DNA of 64,000 nt from Octopus vulgaris (lineage: Eukaryota), in NCBI GenBank assembly GCA_951406725.2, contig OX597821.1:40610001-40674000 (forward strand), given 5' to 3'. The notes under the pieces are model-generated. The model saw only the letters and a list, made by a program, of their open reading frames with translations. It was not told where the DNA came from and ran no database searches. The position numbers and the translations under genes are program-made. Positions within the stretch are counted from its first letter, which is position 1; each line of letters begins with the position of its first letter. Below, piece by piece: positions 1-64,000 of this stretch.

Positions 1-300
1 GGGCCAGAGGAATCTGGCAAAACAGCCACAATCAGTTGGTGCTTTTACGTGTCACCAATACGGATGCCAGTCAGGTGGCGCTGGCATCTGCCATGTTCGG
101 ACGGTGCTTTTTACGTGTCACTGGCACGGGTATCTTAACTACAATTTCCATGTGATTTTTATTTTGATGTTGGTGTTGATGTACTTGACTCAACAGGTCT
201 CCTCAAGAACAGTGGGTCACTCTATGGTCCAAGGTTAGCACAGTAGGCCGTCCTACGAGCCATGATCTCACTTCATTTGTCGGGTCTTCACAGTCACAGT
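1..300 (-). mobile_element. RTE 3' UTR fragment
   Basis: Repeated GGTGCTTTTTACGTGTCAC modules homologous to 63230-63500, 8760-9085 and 58548-58830. Confidence 0.6.
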
Positions 301-1349
301 ATATCTCAGAGGTATCACAACTACAAAATCATTAAAAATTTTAATTAATTTTTATATATTCTCAATGCATTTTCAGTTTCATTTCTTCTATTTCTCCACA
401 CGTTTAATAAAAATAGATTTAAGTTAATAAAGTTTTTAAAATGTTTATCGTGTTACTTCATTTTATGTATCAATTCACTGCAACCAATTACAGACGTCTG
501 TTGCAGTAAACCTGTTTTTAATTTTTAACATATTTTTACAAGTGAACCGTTATTATCATCAAAGTTTATCTGTCTTACCTAACTGGTTTCAGCTTTGACA
601 AGAATGGAACTTTCTGAGCAAATTTGTGAGTTAAAAGTGTTGAACTTCATGACTACATGACTATGAAGTAAGACTTAGTTCTGCTGCTCTCAGGTTGTAC
701 TCCTGGACAATATACACATAATTTTAGTCACTTTAAGATCTAACAATTATGGTTAGACTATGCTGTGTTGATGAAGTTTAATAAAACTGAAACATATCTG
801 AAATTATCCCCATGCTGCTAAAAGTAAGGCACAGTACTTGTCACATATCATATTTGATTTTAATTAATTAGGATTTCTTTGATGACTATGTTGAGTATGT
901 TACTGACCAGTGTTCAGTTTACATATAACCCTGCCTGCTTCAGTGTATATCACTGAACAAATTAGCTTCCACAGTAACTTTTGGGTTGAATGGTTGATGA
1001 TAGGAAAAGCACGCAGGTGTAACAAACAGTTGCATAATCCATCCCAACTTTTCTAGAAGAAGAAATGAATAATTAGACACTATCACATATTTGCTATAGG
1101 GACAAAAATAGAAATTGAATAACATGTCTATACAAAATATTGAAGAAATATCTGTATATGACTGTTGTTAAGAAGAAAAGGTATCCAGCTAAAGAATCCA
1201 AGCTAAAGATGCAAAATAAAGTCCCTCAACCCATCTAGATAAGTTGAACCCCTAGATACATGTGGATGCTGACAGTGACAGCCTGTCTAGCACATTCCAG
1301 TATGGGAAGTGAACATAAAATGATTATATTTGCAAGAAATGTTACTTGA

Positions 1350-1670
1350 TGTGTTTTAGGTGAGTTATTACACCAATAATGATAAATACACGTACGCCAG
1401 TTCAATATCACTTCTTTATGGTTAGTCAATTAGCTGCAGACTCAAGGCAAACCTCAAAGAGAGAGGACATATCATTGATGAGGATGCAAATAGCAATGAA
1501 ATAACTTTGACCAAACCAACAACTGATTGATTGTTTAACAAACACAGTAAACTAAGGATCAATTTGATAGATGGCTAGATATTTTACTGGGTGACTAAAA
1601 CTAAGGAAGTGATATTGAACCAGCACGTCTGTTTATTATTATTGAGTGTAATTACCCTCCGAAGACGCAA
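1350..1670. mobile_element. MITE-like element with ~75 bp imperfect TIRs
   Basis: GTTCAATATCACTTCTTTA..TTAGTCA versus TGACTAA..TAAGGAAGTGATATTGAAC. The interior (1440-1580) resembles the palindrome at 48280-48510. Confidence 0.6.
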
Positions 1671-3065
1671 AATTTGTTTCAACACACAAATTCACATCAA
1701 GAACCTTGCAAACCAAATAAGTAAACAGAGAGATTTTACCTGGTTCATTTATTATCAGGTAATGTGTTACAGAATTTTGGTCTAGTTTTGTAGTTCTTAG
1801 ATATATCATTTTAAGAAAAATAAATGAAAAAATAAACATCTCAAAACTTGAGATTTCTTGATAAATTTCATGAAGAATATATACAAAATACACATTTCAT
1901 ATTATTCTATCATAATGATGGTAGCTAGTCTTGGGAGAACGAATCAGTTTATTTCCTCTGTTTTTGCTATTTTTTAAATATGATATCTATATAAGATTAC
2001 AATATGACCTTAATATTTAAATATTAATCTCAATGGAAAATTAGATCGGGGTGTTTTTTCTTTTGTTTGTTTTTTTTTCTTGGTCTCTAAATAATATATT
2101 AGATGAATGGTCCTTTCCTCTTGCCATGACATATGCCAGCTTTTATCATTATTTTCCTTCCTGAATGCCACATTATTCAGTCTTACCATTTATGAGAATG
2201 TTATAAACAATTTCTCAGTGTAGTTACATTATTTTACACTGTTTTCCAGAATTTGGTGGAAACAGGTGAAACACAAACACAGAAATTTACACACACACAC
2301 ACACACAGTGAAATTCATAAGTTGAATATCAAAACAAAGTAACAGCTAAATCCTGTTTTTTTTTTTTTGTTTTGTTTTTTGAAATGGAAATGAAACAAAA
2401 AAAAAAAACAGAAGCAGAAGGTTAATGGAAATAGAGATAGGATTTTGCTTCATACCATAAAGGCAACACAATCTGAAAATGTAATCAGGATTGAAAAGAA
2501 TATAACTTCCTCGGGATTGGGAAAGAATGCTTCAATAAATACTTCAAACTAAAGAAATTTGATTCAAGCCCGAAGCAGCTGGGCTGATTTACCAGGAGAA
2601 TAAACACTCAGTATATCTTCTAAACAGTGTATAGTGCTATATATCTTGCGAGTTAATAAATGACAGTTGCATAAACCGAACAACAAGAGATGCAGAGAGA
2701 GAGACAGAGAGAGAGAGAGTCGGTGGGGATTGATAGAGACTGGATGTAATGTATTTATCCATGATAAATACATTACATCTCACTCATAAAGATATGTCTT
2801 TGCCTTGTAGAAAGGGAAGACAGCTAACAAATAAATCCGTAATATAGAAAAGAAATGTTGATAGCTGGAGAGCAGCAATGATACGATACAGTATGTAATT
2901 TCTATTGCAACAGTATGGAAGATGTCATCAACAGCGTTATATTGTTGGCATGGCACATGATGTCATTGCAGAAATGCTATATAATGAGATCCATTTGGAG
3001 GACAGCAATAACAAGAAAATCCATAACACTCTATGTATGTGTATATATGTGTTTATATATGTGTG

Positions 3066-3117
<52 letters not shown>

Positions 3118-3302
3118 TATATAAATATGTATATATATATATTGATAGATAGATATAGATCTAGATATACACATATACTACATATATAAAAAGATAGTTA
3201 TAAATCTAGATATATGCATATATATGTATGTTTGTAAGTGCAAATATAAACACATATACAAATATTTATATTTATTCATGTATGTGTATGTATATATGTG
3301 TG

Positions 3303-3368
<66 letters not shown>

Positions 3369-4638
3369 TATATACATACATACATACATATATATATAGA
3401 GAGATATAGATATAGATAAATATAAATAGTTATGAATATAGATGTATGCATATATATGCATGTGTGTGTGTGTATACACATATATATTTACATACATACT
3501 CATACATATATATCTATCTATTGGTGTGTGTGTGTATGTGTATGTTCCCACTCTTCAGCAAAAATATATCAGTGGAATACTTGAATAAAGACATGTATTG
3601 AGTGCATATTTTCCAGGAAGAAAACATAGGAGTAATCTCCACAACTGGAGATTATCTAAAATTGTCTAAAAGACCAAATTAAACCAAGATCTTATGTATT
3701 CTACTTTCATTACAATTTTCTTTAGTACATGAGACATTCTGGATAATAAAGATTTAAAAAAACATAGGACTTAAAATGGATAAAATATTTTGCAAAAATA
3801 AGTGAAATGTTTGGCTCACATTTATAGCTGCAGGCTTCCCAACCAAATGGTCCCAGGTTCACTCCCACTGCTTGATACCTTAGGTGTCTTCTACTATAGC
3901 CCTAGGCTGACTGTGTGAGTGGATTTGGTACATGGAAACTGAAAGAAGTCCATTGTATGTATATGTATACATATATCAATGTGTGTGTGTCTTTGTGTCT
4001 GTGTTTGTCCTCCACCATTGCTTGACAACTGATGCTGGTGTGTTTACAGCCCTGTAACTTAGCAGTTTGACAAAAGAGACAGATAGAATAAGTACCAGAC
4101 TTAAAAAAAAAAAAAAAGAACTGGGGTCAATACATTTGACTAAAAAATCTTGAAGGTGGTGCCCCAGCATGGCCACTGTCTAATGAGTGAAATAAGTAAA
4201 ACAAAGATCAAAGATTCTACAGAAAAACCAAAGATATATAAATGAAATGCTCTGTCAGAATCCATTGAAAATTTGATTGCAAAATGTCTAAAATTTACTG
4301 CCTCCTTGCCTTTTCTCCTCCTCCTTAGTTCTTCTACCAGAAGAGGAAATTTCAGAAATGTTCCTGTAATTTAGCACCATCATAAAAATGTCTGGAATAA
4401 CCTATCTCCAAAATACTCCTTAGAGCTGGGTAAACACTGATTTTGTGATCTACTGTACTGAAGAGGCATATCTCATGCGTTTATTGACATATATATCCAG
4501 AAGTGTTATTACCTGGTTCTGCTTGAGCTTATGAACTTTGTCCATTAAATTTTCCAACTTTCATCTAAATTTCCCACCAGATTTTTATCAACAAACCTTC
4601 TAACCATCATCAAATGGCCTCTATTAAATAAATAAATA

Positions 4639-4682
<44 letters not shown>

Positions 4683-5444
4683 TCATACATATATATATAT
4701 ATGTATGTATGTATGTATTATGTACGTATGTATGTATATATATATTTATATGTGTATATATATATATGCATTTCCTAATATTAGGCTTCACTCCAAAACA
4801 TTTATTTACAATCTACATGCATCAATGTTATTATGATATAATGATGAAGAATTTTGTTATTCTGTGTCTAAAATATTGCTTCTCAGTTAAAACCCAAACT
4901 ACAGGAATATACATGCACATGTGCATATGCACACACATGCACACACATACACACACGCACGCACACACACACACACACACATACACTCACACACACGCAT
5001 ATTGCATGTATATCACTTCCAAAGGCTCATCACCACAAACATGCAATACAAGTCAAGTGCTAAATAATCTCTGATTTCTTTAAACTAAAAAGGCCGCCAG
5101 CCCCACCAATGCCCCATTCATTAACTCCAAATAATGAACACACGTTTAACCCTATCCTCTTCCTCCTTCTCGTCTTCCTCTCTGAGGGTGTATCATAATC
5201 TTTGAAATTCACCATGTTACGTCAAATTCTCCAGCAGAAAGATTCCGCTCATTTGTGCGATGGTCCCTCCATCCCGTTATCTTCCAATATTTCAAAGTTA
5301 ATATAAACAGACATTAACCTTCTCCATCACTTTGCTGGTGATGGCTGCTGGTATAGTTTCTATAAAACCAGACTAACTGAAGACACACAAAAAGATTCTT
5401 ACTCTAGAGGAATCTGGTTAAAGTCAAACAGCAGCCAGCCCCCA

Positions 5445-6165
5445 TGACCATGTCAAGCATGAATCCCTTCTGGTAAAATTCCCCAGCTATCAGCTCTGTT
5501 CGTTTCTAAGGGAAGACATCTGGCTTAATGGTTAGGATATTCAGCTCACAATCATCAGGTTGTGAGTTCGATTCCTGACAACATGTGTCCTTGAGTAAGA
5601 CACTTTATTTCACAATGCTCCAGTCCTGTCAGTCAGCAAAAATGAGTTGTGCCTGTATTTCAAAGGGCCAGCCTTGTCACATTCTGTGTCATGCAGAATC
5701 TCCCTGAAACTATGTTAAGGGTATGCATGTCTGAGGAATACTCAGCCACTTTCAAGTTGATTCCACAAGCAGGTTGTTCCATTGATTGGATCAATGGTAA
5801 CCTTTGATATCATAATCAGCAGAGAGCCCTTTTTTTTAGCTTTTTATTCTCTTGAGTCATTGATTTATTATCATAGATTGCATTGTTGAGGGGTGGGGTG
5901 CTGACTGAGCTTATTCTGTCCCTACTCCCTAATAATTTTGGTGTGCTTTATCATTTAGTTTTGTCCCTTTTACTCTTCTTTCTGTATATCAATGACATCC
6001 TAACATCACCAGCAATGTCCATTTCTATTCTGATGATATCATCCTTCATTCCTCTTCAAATCTCCATCTCCAAACATCATCCACTCGCAATCAAGACACC
6101 CTACACTAAATTTTCCTTGACCCTTTGTACAGGGTCCATGAAAACATTCTTCAAAATGGCCGTAC
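5445..6165 (+). pseudogene. Degraded CR1/L2/Jockey-group RT fragment interrupted by a SINE (5511-5830)
   Basis: DHVKHESLLVKFPSY before the SINE. After it, GVL..LVLSLLLFFLYINDIL (GVPQG..LFxLYINDL-like) followed by a frameshifted YSDDI. Confidence 0.6.
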
Positions 6166-8744
6166 ACGATTGGTACTCAATTTACTGACCTCAGAAGGAA
6201 GAAAGGCAGAGTCAACCTTGGTGATATTTGAACTCAGAATGCTGCTAAACATTTTCCCCTGTGTGCTAACAATTCTGCCAGTTTGCTACCTAAAAGTACT
6301 TTAACATTGGCTCAAAGAAAAATTGGCCATTAGTATGCCTGAGTATTGAAGGAGTGTTATTTTCACAACAAGTGTGCTTACCGATTACACCACCACAACT
6401 CTTTTGGTTCCCATGCATACTAATGCCCATATCTTTTTTTTTGTTGAGGCTTTGTATATCCCAATATCAGACTATTTTCTATAGTCAATGTACTGTGAAA
6501 GTTAAGCTTAGAACTATATTTACAAAAAGACACATATATATATACACACACATCATCAGCATCATAATCATGATCATCATCGTTTAATGTCCGTTTTCTG
6601 TGCTAGCACGGGTTGGACGAATCACATATAGTTAACATATATGCTTCATGTTCGGTGGCTGCAATAGCATGGTCCTTGCCTGTCCATCATTGAGGGGTTT
6701 TAGCACCCAGCACTTTCAGAGTGTATAAACTCCACCACACTACTGCACCAACCAGAAAAAACATGAAGCATATACATTAAACACATGTGGTCAATAATAT
6801 CTATTATACTACTGCTTTTGCTTCATATGTAAATAGATATATCTATATATACATACATATATACACGTCTGCCACCTCAACCTCACTTAGGCATAGCAGC
6901 CCTTCTTGTTTGTTTGCTCAGTCCTGTTTGTGTTACTTATTTTGCCCCTCCACAAAATCCCAAATTTAATTAATTTGCTTTGCAGGAGCAACTGTTTTAT
7001 CAAAAGCATATATTGTTGTTAAATGCTCGAAATACGAGACTAGAAAAACAGCCAACAACTGATGAAGGGTCGTCCTTTATGTTGTTTGTCTTGTTTTCCA
7101 TTTGTGTCATTTGTTGTTCGAAAAAATAGTTCATATTCCATGTACTCATACTTTGTATTTTTTTGTCATACATGTTTCATGACATCCTGTGCCCACATAT
7201 GCCTATATATACGTATAGATGTATATATATTATTTATATTATATATATATATATATACATCACCGTGACCAACCAGGCTATTAAATGTTGCTACACATCA
7301 CTGGTCACAATGTGCTTCGCGTTGTTTTAGCCTTCAGATGACGCCACCCCGCTAGCTAAGCGAGCAAGCCAACAGAAGAAAGAGTGAGAGAAAATTGTGG
7401 CGAAAGAGTACAGCAGGGATTGCCACCACCCCCTGCTGGAGCCTCGTGGAGCTTTAGGTGTTTTTGCTCAATAAACACTCACAACGTCCGAATCAAAACC
7501 GTGATCCTACGATCGCGAGTCCGCTGCCCTAACCACTGGGTCATTGCACCTCCGCATAAATATATATACATATATACATATATATATACAAAATTCAGTA
7601 GGGTATTAAAATATGACTTGCTATAAACAGACCTATCACTCTAAAGCCACAAATTACTCACTATTAAAATACACAAGGCGAATGGAATAATCATAACAAA
7701 AGTAGGTTTACCTTGTATGAACTACGGAAGTAAGGATTGCATATATTCCTGCATCAATTGATTTCACTTTCTGTATGATAAACATACCAAAAGCTCTTCA
7801 GCCAGACTTAAGACATCTATTTCTGAAATGTTCATCACATTACACCGTGTGCATTCTTCATTTGAATGCCCCCATGACATTAAAAAAAGCCCTATTTAAT
7901 TTTATATATACTGGCTCATGTTATGTTTGTTTTACACATGCACTGGTTGTATTTCATTTCTTTTACTTAACCATTTGATCAATTGGCTGATCACTTGTTT
8001 GATTAATTGATACAAGAAAATCTGTTGGAGCACTTGAGCTCATATCAAGAATCTTAAAAACTAAAGACAAACACGAAATACACATGCATATATGCATTCA
8101 AGTAAGTGTTTATAAATAAGGCCCCCGAGCTTTTGTGTTATCTGGGATAAATGTTATTTTCCCTAGCCTCAGGTTAACCCATGCTGCGCGAGTGAAAGTG
8201 GTTAGATGGAAACTATACTGCAGTCAATCAAATTAATTGTACCTGAAAATGAAAAAGTACATCAATGACATGCACTCTGTCAAATTGATTTTGTTGCTTG
8301 TAGAGCACTCATCCACTTATGTCAATTCAGGAGCAGGTAATTATGTTGAGATCAAACAACTGAATCCTCCTCATCAAACAATAAAGATTCACCAGGCTTT
8401 AAAATAAAGTAAGTAGTGGAGGTGATTCGTTCGACTAAAAATTCTTCAATGCAGTGCCCCAACATGGCCATAATCAAATGACTGAAACAAGTTAAGCATG
8501 AAAGATAAAAAGACTTGTGCTTTAAACTATCAAAGAATGAAATCATGCAGCAAAGCAACATTCCAGGTTAATGCTGCAATGAGGAGACATATTACTTCTC
8601 AATTTTAGTCCAGCAGAGATTTGTGCATATGTGGAATACCTCTGAGCAGTTTGCTTTGTTGAACTAGTAAGAGTTAAGAGAGCCAAGTGCAAAGCCTCTG
8701 TGTATATGTAGTAGAATTAGGTTAACATAGGTTAACATCAAAAT

Positions 8745-9085
8745 GAAAATCAAATGGAAATTGTAGTTAAGATACCCGTGCAGGTGACATGTTAAAAGCA
8801 CTGTCCGCACGTGGCAGATGCCAGCGCCACCTGACTGGCATCTGTGTCGGTGACACGTAAAAGTAGCAACTGATCATGGGTATTTGCCAGCTTCCTCTGG
8901 CCCCTGTGGCACGTAAAAAGCACCCACTACACTCATGAAGTGGTTGGCATTAGGAAGGGCATCCAGCTGTAGAAACACTGCTAGATCAGACTGGAGTCTG
9001 GTGCAGCCTCCTGGCTTCCCAGACCACGATCAAACCATCCAACCCATGCTAGCATGGAAAACGGACGTTAAATGATGATGATAAC
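8745..9085 (+). mobile_element. RTE 3' UTR fragment with (GAT)n tail
   Basis: GTGGTTGGCATTAGGAAGGGCATCCAGCTGTAGAAAC...CCAACCCATGCTAGCATGGAAAACGGACGTTAAATGATGATG. Other copies at about 12810-13050(-), 22072-22280(-), 34425-34690(+), 39140-39480(-), 44920-45100(+), 53120-53290(+), 55450-55600(+) and 58548-58830(-). Confidence 0.7.
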
Positions 9086-9810
9086 ATTAATACAATCAAC
9101 CAGTACAACTCACTGTATGCATGAACATGCTGCTATATACCAACATTCTATTTTTCACTAAAATCACCAAGATGTCCAAATACAGTGATTACGATAACAA
9201 ACAGTGAAATGACAGTAAACATTATATCACAACAATACCATTAAGTGTTGCTACAACAACATCAGCTTGACAATATTTTGTAGCTCCAACTGGCACCTGC
9301 GAGTGACAACATATAAACACTTCTGAAATGAACAAAATCACACAAACCACTTGTATGGAATAGTAATATGAAAACGTTCTTGAAACATAAATTATTATTT
9401 ATTTGACACACAACAATATTTCGATCATACAAGAGTGGCAACATGCTGTAGTTCAGCTCACTAAATTACTGTTTATTTTCACCACTCTACACATCCTTAT
9501 CTCAAAGATGCTACCACTAAAGCTAGCCTACATAAACACAGACACAGCACACACTCACATACAGATTTGTGTGTGTGTGTGTGTGTGCATATGTGTGTGA
9601 GTGTGTGGCTAACACTTTCTGGCCTCCAATGAAAAAAGAGCCCATGCCATACTATTCCTTTAAGTTCTTTCTGATGATTGACAGACTTGTTTCTCTACCT
9701 CTGGTATGAAACCAATTGATGATATGGTGATAATGGGATTATGATATTGCATTTTCTTAATAATTTTTATACTACTCCTACTATTACTAATAATAATGAT
9801 GATGATAAAT

Positions 9811-10365
9811 GCCCTGATGCAGTACCAGGCAGTAGCTCTCATGGTTTCTGATCTTAACTGAGTGGAACTGTTACCATGTACATTGTTTTGTCTTAGTATA
9901 AAAGATGGGCTACAGCAAATATTCTGCTCAATACCACAGATTTGCTTGTCAGTTGTTTGACCTTAACCAGATGAGCATGTCCCTTAGTGGCTCACAATAT
10001 GTGCATCTCTGATCACGAGCAGAAGTAGTGGGGGAGCATCATAGCCATGTGTTGAGAGGGATTCTTTGGGATTTGAATAATTCACCCCAGGAAAGATGGG
10101 TGTTTCGTTCATAATCCTTAAACAACCCTTATTCAAGGACCTTTTGAGCTGGATGGGTTACTCAACCAGAAGAAAATTCTAACTGGACCCCGACCTGCAA
10201 TGTCATGCGCTGTTTATCTTGATATGAGATCACCATGTCATGCACATATGGTTGTGATGCATGTGCCTAGTGTACCCTTATCAGATGGGTAGTCATGATG
10301 GGTATACTGGGCTTTGTATGTTTTACCCCAATATTACTTTGATGGCATGCACTGCTCTCTCACTC
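9811..10365 (+). mobile_element. Non-coding element embedded in (TAA)n repeats (candidate Dong 3' UTR or non-autonomous derivative)
   Basis: Near-identical sequence at 23317-23774 (minus, 5'-truncated) and a diverged partial at 10447-10762. It ends CTCTCTCACTC followed by (AAT)n, and AAT/GAT repeats lie upstream. Confidence 0.75.
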
Positions 10366-11081
10366 GATAATAATAACAACAAAGACAACAACAACAAAAA
10401 CAACAACAATAACAACAACAACAATAACAACAGCAATAATAATAATGCACCAGACAGTGCTTCACTTGGTATCTGATCCTGATTTGAAGTGTTATCATGT
10501 ACAAGTTTTGTCTTGGTATAAAAGATGGACTACAACAAATATTATGCTCAATACCACAGATTTGTTTGTCAGTTTTTTTACTTTAACCAGTTGAGCATGT
10601 CCTTTAGTGGCTGACGATATGTGCACCTCTAATTACAAGCAGGAGTTGCACAGGAGTTGGGCAGGTGCATCATAGCCATATGCTGAGAAGTATTCTTTGG
10701 GATTTGAATAATTCACTCCAGGAAACATGGGGATTCTGTTCCTCATCCTTAAACAATCCTTAAACAATGCACCAACATAGGTTGTTAAGCAGGGGTGGGG
10801 ACAAAATCAGACATAAAGACACTCACACATATACATCTATACACACACATATACATATACACATACGACAGGCTTCTTTTAGTTTCCCTCTCCCAAATCT
10901 ACTTACAAGGTTTTGGTCGACCGAAGGCTCTAATAGAAGTCATTTTCCCAATGCGCCACACAGTGGGACTGAAACCAAAACCATGTGGTTGGGAAGCAAA
11001 CTTCTTACCGCTGCTAAACTGTTGTATCTAACATGTCTTATATTAGATGTACAGGTCCTTGTGGCCAATAAAGAAATGATC

Positions 11082-11155
<74 letters not shown>

Positions 11156-14100
11156 CATATAAAATTGATGACACCAGCATTAATATTTGCCATTATTTGC
11201 TGAGAATATAGATAAATTTCCAACAATTATTTATGACAACTTATAACTTAATGGAAACTCCTTCACTTAATTCTTCTTGATCAATAATATTTCCTAGGCT
11301 TTCATGTAAAAATTTCCTGTTCAAGAACAACTCATTCATTTTAGTCAATGAATGTTTAGCTATTATGGTTGAAAACTGAGATAAAACTGTCAGCACTTGT
11401 ATGGCTTCTTTCATCATCATCATCATCGTCGTCGTCGTCGTCGTTGTCGTCGTCGTCATCATTGTCATCATCATCATCGTTGTTGTTGTCATTGACATAT
11501 CTCACTCTCTTTCTCTGACTTTCATATCTGCTCTCTCTCTCTGTCTTTCTTTTAAAAGAGAACTGTCTAGTGCTCTGCATTGTGTGTCGTATTTAAATAG
11601 GGATATATCATAAGAAAATACATTAAGACATTTATATTCCTAATCAGTTCCAAAACAATATGATATAAAGTTTATTTAATATTTGTGGATTTCAAGACAT
11701 AGTCAGTCCATTCTAAGTAGTTTATAGCGAGATAACTGCAAATCATCTTTTATTTACTGAAAATTATATTTTAGTCTGCTGTTGTTGTTCCAAGCATACG
11801 TAAAATATAAGTTGTAAATATTTGGCTAGAAATAATAGCATGCAACAGACAAGTAATGGCTGTTGAAACTTTTTCCTAACAATAATTTCTCGTGCAACCT
11901 GTGAAAGGAAGTTCAAGTGAAACGTGCCACCATTCTAAGATCAGGCAAGTCCAGCATGCGACGTGTATTGGAATCATACTTTCTAAAATGTAGAATATGA
12001 CAGAATCAGCTGCAAGAGGTTGCATGATAAAGTGAACATGAATTTAATGTTTTATTATTATATTTTTTATTATGACTGCATCAGGTCAAAGAATTGGTGC
12101 TCGTGACCTACATATTTTTGTGGCATTGGTGAGATTCATGTGGTTTACGTTAAAGGTGAACATTTGTATGTTAACATTTGCAAGAATTTCATTAATGAAG
12201 ATAGAATTTCTGAAGATAGATGTTCTGAGAAGGAAGGATCCTGTAAATTTGTTAGCGAAGAGTTCAAGCATTTTGATACATTTGCAGTGGAACCATGGGT
12301 ATGTCATGGAAAATATCAATATAATAATGCTTCTTCAGAGAAGCAGAGACCATTGTAGCAGTGTTGGAACAGACAGAAAGAGGAGACAGTTAGTCTGTAG
12401 ATCAAAGTTTTTACTCTTTTGGTGAGTGATTCTTTGACAGCACTTCATTATGGTTCTAGCTAGAGCTTTGTTAAAAATCAGAGACTAAAAGAGCAAGATT
12501 AGAGTTTAAGTAAGAGTTTTAACCAGGAAAGATTGTTATAATTATGTATTGCTTGAAGGTCATAACTGAGTACTGTTCAATACTACAAATAGAGAGAAAT
12601 AAGACTCCTTCCTTGATTCAAACATAGCTGTATACACCTAGATTGCCATAAACACCTTTTTCAAATTAAAGCTATAAAAGAAGACAGCCAAGGTGCCATG
12701 TGCTGGGACTGAACCTGAAATTATGTATCTAGGAAGTGATCTACTTAACTATGAACTCACTCATGTTTGTGCTGTTTTACTGACTTAAAACATTTGGGAT
12801 TGATCATTATCATCATCATCACCGTTTAACATCTGCTTTCCATGCTAGCATGGGTTGGACAGTTTGACTGAGAGCTGGCGAACCAGATGGCTGCACCAGA
12901 CTTCAATCTTGATCTGGCAGAGTTTCTCCAGCTGGATGCCCTACCTAACACCAACCACTCCAAGAGTGTAGTGAGTGCCTTTTACCTGCCACCGGCATGG
13001 GAGCCAGTCAGGCAGTACTGGCAATGACCTCGCTCAAATCTTTTACACATGTGTAAAAAGATCCAAGATTGGCTCTAAATCAGTTCTTTTAGAGTTCTTA
13101 TATTTGCTGACAAATTTCCTTGTTCAAAATTCTTAATTTCACATTTAGAAACATAACCATATGGTTTCATTTAACTTTTTTAATCATTCCTTATCAAAAA
13201 TATCTCCATATTTTTAATTTATACCACACAGTTCATGTCCGAATTGATTATTTTTAGTTTGAATGACCAAACGCAATGTAGTGGCTCTAACGCAGTGCTG
13301 GTGGAGGTGCGTGGCTTAGTGGTTAGGTTGTTGGATTCATGATCATAAGATTATGGTTTCAATTCTAGGACCAGGTGACGTGTTGTGTTCTTTAGCAAAA
13401 TACTTCATTTTGTGTTGCTCCAGTCCACTCAGCTGGCAGAAATGTTAGCACACCGGGCGAAATGCTTAGCAGTATTTTGTCTGCCACTACGTTCTGAGTT
13501 CAAATCCTGCTGAGGTCAACTTTGCCTTTCATCCTTTTAGGGTCGATTAAAAAAGTACCGGTTACACACTGGGGTTGATATAATCGACTTAATCTGTTTG
13601 TCTGTCTTTGCTAGTCCTCTCTGTATTTAGCCCCTTGTGGGTAGTAAAGAAATAGGTAGTGAGCTGGCATAATTGTTAGCATAATATAAAGAATTCTTTG
13701 CTGCATTTGTTCTGACCCCTTACATTCTGGGTTCTAATTTTATGAAGGTTAACTTTGCTTTTTATCCTTTTGGGGTTGATAAAATTAAGTACTACTGAAC
13801 TACAGAGGTTGACATAATCAACAAACCCTTTGCTTAGTCCCTAAACCAGAAACCCTTATAATCATCACCATCATTCTCCCTACTTGTTGCAGTATTTAGA
13901 AATCACCATCATTTACAATCCATTTCTGAAGTAAAAAGGATTCCTAAAATATTAATCTGAGGATGGGTTGAGCTAATTCCTTTAAAAAAATAATAAATCA
14001 CTACAACAACAACAGAAACAAGAATGTGACATTTCTTTCAATGCAGTTTCATCACCTTTCAGTTGTGAAAATGAAAAAAATAATATATTAAGAAAACAAT

Positions 14101-15979
14101 ACTAATAATAATAAATAATAATAATAAATGCCAGCAAAGCAGAAATTCCATCTTATAATTTATAACTTTCATATAAAAATGTTAAATCTTAATTGTCTCC
14201 AATTCTTCCAATTGCGTTATGTTCATTTATTTATTTAAACAATAAAAAAGCAAATGAAATTTAAAACAAAAATCGCAAAATAAATAAAAAAGAAGCAAAA
14301 AGCTACAAACATTTGACACTTTTGTAATGATGTTACTCAAACATATTTGGAGGTGGAATTTTTATATATTTTTCTCCACGGCTGTTTTGCTTTAAGTATC
14401 TCTTTAGCAGTGCAATTGTGCAAATATTTTAGTAATTCTATTTTGAAAGGAACTTAATATCCAACCTGAGTTACTTGTTCTTTGAGGGAGAAGGACGAGG
14501 AGGAGGAGGAGGAGGAGAAGGAGGAGGAGGGCCATTGTGGGTTTTCTTTTTCTTTTTCTTTGTCTTGTTGTTGGTTTTTGTTTTCTTTGACAGTTTGCAT
14601 GATTAAAGTGATTGTATTACTTAGTGAGTATTGTCTGCTGTTGATCATTTCAAGGGAACTGTACTGAATGATTAACTTACAGTTATTTACTCTTGCTGGT
14701 TTGTAAAATCAATTTATTGATTGCAGTCTCGCAGAAACTGTGTAAGATATGAAAACTAAAGAATTTTTCTATTACAAGGGAAATCTTCAAAGTTTAATTT
14801 TAATTGAATCAAGAGAAACAAATATAGAAACCTGAAAACAAAATTTTAAAATGAAATAAAATGTTGAAAAAAAAATAGCAAATTAAATTAAATAATAGAA
14901 AATTTTTTTTAAAAATGACTTAAAAGACGTTGTTAAAATTACATTTTTCTCTCCTTGTGGCAGGAAAGACGGCTGAAATTGCAGGATGCTGGTATGGTTG
15001 CAGATTAGATGTTTAGAGTTCAAATAGCAAATGAATTGATTTAGTTTTTTTCATCCTTTTTGATTCAATCATATATACTCCATCTTTCAAATGTTAAAAT
15101 AAAAATTGGTTTCAGCTTCTTTACTTCACTACTTTGGTTAGCACCTGAAATATATTCTTAAAAGATGCAGGGCTAATTGCATGAGTGCAATTTGTGCTGC
15201 ATCAAGTGAGCTATGACTCTGATAGGTTATTTTTTAAATGTGCTTCACAATAGTGACAGCTATCCCCAAATGGCTGAAAAGTCCAGAGATTTCCTGATGC
15301 ATCATCCAAGAACTCAATAACTTCAGATAACCTCATATAAAGGTATGTCATGCATTGTGCAAGCTGGCAGAAATGTTAGCACGCCAGACGAAATGCTTAG
15401 TAGTAGTTCATCTGCTGTTATGTTCTGAGTTCAAATTCTGCCGAGGTCGACTTTGCCTTTCATCCTTTCAGGGTCGATAAATTAAGTACCAGTTATGTAC
15501 TGGGGTCGATGTAATCGACTTAATCCGTTTGTCTGTCCCTGTTTGTCCCCTCTGTGTTTAGCCCCTTGTGGGTAGTAAAGAAATAGGTATGTTATGAATT
15601 GTGGTTTCAAAGTTACAATAAAATTATTGAAGGCATATGGCTACATGGTTAGGACATTGGGCACACAATCTTAAAGTCGTGAGTTAAAAACCTGGTAGTG
15701 TGCTATGTTCTTGAGTCAAATACTTTATTTCACATTCTTTTGTCTATTCAGCTAGAAAAAAGTGTTGTAACAGTTATTCAAAGAGCCTGTATTGTCATAT
15801 TCTTTGTCATGCTAAATCTCTCTGAGAACTAGGCTACATGTGTTTAAGTTACACGTGTTTGTGGAGAATTCGGTCACTTGCATGTTAATTTCATGAGCAG
15901 GTTGCTACATTGATTGGATCAACTGGAATGCTCATCATGCCAGTTATGATAAAATTAGAAGGCAGGATTAAAGATTCCT

Positions 15980-16338
15980 TTTGGAGTAAAGATTGTCTGC
16001 CAACATAACATGGCAGTCCTGGTTTAGGATGAATGTTGCTGTAATCTAGCCCCAGGAGACATCAATCTCCAGCTGGCTATACGAAACGATCTGTATCCTT
16101 ATATTTTCAAACAAGGGAATCTAGCACCATGACTCAACTCAAAATAACCCGGAAATCATGATACACAGATATTATTTTGAGCTAAGTAGGGGTGCTAGAT
16201 TCACTTGTGCGAAAATATAAGGACGCAGATCATGTTGTACAGCCAGCTGGAGATGATGTTTCCTGGGGTTAAATTACAGCAACATATGTCCTAAACCAGG
16301 ACTGCCATGTTATGTTGGCAAACAATCTTTACTCCAAA
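15980..16338. mobile_element. Long foldback/MITE-like element (~165 bp arms)
   Basis: TTTGGAGTAAAGATTG..GCCAACATAACATGGCAGTCCTGGTTTAGGA is the reverse complement of the right end. Short central spacer at about 16148-16170. Confidence 0.8.
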
Positions 16339-19300
16339 GTACTGTTGCTGAATATCTCTTGTTGTGAGATTTAAAAATGATAATTTTCTAATTTAAAGAT
16401 TCCTTGTCCATATTTTCCATTTTCCATTTTCCCTTCCTTGTTCATATTTGTCCATATTTCCCATTTTTTCGCTCAAAATTTCACTCCCTGAACAATTCCT
16501 CTTCATTGCTGATATCAACAGACTTGTTATGGAAGGCTTAACCTGACATGTTTCAACTTCAGATGCAAAACCACTGGCAAATGATATTACCCAACTTGAC
16601 GATGCTAACCAGAGTATATTGTGGCTATATCCTCGACTCGATTATTACATTTACTGATATGTTTCCCCAACTCATCATCTTTGATATGAGTTTTTGGTAG
16701 GCGTTCACTGATGTAATGAAAAGTTTAATTTTTGTATCTGATAGTCTTATGGAATTTTCTGGAACATTTTAGCAAGCTTATAAAAACCCCAGAGATCAGT
16801 TCTCCACTGAAATTGTTTTTGTTCTGGTTGAAAGTTATTCCTGTGTTAATAAGAACTCTTTGAACTACCATTGTTTGTCAATTTTATTATTTCTTAATTC
16901 AAAAACATAACATAGGGAAAATACAACAAAAGGTACATTGTGTGTCTTCAGAGGTTTAGTATTAGTAATAAACATTTTTGACAATAATTCTTTGTTCTCA
17001 ACTCATTATTATTGATTACTCAACATATCAATCACAACACAACTACATCCCTTCAATACAACTGAAACTTTTGAAAGAGAGGATCAGTCAATAACCGCAT
17101 TGATTTACTTAACTGTTCTCTCCTCTATAATTTGTGATGTGCCAATGTAAGTAACTACTGTCATTATTATTATTGGTTTCAAATTCTGGCAGGCACAAGG
17201 CCAACGATTTTGAGGGGAGAGGGATAAGTCGATTTTATTGACCCCAGTGTTGAACTGGTACTATTTTATCGACTCTGAAAGGATGCAAGGCTAAGTCAAC
17301 GACAGCAGAATATGAACTCAGAACGCAAAGACAGACAAAATACTGATGAGCATTTTCCCCACCATGATAAAATCTCTGCCAGCTCACTCTCTTTATCATT
17401 ATTGATAATAAATTTGGTCAGCTGGCGGAATCATTAAAACATTGGAATAAATGTTAACAATGTTTTTTTGTAGCTTTTTACATTCAAATCCTGTTGAGGT
17501 CAACTTTGTCTTTCATCCTTTTTGAGTTGAATAAAATAAAGTACCAGTCATGAACTGTGGCTGATGCTATTGACTTATACCCCTTCAGCAAAACTGTTGA
17601 TCTTGTGCCAAAATTAGAAGGAATTATTAACAAAGCAGTGAAAGGCAGTGAGCGGGCAGAATCGTTAGCCTGGTGGGAAAAATGGTTAGCGATAGTTCAT
17701 CCGTCACTGTGTTCTGAGTTCGAAATCTGCTGAGATCGACTTTGCCTTTCATCCATTTGGGGTTGATAAATTAAGTACCAGTGAAATACTGGAGTTGATG
17801 TAATGGACTTAACCACCTTCCCACAAAATTTCAGGCATTGTGCCTAGAGTAGAAAGGATTATTAAAACTATGACATACTTCAAATAGTGGAGCACTAAAA
17901 TGAAAATGATTCAATATTTCTTTAAATGTCTTAACATCCTGAGTTCAAATCCACTGCCAATACCAGGACTGCCAAAATGCAGGATTATTTACAAAATTCC
18001 TGCCTTCTAGAATATATGAATATAGATTATGTGTATGTATATAACTTCATTATATAAATACACTTCTATAAAATGATCTTAACAGAATGGATTTTTAAAT
18101 TTGTGACACTAGAATAACCAAAACTTAGATAAAGATTTCTGAAATGATCAATTCTTGTGAGGTGACCAATCACACTTTTTTGACATAAGTTGCTGTTAGT
18201 GAGTATGTCCAAGTTTTGAATGACACTTCTCTGCTGCAGGTTCTTCAAATGGATGTAGAACCAGCTCACAGCACACATATCTCCAATCTCTGCTTTTATG
18301 TTGCCTGATCTTTTCTTTCTTCATATAAATTCAGAGGAATTATTTGAAAATGGTTAGTAACTTTAGCAAGATGAAGACAAATTATTAAAATGTATGTTTA
18401 TGGAGAAATGTTATTCTGTTGTGATTTCTTCATAATTTGTCCAAAGTCTTATGGGATTTGCTGAAGACAGATTTCTGACATTTTCTATTCCAACAACAAT
18501 TTCATCCATAAATTAAGTTTACCTCTTCTGGTTTCCATTATCAAAGACATTATAAAATGATTTCAAGTTGCACATATTTAGTTGATTTCTTTTTGGCATT
18601 TTCATACTCACACACACACACACACACACACACATGTTGAGAGTGTATGAGAGATAGAGAGAGAGAGAGAGAGAGAGAAACACATTAATGCGGTTACATC
18701 ATCTCTCCACAGAGGCCTACTCATAGCAAAGCTATTCTCACTTGTCATGTATTCCTTTAATGAGCAGTTGACAAGATTACTTCCACAAATTTTCTTACAA
18801 TCTGTTTTTAGAAATGTTTGGTTTAAAGTAGCTGAATCGATGAAGCATCAAATTCTTGCACCATGAGTTCAAATCATATTGGCATTTTCGCTGGTGTTAC
18901 TGTTGATTTCAGTGGTAATTAATAGTTCATGATCAGAAAGATACAGGTTCAATTTCCGGGCTTGGTGGCATAGTGTCTCTTTTTGCCCAAGACCCTTTAT
19001 ATTATGCTACCTCAGTCTACTCATCTCATAATGACCACCAGTGAATTTCTTGTGCATGTTTCTCTCCCTGTACCAGTCACATCTTGGGTGTTTCATGGAG
19101 TCAATTGGAGGAGGACGAAGGGAGTATGCATCTGCATGCAGCTACATCAAAATCTTAAGGAAGGTTCATGGCTTAATGTTTCAAGTATTCCACTCACAAT
19201 TGGAACGTCATGAGTTCAAATCCTGGCTGTGTGTGGTCTCTTTGAGCAAGACACTTTATTTCATGTTGCTCCAGCTGGCAAAAGTGAGCTGTACTTGCAA

Positions 19301-20409
19301 TTCAAAGGGACAGCCTTGTCATATTCTCTGATATGCAGAGTCTCTTTGAGAACTATTTTAAGGTTACATATGTTTGTGGAGTACCCAACCACTTGTATGT
19401 TAATTTCATGAGCAGGCTGTTTCATTGATCAGATGTCGTAAGCAATGAAGTGCCACTTTTTCACAACAAAAAACCTGAAAAGTTTTGCAAAAGGATCATA
19501 CGTTATGAAACCCTTCACAATTTCTAGTGATAGCTAAGTTGCTATTATTTGTACATTCGGACAAACAGCAGATTAAAAAATGGATTTAAATGAGGTTTTT
19601 AAATGTATTCTGCTGGAATTATGGGCATGGTGCTTCCTGAAGATTTTAGGGCTTCAAATATGTGGACTTTGTTTTAAAGGAGATTAGGTGATCCTTTGGG
19701 GAAATTTAGACACATTTCAGAGCAAACTGTAATTATACACATATACACACATGCATACATACATACATACATACATACATACATACATACATACATACAT
19801 ACATACATACATACATACATACATACATACATACATACAGTGGTGGTGGCAGTGGTGGTGGAAGCAGCAGTAGTAGCAGTGGTGGTCATGGTGGTAGTGA
19901 TGGTTCTTGCAGTGGTGGTGGTGGTTGTGGTGGTGGTGGTTGTGGTGGCGGTGGTGCTGTATATCTCATGTTCTATAAAATCTCTTGTATTCATTTGCAT
20001 ACATGTCATTCTAGTTGAGATGTTTTGGTGTGAGGAAGAATGGACAATTAGGAAAGAGCTGAAATATTTTACTGGAATTACCAACTTTACCCAAGCTATG
20101 GTAACATAAGCACACACACATACACACACACACATCCACATACACACAGAGACATACACATGCATACATACACACACACATACACATACAAACAGAGACA
20201 TACACACAGACATACACATGCACACACATACACGCAGAGATATACCCACACACAGACACACAGAGAAACACATGCACACACACCTACACACACTTATACA
20301 TATACACACATTTGATCATACACTCACAAAATTATTTTAGAGTTTCTCGATTCTGAAGAGATGGCTAGCAATGCTGATATTGTTGATGTTGGTAAAGGTA
20401 ATCATTATT

Positions 20410-20462
20410 ATATGACGACGACGATGATGACGACGATGGTCGTAATAGTGATGATGACGATA

Positions 20463-20509
<47 letters not shown>

Positions 20510-20960
20510 AGTAGTAGTAGATGATGATGATGATGATGATAGTAGTAGTGATGATGGTGATGATGATGATGATGATGATAGTAGTAGTAGTGATGATGAT
20601 GATGATGATGATGATAGTAGTAGTGATGATGGTGATGATGATGATGACGATAATGGTGATGATGATGATGATGATGACGACAACAATGATGATGAGGATG
20701 ATGAGGATGATGAGGATAATAATGATGAGGAGGATGACGACTAAGGTGATGTCAATGAATACAAAGTTGATGATGAGAATGACATGGCAATGATGAAAAC
20801 AACGACGGTGTTGATGATGATGATTATGATGATGATAATGATTATGATGATGAAGAGGCTGCTGCTGCTGCTGATGATGATGATGATGGCAGCAATGATG
20901 AGGATTGTGGTTATGATGACGATGATGATGATCAATGATGCTGCCGATGCTGATGGTGGT
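20410..20960. repeat. Compound (GAT)n/(TAG)n trinucleotide microsatellite
   Basis: Directly visible. Similar tracts at 25934-26265, 38740-39142, 29871-30067 and 61020-61310. Confidence 0.9.
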
Positions 20961-22448
20961 AACAGTAACCCTTGAAGCAATATCGTCTCCGGCATCAGTG
21001 TGCTGCCACCTTTGAGTAATTATGCAATTGATATCATTTGATGTTTTCATTAGTTCTTCTTGAAAGGATTCCTTGACGAAAGCTATCTTGTTACAATGTT
21101 TTTGCATTAAAACCAAAACTACACAAATGAGCGCTGATCACTCTTTCGTCGTTTGTTACAGATGAAGTAATTAATATTTGTGTGAAAAGACAACAAATTA
21201 TAAAAATTAAATTACAAAAAAAACAACAAATATCTATAAAAAACAAACCAAACACACACATATTCTCTCCCCCTTTCTCTCTCTCTCTCTCCCTTTCTTC
21301 ATCTCTTTACCTCTTCAGCCCTTTATCCCTCTTCTCTCTGTCTATTTTTCTCTTACACACACACACACACACACACACCAACCCACACATACACACACTC
21401 TCATGGAGCTAAAATCTAAACTAAAGTCTCTGTTCCTCACCAAAGTTATTAATTTTCTGTTTACCTTTGTCTGGCATTCTTGAGATAAAATGGTAATAAA
21501 TGGTTCCATGTAATCTGGAGGATTAGGGGAAATTTTTACAAGATAAATCAGGAAATCCAATACAAAGTATAAAGGGCTCATATTAATTATTTCCACCCAA
21601 AAACAGTTTAATACATTAATCCCATAAAGCTCCCCTAAACAAATTCTACAACGATGCTTGGTATGTCAAAATATTTGGAAAATAATTCCATTCTTTTGTC
21701 TTTTACATATTTTTTTCATCTTTGACATCTTCAGCATCTTCAGCAAGTGTCTTTTACTGTAGCAAAGAGTTATCCAATATCTTGTGAATAACATTTGATA
21801 TTTGGCAGATAGGAACCACACAGATGTCTCCTGCTAAATATCTATTTCTTTACTACCCACAAGGGGCTACACACAGAGGGGACAAGCAAGGACAGACAAA
21901 CGGATTAAGTCGATTATACTGACCCCAGTGCGTAACTGGTACTTATTTAATCGACCCCGAAAGGATGAAAGGCAAAGTCGACCTCGGCGGAATTTGAACT
22001 CAAAACGTAAAGACAGACGAAATACTGCTAAGCATTTCGGCCGGCATGCTAACGTTTCTGCCAGCTCACCCATCATCATCATTTAACATCTGTTTTCCAT
22101 GTTAGCATGGGTTGGACAGTTTGATAGGAGCTGGCCAGCTGGAGAGCTGTCTGGGTCCTATTTGTCTGTTGTAGTATGGTTTCTATGGCTGGATGTCCTT
22201 CCTAACACCAATCACAGACCTGTACTAGGCACTTCTATATGGCACTGTCTTGGGTGCTTTTACATAACGCCAGCACTGGTTGTGGGAGTGAGAAACAGGA
22301 GAAGGAAGACATTGCTCTTATGGTTATTATTATTCTTTCTTATTATCACAGGTTTTGTTAGAACTCATGGAGTTTTGCATATGTAGTGGGCTTGCTACCT
22401 GCAGCCTATGATACCATGCTATTTGTGCTTTTCAACTATTTAATACTT

Positions 22449-22598
22449 ACATTATTTTCATTATTTACATTATTTACATTTGACTGATATTTGTCCTAAT
22501 CTTGTTTGTTGTTAACACAACGTTTCGGCTGATATACACTCCAGCCTTCATCAGGTGTCTTGGGAAATTTCGAACCCGGTTCCTAAGGTATTTTTCGA

Positions 22599-22669
<71 letters not shown>

Positions 22670-22742
22670 TCACTACCTGAAATCAAATTCGGAATCTTGG
22701 GGCTACTAACCCCAAGATTCCAAGTTCAATTCTAGGCAGTGA

Positions 22743-22805
<63 letters not shown>

Positions 22806-22983
22806 CAATAACAACAACAACATCGAAAAATACCTTAGGAATGAGAACCCAGGATTGAAAGAGGCTGGAGGGTATATCAGCCGAAACATTGTGTTAACAA
22901 CAAACAAGATGAGGACAAATATCCGTCAAATGTAAATAATGTAAGTAATGTCCATAATTCCTCATCTCTTAAATATAGAACTG
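22449..22983. mobile_element. Foldback tRNA-head/(TAA)n/hammerhead short retroelement (candidate Penelope-mobilised SINE), copy A
   Basis: The two arms are reverse complements pivoting on CTTGGGGCTACTAACCCCAAG (about 22697-22717). 12 bp TSD TATTTAATACTT at 22437-22448 and 22984-22995. Hammerhead core in the left arm. Confidence 0.85.
22514..22559 (-). ncRNA. Minimal type I hammerhead ribozyme
   Basis: Minus strand reads GACAC-CTGATGA-A-GGCTG(gagtgtatat)CAGCC-GAAAC-GTT-GTGTT. Conserved core CUGAUGA/GAAA, stem II GGCTG/CAGCC, palindromic minimal stem III (AACGTT) and stem I GACAC/GTGTT. Confidence 0.8.
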
Positions 22984-23316
22984 TATTTAATACTTTCCTG
23001 ATTAGTCTGGCCACACAGCTTCCAACGTAGCCCTTTTGCTATCTTATCATGTCACCACATCTTTTAGTGGATTTGGATATGTCTACATTCGTGATATGGG
23101 CAATTGTTTCATTCAAACTATTTCAGATGTGGCACAGTGGAGACACTTACTCATTCCTAAGGTTGACCATCCAATTCATGGCCAAAGCTTTGTCTTGCAC
23201 TACCAGTATGGTGCTCTCAGTTTCTTTTTTTAGAGTTTCTTTCATCAGCCAGTCCCACCTATATTTTCCAACAACTTATTATTATTATTAATATTATTAT
23301 TATTATTATTATTATT

Positions 23317-23774
23317 GAGTGAGAGATCAGTGCATGCCATCAAAGTGACACTGGGGTAAAATATACGAAGCCCAGTATACCCATCATGACTACCCATCTG
23401 ATAAGGGTACACTAGGCACATGCATCACAATCATATGTGTGCTACATGGTGATCTCATATCAAGATAAACAGCGCATGACCTTACAGGTGGGGCCCAAAT
23501 AGTATTTTCTTCTGGTCGAGTAGCCCATCCCGCTCAAAAAGTCCCTGAATAAGGATTTTTTATGGTTGTTGAACGAAACACCCATGTTTCCAAAGGTGAA
23601 TTATCCAAACCTCTAAGAATTCCTTTCAGCATACGGCTATGATGATCCCCCACTACTTCTGCTCGTGATCAGAGATGCACATATTGTCAGTCACTAAGGG
23701 ACATGCTCAACTGGTTACGGTCAAACAACTGACATGTAAATCTGTGGTATTGAGCAGAATATTTGCTGTAGCCC
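23317..23774 (-). mobile_element. 5'-truncated copy of the TAA-embedded non-coding element
   Basis: Reverse complement of 9906-10365, with (TTA)n immediately on both sides. Confidence 0.8.
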
Positions 23775-23784
23775 ATTATTATTA

Positions 23785-23827
<43 letters not shown>

Positions 23828-24672
23828 CATTATTATTATTTCTTCTGTCATATGCCTACTTCTTATTTTTGAAACAGGATGTGATTTCCAAACCAATCAG
23901 AATCCATTCTGACTGCTGCTGGTGCTGGTGCTGCTGTTAGTACAGTTTGCTATTAAACATGGACATTTCTAACTGAGAACATCAGCAATTGAATCTAATT
24001 AATAATATTAATATAATAGTGAAGCACATCATTATCTGAATGATTAATATTAATCTAATCCATTCAAGAAGTATGGGAGACAATTCTGTACATGTTTGCA
24101 TGTTATTAAACCTCCTCAGCAAATCATAGATTTTGCCATTATTAATTATTGATTGGGTATCACAAAGTTGGATGATAATAATCATAATCTAAGTAGTCTT
24201 GGACAGTTAGTGTATTTGGAAAAACTAATCACTGAAGTTATTTACTCAGAGCTTCCATCTGCATTGAAAAGTGACAGTTAAGTAAGGATGAATATTTATT
24301 CAATACAGAAAATCAAAAATTTAATTAGAAACGAGAAGACATCAAGTCAATTAGTAATATTTTAATCACCATATTTACTGAAGTAATAGTTAATGAGTCA
24401 TTAAGTTGGATTATCATATTATAATCTTCTTGTTCTAATCTTTAATTTGATTGCACCTACTTCAAGACTCTGAAGATCTTGAATCAATTTAACTAATATA
24501 AAATAAAAGAAAAGATTGCTTATATTTTCCATAATGTTGATTAAATATATTTTTGAAAGGCAAAAATCATTGGCGCTAAATAGAATTTTCACTTCAACAT
24601 TCTCAAATTATTTTGCTAAAAAAGAATTCCGTAGAATTATTGTAAAAGTTCAAACCATGTTAAAGGAGATAA

Positions 24673-25300
24673 TGTGTGTGCGTGTGTGTATGTGTGTGTG
24701 TGCATGTCTATGTAAGTGTGTGTTGTATGTGTGTATGTTTGTGTGTGTGAGTATGGGCGTGTGTGAGTGTCTGTGTGTATTGTATGTGCGTATGTTTGTG
24801 TGCATGTCTATGTAAGTGTGTGTTGTATGTGTGTATATTTGTGTGTGTGTCTGTGTGTATTGTATGTGCGTATGTTTGTGTGCATGTCTATGTAAGTGTG
24901 TGTTGTATGTGTGTATATTTGTATGTGTGTATGTTTGTATGTGCGAGCATGGGCATTTGTGTGTCTGTTTGTTGTATGTGTGCATGTTTGTGTGTATGAG
25001 TATGAGCTTGTGTGTGTGTGTGTTTGTGTATGTGCATATGTGTGTGTTTGTGTGTATGAGTATGGGCATGTGTGTGCATATTTGTGTGTGTGTATGTGTG
25101 TTGCATGTGTATATGTTTGTGTGAATGAGTATGTGTGTTTGTGTCTGTGTCTATGTGTGCGCCATTGTGTGTATGTGTATGTGCTTGTGTCTGTGTCTAT
25201 GTGTGCGTATTTGTGTTTGTGTGTGTATGTGTGTGTGTTTGTGTCTGTGTGTATGTGTGTGTATTTGTGTGTGTATGTGTGTGTGCATGCATGTGTGTTT
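24673..25300. repeat. Degenerate (TG)n low-complexity tract with internal duplications
   Basis: TGCATGTCTATGTAAGTGTGTGTTGTATGTGTGTAT occurs three times (about 24701, 24801, 24881). Confidence 0.85.
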
Positions 25301-25598
25301 CTGTTCCTGTCTTGTATGTAAGTTTGGACAGTAAAGCATTTTAGTATTTCAACACCAAATATAGTCTTGCAGTTTTGCTGAAGGAAGTGTGTAAGATCTG
25401 TGCATCAGGTTCTAAGCAGCATGGTGCAACTAATAAGCTGCAGTTTTGTACTTTCCGTGGCTTGCATGAGAGTTCATAGAACTCTGAAATCACCATCAAG
25501 TGCTCTTAGCCATGAGGAAAAGGGGCTCTTAGTGCATGCGAGTGTATTTTATTTTGTAAATTGGTGTCAACTTCACAGTTTTTAACAAGATACTAATA

Positions 25599-25686
25599 TA
25601 TGCCCACAAGTATATAGCATAATGGTTAAGAGTGCAGGCTACCAACCCCAAGATTCCAAGTTCAATTCCAAGCAGTGCATTGAATA

Positions 25687-25759
<73 letters not shown>

Positions 25760-25908
25760 TCAACAAAAAATACCTTCGGAATGAGAATCCAGAGTTGGGT
25801 TCAAAATTCTAACGGAACAGTGGAGGCTGGAGAGTAAATCAGCTTAAACGTTGTGGTGACAACAAAGAAGATGAGGACACATATCCGTCCAGTGTAAATT
25901 TAGTAAAT
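25599..25908 (+). mobile_element. Monomeric, older copy (C) of the tRNA-head/(TAA)n/hammerhead element
   Basis: A box TAGCATAATGG (25615), B box GTTCAATTCC (25660-25669), (TAA)n, and a degenerate ribozyme region GGAGGCTGGAGAGTAAATCAGCTTAAACGTTG. Direct repeat AAGATACTAATA at 25587-25598 and 25909-25920. Confidence 0.7.
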
Positions 25909-26584
25909 AAGATACTAATACACCCACACAGTATCATCATCATCATTGCCATTCTTGTTGTCATCGTCATTACTGTCATCATCATCATCATCATTGTCAT
26001 CATCCTCATAATCATTGTCGTCATCATCTTCATTATCATCATTATTGTCATTATCCTCATCGTTGTCATCGTCATCGATGTCATCATCATCACAATCTTC
26101 ATTCTCATCATCATCACTGTCATCATCATCGCAATCAGCATCGTCATTGTCATTGACCCCATCATCATCATCATCATCATCATTATCATCGTCATCATCA
26201 TCACCATATCAATCATCATCATCATCATCATCATCATCTTCATCGTCCTTGTCATCGTCATCATTGTCTTTACATCCATGACTGCTTGGGTCAGAGAGAA
26301 TTCCTCAAGACCGATTTTCCATGGCCCATTTCCCTTTCTTTTGCTGTCCTTCATCTCTTTCCAAACAATATTTCCCCAAAACTGGTCTTGTTTTCCCTGA
26401 AAACTAGAAACGAACAACACCACTCATGTGATGGTGATGCTTCTTTACAGCTGTCACACCATGTCAAGAAAGGAGACACATGCACACACACACACACACA
26501 CACACACAAAACACACACATACATGACTGATTTTATTCAGTTTCCTTGTAATAAACTCAGAATGTTTTGGTTGACCTGAGGTTA

Positions 26585-27820
26585 TTGGTTTAGGTTGGCA
26601 ACTAAGTTACCGCTATTTTTTAAAATTTAAATTTTTTAAAAGGTTTAATAAAAAATAACAACTAATTAATCAATAAAGTATTCACCCTTGTTGCATACAA
26701 CTTCTTCCCAACGTTCAACAAGATTTTTAATACCTTGTTGGTAGAAATCGCCTGATTTCAACTTGGAAAATTAATCAAAATAAGCTCTCGATTCTGCATC
26801 ATTATTGAATGAAACTCCATGCATAGCATTTAAAAGAGATTGAAAGAGGTGGAAATTCGTTGGTACCAAATCAGGTGTGGCAGCACTTCCCAGCCATGCA
26901 TTTGAATGGCTTCTTTGGTCATATTGGCGATATGAGGGCAGGCATTGTCATGCAGCAGAACTTCATGCTGATGATTAGGTCTTTTCTCTCAAATTGCTGT
27001 GTTGAGTCATTCCATCTGTTGAACATAGAATTCTGTGTTGACCGTTTGGTTCTATTCAAGCAATTTGTAATGGATACTCCCTTCCCAATCCCACCATACA
27101 TGGATGAAGATCTTGTTTCACGTGCGATGTTGCTTGTTTACCAGGGCTAAGCCATTCCTTATGCTGCTTCATATTGATGTACAGGCACCATTTTTCGTCA
27201 CCAGTAACGATTTGGTAAAGAAATCGTTGCTTGTGTCTATGAGTTGAGTGGTGACGAGCAAGCAAACCAGTGGAGATTGTGGCTCATTGATTTTTGTTGT
27301 TGTCACTTAAAGCATGCGGAACCCATGCTCCATACTTCTGAACCTTTCCCATTGAGTGAAGGTGCTTCTCTATAGCAGTGTGGGAGCATTCTATTTTCTC
27401 TGCCAGTTCCCTTATCATTTGACGAGAATTTTCATGCAAAAGTTGGTTTAATCGCACTTCATCGAGCTCAACTGAATGGCCAGAATGAGATGCGTCTTTG
27501 AGGTCAAAATTTCCATTTTTGAACTTGGCATACCAATCACGAGCAGTTCTTTCAGCTATGGCACCCTCTCCATACACAGCTCATATGTCGCTTTTGGGAC
27601 CTTAGAACCTTGATTAAAAGCAAAAGGAAGGCAGTTTCGAAAATGATCATTTTTCTAAACTTGACATTCCATTTTAATGATCTGAAAATAAACAAAAATT
27701 AACTTAAATTAACTGGAAAAAAAACCCAAAATAGATTCCAAAATAATTCAAAAATAGAATTCTCGAAAAAAATAGGTTCCAAAATTTAAAAAAGCAGCAG
27801 GAACTTAGTTGCCAACCCAA
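26585..27820 (-). mobile_element. Mariner (Tc1/mariner) DNA transposon, decayed
   Basis: TIRs TTAGGTTGGCAACTAAGT (about 26590) and ACTTAGTTGCCAACCCAA (ending 27820). TA at 26583-84 and 27821-22. It interrupts a SINE whose halves lie on either side. Confidence 0.9.
26666..27672 (-). pseudogene. Mariner transposase pseudogene
   Basis: HTH region (ERTARDWYAKFKNGNFDLKD), WVPHAL, IVTGDEKW, HDNA-like and PDLVPTNFHLF (YSPDLAPSD-like) motifs. Contains stops, frameshifts and deletions. Confidence 0.9.
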
Positions 27821-28030
27821 TAGAAAGAATGGTGCCAGAATGTGGGGCTGAACCCAAATCATGCAGTTGGGAAGCACATTTCTTACTCACACAGCCATGC
27901 TAACACCAAAATATAAAAATAAAGAAATTCCATGTCTTGAAGAATATATTATGTGGCTATAGTAAGTAGAGTGTTCATTATTTACATTATTTACATTTGA
28001 TGGATATTTGTCCTCATCTTGTATGTTATT

Positions 28031-28076
28031 AACACAACGTTTCGGTTGATACACCCTCCAGCCTTCATCAGGTGTC
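28031..28076 (-). ncRNA. Minimal type I hammerhead ribozyme (one stem II mismatch)
   Basis: GACAC-CTGATGA-A-GGCTG(gagggtgtat)CAACC-GAAAC-GTT-GTGTT on the minus strand. Confidence 0.7.
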
Positions 28077-28129
28077 TTGGGGAAATTTCAAACCTGGGTT
28101 CTCATTCCTAAGGTATTTTTCAATGTTAT

Positions 28130-28595
28130 TATCTCTTTTATCTCTTTTATCTCTTTTATCTCTTTTACTTGTTTCAGTCATTTGACTGCGGCCATGCTGG
28201 AGTATCGCCTTCAGTCGAGCAAATCGACACCGGGATCCACTCCTTGTAAGCCCAGTACTTATTCTATCGGTCTCTTTTGCCGAACTGCTAAGTGATGGGG
28301 ACGTAAACACACCAGCATCGGTTGTCAAGCAATGCTAGGGAGACAAACACAGACACACAAACACACACACACACATAAATATATATATATAGACGGAAAC
28401 TGAAAGAAGCCTGTCGTATATATATACATATATACGACAGGCTTCTTTCAGTTTCCGTCTACCAAATCCACTCACAAGGCATTGGTCGGCCCGGGGCTAT
28501 AGCAGAAGACACTTGCCCAAGATGCCACGCAGTGGGACTGAACCCGGAACCATGTGGTTGGTTAGCAAGCTACTTACCACACAGCCACTCCTGCA
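28130..28595 (-). mobile_element. tRNA-derived CORE-like SINE (family B; resembles octopus OR-type SINEs)
   Basis: Head GTGGCTGTGTGGTAAG..GGTTCCGGGTTCAGTCCC, CORE-like CTTGGGCAAGTGTCTT, internal (TA)/(TG) microsatellite and a (AAAAGAGAT)n tail. Other copies at about 3830-4205, 10770-11010, 33966-34330, 39597-39995, 48805-49150, 54205-54620, 60490-60690 and 62703-62870. Confidence 0.8.
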
Positions 28596-28642
28596 CCTAT
28601 TGTAACTATTATTATTATTACTATTATTCTTACTATTATTAC

Positions 28643-28719
<77 letters not shown>

Positions 28720-28740
28720 TTATCATTCAGGTCAGTGCCT

Positions 28741-28793
28741 GGAATCGAACGTGGAATCTTGGAGTTAGTAGCCCATGCTCTTAACCACTATGC
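28741..28793 (-). promoter_or_regulatory. tRNA-like internal Pol III promoter (A and B boxes) heading the hammerhead element
   Basis: Minus strand GCATAGTGGTTAAGAGC (A box) ... GGGCTACTAACTCC (anticodon-like hairpin) ... GTTCGATTCC (B box). Confidence 0.7.
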
Positions 28794-28861
28794 AGTGACC
28801 TGAATAATAATAATAATATTATTATCATTAATAATAAAAAAATGATAATAACAACAACAAC

Positions 28862-28919
<58 letters not shown>

Positions 28920-29869
28920 TTGAAAAATGCCTTAGGAATGAGAACCCAGGTTTGAAATTTCCCCAAGACACCTAATAAAGGCTGGAGGGTATATCAGCCA
29001 AAACATTGTGTTAACAACAAACAAGATGAGGACAAATATCCGTCAAATGTAAATAATGTAAATAATGTGCATAATTCCTCATCTCTTAAATATAGAACGT
29101 AGAGTGTTGTTGTCTAATAAACACATAAGAGACACGCACAAGGTCTTGGCTATATAGGTTTCAGTGAGAATCTACAGTGGCTTTACATTTTTGAAGATGC
29201 ATAATAAATCTCATTAAGCAATTACTGCCAGAAAGCTAAATAAAGGATCCTTATGTTGATATATTTTTCACATTTTTCTGGAAGCAAAAAGATGTTTGGT
29301 TTAAACAAATACACACTTTGCTAAATTTCATATTGTGTTAGTATGTTATTATCTTTGTAACTGAACTAGAATTAATTTCTATATGTTTATCAGGTTTTTT
29401 GGGTTTTTTTTTTTTTCTCAAAACTATTGCCAATCCAACACACTGTCTCATCGCAGCATATACTTACTACTCAAAAGTATTAACACTGCTTGTAAATTCA
29501 GTTGAACTTCATGCTGTCCCTTCCATTATTCTTAAAAGAACTACACCTGAGATCATACATCAAAGCCATCTTTTACATTGGTGTTTTGTGAATACAGACT
29601 CTTTTAGCAGCACAGAAGCATAGTTTTGGATTTCAACTTCTGAAATCAGAAACAAAAGCAACCCCTAACAGTTTCTGACGGTTCTTTCTGCTGATGCAGC
29701 ATAGATAACAAACCAAACACTGCATCCCAAAGATTAATCACTCTCCCAAGAACCAATCAAATTCTTCAGCTCAGAGGAACTACTGCCTCTCATCATCATG
29801 TTCGTCCACTATGGAGAACTGGATTACGTTTACTAGCCTCCTCACTTTAACAAAAAAAAAGAAATAAAA

Positions 29870-29977
<108 letters not shown>

Positions 29978-29978
29978 G

Positions 29979-30067
<89 letters not shown>

Positions 30068-30068
<1 letters not shown>

Positions 30069-30721
30069 TAAATGCCGACTCTGTGGAAAGAGTGTGGAAA
30101 ATGTGACACACTTGGTAAGTGGATGTGAGAGCCTTGTGCCAAAAGAATACAAGCGCTACCACGATAAAGTGTATGTGTATCTTAATTGGTTCTTTTGCTG
30201 TAAATACCAATATGAACAACAGGAAGTAACAGAGAACTGGTACGAGCATGTACCAAGTAAAGTTATACAGGAGGATGGAAAAGTAACAATACTGTGGGAC
30301 TATGATTTTCAGAGAGATCATGTAATCAAACACCGTCGGCCGGATATTATCATATTGAATAAGAGAGTCAAATACTGTCAGATTATTCATGTAGCCATAC
30401 CAAATGACATGAATTCTGTGAGTAAAGAGGTTGAAAAAATCACCAAGTACTCTGAATTGAAAGTCAAAATGGCAACACTGTATGGAATGCGAGAGGGTAA
30501 TGTAAAGTGATACCAGTGATGATTGGAGTGTTGGGCTTAATCCCATTGAAACTTCAAGACTTCTTAAAGTAACTGGAAATCCCATGCAAGATTGATGTCG
30601 TGCAAAAAGCTGCCTTATTGGACACATCTTAAGGAATGTGTTATCTGTCTGAGGTCCTTGTTGTGACTTGACAGGTGACTAAAGACTCCAGTGCATTTTT
30701 ACCTACACTGTGTTACGAAGG
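30068..30721 (+). pseudogene. R4/Dong 3' fragment (copy 3, third subfamily) with frameshifts
   Basis: CRLCGKSVENVTHLVSGC (CCHC), YKRYHD, ILWDY, RRPDIII..VAIP..KITKY, then after a frameshift VIPVMIG..QKAALL..LRNVLSV*. Short 3' UTR. (TAA)n on both sides. Confidence 0.9.
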
Positions 30722-32640
30722 AATAATAATAATAATAATAATAATAGTAATAATAATAATAATAATAATAATGATTTCAAGTTTTGGCACAAGGTCAGCA
30801 AGATTGGTGGAGGGGTAAATCGATTACATTAACCCCAATACATAACTGGTACTTATTTTATCGATCCTGAAAGGATGAAAGGTAAAGTTTACCTCGGTGG
30901 AATTTGAAATGAAAATGCAAAGATGGAAGAAATGCCGCTAATCATTTTGCATGGTGTGTTAATAATCCAAACTGCTCACTGCCTTTCATATCTATAACAT
31001 CAATAATACTAAATAATTCAGTTTAAAATTATCATCATAATAACAGTGACAACGCAATAATAATTATAAGATTGATGGGATTAGAATATATCTTATTCAT
31101 ATGTTGCATCTTAGACTTGGTTCCTGTAGCTGTGTGTTCTTCCTAGCCAATAACCTCTTTACAAGGTGTATCGAGGCATTTCATTATGACGAACCGCTTT
31201 GCAGATTGTATTGGGTATATTTTATCATGGCACCAGCATGAGTGAAGCTGTTTTGTACTCCATAAACTAAAGAGTCTTCACTTCACTCAAGGCAATATGA
31301 TCGTGGATGTGAGTGGAAGAGAGAGTGATGACAGAAGAATGAGGATGAGTGAGTAAAAGGAACAAGAGTGAGATCATAGAAACAGAGTGATTGGGAGGAG
31401 GGTGGGAGTGATAGAGGGTTGGAGTGATAGAAGGGTGGGAGTGATAGAAGGGTGGGAGTGACAGAGAGTAACGATGTGGAAAATGGTAAGATTGAAGAAT
31501 GGATTTCAATAATGATTATCCCACTAGAGAACCCTTGATGTCTTAATATTCCAATTTAGATTTGAACTCTGAACAGAGGAAGTCGATAGTAAATAGTAAC
31601 ATAAGCACAAGACCAAGAATTTGGTGAAGCCATAATAGAAAACTGGTTTCAAATTTTGGCACAAGGCCAGCAATTTGGGGAGAGGAGTTAAGTTGATTAC
31701 ATTGACCTACCACCACCACCACCAGTGTTCATTTGGCACTAATTTTATCGACCCCTAAAGGCAAAGTCAACTGTGTCAGAATTTGAACTCAGAAAGTAAA
31801 GATGGGATGAAACTGCCTGGCATGCTAGTGATTGTACCATCTTGCTGCCCTATCCGTAGTAGAAAGATATAAAGGCAGTTATGTTGATTGCAGTGCTTGA
31901 CTGGTTCTTTACTTTAAATAACAGGAAATGATGACAGACACAGTCCACCTTGGTAGAATTCAGAGAATTAGTGTCATAATTGGATGATGTCAAGTATTTT
32001 GTCTAACACAACACTGATTCTTCCACTCGACTTCCATGTGAAGGCACGTGGCTTAGTGGTAAGTGCATTCAGCTCACAGATGTCAGGTTGCGAGTTCAAT
32101 TCCTGGCAGCTCATTGTGTCCTTAAGTAAAACACTTTATTCCACTTTGCTCCAGTTCACTCATCTGGAAAAAATGAGTTGTGTCTGTGATTTGAAAGGGA
32201 CCAGCCTTGTCACATTCTGTGTCATGCCAAATCTCTCTAACAACTACATTAAGAATATGATTGTCCGTAGACTGTTCAGCCAACTGCATGTTAACTTGAT
32301 GAGCAGGTTGTTCCATTGATCGGATCAATTTGAAGCAGACAATGGAATATCATATCTCCATGTTGATATTAAATCATCTGAGCAATTTAGTGCCAAACAT
32401 TACCATTTCAGTACCATGTCAAAACTGATTTTTAAATTTGGGGCCTAAAGCCTTAAATCTTGGTTCTAAGTATAGTCAAAGTAATCAAGCCTAGTATTTG
32501 ATTGGAAATTTCTTCTATCACTCCCAGAGGGATGAAAAGAGAAGCTGACTCAAACAGGATTTGATCTTGGAGTGTAAATAACCAAAAACCATCTTGTTCA
32601 TTCCTCTACTGTTTTTGCTAATCCACAGACTTACAATAAT

Positions 32641-33480
32641 GGTTTCAAATTTTGGTACAAGGTCAGCACATTCAAGGGAGGCAGCTAGTCAATTACATTT
32701 ACCCCAATACTTCACTGGTACTTATCTTATCGATCCCACAAGGATGAAAGGCAAAGTCGACCTTGGTGGAATTTGAACTCAGAACGTAAAGACAGATGAA
32801 ATATCTCTGAGCATTTTGTCCAGTATGATAATGCTTCTGCCAGCTCGCTACCTTCTACAGCCTTAACAATATTCTTTTCTACTCTAGGCACAAGGCCCGA
32901 AATTTTGGGGGAGTGGGGGGCAGTCAATTAAATAGACCCCAGTATGCAACTGGCACTTAATTTATCGAACCCAAAAGGATGAAAGGCAAAAGCGACCTCG
33001 GCGGAGTTTGAACTCAGAACATAAAGACAGATGAAATACCTATTTCTTTACTACCCACAAGGATTACACACAGAGAGGACAAACAAGGACAGACAAACAG
33101 ATTAAGTTGATTATATCGACCCCAGTGCATAACTGGTACTTATTTAATCGACCCAGGCAAAGTCGACCTCGGCGGAATTTGAACTCAGAACGTAGCGGCA
33201 GATGAAATACCGCTAAGCATTTCACCTAGTGTGCTAACGTTATAACCAGCTTGCCACCTTTAAATAATCTTTTCTACTCTAAGCACAAGGCCTGAAATTT
33301 TGTGGGAGGATCCAGTTGATTAGATCAACCTCAGTATGCCACTGGTACTTAATTTATCGACCCCTGAAAGGATGAAAGGAAAAGTCGACCTTGGCGGAAT
33401 TTGAACTCAGAGCATAAAGAGAGACAAAATACTGCTAAGCATTTCACCCGGCGTGCTAATGATTCTGCCAGCTCACTGCC
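32641..33480 (-). mobile_element. Cluster of four co-oriented family A SINEs
   Basis: The GTCGACCT(C/T)GG..GAATTTGAACTCAG core recurs at about 32756, 32992, 33161 and 33384. Confidence 0.8.
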
Positions 33481-34067
33481 ATCCACAGCCTTACAATATT
33501 GATAACACTATTTATCCTGTGTTTTTTTTCATATCTGTTTCAACATCAATAATATATTATGTTATAATATGATACAGTGCGGTGAGAACAATAATTGGAT
33601 GGAACAATGATATTGGATATTTAAAAAAATAAAAACAAATTCAAAGTTATTAAAAAAATAAGATTAATGAAGATATTATTTTTATGCAACAATTTATTAG
33701 GAAAACCTCTGCAAAGAAAGATATATTTAAAATGAAAATACAAAATTATCCATTTAATCAATAATTATTTTTTCATTCTTTTATTACCTTTAGTTATTGG
33801 ACTTTGGTCATACTGGAGCACGTCCTTGAAGGGTTTATTTCGATCCTATCAACCCCAGATGCATATCGTTATTGATCTTCAATGCTATGAATTGATAAGC
33901 TTCATAATATAAACATCAAGAGCAGTGTTTGAGTAAACACATAAAAGATACACAACAAATATACTCACTGCGTGGCACCTTAGGCAAGTGTCTTCTACTA
34001 TAGCCTCGGGCTGACCAAAGCCTTGTGAGTGGATAGGGTAGACGGAAACTGAAAGAAGCCCGTCGTA

Positions 34068-34115
<48 letters not shown>

Positions 34116-34354
34116 TGTGTGTGTTTGTGTGAGTGTGTTTGTCCCCCTAGCATTGCTTGACAACCGATGCTGGTGTGTTTATGTCCCCGTTACTTAGCGG
34201 TTCGGCAAAAGAGACCGATAGAATAAGTACTGGGCTTACAAAAAGAATAAGTCCTGGGGTTGAGTTGCTCGATTATAGGCGGTGCTCCAGCATGGCCGCA
34301 GTCAAATGACTGAAACAAGTAAAAGAGTAAAAAGAGAGAGTAAAGAGTACGTAC

Positions 34355-34416
<62 letters not shown>

Positions 34417-35219
34417 ATATAAGTGCTGCCTTGACTGGCTTCCATGCCGGTGGCACATAAAAAGCACCATCCGATCGTGGTCGATGCTAGATCCCCTTGA
34501 CCCTGTGCCGGTGGCACCTAAAAAGCACCCACTACACTCTCGGAGTGGTTGGCATTAGGAAGGGCATCAGCTGTAGAAACACTGCCTGATCAGATTGGGG
34601 CCTGGTGCAGCCTCCTGGTTTCCCAGACCCCAGTCGAACCGTCCAACCCATGCCAGTATAAAAATCGAACGTTAAATGATGATGATGATGATATACATAC
34701 ATACATACATACATACAAAAACACAAATACACATACACAGACACATACAACCACCCCATCTAAACTCCACACCACACACGCACACATACACATACACGTA
34801 GCTACATATACATACATACATACATACATGCAATGGCCTTCCATATTGCTTCCATCCACCTGACTCCACTCACAAGTGCTGATCAATCTGAGACAATAAC
34901 AGAAGACAACTTTCTCAAGATGTTATGCAGTGGAATCAAACCCAGATGTACAAGGTTGCAAGACAAGTGTCTTAACCACACAGCCATCCCTACATCAATG
35001 GTACATGCTATGAAAATATGAACATTTTTGCTTAGATCTTTGGAAATAAGACATTTTAAAATTTCAGAATTAACTCTATGATAATTACTAGGATGGTCAT
35101 TTTAATTATCATCTGACCATGTGCATACTTCCTGAATCAATGACAAAATGGTCAGTGGTGTATTACCTTTCACCAGTATTGCACAGAAGATGTGTGGCCA
35201 ATTGCAAGATTGTGGTCTT

Positions 35220-35837
35220 GTTCGGGCAGTACGTTGCATGTGGCCTTGATTCAAGATAGAGCAGGTGTTGCAAGATCGGGCTCATTATTGCAAGATTGTG
35301 GCCTTGATTCCAAGATCAGGCAGTACGTTGCATGTGGCCTTGATTCCAAGATAGAGCAGGACATTGCATGTGGCCTTGATTCCAAGATCGGGCAGTACAT
35401 TGCATGTGGCCTTGATTCCAAGATAGAGCAGTAAGTTGCATGTGGCCTTGATTTCAAGATAGAGCAGTAAGTTGCATGTGGCCTTGATTCCAAGATCGGG
35501 CAGTACATTGCATGTGGCCTTGATTCCAAGATAGAGCAGTAAGTTGCATGTGGCCTTGATTCCAAGATCGGGCAGTACATTGCATGTGGCCTTGATTCCA
35601 AGATAGAGCAGTAAGTTGCATGTGGCCTTGATTCCAACGTCGGACAGTACATTGCATGTGGCCTTGATTCCAACATCGGGCAGTACATTGCATGTGGCCT
35701 TGATCCCAAGATCGGGCAGTACATTGCATGTGGCCTTGATTCCAAGATCGGGCAGTACATTGCATGTGGCCTTGATTCCAAGATCGGGCAGTACATTGCA
35801 TGTGGCCTTGATCCCAAGATCGGGCAGTACATTGCAT
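35220..35837. repeat. 36 bp minisatellite, about 17 copies
   Basis: Unit TTGCATGTGGCCTTGATTCCAAGATCGGGCAGTACA, with variant ..ATAGAGCAGTAAG. No unique spacers. Confidence 0.95.
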
Positions 35838-37854
35838 TGTTGGGCAAAACACTGCATTTCCTATTTTTCCAGTTCCCTCAGCTGAAAGTGATTCATCCTT
35901 AAACTGACACCATTTTAACTTACAAGGAAGTTTTCAGTTCTGTATGTTTGAAACCGATTCTGAGAAATGGCTCCGGTCTCCACCTCCACACTACACTGCC
36001 CAATAATATAATGTGATCTTCTTTGATTACAAAACTGCATGTGATGGTTTGTCTTCCATCTGTCCCTCGTTTGATAAACTTGTTATTCACTGTCATCCAG
36101 CACCATATGTGGATATTATTTCACTGTGAAGAATATCATGGCAACAACAACAACAACAACGAAGATGATGATAATGATGATGATTATGTCGATGATGATG
36201 ATGACACAGATGTCTGTTGCTAACAAACTAGTGAATCGAAAATTAAGCATCAAAATGGACTTTACAAATGTGACCTCTACTTATAGAAGCAATCGTGTGA
36301 GTGTTATTGCAATGATTTCTAAACTTAATGTAATGTGTTTGTGTCTCTTCTTTAGTCTACCCACAACCATTGAACAACAATACATCTGAAAAATCTATTT
36401 CGAATATTTTACTGAATCAGTAAAAAAAAAAAGAAGAAAAAAAAAAAGAAAGAAAGAAAAATAGATTCAACCAGACATTTTATCTATAATATTATATTTG
36501 TTAAAATATCCTTCAGGTTTTTTTTTCTTGGTTCATGTTTTAGACATCTTCAGAAGTATAAATATTACAATTGTGCAACTTATTATTGTTATTATTATAA
36601 ATTTATTTACGTGTATATTTATTAAGTTAGTTTATCATTTTTTTTTTCTGAAGACAATAATGTATACTATCTCATTTTATTTTCCCAAGCACTATCATTT
36701 GAAAAAAAAAAAAAATTTATTATTAATTGTCTGCTGGTTAATTCATTTATCTTTATTTCATCTAAAAGTAAGATGGTCGCTGGTTTGTAAATTACAAACT
36801 TTTTAAACATTTGTTTTCAAGTTCGAGTCACACGGCGATCAATTTATGTTTTACATTTCCCAGGAATAAATAAAATTGGTAACAGCAGTGTATTGTTGGT
36901 GATGTTACGGTACAGCTTCCATGACTAGCCCTGTGCCAAACCAAGAGGTCATACCTTCAAGTATTCCACTTTTTATTTTGATATGTAGTATTTGTTCTCT
37001 CAGCTATGAAAACTCTTATTCACTTTCTACTTACACAGAACTTGAAAATCACATCTAATGTACAACCTAAATATAGGTTGCATAATATCAAACACCAATC
37101 AATAAAGACTAAGCCACAATGTCTCTTATCTGTGAACAGCTGAAGGGAATATCACAAATTGTTCAGCTTTGGATCTTTTAACAAATTATTACAAATTTCC
37201 TATCCAAACAGGAATTTGATCGAAAACTACCACCTACCCAGTTCCTTGATAGGAACTCAGAAGCAAAAATGTCAAATATGTCTTGTAAATTGGCGAGATA
37301 CATATTTTCTGCTGGTTTTGTGTAATCAGAAAATATGGCTGCTAGGAAAGTGTGAGTTATTGTAAATAGTCTCAAGCTTACTTCTGTATTCCTCCATTAG
37401 ATAACAATCACCATTATTTTCAATTAACAATTACTTAGGTGGCCCTAAACTTAAGGCTATATCCTGCTTGCTTGTTAGAAAGTAATTTTCTCCATGATTC
37501 ATTGGAAACTTTTTGTATTAGAACTTTTACGCAAACTTTACATGTTCGATGAAGTATTAATACAACTTCTTTAATATTTATATTTTTACAGATTTGCAAA
37601 TTTTCACTTGAGAGAAGTGAAAATTTTCAAAGATTTGAATTTCAAAAGTATTAAACCACACATCTAGATGTATACAGGTGTTAATAAATAGATATGCATG
37701 TAGTTTTGTAAATATTGCATTTCATGCCTTAATTATTAAACCACTCCACAGAATCTACGAAACCAATTAAGTTTTTTTGCAGTGACTTAATCCACAAAGC
37801 ATGTATCAATTAATATAAAAGATGGAACTCATCAGGTAGAGTTAATAGAGTTAA

Positions 37855-38090
37855 TAAGGTGGCAAGCTGGCAGAAACGTTAGCATGCTGGGCGAAATGCT
37901 TAGCGGTATTTTGTCTGCTGCTATGTTCTGAGTTCAAATTCCGCCAGGGTCGACTTTGCCTTTCATCCTTTCGGGGTTGATTAAATAAGTACCAGTTATG
38001 CACTGGGGTCGATGTAATCAACTTAATCCCTTTGTCTGTCCTTGTCTGTCCCCTCTACGTTTAGACTCCTTGTGGGCAATAAAGAAATAG
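37855..38090 (+). mobile_element. tRNA-related SINE (family A) with Meta-like central domain
   Basis: AGCTGGCAGAAACGTTAGC..GAGTTCAAATTCC..GACTTTGCCTTTCATCCTTTCGGGG..AAGTACCAG. Other copies at about 6170-6290, 13431-13855 (x2), 15361-15587, 17175-17862 (x3), 21842-22070, 30775-30985 and 31647-31850. Confidence 0.8.
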
Positions 38091-39026
38091 ATAGAGTTAA
38101 TCTTCTGTTTAGTAGGTGCCCAATCTTTTCTTTGATACAATACAAGTTTGTTGACTTTTAATTTTACCTGCTTTTATGAGAAAGCTGAGTTAATTTATTT
38201 TACATGATGCAAGGTATCTATCGAGGATATTATAAATATTTCATTTACTACCTTAATTAGTGAACAATTAAGGAATTTGAGGTATAAAACACTCATTAAT
38301 TTTATTTTTCTGAAACCAGTTTACAATGAGAAAACACGTCATGCTGTGATAGCAATTTATGGCTTGTTGAAGTCAACCAGTTCTAATGGCAGGATATGAA
38401 CTGCCAATTTTATCTAACAGTCATTTTTATGGTTTTGTTCAGTTATAATGTAGACATACCAACTTCAGAGAGACAAATTATATAATCACTCATTTGAACT
38501 AAAGAGATAATAAGATATTAAACAAGCAGGCACAAAGTTGGAGGTTTGTATCATTGACAAAATGTTGTGTCTGTGAATGAGACACTTTATCATATCACAA
38601 GTAATTATGACACGGGAAGCCATTTTAATACAGCATCATCATAAAATACGAGGTTTACATTGGTATGTGCTGTGAATTCAGTACCTCCCCCTGTGAGAGT
38701 AAACAGAATTAAAAATCAGGCCCTCCTCTTCTTGTCTTGTCGCCACCATCGCCATCATCATCATCATAATCATCATCATCATAATCATCATCACCACCAC
38801 CACCACCACCACTATCATCATCATCATCATCATCATCACCATCATCGCCACCACCACCATCATCGCCACCACCACCACCACCACCACCACCACCACCACC
38901 ACCACAACCACCACCACAACCACCACAACCACCACCACCACCACCACCACCACCACCATCAGGCCCTCCTCTTCTCGTCTTGTCGCCACCATCGCCATCA
39001 TCATCATCATAATCATCATCACCACC

Positions 39027-39079
<53 letters not shown>

Positions 39080-39090
39080 CCACAACCACC

Positions 39091-39143
<53 letters not shown>

Positions 39144-39596
39144 TTAACATTCCTTTTCCATGCTAGCATGGGTCAGCTGGTTTGAGAGGAGCTGCCCAGC
39201 CAGAGGGCTGCACCGAGCTCCAGACATCTGCAATGGCATCGTTTCTACAGCTGAATGCCCTTCCTAACGTCAGCCACACTACAGAGTGAACTGGGTGCTT
39301 TTTTACGTAGCATCTGCACCAGTGATTTTCATGTGGCACTGGCGTGGATGGTCCATACATGGTGCCAGCATGGGTAGGTACTCTTCATGTGGCATTGGCA
39401 CAGGTGCTTTGTACATGGTATGGTACAAGTGCTTTTCACATCATGTCAGCACAGGGGCTTTTTTATGTGATGCCAGCAATGTGAATAAAGTTCTTTACTT
39501 ATTGATGACTGTTTCTGATCATTAAAATTTAAATTATTGACTCAGTTAAATGAAAAAAAAAAATTCCACAGTATTTAAGTGATTAATCTTTGTAAC

Positions 39597-39760
39597 AGGC
39601 ATGGCTGAGTAGTAAGTAGCTTGCTTACTGACCACGTGGTTCTGGGTTCAGTCCCACTGCATGGCACCTTGGGCAAGTATCTCCTGTTATAGCCTCGGGC
39701 TGACCAAAGCCTTGTGAATGGATTTGGTAGACAGAAACTGAAAGAAGCCCGTCATATGTT

Positions 39761-39808
<48 letters not shown>

Positions 39809-39995
39809 TGTTTGTCCCCCCACCATCGCTTGACAACTGATGTTGGTGTGTTTACATCCCCATAATTTAGCAGTTCAGCAAAAGGATAAGTACTAGGCTT
39901 ACAAAGAATAAGTCCTGGGGTTGAATTGTTCAACTAAAGGCGGCGCTCCAGCATGGCCGCAGTCATATTACTGAAACAAATGAAAGAATAAAAGA
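39597..39995 (+). mobile_element. tRNA-derived CORE-like SINE (family B)
   Basis: Full head-to-tail match to the family B consensus seen in this window. Confidence 0.8.
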
Positions 39996-40348
39996 AAAAA
40001 AAAATGAATGATAAGTCAGTAGTTACAATAACTAAATGTATTATTTGCGAATTTATACCACACCATGGATTCAGTTTCCTTCAGTTTGATACTTTCCTAT
40101 AAGGTCAATATTATAATTGGGAGAATTAACATTTAATAGAGCCACACTCTCATCCATGGAGAGATGTGTCTCACTTCTAAGTTATGCAACAATTCGTTGA
40201 ACTCTGTAGGTTTAAGAATTTGATTAACTAAATTCCTTTAAAGCTTATTTTAGATTGTATTGATCATGTTAATGAATATGTAACTAATTATTTGCATTAT
40301 TTACATTATTTGCCTTTGACGGATATTTGTCCTCATCTTGTTTGTTGT

Positions 40349-40395
40349 TAATACAACATTTCAGCTAATATACCCTCCAGCCTTCATCAGGTGTC
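40349..40395 (-). ncRNA. Degenerate hammerhead ribozyme motif
   Basis: GACAC-CTGATGA-A-GGCTG..TAGCT-GAAAT-GTT-GTATT. The core is retained but the stems carry substitutions. Confidence 0.45.
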
Positions 40396-40449
40396 TTGAG
40401 GAAATTTTGAACCTGGGTTCTCATTCCTAAGGTATTTTTCCATGTTATT

Positions 40450-40487
<38 letters not shown>

Positions 40488-40506
40488 TATTATTATTATT
40501 ATTATT

Positions 40507-41334
40507 CAGTAGTTTTATTTTTTATAGCGTGCTTTCACTTCACTACCAAGCGTAGCTCTGTGTGCCTTGGGTATGTGCTGTGATTTGTTGTGATGCTCTG
40601 ATGGTTATTGTATGGAAAGTGTTCTGCGTAGGATGTGTGCAGTGCCTAGTAGTGCAATTTTCTGTATGTTATATGTGTTTGTAAGTCCTGGTGTGGAGGC
40701 GCAATGGCCCAGTGGTTAGGGTAGCGGACTCGCGGTCGGATATCGTGGTTTCGATTCCCAGACCAGGCGTTGTGAGTGTTTATTGAGCGAAAACACCTAA
40801 AGCTCCACGAGGCTCCGGCAGGGATGTTGGTAATCCCTGCTGTATTATTTCACCACAACTTTCTCTCAATCTTACTTCCTGTTTCTGTTGTACCTGTATT
40901 TCAAAGGGCTGGCCTTGTCACTCTCTGTGTCACGCTGAATATCCCTGAGAACTACGTTAAGGTTACACGTGTCTGTGGAGTGCTCATCCACTTGCACTTT
41001 AATTTCACGAGCAGGCTGTTCCGTTGATCGGATCAACCGGAACCCTCGTAGTCGTAACCGACAGAGTGCTTCTAGAAAGTCCTAGTGATTTTGTTATGTA
41101 TTTGTCTGAATATTTTTTTATCATGCCTAATGCACCTACTATGATAGGAATTGTTTCTGATCTCTGACAACTATATCTGGTCTGTTGGCCTTAATTTCTC
41201 TATCTGTGTATCGGCATATCCCAAAGTATGGTTGCTTTCTCGTTTTCTGTGACCTTTTCTGGTGTGCGCCTATACCATCTTTTTTCTGTTGTTATTCCAT
41301 AATGTTGGCATAGCTTCCAGTGTATGTAGGTTCC
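40507..41334 (-). pseudogene. R4/Dong 3' fragment (copy 2, different subfamily), internally deleted and interrupted by a SINE
   Basis: Minus strand encodes GTYIHWKLCQHYG..ENEKATILWDMPI..RPDIVVRD / ETIPIIVGALGMIKK / TPGLTNTYNIQKIALLGTAHILRRTLSIQ* (stop at 40605-40607), then a ~100 bp 3' UTR and (TAA)n. It is flanked by TAA tracts on both sides. Confidence 0.88.
40694..41076 (+). mobile_element. tRNA-derived SINE (family C), young copy inserted in Dong copy 2
   Basis: A box TGGCCCAGTGG and B box GTTTCGATTCC. TSD AAGTCCT(G/A)GTG at 40683-40693 and 41077-41087. Related copies at about 5511-5830(+), 7262-7555(-), 13303-13440(+), 15628-15940(+), 19170-19455(+), 32040-32330(+), 45565-45938(-) and 49818-50092(+). 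Confidence 0.85.
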
Positions 41335-41364
41335 ATTATTATTATTATGATTATTATTATTATG

Positions 41365-41423
<59 letters not shown>

Positions 41424-41529
41424 CATCATTATTATTATTATTATCATCATTATTATTATTATTATTATTATCATTATTATTATTATTATTATTATTATCA
41501 TCATCATCATTATTATTATTATTATTATT

Positions 41530-44484
41530 CTATGTTTGACTTTTGCTTTATATTTGTACAAGTTGGCTCCAAGTCTCACCCAGAGACCTCAAGAGACAAC
41601 AGGGTTGGAAGTTCATGTTGTTGTTATGCCTAGTGTGCCATATATTTGGGGGGTGGGGTTGTTGTACTAATGAATGTCTAAAAAAAATTTTTTTTTTTTT
41701 TTTTTTTTTTAAACCGAAAATTATGTTTGTTTTAAACCTTGAGATTACATAGAAAGTATTTTGCGTAGGATATGAGCAGTTCCCATGAGCACTATCTTTT
41801 GAATTTCTGCCATTTTTGGGTTTCCTGGTATCTGAGTTAGGTAGCTATCTGCCCCTTTTGCTATCATTCCCAGGGCACCTATGACAACAGGTATTGTTTT
41901 AGTCTTCAGCTTCCACATTTTGCTGATTTCTATTTCAAGATCTTTATATTTGCTCAGTTTTTGGTAGGTCTTGACAGATACGTTTATATCGATTGGGACA
42001 GTCATATCAATGAGGAGGCATGTTCTTTGTTTGAAGTCTTTCAATATGATGTCTGGCCTATTTGCATCTATCTTTCTGTCAGTTTGAATGGCGAAGTTCC
42101 AGAGGAGTGAGATGTGGTCATTTTCAAGCACTGGGGGTGGTTTGTGTTCCCACCAGTTTTTTTCATGGGGCAAATCCAGGTTTTTACAGATTACCCAGTG
42201 AATATATTGTGCAGCTCTATCGTGTCTGTTGAGATATTCTGTAGGCGCTAGAATACTGCACTTGGAGACCACATGGTCAATGGTTTCATTTTGTTGCTTG
42301 CATACACGACACGTTGGACTGCTTCTGATCTTTAATATGTTGGCCTGGTAGTTTCTTGTTGGTAGGCATTGATCTTGAGCTGCTATGATAAACCCCTCTG
42401 TTTCAGATTTTAAGCCAGAGGCCATTAGCCATTGATGGGTCAGGGCTTTGTCAACATCTGCATTATTTGCTCTCTTTGGGTATTTGCCATAGAGAGGTTT
42501 TTCTTGCCATTTATCATTCAGAATATCTAAGGCCGCAGATTTAGCACGGGTTTTCATGCGCTTAGCTTTTTCTGTGCCTGTTTCTTGTATGTCTATCTCT
42601 AATTCCGAAATTTGTTGTATTTGGAATTCACTTAGATACTCCTTTGCCTGTTTTGTTACTGAGTATGATGCTTTCTTGTTTTCATGTTTTGAGACAAGTT
42701 TTAACATCCAGTCCTCAGAGTTTTTCAGGTAGGTGTCTAGGCCAATTGTAGCAATCTTCATTGTTATTGCCAGTTGTAAAAGTCCACGGCCTCCCTCTTT
42801 TCTTGGCAGATAAAGTCGTTCTGTATCTGCCTTAGGGTGGTGCATTCTATGCATTGTCAACAGCTTTCGTATTTTTCTGTCAAGATTACATATTTCAGTA
42901 ATTGACCAGTTAACGATACTGAAACTGTAAGTCACGACTGGTATGGCTAATGCATTGATCGCTTCGATCCTGTTTCTCGCATTCAGCTCTGTCTTGAGTA
43001 TTGCTCTTACTCTGCGGTAGCATTCTCTCCTGATCCTTTCCTTCATCTCTGAATGCCTTATTCCTTCTCCTTCAATTACCCCTAGATACTTGTAGTTCTC
43101 TGCTGGGTCTAATTCTTTTATGACATTCTGCTGGTCAAGGTTAACGTTAGATGTTTCTGTCATTTTTCCTTTGATAAAGGTAGCTTTTGCGCATTTATCG
43201 AGGCCAAATTGCATTCTGATGTCATCACTGAATTGTTTGACAATCGCTAGTAAGCCCTTGAGTTGTTGGTCATTTTTTGCAAAGAGCTTTAAATCATCCA
43301 TGTAAATGAGATGATTTATATTTTTATCAAACATTTTATATCCGTACTGCGCATCATTGAGCAGTTTTGAGAGAGGTATTAAGGCTAAACAGAAGAGGAG
43401 CGGTGATAGTGAGTCACCCTGGAAAATGCCACATGAAATTTTTACATCACCAGCATTTAGAGATTCATTGTCACTGTTCAAAGTTAGTGTGGTTCTCCAT
43501 GATCTCATACTTACAGACAAAAAGTTTCGCAGAGCAGGTGCTATCTTATACATTTCTAGGCATTTATTAATCCAGCTATGTGGTAGGCTATCAAAAGCCT
43601 TTTTATAGTCTATCCAGGCTATTGATAAGGTTTTATGTCGTTTGTGACAATCTTCTAAGATCATCTTATTGATGAGTAGTTGATCTTTACAACCGTAGGA
43701 TCCACGTTTACATCCTTTCTGTTCATTAGGGAATATGCTGCTGTCTGTCAAAAAACTATAGGTATATTCCGTCAGGACAGATGTTAGTGTTTTATACATA
43801 GTTGTTAGGCAGGTTATGGGTCTATAGTTTTTGGGTTCATTTGTTTCTTCACTTTTTGGAAGCAGGAATGTTAACCCATTAACTAGCCAAGGAGGCATCC
43901 TACTAGGGTGTTGCAAAACATCATTGTAAAGTTCTGCTAGCAGTTCATGGCTCTCTGGGAAGGCATTCAACCAAAAGTTAGGGATTTTATCCTTTCCTGG
44001 AGACTTCCATTTGCTTGACCTCCTGAGAGCAGATCTTATATCTTCTACCTTGACACCCTCCCACTTTTGCTCTTCTAAGGAGTCCAGTTCTTTAGATATT
44101 CTATCAATCCAGGGGGCCTTTTCGCTGTGTGTTTTTTCTTCTGCCCAAATTTTATTCCAAAATCCCTGCACTTCTTCTTTTGATGGTACAGACTTTACAG
44201 TAACTGTTGTTTTTCCTATCTTCCTGTAAAAATGTTTGGGGTTACTTTTGAACATGTTGTTGTCCCTGTAGAATCTAATACGCTTTTCATATCTCGCTAT
44301 GCGGGCAGCTTTAGCAGATACCTTTTGCTTGATGGTTTCTATGGTGGCATCAATATCAAGTATAGTTTTCATATTATATTTTTTCATTAGTTTTTGGGTT
44401 TTTGCAGGTTTGGTAGTCTTATGAACCTTAAGGTTTTTCAAATATTCAATGTCAGATCTAAATAGTTTAATTTGTTGTTGCAAA
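41530..44484 (-). mobile_element. R4/Dong non-LTR retrotransposon (copy 1, young), inserted in a (TAA)n microsatellite
   Basis: The ORF above plus a ~215 bp 3' UTR. (TAA)n tracts abut both ends (41335-41529 and 44485-44567), matching the known TAA-repeat specificity of Dong elements. Confidence 0.93.
41745..44483 (-). CDS. R4/Dong-clade non-LTR retrotransposon ORF (reverse transcriptase + CCHC zinc knuckle + restriction-like endonuclease), 5'-truncated but uninterrupted
   Basis: RT motifs NYRPITCL, IDYKKAFDS, GIFQGDSLSPLLF, YMDD and YKYLG. CCHC knuckle CRVC...HVVSKC, then RHD and RPDII..LIDMTVP..KLSKY (PD-D..K REL endonuclease). The ORF-track extension to 44627 (TTG start, poly-Asn) is read-through of the (AAT)n target and flanking element, not element sequence. 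Confidence 0.95.
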   Translation of the reverse strand: MQQQIKLFRSDIEYLKNLKVHKTTKPAKTQKLMKKYNMKTILDIDATIETIKQKVSAKAARIARYEKRIRFYRDNNMFKSNPKHFYRKIGKTTVTVKSVPSKEEVQGFWNKIWAEEKTHSEKAPWIDRISKELDSLEEQKWEGVKVEDIRSALRRSSKWKSPGKDKIPNFWLNAFPESHELLAELYNDVLQHPSRMPPWLVNGLTFLLPKSEETNEPKNYRPITCLTTMYKTLTSVLTEYTYSFLTDSSIFPNEQKGCKRGSYGCKDQLLINKMILEDCHKRHKTLSIAWIDYKKAFDSLPHSWINKCLEMYKIAPALRNFLSVSMRSWRTTLTLNSDNESLNAGDVKISCGIFQGDSLSPLLFCLALIPLSKLLNDAQYGYKMFDKNINHLIYMDDLKLFAKNDQQLKGLLAIVKQFSDDIRMQFGLDKCAKATFIKGKMTETSNVNLDQQNVIKELDPAENYKYLGVIEGEGIRHSEMKERIRRECYRRVRAILKTELNARNRIEAINALAIPVVTYSFSIVNWSITEICNLDRKIRKLLTMHRMHHPKADTERLYLPRKEGGRGLLQLAITMKIATIGLDTYLKNSEDWMLKLVSKHENKKASYSVTKQAKEYLSEFQIQQISELEIDIQETGTEKAKRMKTRAKSAALDILNDKWQEKPLYGKYPKRANNADVDKALTHQWLMASGLKSETEGFIIAAQDQCLPTRNYQANILKIRSSPTCRVCKQQNETIDHVVSKCSILAPTEYLNRHDRAAQYIHWVICKNLDLPHEKNWWEHKPPPVLENDHISLLWNFAIQTDRKIDANRPDIILKDFKQRTCLLIDMTVPIDINVSVKTYQKLSKYKDLEIEISKMWKLKTKTIPVVIGALGMIAKGADSYLTQIPGNPKMAEIQKIVLMGTAHILRKILSM

Positions 44485-44490
44485 TTATTA

Positions 44491-44571
<81 letters not shown>

Positions 44572-45243
44572 TCACTGCCTGGAATCAAACTCAGAATCTT
44601 GGACAAATATCCATCAAATGTAAACAATGTACATAATTCCTCATCTCTTAAATATAGAATTGTATGTAACTAATTGTTTTCACAAATATAAAATATATCT
44701 ATGAATGAAGCATAGTTAAAACTGGATGTTCCCAGGCAAGTCAACCATTCATTTCCAACAAGATAAGCACCAGCAGATGGAATGATGAAGGGATTCAATT
44801 TCTGCTCTTACTTTTGTGAACTAAAGAATAAGAATTCACAGAATATTTATACCAAGTCCACCAATCTCAACTACTAATGCCTGCAGTAACATGCATTTAC
44901 ACTAATATTCTGGTGCTGGTACCACCCAGTACACATTATAAAGTGGTTGGCATTAGGAAGGGAATCCAGCCATAGAAACTTTGCCAGAACAGTCAATGGA
45001 ACCTGGTGTGGAACCTGGTGTGGAACCCGGCCTTACCAGCTCCTGTCAAATCATCCAACCCATGCCAGTATGGAAAACGGATGTTAAATGATGATGATGA
45101 TGACATCAGCGATGAGAACAACGATGATTATGATGATGACAACGACAAGGATTCATTCACACACACACACACATACACACACTCACACACACACATGCAT
45201 ACACATGCACAAAGTATTACACTGTATCTACCCTACTAAATGC

Positions 45244-45548
45244 TAATATTGTGGTAGACCAGTGGTTCCTAAACATTTTTGGGCAACTGCCCCTTTGGTT
45301 TTAAGGCCAGATTCCTTATGCTCCCTCCCACTCACCATCACAGACAAAGAACATTTTCTGCAGCAAATTCAATACAACAGTATTTCACAAATAAAACATT
45401 ACCAGCTGAAAATAATGACCATCACCAATGAATTGTTACTTTAGATTGCTAATTCTGTGACACAGCATAGACTTTTTTTTCTTTTTATAATTTAATTTAG
45501 TTTGTACAATTTTAAGGCTCAATGAACTACTGGTATACCAACATATTG
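45244..45548. mobile_element. Possible hAT-like MITE
   Basis: Terminal inverted match TGGTAGACCAGTGGTTC / GAACTACTGGTATACCA. The CAGTGGTTCCTAAAC start resembles hAT/Charlie termini. No clear TSD. Confidence 0.35.
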
Positions 45549-45564
45549 TAGAAGTTAGATTGGA

Positions 45565-45938
45565 GCACCACGTTAGTTACAATAACAAGGATTCCAATTG
45601 ATCTGATCAACAGAACAGCCTACTCGTGAAATTAACCTGAAAGCGGCTGAGCACTCCACAGATACGTGTATCCCTAATATAGTTCTTAGGGATATTCAGC
45701 ATGACACAAAATGTGACAAGGCTAGCCCTTTGAAATTCAGGTACACCAGAAACAGGAAGAAAGAGTGAGAGAAAGTTGTGGTGAAAGAGTACAGCAGGGG
45801 TCGTCTCCATCCCCTGCCAGAGCCTTGTGGAGCTTTAGGTGTTTTCGCTCAATAAATACTCAATTCCTGGTTTGGGAATTGAAACCTCGATCCTTCAACC
45901 GCAAGTCCGCTGCCCCAACCACTGGGCCATTGCACCTC
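45565..45938 (-). mobile_element. tRNA-derived SINE (family C)
   Basis: Reverse complement of the 40694-41076 element. Confidence 0.8.
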
Positions 45939-47089
45939 GACAGAAGTTATTTCAATATTGTAAAGTATATTTATTTGCAATACACACACACACACAAACA
46001 CACACAAGGACATGTGCTTATGCACACAGACACATACACATGCTCACATACACATATGTGCTCACACGTGCTGGCACACAATCTTGCTGCAGAAGGCAAT
46101 ACATGTTTCAAACAATAATTTTAAAGTTAATTTCCCCCACATACAACATCCTGTGGTATCTTATCTGAAACAACCAAGGTTCTCAGATCCGATCTAATTA
46201 CTTTCTTTCCTATTATTCTTATCTGTGGGTTCCTGTGTTTTTCTGGTCATCAATTCACAACACATTTCCCTCTCAGTAATTATCAGTCCTTCACATCATA
46301 TGCTTACAACGTTCGACATACACAGCTGTTTTCTCAATTAATTTGTGTTCAACCTTTGTTGCCAGTTATTGCAATATTGCACAACCTACAGCAGTTGCTG
46401 TTGATCTAGCTCAACGATTGTTGATTGCTAAAATACTGCACCACCCTTGTTGTACATTATTGACATTCTCTCTCTCATATCTTGCGAGGAATACTTTGTT
46501 ACAAACAGAGATAGCTGTTTACATAATTTCTCTGTTTCCTTTCAACATTGCTCAACTTACCACCACTCAATCCACACCGAGTGAGAACAATTACGTCTCT
46601 CGGATAACACAACTTGTTTATTCCTTTCAAGAAACTCAAAAATCAAAATATTTTTAAAAATCAGTAAGAAACAGCTTTCTTCCACCCTTTTCTTATAATT
46701 CCAATTCACATCAAAGATGCATTAAAAGAATAATTTCCATAACTTTGTTAGTGTCTTATTTTATTGGCCCCCACAGAGGGATGAACAGCAGAACTGACCT
46801 TGGCAAGAATTCAGCTAAGAATAAAAGAAGTTCATGACTACATATTGCCAGCATCTTGTTCAAAGCTCTAACGATTCCACCAGTAAATACTTTGGTTCTC
46901 ATTGTAATCTTACTTTATCGATATTTATATCTGATGTTGAAAGTCCATAAATACTGCTTTCTTTCAGTTCAAATGTTCTACACATTAAATGCTGTTTGTA
47001 AATGCACCCATTTTACATTTGGAATATGTTTCAGTTTGAATGGTCTTCCAATATTCACCAAGTCTATACTTGAATTCCACCAAAGGGTC

Positions 47090-47403
47090 CACTCCTAGTT
47101 GTGGTGTTGTGGTTTGCATGCCTCAATGTCTCTGAGAGCTTTACTAGCAAAGACCGCCATAGAGCCTCCCATGCTGGACAGGTCAAAGGTTAGAGGCCAG
47201 ACTAACATGGACCACCTCCTCCCAGAGGTAAAAATTGGTTTGTTTAGGGTCATCACCCCTACCTAGAAAAAAGCAAAGTTACCAAAACCTCAATGACAAT
47301 CCTAAAGCAACACCTGGGAAAGGAAGCCAGCCCAGAGTCAAGAACAGAGGGAAAAGTCATTGATGACCTAAGCTGTACTAGGAGTAAAGGGCTTCAATAA
47401 GCA
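47090..47403 (+). mobile_element. Bipartite non-autonomous RTE derivative (RTE 5' UTR joined to RTE 3' end)
   Basis: The 5' part CACTCCTAGTTGTGG..TTGCATGCCTCAATG..CCCATGCTGGACAGGTCA..GACTAACATGGACCAC resembles BovB/RTE 5' UTRs as I recall them. The 3' part TTGATGACCTAAGCT..CTAGGAGTAAAGGGCTTCAATAAG resembles RTE 3' termini. Confidence 0.55.
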
Positions 47404-48279
47404 ACACTTAACCTGTATTGTTGTTTTTCCCTCTTGAAAGTTTTTATGGCTGGTTTATTTAATATACTACATAAAATTTTTGCTGACAAAATTTACAGTT
47501 ATCTTATGACAAGAGAGTCTGAGAGAATAAGTACCATACTGAAGAATAAGCACCGAGACTGGTTTGTTTGATCAAAATTTTTGAAGGTGGTGCCACAACA
47601 TGACTGCAGTCTAATGACTGAAACAAGTAAAGGATAAAAAGTGGAAGAATTAACTTGCTCATGATTCTCATTTTACAGAAGAAGGGAAACACTTTAGCTC
47701 ATATTAAAATTAGATGTTGGTGATCCAGTTTATGATGTTACTTTAGATATTAATGTCCTGTTTATTATCATTATCTTAATATTGGAGATGCTGGTAGCTT
47801 ATGTTATCCTCTAGAGATAAAGATTTATTGGCTGACAAAGAGACGAATGAAATAAAAGCAGAAACAATCCCCAGTTAACATGGACAATATCTTTACCTTG
47901 TATATTGAAACAAATCACATCAGTTTGATATATCTTTTAAGGAGTGTTTGTGTAAAATCAAACATTTGAGCATAAATATGAAGAGAGCAATGGAAATTAA
48001 TGTTTACTTAAATATCTGTACAGTGTTTATTAGGAAAAAATTTAAGAGCAATCTGTGATGGTTGACAATAAATATTAACAACAAAAATGATTTTCACTTC
48101 CTAATCAGAAGTATGTTTAATTGATGCAAGGTGTTCTTGGAGAAGCCCAAAATATCTGAGTCAGTAGGGTTCTAGAGTAGGCCATCTGTGCTTCTATCAT
48201 TTCTGTCATGTCACCGATGAGATCCAGTTCGATCTAACCCTCCCTGGCTTAGTGTGTTTTGCTATAAGTAACAACTATT

Positions 48280-48510
48280 TATCTAACCAACTAATTAATT
48301 GATCGTTTGTTTAATGTGCTGATGAAACAATTACTCATCGCTTGTTAATCAAAGTTCTTTCATTGCCGTTTGCAACCTTTTCAGAGTTTCAGAGCAGACC
48401 TTCGAGTGAGAGGGGAAGGTCGGCCACTGAAAAGGTTGAAAACAGCAACAAAAGATCTTTGACTAACAAACCACTGATTGATTGTTTAAGCAACACATTA
48501 AACAAGCGAA
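48280..48510. mobile_element. Imperfect palindrome, same family as the 1350-1670 MITE
   Basis: TCGTTTGTTTAATGTG / CACATTAAACAAGCGA, CAACCTTTTCAG / CTGAAAAGGTTG, and a central GACCTTC / GAAGGTC. Confidence 0.6.
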
Positions 48511-48946
48511 GGACTGTATACATATTTATCAACATGACCTTCTTACTTTGTAGCAGGAAGCAATATAATTTATGGTTGGCGAAGCACTGAACTGATATAA
48601 ATGATTATTTGACTGAGAGCGACTGATATTGCTTGAAATTCTAGGAACCTCATTTCTGGGACAATAAAATCAGTGATGATGGTGGTAGGACCAGTAATGA
48701 GTTATATCATGGGTTAGCAAACTCTTGTCCCTGACCAAATCCAGTCCACCAATTTTATTAAATATCAAAAATTACTTTGAGTTTTTCTCTATTTATCTCT
48801 AGTTGGCATGTGTGGTAAGAAGTCTGCTTCCTAACCACATGGTTCTAGGTTCAGTCCCACTATGTGGAACCTTGGGCAAGTGTCTTCTACTATAATGTCA
48901 GGCCAACTGAAGAGTTGGAAGACAGAAACTGAAAGAATCCCGTTGT

Positions 48947-48977
<31 letters not shown>

Positions 48978-49293
48978 AATTTGTGTCTGTATTTGTTTGA
49001 CAGCATTTCTTGACAACCGGTATTAGTGTGCTTATGTCCCCTGGAACTTGGCAGATTGACAAAAGAGACTGATGGAATAGGAACCTGGCTTAAAAAACTA
49101 ATTAAGTGCTGGGGTTGATTCGTCCAACTAAATGTCTTCAAGGAAGGGCTCCAGCTTATATTTCTAGGGGCCTCAAATGTATTAAGGTTTAATAAAAAAA
49201 AAGTGTCTACATAATATTCCTGAAATTGGTTCAAAGTGAAAATTTCTTCAAAATGGTTCCATTTTCCTTCATGAGAATTACAACAGAGACTGC

Positions 49294-49810
49294 CATCATC
49301 ATCATCATCATCATCATTGTTTAACTTTTGTTTTGCCTGTTGGCATGGGGTGGATAGTTTGGCAGGAGCTGGCCAGCCAAAGAGCTGGCCAGCCAATAAG
49401 CTGTCCAGACTCCAATTGTCAGTTTGGGCCTAGTTTCTACAGCTGGATGCCCTTCCTCACACCAACCACTTTACGGAGCATGTTGGGTGCCTTTTACGTG
49501 CCATCAGCAATGGTGCATTTATGCAGCACTGAATTGAGTGCATTTTATGTAGCTCCAGCTCCTGAAAAGTACATGCCAGTATGCATGGATGATTCTGATT
49601 GAACTTAGCTTGATATGTCTTCTAAAATATACCAAATCATCACATCTCCCAGTTCTTTGTCATCTCTTCAACAAGGCCCAGTATCTGAAGAGTCTTTCTC
49701 ACCACTTCTTTCTACATCTTCCTGGGTCTACTCATTCCACAGGTTCCCTACACAATTAGAGATCAACACATCATTAAGCAACTCTCTTCATCCATGCACA
49801 TCATATGACC
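49294..49810 (-). mobile_element. RTE 3' end fragment (UTR plus short RT tail)
   Basis: Same UTR motifs (CAGCTGGATGCCCTTCCT..CCAACCAC), a GRPRKMxKEVV-like tail and a (CAT)n end. Confidence 0.65.
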
Positions 49811-50129
49811 ACAAACTCACGAGTTCAATTCCTGGTGATGCGTTGTGTCCTTGAGCAAGACACTTTATTTCACATTACTCCAGTGCTCTCAGCTGGCAAA
49901 AATTAGTGATACCTGTAATTCAAAGGGCCAATCTTATGACATTCTGTATCATGCTGAATCCCCCTGCAAACTACATTAAGGGTACACATGTCTGTGAAGC
50001 ACTCAGCCACATGAGCGTTAATTTTTGCAAGCAGGCTGTTCATTTGATCAGATCAACTGGAACCCTTGTCATTGTAATCAACAGAGTACCAGCTGTATGT
50101 ATGTATGTGTCTCTATGCATGCATGCATC

Positions 50130-50440
50130 TATCAGTCAGAGAACTCTCAGGGATTGGCCCCTTGTAAATTGTGAAATGGCTAGTGTTCACAACAGAACAT
50201 GTGTGGTCTGCGGAACGATGTGCCTTTCTAGATGGAGGACTGAAAAAGCATGTCAAAAGAGTTCATGCTCTGGCACCTGTTCCCTCTGCCGGTCAGCGCA
50301 GTTGCACATTATGCAACAGAATGTGCAAATTTTTTGCCAGACTCAACAGTCAGAATAGGGCCTCACATTGCATCAACAATGACTCAGTTCAATGATTCTT
50401 TCTAGGAATGGCTTTGCTCGTATACACGAAAGCATACTGT
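50130..50440 (+). pseudogene. Probable LINE (RTE-like) 3' end with degenerate zinc-finger motifs
   Basis: CVVCGTMC / GGLKKHVKRVH..CTLCNRMCKFFARLNS, followed by a short UTR and an (ATGT)-like tail. Confidence 0.4.
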
Positions 50441-50499
50441 TTATGTATGCATGAATGTATGTGTTTACATATACATATACATACACACACACACATATA

Positions 50500-51029
50500 T
50501 ATATCATATTAATATATACATATGTATACATATATATATATATGTATATATATGCACACACAGTGTACATATATATACATAATACACACACACACACACA
50601 TATATATCATATTTATATATACATATGTATACATATATATATGTATATATATATGCACACACAGTGTACATATATATATACATAATACACACACACATAC
50701 ACACACACACATATATATATATATCATATTTATATATACATATGTATACATATATATATGTATATATATATGCACACACAGTGTACATATATATATACAT
50801 AATACACACACACATACACACACACACACACACATATATATATATCATATTTATATATACATATGTATACATATATATATGTATATATATATGCACACAC
50901 AGTGTACATATATATATACATAATACACACACACACACACATATATATCATATTTATATATACATCTGTATACATATATATATATGCAGATACTGTGTAC
51001 ATATATATATACATAATACACACACACAT

Positions 51030-51061
<32 letters not shown>

Positions 51062-51588
51062 CATATTTATATATACATATGTATACATATATATATATGT
51101 ATATATATGCACACACAGTGTACATATATATACATAATACACACACACACACATATATATCATATTTATATATACATCTGTATACATATATATATATGTA
51201 TATATATATGCACATGCAGTGTACATATATATATACATAATACACACACACATACACACACACACACATATATATATATCATATTTATATATACATCTGT
51301 ATACATATATATATATGTATATATATATGCAGATACAGTGTACATATATATATACATAATACACACACACACACACATATATATATATATCATATTTATA
51401 TATACATATGTATACATATATATATGTATATATATATGCACATACAGTGTACATATATATATATACATAATACACACACACATACACACACACACACATA
51501 TATATATATCATATTTATATATACATATGTATACATATATATATGTATATATATATGCACACACAGTGTACATATATATATACATAAT

Positions 51589-51626
<38 letters not shown>

Positions 51627-51732
51627 CATATTTATATATACATATGTATACATATATATATGTATATATATATGCACACACAGTGTACATATATATATAC
51701 ATAATACACACACACATACACACACACATATA
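50500..51732. repeat. Higher-order tandem repeat of a ~105-120 bp compound (TA)/(CA) unit, about 11 copies
   Basis: Recurring anchors ATCATATTTATATATACAT, CAGTGTACAT and CATAATACAC. Confidence 0.9.
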
Positions 51733-52288
51733 CATGAAGGATCAAATGTATCTTATGGGATTTACATATATATGGAATCTTCCTGACTTCATTGATTAAA
51801 AGTCCAGAATTATATTGAAGCGATTTCATGCCAAGTGACTCTATTAGAAAGTTTCTCCATTAAGCTCCTATAATATATGGTATTAGAAGATTTACTTGTA
51901 ACTACCTACAACAATGAAACAGGTAAATTAGAGACACAAGCATAGCTATAATACATATAATTGGACTGGAAAATTGGATTATTTTTATAACTGTGCTATC
52001 ATTTCAATCAGCATTATTAGGAAAAGATATCATTGTAAACTCACCTTGTATCGAAATATTTGACTTATCTTCAACTGGCATTTGTTGGCATACCCCATAA
52101 AGGCAACAGGAAATAGAATTAAATCATTAAATAGATGAGAAATGGCAGGAAAATAAAATACAAACAAATTTGTTCCAATATTTTAAGCATGTTTCAATCA
52201 AATGCAAATGATGAATATGATTTATTGATTTTGAATAAATAAATATTCACTGCCATAGATTGCTTCCATGATATGTATATAGGTCTAC

Positions 52289-52376
<88 letters not shown>

Positions 52377-52385
52377 CTCTATCTA

Positions 52386-52439
<54 letters not shown>

Positions 52440-52809
52440 CACATACACATATTAATATTTGTCGTTATGTTAAGTTATTATGAAAATAATTTTACATTAC
52501 ACTGAAGGATTCCTGAATACATTTGTAGAATTCAAATTTATTTTTCTTTAGCAAGAATCATATCAACAGTAACTTTGAAGTTTCAGCCAGCTTATCTAAC
52601 ATAGAATTGTGGTACATTTGAGTTCATCTCAGCTTTTCTAGTCATTGTTCAGTTGAAATATTCTGAGACAGATGGAGCTAATATATATCGACAGATAATT
52701 AGGTTGAAGGTTTGGTTGTGATGGAGAAATGTTATAAAAAATATTTTGCTGATTAAATTTGCAATCAGATGTGTAAATTTTGGTGTATCAGCTTCAGGTC
52801 ATGGGGTTG

Positions 52810-52855
<46 letters not shown>

Positions 52856-52921
52856 ATAAAAATGGTAAGACAACAAAAGAAAGAAAGAGACCTCGATATT
52901 ATGTAAATAGAGGAATTTATC

Positions 52922-53007
52922 TGTAAATGTAATATGTGACAATTATTCAGTAACCATGATAAAACTCGGAGTTTTATCATGGCTACCGAATAATTGTAAC
53001 ATATTAC

Positions 53008-53014
<7 letters not shown>
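52922..53014. repeat. Near-perfect 93 bp palindrome
   Basis: TGTAAATGTAATATGTGACAATTATTCAGTAACCATGATAAAACTC-G-GAGTTTTATCATGGCTACCGAATAATTGTAACATATTACATTTACA. Confidence 0.85.
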
Positions 53015-53038
<24 letters not shown>

Positions 53039-53049
53039 TACGCACATAT

Positions 53050-53087
<38 letters not shown>

Positions 53088-54701
53088 CAAGGGAAACTAG
53101 AATTCTGGTATGGTGACCTTGCACCCTCTACACTCTTGGAGTGGTTGGCGTTAGGAAGGGCATCCAGCTGTTGAAACCCTGCCAGATCAGATTGGAACCT
53201 GGTGCAGCCATCTGGTTCACCAGTCCTCAGTCAAATCATTCAACCCATGCTAGCATGGAAAGTGGATGTTAAATGATAATGATGATGATGAATGGTATAA
53301 GATATGGATTTAGAGAATCAGGCAGCAGTCACAAAAAGCTCCTCTTAGAGACATGGTTGATAATCCACACAGCAATCAATTACAAAGAAGGATAAACATA
53401 ATTTCTTCCACACTGGAGAAGGATGCAAAACGGTTGGAATCTTATGGAAGTCACATGGTTAAATAAATATGTATCCACCTCTCATTCCTCCTGATTTGGG
53501 ATATATAAACAAGAAACTGAAAAAGGTTTCCGCATATATATTCACCAAAAGAGAATAAGAACTAAACTTTGAAAAAATGAGTCCTGGGGTCATTGGGGTC
53601 AGTTCATTTGATTAAAAATTCATCAAGGCAGTGCTCCAGCTTGGCCACTGTCAAATGACTGAAACAAGAGAAAGGTAAAAAAAAATGAACTATAGACAAG
53701 TGTAAAAGAGAACCAGGCGTGGCTCAGTGCAGCTCTTTCTTCATCCATTCTGGCGTCTTGGATATGCTGATTGGTCAAAGTTGAGCTGTGGAAAGGGTGG
53801 GGGATCTATGTCTGCTTGGGAGTGAGAGAGGCCCCTAAAAGAACTTTGGCAAAAGCATGGGACAAAGTACCAAGCTATACTTGCGGGTAAGGGATGGCAG
53901 GCTCTGTGTTTGTGTGTGTGTATGTGTGTTTGTGCATATGTGTATGTGTGTTAGAGTGTGTGTGCATGAGTGTGTGTGAGTCTCTCTCTCTGTGTGAGAG
54001 TCTGTGTGTGTGTGTGTAAGTCTCTGTGTATTTGTGTGCGTGTGTATGTGTGTGTGAGTTTCTATGTATGAGTGTATGTGTGTGTGCATGTGTGTGAGTG
54101 TGTGTATGTGTACATGTGTGTACGAGTGTGTGTGTCTGCACGTGTGACTGTGTATGTGTACATGTGTGCATGTGTGTGTGTTGGTGTGTTTGTACATACA
54201 CACATCTTTTAACTCTTATCTTTTAGCTTTTACTTGTTTCAGTCATCAGCCCGTGGCCATGCTGGGGCAATGCCTTCCAGAATTTTTAGTCAACGGAATT
54301 TACCCCTGTCCCTTTACTTTTTTAAAGTTTGGTGCTTATTCTATCAGTTACTTTTGCTGAAATGCTGACTTATGGAGATGTAAACACACCAACATCGGTT
54401 GTCACGTGGTGGTGGGGAACACACACACACACCTACACATACTCACATACACATACATACCCATACATTCACATGATGAGCTTCTTTCAGTTTCTATCTA
54501 CCAAATTAATCCATAAGATTTTGGATGGTCCCAGGCTATAGTAGAAACCATTTGCCCATGGTACCACTGAACCCAGAACCATGTGGTTTGAGAGCAAACC
54601 TCTCACGGCAGAGCAACGCTCATACCTATACATATAAGGAAGACATACATAGATAAAAACAGAGAGAGAAAGTGATATCAACTGTGAGACAGCAAGAGAC
54701 A

Positions 54702-54739
<38 letters not shown>

Positions 54740-56244
54740 CAGAGACAGAGAAGGAGAGACAGAGAGACAGAGAGAATGTGAAACACCATTCATGTGATTG
54801 GTGTGTGTTTGTAAATCATTCAAGTGTATCGACATAAATACAATTACTATCAGATGAAGGATGCCCCTGATATTGGTAAAACCAGCAGAAATATCATAAT
54901 TATTCGCTTAACTTGCACACAAAAGATGCTTTTATTAGTGAGCCAGCATTAAACTGTGGAATGGTTTCTAGAAATCCACAGAATTACAGACAACTTGGCA
55001 TAATATCAGTATTGTTTTTCATTTCACCATTTGACTACTTCCTACCTTAATTTTGAGATCTTCTTTGAAGAATCTTCATGATAGAACTGCCCCAAAAATC
55101 TGTGGAGATACCATATGAGAAAAGAGTATGAATGTCGGTAAGGAATGGAATATAATAATAATAATGTGTTCTGATTTCAATATGAAGCCTTAGAGTGACA
55201 AACAGAAGAAAGGAAATATGTTAAATTCTCATCAGGATTTGAAACTGGATCCTCAAGGTCTTCAGTTTGCCATCAGTGTTAGACAAAATTTGACAGAGAG
55301 TGTTAAAGCTATCTTCTTTTCTTTCTTTCTTTTTTTCTTTCTTTCTTTCTTTCTTTCCTTCTTTCTTTCCTTCTTTCTTTCATTCTTTCTTTCTTTTTTT
55401 CTTTCTGTCTGTCTGTTTCTCTTCTTTTGTTTGTTTGTGTTTTTCTTTAAGTGGTTGGCATTAGGAAAGGCATGTTGCCGTAGGAACCATGCCGAAGGCA
55501 GACATTGCAGCTTGATGCAGTTCTCTGGTTTGTCATGTCCTGTAAAGCCATCCAACAAACGCCAGCATGGAAGACATACACTAAACAATGATGATGATGG
55601 CAGTGGCTATGGTGGTGCTAGTAGTGGCGTCAATGGTGGCAGAGGAGTGCAGTATATGACTGTTTTCCGAAATTGGTATTTTGAATTTACTGAGATATTT
55701 TATTCAAATATGGAATAATCTTAACAAAAGTTATTAATGAATATTTGCCTCGTCAATATATTTTTTAGATCGTTACTTGATTGTGTTTGTGATTTGAAAT
55801 AAAATATTGACAGAGAGGCATCACCACTTTTATTAGCTCACACTGATGAAGTGTTATAGTATCTTATGCAGAGTTACATATATATATATATATGTAGGGA
55901 GAGTTCACGAAAAAAACAAAAGATGAAGATAGTTGGTGTAGACAACAAACAGATATATTAGTATAATGCTCAGGAATTGAAAACGTCTTTTACATTTCAA
56001 GCCAACGTTCTTCTACAGAAAGGGACACAGAAAAAAACAAGGAGAGAAACAAGGTGAGAAAAAAAAAATGTGTGTAGTGGCTACCAATCTATCATGGCAA
56101 CTTTCAGCCATGTGTATATTTAATCTGGAGATTTTGGTAGTTTTTTGAAGGGCTCAGTACTTCAAGCATGTTGGAATTAGGTCGTTTTTGCCCTTGCTCC
56201 CTTAATATAATTATATACATATGTATATTATTATTAATTTAACG

Positions 56245-56301
<57 letters not shown>

Positions 56302-56361
56302 TTTGTAAAAAAGAAAACCATAAATCTGAAAGAAGCACACTCTAAGGGGTAGAACAGCATC

Positions 56362-56474
56362 TATTAAAAATGGGGAAGGCTGGTTTACCTTAGGTTTCCC
56401 ATCCTTAAAGCTCAACCTTTTATGAACAGGAAACCTAAGGTAATCCCATCAACCAGCCTTCTCCAGTTTTAATA
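56362..56474. repeat. Short hairpin/MITE-like inverted repeat
   Basis: TATTAAAA.TGGGGAAGGCTGGTT..TACCTTAGGTTTCC / GGAAACCTAAGGTA..AACCAGCCTTCTCCA.TTTTAATA. Confidence 0.7.
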
Positions 56475-57048
56475 TACATACATGTGTGTGTGTGTGTGTG
56501 TGTGTGTGAAACAGGAGATTGGAAAATGCTTTGATATTATTCCTTCACAATTACACGTGTTTCATTTGATAATAGGAGTTACAAACTTTTCCATGTAGTA
56601 AAAAACATGTAAGATATCTATACATGCAAAATGATATGGGAATGGAGCTGTTTGAGTGCAAAGAATTAAAGAGCAACACTTAGCATCCTCATACAGCTAT
56701 AAAAAGGGTTATCAGGATGACCCTAAGGTTTGACATTCAAATCATGAATACCAGACCCTAAACTGGGTCAGAGTATATATTGTCCACTGGTCTTAATGGA
56801 AGTAAAAATGAAAATATTACAGAGACAGCTGTGTACAATTAAGGGTCACAAAATGAAATGGAATTTAAGTTTGGAAAACCATCCTCCAAGATATAAAATA
56901 TAAAACAAAGAATTATTTCATATGTGAAGTTTTACATATGAAGAATACTTGGAGAAGGATTATTACAAGAATAGAGACAAACTAGATATTGCACTAATAT
57001 TTACCATTCTAGCACCGCCAATCTTTGTGGCATTTACTTAGTCAAAAG

Positions 57049-57370
57049 TCTTTTTTAGGGAAATATTTTGAATGATTTTCTGTGGATGTGGGCACATTTT
57101 GGGGCAGATCCCTTATTGCTATTTAACAACTGGTATTTAGATGCAAAAACAGAATATTTCTTCCAGACATAATTTGCGATCTTTACCTCAGATTGCATAA
57201 GGCTCTGCCCTGCCTATTAACTTCTATTTGGAGGTTAGAAATGCAGTTTATGCCTGGAAGAAATATTCTGATTTTGCATCTAAATACCAGTTATTAAATA
57301 GCAATAAGGAATCAGCCCTAAAATGTGCACAAATCCATAGAAAATCGCTCAAATATTTCCCTAAAAAAGA
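57049..57370. mobile_element. Long foldback/MITE-like element (~135 bp arms)
   Basis: CTTATTGCTATTTAACAACTGGTATTTAGATGCAAAA pairs with TTTTGCATCTAAATACCAGTTATTAAATAGCAATAAG. Ends TCTTTTTTAGGGAAATATTT / AAATATTTCCCTAAAAAAGA. Confidence 0.8.
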
Positions 57371-57559
57371 TTCTTAATGAAGTGAATATCATAGAGATAT
57401 GCAGCAGAAACACTTATTGGTCAGATATAAATTAAATATGCTGCATAATTGACTGTAACAATAAAATATTTGTAAATGTATTATTCTACCTATTTATTTG
57501 AATTTTCTTGGATACACTCTGCAAACTGTTTAAAATCCAAAGAAGTGAATCCAGGATTT

Positions 57560-58500
57560 AACCTTTGGATGAAATACATTGAGATTGTTTTACCAAGAAT
57601 AATGTATCAATGCTTACCAAATCCCCAACTCTTTCCTCAAACTTTGCTCTTGTTTCTTCCTCTTTCAGGGTCCACACCTTTCTCCTCTCAACCATTCCCT
57701 TTTTCACACACTTTTTAACTTTCCTCTTATCCAAGTTAGCAACCACCAGCCTGTGCTGCAACTCCCTTTGGTATTGTCTTCACATCTCTCAGATACTTTC
57801 TCTTTTTCCTGCCGACCAACACAAAATCAATCTCTGTCTCATTCCCTTCTGCCCTGGAAGTCACCTTCCTTTTCTCTGTTTTCCTAAACCACTTATTCGC
57901 CACACAAAATTCTCTCTCATCGCAAAACTCTAAAGGCATCCTTTCTTCCAAATTTCTCTCCCCAATTCAATTTCCCCCATGCATACCCTCAAAGCCCCTG
58001 GAACCATTCCCCAACATGTCCATTAAAATCACCCATGCCCAAAACCAATTCATCTACCCTATGTAAGTCCCGCTCATTCGCCATTTCATCAAGGAACTGC
58101 TCTTTCTCAGTGATCCCTCTTCTACTTTGCAGACTATACACCAAAGAGACCCTCACCACTTCTTCCTCAAATGCTTACACTACTGTCATCGTTCTGTTAC
58201 TCTTTCTCCTGACCTCCACCGCCTTCTCACAGATTTCTTCCTTCACCAAAATTCCCACACCTCCAGTCCCTTTGCTATTTCCCAACCCCTACAACTTGTA
58301 CGTTCTTCCATTGACCCCCCACAAATCTTACTCCCTGGCCCCTCCACATAACCTCCTACACACAGCACACACACACCCTTCTCTTCCTCAATCCCTCGTA
58401 CACCTCAGTTCCCCTTCCACTCAGACTGCCCACATTCCAACTTCCCAACCTCACCCCAAGCTTCTCCTCAGGCTGTCGGCCATCATAAGGCTAGTCATGC
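57560..58500 (-). pseudogene. RTE-clade LINE 5' part: AP-endonuclease domain remnant
   Basis: RLGSWNVGSLSGRGTEV..RKRRV..CCV*EVMWRGQG, MGDFNGHVG, EIDFVLVGRK and QHRLVV motifs, with frameshifts. Confidence 0.85.
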
Positions 58501-59821
58501 TTGTGCAACTCAGGATGAAGGTTTGCACCTTCCTTTGTATAGATATATCATCATCATCATCATTGTTTAACATCTGTTTTCCATTCTGGCATGGGTTAGA
58601 TGGTTTGACTAGGGTCTGGGAAGCCAGGAGGCTGCACCAGGCTCCAGTCTGATCTGGCAGTGTTTCTACAGCTGGATGCCTTTCCTAACACCAACCACTC
58701 CAAGAGTGCTGTAGGTGCTTTTTATGTGCCACCAGCACAGGGGCCAGAGAAGGCTGGCAACGACCATGGTTGGTTGGTGCTTTTTATGTGCCAATGGCAC
58801 AAGGATCACAACTACAATTTCCATTTGATTTTGATTTTGATATATAGATATATAATAACTCTTGATATATTTTCGGGAGGATGGTAAATAAAACTGCTAA
58901 AAATAATTGTGATTTCTGTTAAATTAAAGAATTAAAGGGGTGAAATGCAGGTACACAGTCTCATCTCTTAATGAGTTTATTACAGAACCATTCTATAAGA
59001 ATTTCAGAAATATAAATAAATAGAATCCAAATTTAGACACCAAAATTTGTACAAAGCCATTGAAGTTGAAGATATATGTATGACTAGTTTATATTATATT
59101 TGACAAACAATATTCATGTGGGCTGTCAAGGTTAGATAAGGATTCACCTTAAATCTCTGCTCAGAAAGAACTCTATGACAAGCTGCTTTGTGAGTGGTGT
59201 TGGAGGAGTGGTGGGAGGGCATTTAGACTGGATTTAGTTGTCTATCTTTGGAGCCTTTCCAAAATAAAATTTAAAGATGTAAAACAGAAAAATAATGTAA
59301 AACTCAGAATAGACAGATATTCTGTTAGAGACTAAGCCATTTGGAATGGCAGAGATGGGAATCAAGAGATCCAAATTTGGAATGAACATTTCTTAAATAA
59401 AGAACGTTTTCAAAATTGCTTTGCTTCTCTTATGTTTTCTATTACTTAACCATTTTGATATTCCATAATCTATCATTTAGATAAAGCCATGTCTCAGAAC
59501 CAGTTCCTTGTTTTCTGTATAACCTTTCTAGTGGATATTTTGGCCAGTTTTGATAGGAGTTTTCTTTTCCTTCGGCCATCATCACAAGAATGGCACTGTC
59601 TTAATTTTGGATCATCTTCACACCCAGCTACTGGCATATTAAGTAGAATTCAGCACAAAACTAGTTGCTCTCTTGTTCACACATACACACCTACATGTAA
59701 GTGTGTGCACGTGTACATGTGTGTGTGTGTGTGTATATGTAAAGTAAGTCTTCTAAAAGTCCATAAGTCAGGAAAAAGATGCACTCGTATATTTATCAAC
59801 AGAGTGGGTTTAGTATCCAAC

Positions 59822-60055
59822 ATGTACATTACTATATGTCCACCATGGCTGATCTCACCAATCAGTTTCGTGCTAGGGGTGCAATGGAGTGTTAGATAAC
59901 AATCCAATTATATAACCCTATGCTTATCAGAGGCAGTCGATATTGGCTATCTCTGACGAGTGTAAGGTTATATAATTGGATTGTTACCTAAAACTTCGTT
60001 GTACCCCTAGCAAGAAACTGATTGGTAAGATCAGCCATCATGGATATATAACACT
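59822..60055. repeat. Foldback (inverted duplication) containing paired hammerhead-like motifs
   Basis: Arms of about 100 bp, e.g. ATGGCTGATCTCACCAATCAGTTTC / GAAACTGATTGGTAAGATCAGCCAT and ACAATCCAATTATATAACC / GGTTATATAATTGGATTGT. Confidence 0.85.
59945..60036 (+). ncRNA. Hammerhead-like motif (type I, long stem II), second family
   Basis: GGCTATCT-CTGACGA-GTGTAAGG...CCCCTAGCAA-GAAAC-TGATTG-GTA-AGATCAGCC. Stem I GGCT-ATCT/AGAT(C)AGCC and a GUA cleavage triplet. The inverted copy on the left arm has the canonical GCAC-GAAAC but CTGATAA. Confidence 0.45.
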
Positions 60056-60080
60056 TTACACTTCAGATAATAGATATATA

Positions 60081-60158
<78 letters not shown>

Positions 60159-60471
60159 TGTATATATATATAAAATCTCCTGCAAGTTAAACTGTAATCC
60201 CTTGATGACAGTGTAACCTTCATTTGACTAAGGTATCTTTGGCCTGATGAGTTGCTATCTGAGTACCCCTTGTTGAAAAATTACTGCTTCTGAGGTTCTG
60301 CTAGCTAGGAAACATATGATGCTTGGGCGGGGTGGCCCCGTCTTGCTGGGACCACTGCTCATCTCAATCTATCCCTCTGTGTTGTTTTATACAAAGATTT
60401 GTGGATTCTGTTTTTTTGAGGTCACCCTGTTTATATACATATGTATATGTATATGTTTATGTGTGTGTGTG

Positions 60472-60525
<54 letters not shown>

Positions 60526-61235
60526 ATATGTGTGTCTTTGCATCTGTGTTTGTTCCTTCATCACTGCTTGACACCGATAGGATAAGTACCAGGCTTAAAG
60601 TATAAGTCCTGGAGTCGATTTGTTTGACTAACAGATAGCACTGCAGCATGGCCACAGTCACATAACTGAAAAGAGTAAAAGAATAGAAGAATATATACAT
60701 AAATGTGTGTAAGTGTGTGTGAGTGGTTGTGATGTCTAAATAGTGATTAAGTCATTATGGTTTTGTGGGTAGATGTAGCATCGGCTGGTGACAAGTGATG
60801 CTTACTCACCTCTGTGTATAAGAAGTTCCTAGCTTCTTCTTTGGAAACTGTTAGAACACAAAAGAGATTCAAGAGTGTCAAAAGCAGAAGGAGATAATGT
60901 GCCAGAAGAGTGCAGCTGCAAAGAATTTCACAACAATTCCGACTCGGTCTTCATCAAACGATACAAATACAAAGGAAACAGATGTTTACTTGATATATCG
61001 AGGAAAAGGAAGAAGAGGAGGAGGGGGAGAGGAGGAGGAGGAGGAGGATGAGGACCTCATTGCCAATGGAAAAATTAATGGTGGTTGCAGGGTCGGTGGG
61101 AAGAGGAGGAGGAGGGAGAAGATGATGATGATGAGGATGATGAAAGTGGTAACAATAGTAGAGGTAATTGGGTTGGTACTGGAGAAAATAATAAAAATAA
61201 TAATAATAATAATAATAATGATAATAATAATAATG

Positions 61236-61308
<73 letters not shown>

Positions 61309-61897
61309 ACTAATAATAACAACACTGACAGCAGCAGTAATGATCATGATAATGTCTAGTGTGTCTCTAAGGAGTGACCAAAGTGCCATAAAATTTACTG
61401 AGATTGTCTGGAACTGAGATTTCAGCTTTTATAATCCGATTCCAACCATCCTCAAGAGATTTGCTGAGAGTTGTAATTTCTTCCAATTTCATGCAGGAAT
61501 TCATTAAGATGCAACTTGTATCTTTGTTGTTGTTGTTGTGTTTAAACAAAACATTAATCCTTTCGAATTGGCTTTCTTAATGCAAACTGGGATAGAACAC
61601 GCATCCATTGTTTAGGAAATGGGAAAACACAATCAATTACGCAACACAAAAGTTCCTTAATTAAGAGGAAGAATTCTTGAGAGTTACGGTTATGGTTAAC
61701 TTTTTACTGTTAACATTCCATTGTGAAAATGTTTAACAGAGATTCCTTATATGATGTGTGTGCATGTGTGTGTGTGTGCATTAATGAGTGTGTTTGTGTG
61801 TGTGTGTTTATGCGTGTGTTTGTGTGTGTATATCCATATATAAACATGTATACATACATATATATAAATTTGCATACACATGCATATATACATATAT

Positions 61898-61953
<56 letters not shown>

Positions 61954-62062
61954 ATAAATGCATATGTAATTGTATATGTATATATGTATATATGTATGTG
62001 TATATATATATATATAGATGTATATGAATAAATTCTACAGGCATGCATGTAGTTATATATAT

Positions 62063-62103
<41 letters not shown>

Positions 62104-62671
62104 GTTTTATGATATTTTTGCTTCGTAAAGGTTTCCTCATTGACACTTAGAGTGACATGTCAAAGGTAAATTTCATTAGTTGTGCCAAGTTGTTGATGGC
62201 TGCAGATCTTTGGAAACGGATAGGAATGAATTGAAACGGAAAGACACTTACGTAACCTCCTTCGTTAAAGATTCCGAAATTGTAAATCCATACAAAATAA
62301 TGCAACAACGGTCACATGACGGTCCTAGTTCTGATTACGAGGTTATTAGTGTTCTCATCATTCCATTTCCTTTATAAATTCTCTTGGAACTCACAGCTAC
62401 CATTCATATGAGAGCCTTGCTTATTGTCAGGCATGTAATAAACTAATTTATCAAATGTTATAAGGTTGCAATATGCATGGATAAAAGGAATATGATAATT
62501 ACTAGATGGAGATGTATTAATACCATTTATGCAACACAAGCAATACATGCACACTCACACTACTTATATACACATATATCTTTATATATGAGTGTGTGGG
62601 AGTGACAGTGTATGTGTATGCATGCATGCTTATGTATGCATGTGTATGTGCATTTGTATATATATATATAC

Positions 62672-62702
<31 letters not shown>

Positions 62703-63038
62703 TAGGTGCATGTGTGGCTCTATGGTAAAAGTTTGCTTCCCGCCCACATGGTTCCAGGTTCAATCCCACTGCATGACAAATTCAGCACGTGTGTTCTACC
62801 CCAACCTTGGCTTGACTGAAGCCTTGAGAGTGGATTTGGTAGATGGAAACTGAAAGAAGCCTGCTGTATAAATATGTACATATACATATATATATCTTTT
62901 AAATTCGTTTAAGATAACGTTATATATATGTATATGTATATATATACACATGTGTGTGTATGAGTATATGTGTATATATATATATATAAATATATAAGTA
63001 TTTAAACATATATACACATGTATATATATTTGTATATA

Positions 63039-63074
<36 letters not shown>

Positions 63075-63109
63075 TGTATGTATGTATGTATGTGTGTGTG
63101 TGTGTATGT

Positions 63110-64000
63110 CATCATAAATGCTTAACATCTGCTTTCTATAATGGCAAGGGTGGGACGGTTTGACTGAAAACTGGTTAGGAGGTAGGGGCTTGCACCAGGT
63201 TCCAATCTGATTTGGCAAGGTTTCTATGAGAGTGGGTGCTTTTTACATGAAGGTGGCACAGGTGCCATTGACCTGACACCAGCATAAGCCATGGCTACGG
63301 TCTCACTTGGCTTGGCAGGTCAACACGAGCACAGTATATCACCAAGGGCTTTGGTCACTTATCACTGCCTCCATGAGGCCCAACACTCAAATGGTGCTTT
63401 TTATGTGCCACCAGAAGGAGTGCCAATCAGGTGGCACTGGCATTGGCCATGACAATGATTTCACTCTGTTTGACATGCCTTCACAAGCACAGCGCGATGC
63501 TCAACAATTGAAGGGTCTAGTTATGTGACACTAGTATCGGCTACAGCTACGATCTCATTTGACTTGCCAGGTCTTCTCAAACACATTATATCCCCAAAGG
63601 TTTCAGTCACTTGTAATTGCCTCTGTGAGACCCAATATTCAAAGGTCGTGCTTCACCATCTCATCCCAGGACTTCCTGGGTCTACCTCTTCCACAGGTTC
63701 CCTCCACTGTTAGGGAGTGACATTTCTTCACACAGCTGTCCTCATCCAAACACAGCACATGACCATACTAGCGCAATCATATCTCTCTTGCACACCACAT
63801 CTGATGCTTCTTACGTCCAACTTTTCTCTCAAGATGCTCGCACTCTGTCATGTATGGACACAGACATTACACATCCAGTGGATCATACAAGCTACATCTC
63901 TTTCAAGCCTACACATTTCCTCACCAGTCACAGCCCATATTTCACACATGCATCATACAATCTGCTTTTTCTTTCTGAGTGGGCAGCCCTTTGTTACTAA
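63110..64000 (-). mobile_element. RTE-clade LINE 3' end (RT C-terminus plus 3' UTR), runs off the window
   Basis: Minus-strand translation resembles LREKLDVRSIRCGVQER..YGHVL..DEDSCVKKC..VEGTCGRGRPRK.WDE.VKHDL. The downstream UTR matches the many (CAT)n-tailed fragments in this window. Confidence 0.8.

What the first reader, a model, noticed from the sequence alone, without database searches (positions are those of the whole stretch)
40277..44675. Four-element nest: hammerhead SINE > two Dong retrotransposons > tRNA SINE
A 13 bp TSD (TATGTAACTAATT) brackets 4.4 kb. The internal (TAA)n of the hammerhead element holds two different co-oriented Dong families in tandem (40507-41334 and 41530-44484). 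The older one is interrupted by a SINE with its own 11 bp TSD. Inference: the SINE spreads TAA target sites that TAA-specific Dong elements then colonise. Copy B likewise has a SINE in its TAA tract.
Basis: partly seen in the sequence, partly recalled or inferred. Interest (0 to 1): 0.7.

Follow-up and report, generated by a model that had tools for sequence, protein, structure and literature searches.

The report
Dong retrotransposons stacked in Penelope end
Two TAA-targeting Dong retrotransposons and a SINE really are stacked inside an older insertion, but that insertion is the tRNA-headed end repeat of a Penelope-like retrotransposon rather than a plain SINE, and Dong lands in such repeats about as often as their share of TAA tracts predicts, so the nest is likely an ordinary pile-up.

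Summary
The four-layer nest is real: unique 13-bp TSD, two Dong-type families (44-60% protein identity), and an inner tRNA SINE with a 10-11 bp TSD (one mismatch). Two parts of the interpretation fail. (1) The outer 'hammerhead SINE' is the terminal repeat (pLTR) of a Penelope-like element: its tRNA-like head lies 23 nt after the stop codon of an RT/GIY-YIG-type ORF, its 3' end runs into that ORF's first codons, and here it inserted as a long inverted, tail-less arm plus a short tailed arm, the known Penelope anatomy. (2) Dong is not detectably enriched in these tracts: 10 of 146 Dong 3' ends (6.8%) against 6 of 137 background TAA tracts (4.4%), odds ratio 1.6 (0.6-4.3), p=0.45. The commonest known neighbour is another Dong (24%). 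Co-orientation follows from the strand-specific TAA target. A second pLTR>DongA+DongB nest turned up by chance (L026). The tRNA-headed Penelope repeat is the interesting part; my paper searches did not find it described, but this scan already noted it at four other places in the same genome (unreviewed). Pol III transcription and ribozyme activity are untested.

The parts
40277..40289 (.). Left copy of the 13-bp target-site duplication of the outer insertion
   Evidence: exact match to 44663-44675, only two occurrences in the window
40290..40449 (-). Body of the long (inverted, tail-less) arm of the Penelope-like pLTR; its 3' part is the start of the Penelope ORF
   Evidence: 3.1% non-CpG and 7/16 CpG sites changed over the outer element
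40350..40395 (-). Minimal type-I hammerhead motif (helix I, CUGAUGA, helix II, GAAA, 2-nt loop III, UU); core intact, helix I has one mismatch, loop-III palindrome decayed; activity untested
   Evidence: pattern match in this copy and in 63 of 110 copies spanning it; no Rfam hit
40450..40506 (.). 3' remainder of the pLTR's internal (TAA)n, partly converted to (TGA)n; Dong A target/tail
40507..41334 (-). Dong family A, 5'-truncated 3' end with an internal deletion, split by the inner SINE
40683..40692 (.). Left TSD of the inner SINE (10-11 bp; right copy 41077-41086 has one mismatch)
40693..41076 (+). tRNA-headed SINE (anticodon-like TCG, read by eye), abundant family, antisense to Dong A
   Evidence: 7,290 first-look candidates, best other copies 95%; TSDs of other copies
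41335..41529 (.). (TAA)65 between the two Dong elements
41530..44483 (-). Dong family B, young, 5'-truncated; ORF (stop at 41745-41747) with RT, CCHC finger and restriction-like endonuclease motifs; 215-bp 3' UTR
44484..44567 (.). 5' remainder of the pLTR's internal (TAA)n
44568..44600 (-). 3' half of the tRNA-like head (B-box-like part) of the long arm, truncated at the inversion point (2-nt microhomology GG)
   Evidence: loose ends at 44601/44602
44601..44662 (+). Short second arm: pLTR 3' end with the ~30-nt 'tail'
44663..44675 (.). Right copy of the 13-bp TSD
27966..29108 (.). Copy B: inverted pLTR pair with 10-bp TSD, tail on the right arm only, another SINE at 28129-28599 in the left TAA tract
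   Evidence: (L121)
22441..22997 (.). Third pLTR unit in the window: inverted pair with a 12-bp TSD and no insertion in either TAA tract

Best explanation
A Penelope-like retrotransposon's tRNA-headed end repeat sits here as an inverted pair inside a 13-bp duplication, and its internal TAA tract was likely hit later, independently, by two TAA-specific Dong families and then a SINE, at roughly the rate expected for any TAA tract. Steps: (1, shown) the repeat is the pLTR of an RT + GIY-YIG-type element: ORF stop, 23 nt, tRNA-like head, (TAA)n, hammerhead motif, first ORF codons. (2, inferred) its short RNA likely starts at the tRNA head from a Pol III internal promoter and is copied by the Penelope enzyme from two start points about 30 nt apart, giving one tailed and one tail-less arm in inverted orientation. 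(3, shown) Dong A and B 3' ends always abut (TAA)n on one strand, so co-orientation is forced. (4, inferred) Dong A inserted first, the SINE entered A, and Dong B entered the TAA left on A's 5' side; each Dong insertion leaves longer TAA on both sides, which likely favours Dong-on-Dong stacking more than the pLTR does.
For: pLTR identity: 21 of 25 loci picked by the ORF start alone have the element's 3' end directly upstream; 28 of 30 loci picked by the spacer-head junction have the ORF C-terminus upstream, 8 also the RT; RT Pfam E=2.4e-10; C-terminus falls with GIY-YIG/HTH_animal clusters at 0.97 (families on 12-21% of members) and aligns weakly to a Pfam-positive GIY-YIG (E=1e-4). Anatomy: 11 of 11 units with a TSD of 10 bp or more among 30 loci have an inverted, tail-less left arm; arm ends are bimodal, 34 at -22..-46 and 45 at -1..+8 of 83 (12 and 14 of 29 in loci not picked for the tail), as described for PLEs (PMC8557442, PMC11167929). 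34 of 56 head-containing arms start within -8..+10 of the head start. TAA targeting: 80 of 80 Dong ends found with TAA-free queries abut a tract of 18 nt or more. No enrichment: 10/146 vs 6/137, OR 1.56 (0.57-4.26), p=0.45; Dong-next-to-Dong 35/146 vs 17/137, OR 2.2, p=0.014 uncorrected. CpG decay orders the layers: outer 7/16, SINE 7/56, A 1/12, B 1/46. Second pLTR>A+B nest at L026.
Against: Family B alone gives 9/100 vs 6/137 (OR 2.2, p=0.18), so a mild preference is possible; 45-60% of neighbours are unclassified and background includes short impure tracts; some loci are clustered and not independent; the Dong-on-Dong p-value is about 0.07 after five comparisons. A-before-B is not significant by divergence (p=0.26) and both A-B orders occur elsewhere. 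The inner SINE has more non-CpG changes than its Dong A host (12/322 vs 5/423, p=0.026), which needs a diverged source copy to fit the order. Pfam does not call GIY-YIG on this family's decayed copies. Free folding does not give the hammerhead shape for this copy. No intact copy of this Penelope family was recovered.
Confidence: 0.8

Rival explanations
1. One reading: the hammerhead element is a preferred landing pad that spreads TAA targets which Dong then colonises selectively (facilitation).
For: About 7% of Dong ends (10/146) and 9% of B ends (9/100) lie in these tracts, roughly 440 exact-match B ends genome-wide by extrapolation from 4,861; 5 of 29 pLTR units carry Dong; unclassified tracts are under-used (OR 0.54, p=0.012).
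Against: Share of insertions is not significantly above share of tracts (p=0.45; with head-or-body background 8/137, p=0.81); family A 1/46; larger suppliers are Dong itself (24%), another TAA-flanked repeat (14%) and an ATT-tailed SINE (10%).
Confidence: 0.15
2. The outer element is a true SINE (tRNA head plus TAA tail) that captured a Penelope 3' end and is an independent non-autonomous family mobilised in trans.
For: Most copies begin at the tRNA head and carry no ORF beyond about 30 codons; about 14 arms per Mb. Functionally it behaves like a SINE.
Against: The same head, spacer and TAA tract are fixed between the ORF stop and ORF start of the protein-coding element, so the short copies are its truncated pLTR, not a separate family; origin of the head by an ancient SINE insertion into the pLTR remains possible.
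Confidence: 0.1
3. The Dong A + SINE block was copied in as a ready-made unit (or Dong A was gene-converted by younger copies), so the layers did not arrive one by one.
For: SINE more diverged than its host at non-CpG sites (p=0.026); a second Dong A with the same SINE family at nearly the same site exists (L317).
Against: L317 is only 88-89% identical, has a shifted 5' junction, lacks the focal deletion and has an intact SINE tail; no other composite among the 40 best hits; CpG decay of SINE (7/56) and A (1/12) is similar.
Confidence: 0.08
4. Local misassembly joined unrelated repeats through TAA tracts.
For: Three long TAA tracts; inner junctions not checked with reads.
Against: A unique 13-bp TSD brackets the unit and the two pLTR halves are complementary parts of one element; outer left junction bridged in 3 of 3 contig sets, right flank plus 24-25 nt of tail in 4 of 4.
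Confidence: 0.03

Closest known systems
R4/Dong clade non-LTR retrotransposons (Dong of Bombyx mori; Dong-R4 families reported as recently active in Octopus vulgaris, PMC13282606 parts 1-2 of 3 read; target statement in PMC7998251, passages read)
   Same: Single ORF with RT and C-terminal CCHC + restriction-like endonuclease, 5' truncation, strict (TAA)n target, which PMC7998251 gives as the Dong target in most insects, molluscs and cnidarians.
   Different: Nothing essential; no named Dong/R4 reference was available for a tree, and the N-terminal Myb-like domain is lost by truncation here.
Penelope/Poseidon-clade PLEs, e.g. PAc of Anolis carolinensis (PMC11167929, passages) and PLE insertion anatomy (PMC8557442, passages; PMC4209133, passages and section 5)
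   Same: Hammerhead in the pLTR at the ORF start, 30-40 nt tail on one end only, inverted 5'-truncated copy, minimal hammerheads scattered as single or opposite-strand pairs, no CxxC linker between RT and endonuclease.
   Different: The pLTR here contains a tRNA-like head and a (TAA)n tract ahead of the hammerhead, and most copies start at the head.
TRIMp3 elements Cassandra, Helenus, Ajax (PMC10886601, passages)
   Same: Small-RNA-derived, Pol III-type promoter inside a terminal repeat.
   Different: Those are non-autonomous LTR elements; here the host is a protein-coding Penelope-like element.
Octopus tRNA-derived SINEs of Ohshima and Okada 1994 (title seen in a reference list only; family names OK/OR1/OR2 recalled, paper not held) and Schistosoma Sm-alpha hammerhead SINE (recalled)
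   Same: Inner SINE has a tRNA-Arg-like head; outer short copies resemble a tRNA-headed hammerhead SINE.
   Different: Could not compare sequences; outer element is shown here to be a PLE terminal repeat.

Membership tests
R4/Dong non-LTR retrotransposon (A and B) | RT of R2/R4-like type in a single ORF | tested here: met
   Pfam RVT_1 E=2.6e-27; closest solved structures are R2 proteins, E 2e-29; full-length homologues about 1,200 aa
R4/Dong non-LTR retrotransposon (A and B) | C-terminal CCHC finger and restriction-like endonuclease (RHD, PD, K-x-x-KY motifs; motifs recalled) | tested here: met
   motifs found in B; zf-RVT E=6e-5, below cut-off; A aligns to the same C-terminus at 44-60%
R4/Dong non-LTR retrotransposon (A and B) | (TAA)n target specificity | tested here: met
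   80 of 80 3' ends abut TAA; 4,861 exact B-end + TAA matches, 0 for the reversed control
R4/Dong non-LTR retrotransposon (A and B) | Phylogenetic placement in the R4 clade with named references | not tested
   homologues returned carry no clade names; no tree built
R4/Dong non-LTR retrotransposon (A and B) | N-terminal SANT/Myb-like domain | not tested
   focal copies are 5'-truncated
Penelope-like element (outer element) | Linked PLE-type RT | tested here: met
   (25-36% to a GIY-YIG-bearing 781-aa PLE over N-terminus, RT and thumb)
Penelope-like element (outer element) | C-terminal GIY-YIG endonuclease | tested here: inconclusive
   Atlas clusters with GIY-YIG on 12-21% of members at 0.96-0.97, BLASTP E=1e-4 to a Pfam-positive GIY-YIG, but no Pfam hit on 4 decayed copies
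Penelope-like element (outer element) | pLTR: same sequence after the ORF stop and before/at the ORF start | tested here: met
Penelope-like element (outer element) | Inverted 5'-truncated copy and 30-40 nt tail on one end | tested here: met
   focal unit, both other window units, 11 of 11 TSD-bracketed units
Penelope-like element (outer element) | Minimal hammerhead motif in the pLTR | tested here: met
   63 of 110 copies with intact core pattern; not an Rfam hit
Penelope/Poseidon clade | No Zn-finger-like linker between RT and EN (PMC8557442) | tested here: met
   read from L311/L293 translations; the 781-aa family does have such a linker
Penelope/Poseidon clade | RT phylogeny | not tested
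   no named references
Hammerhead ribozyme | Self-cleavage (likely as dimer) | not testable with these tools
   free folding does not give the active fold for the focal copy
SINE (outer element) | Small-RNA-derived head at the 5' end of copies | tested here: met
   34 of 56 starts within -8..+10 of the head; A/B boxes judged by eye from recalled consensus; ARAGORN finds no tRNA
SINE (outer element) | 3' end shared with a LINE, LINE-type insertion, independent of an autonomous element's own sequence | tested here: not met
   3' end is a PLE ORF start with tail and inversion
SINE (outer element) | Pol III transcription | not tested
   no RNA run was laid
tRNA SINE (inner element) | tRNA-like head, short tandem tail, 10-14 bp TSD, high copy number | tested here: met

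The most novel reading that the evidence does not exclude
A protein-coding Penelope element that captured a tRNA-derived Pol III promoter mass-produces SINE-like copies of its own end repeat (tens of thousands), and the TAA spacer in these copies is a preferred (about two-fold) landing pad for the young Dong B family: one retroelement class building the niche of another. The first half alone (Pol III-driven Penelope repeat) I put at about 0.6.
Probability: 0.15. Interest if true: 0.6.

Novelty: new variant of a known kind. Interest (0 to 1): 0.33.

Why it matters
The nest itself is what a repeat-rich genome with TAA-specific retrotransposons produces hundreds of times; it matters mainly as a caution that such stacks do not show facilitation without a background count. 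The reusable result is annotation and mechanism: a very common octopus-type 'SINE' is the truncated terminal repeat of a Penelope-like element with a tRNA-like head, a Penelope counterpart of the Pol III-promoter TRIMs, and its two end classes match the two reverse-transcription start sites measured for PAc. The counts also point to Dong-on-Dong stacking as the stronger feedback.

Tried and rejected
Rfam scan: 0 hits. ARAGORN: 0 tRNAs. Looked for the partner PLE through GIY-YIG Pfam hits: the active 781-aa and 574-aa families found target (TA)n and share no sequence with the element; an isolated 29-nt tail match in L241 lies 1.8 kb beyond that PLE and was rejected as a link. An early class 'Dong5' was contaminated by another repeat in one reference and was redone. 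L132, first read as a Dong insertion, is the PLE C-terminus. First enrichment count (4/87 vs 6/137) was enlarged by 60 more B ends (6/59), which raised the estimate; both are reported. Empty or intermediate alleles: none seen among the listed pieces for X2, X4, X7, X8, but lists are cut, contigs stop at repeats, raw-read run X12 gave 0 reads (no test), and the right junction is covered by only 24-25 nt inside the element, below the tool's 31-nt bridging rule. A genome-wide two-motif count was not obtained. Paper searches without a description of a tRNA-headed PLE or of Dong colonising such repeats; Repbase, the repeat library of PMC13282606 and subscription papers (Ohshima and Okada 1994; Kojima and Fujiwara 2004, recalled) were not seen and may already hold these families.
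Full report
Setting. The window lies in a 2.8-Gb animal genome; its repeats suggest an octopus (inference; Dong-R4, SINEs and Penelope elements are the reported recently active classes in Octopus vulgaris, PMC13282606, parts 1-2 of 3 read).

Observation. The 13-mer occurs exactly twice in the window, at the stated places. Between them lie, on the + strand: 160 bp of the outer element, a TAA/ATC tract, Dong A (40507-41334) split by a SINE (40693-41076), (TAA)65, Dong B (41530-44483), (TAA)28, 33 bp of a tRNA-like head, and 62 bp that are an inverted copy of the element's 3' end. Dong B is open over its whole length, with RT (E=2.6e-27), a CCHC finger and endonuclease motifs; nearest solved structures are R2 proteins. 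A and B are different families, 44-60% identical in protein. The inner SINE's duplication is 10-11 bp with one mismatch. Copy B and its SINE are as described. Contigs of three other runs bridge the left outer junction, one of them differing from the window at 6 of 313 bases; four carry the right flank with 24-25 nt of the tail. The outer insertion is therefore shared and old; no empty allele was seen.

What the outer element is. Among 30 loci found with its 3' half, all 11 that have a duplication of 10 bp or more consist of an inverted left arm lacking the last ~30 nt and a right arm that has them. Arm ends fall in two groups about 30-35 nt apart (34 and 45 of 83; 12 and 14 of 29 in loci not chosen for the tail). 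This is the Penelope-like (PLE) anatomy: inverted truncated copy and a 30-40 nt tail at one end (PMC8557442, passages), the tail being the stretch between two RT start sites early in the ORF (PMC11167929, passages). A decayed PLE in a systematically sampled stretch (L089) showed the element's 3' end in frame with a PLE ORF. Searching with the ORF start alone, 21 of 25 loci had the element's 3' end directly upstream. Searching with the spacer-head junction, 28 of 30 had the ORF C-terminus upstream, 8 also the RT; the head begins 23 nt after the stop codon. The RT is a Pfam hit; the C-terminus groups with GIY-YIG clusters in the Atlas and aligns weakly to a Pfam-positive GIY-YIG, but is not itself a Pfam hit. 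So head, TAA tract and hammerhead motif are the pLTR. 34 of 56 head-containing arms start within -8..+10 of the head, 7 extend upstream into the ORF and 15 are shorter, which suggests, but does not show, a Pol III start. The hammerhead is the minimal, probably dimer-acting type described for PLEs (PMC4209133, passages and section 5): intact core pattern in 63 of 110 copies, loop III CG or its CpG-decay products in 57 of 63; Rfam does not detect it and the focal copy does not fold into it freely. In the focal unit the tailed arm is the short one on the right and all later insertions sit in the long inverted arm.

Testing the colonisation claim. All 80 Dong ends found with TAA-free queries abut a TAA tract on the same strand, the known Dong target (PMC7998251, passages); co-orientation is therefore forced. 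I classified what lies beyond the tract for 149 non-focal Dong 3' ends (39 B and 39 A from similarity searches, 60 B from an exact-pattern list, 11 from the systematic sample; 3 ran off the fetched DNA and were dropped) and for 140 other tracts of four or more AAT in 1 Mb of systematically spaced stretches (3 dropped at edges). pLTR body: 10/146 vs 6/137, OR 1.56 (0.57-4.26), p=0.45; another Dong: 35 vs 17, OR 2.19, p=0.014 uncorrected; a TAA-flanked repeat I call Y: 21 vs 15; an ATT-tailed SINE: 14 vs 16; unclassified: 66 vs 83, p=0.012. Adding 10 tracts from 180 kb around unrelated PLEs changes little. Family B alone: 9/100, p=0.18; A alone: 1/46. Conversely 5 of 29 other pLTR units (one or two tracts each) carry a Dong piece. 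So these tracts are used, at about their share; a mild preference of B is not excluded. With 4,861 exact B ends, about 440 B-in-pLTR nests are expected, and a second pLTR>A+B stack appeared among the first 39 B loci (L026). The focal locus adds only a SINE in A.

Order. CpG decay: outer 7/16, SINE 7/56, A 1/12, B 1/46; non-CpG 3.1, 3.7, 1.2 and 0.8%. Outer first and B last fit; A versus B is not significant (p=0.26) and the majority bases for A and B come from copies chosen for likeness, which lowers their distances. The SINE's non-CpG excess over its host (p=0.026) is unexplained; a diverged source copy is the simplest account.

Comparison and novelty. Dong in TAA, nested retroelements and PLE inversions with tails are known. 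A tRNA-like head inside a PLE terminal repeat was not found in nine paper searches; the closest published parallel is the Pol III-promoter TRIMs (PMC10886601, passages). Repbase and the published octopus library were not seen. I reached the PLE reading before consulting earlier notes; the scan had noted the same element at four other places in this genome (unreviewed, not independent support). Verdict: real but ordinary nest; host misnamed; facilitation unsupported; interest 0.33.

Noticed in passing
L056:1191-1749 and many loci (e.g. L006-L009, L352-L355): A ~560-bp non-coding repeat ('Y') flanked by (TAA)n on both sides in the Dong orientation, about 1% of the sampled 1 Mb; candidate Dong-dependent non-autonomous element and a larger TAA supplier than the pLTR.
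   Followed up: partly
L317 (G000:C27:13476777-13477324): A second, more diverged Dong A with the same SINE family inserted within 2-3 nt of the same site: possible insertion hot spot in the Dong A 3' region.
   Followed up: partly
window 40693-41076: Seven of 19 differences of the inner SINE from its family majority are G>T or C>A transversions.
   Followed up: no
L241-L247, L253, L254: A very young PLE family (781-aa frame, copies 97-99% identical, CxxC linker, intron-like GT after the promoter region, (TA)n target, no canonical hammerhead found by my pattern).
   Followed up: partly
L241:7626-7654: An isolated 29-nt pLTR tail with no adjoining element sequence.
   Followed up: no
L283 + L293 (G000:C7:108773240-108778642): A near full-length, decayed copy of the tRNA-headed PLE with both ends.
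   Followed up: partly
L128: Head-to-tail tandem of short head-TAA-body units of the pLTR.
   Followed up: no
L152, L153: Two Dong B ends 5.7 kb apart, each followed by at least 1.5 kb of triplet repeat.
   Followed up: no
window 35297-35837: 36-bp tandem repeat, 15 copies, 91% matches, inside open frames.
   Followed up: no
L068:3760-6650: A third, GC-rich PLE family with a long RT/GIY-YIG-type frame.
   Followed up: no
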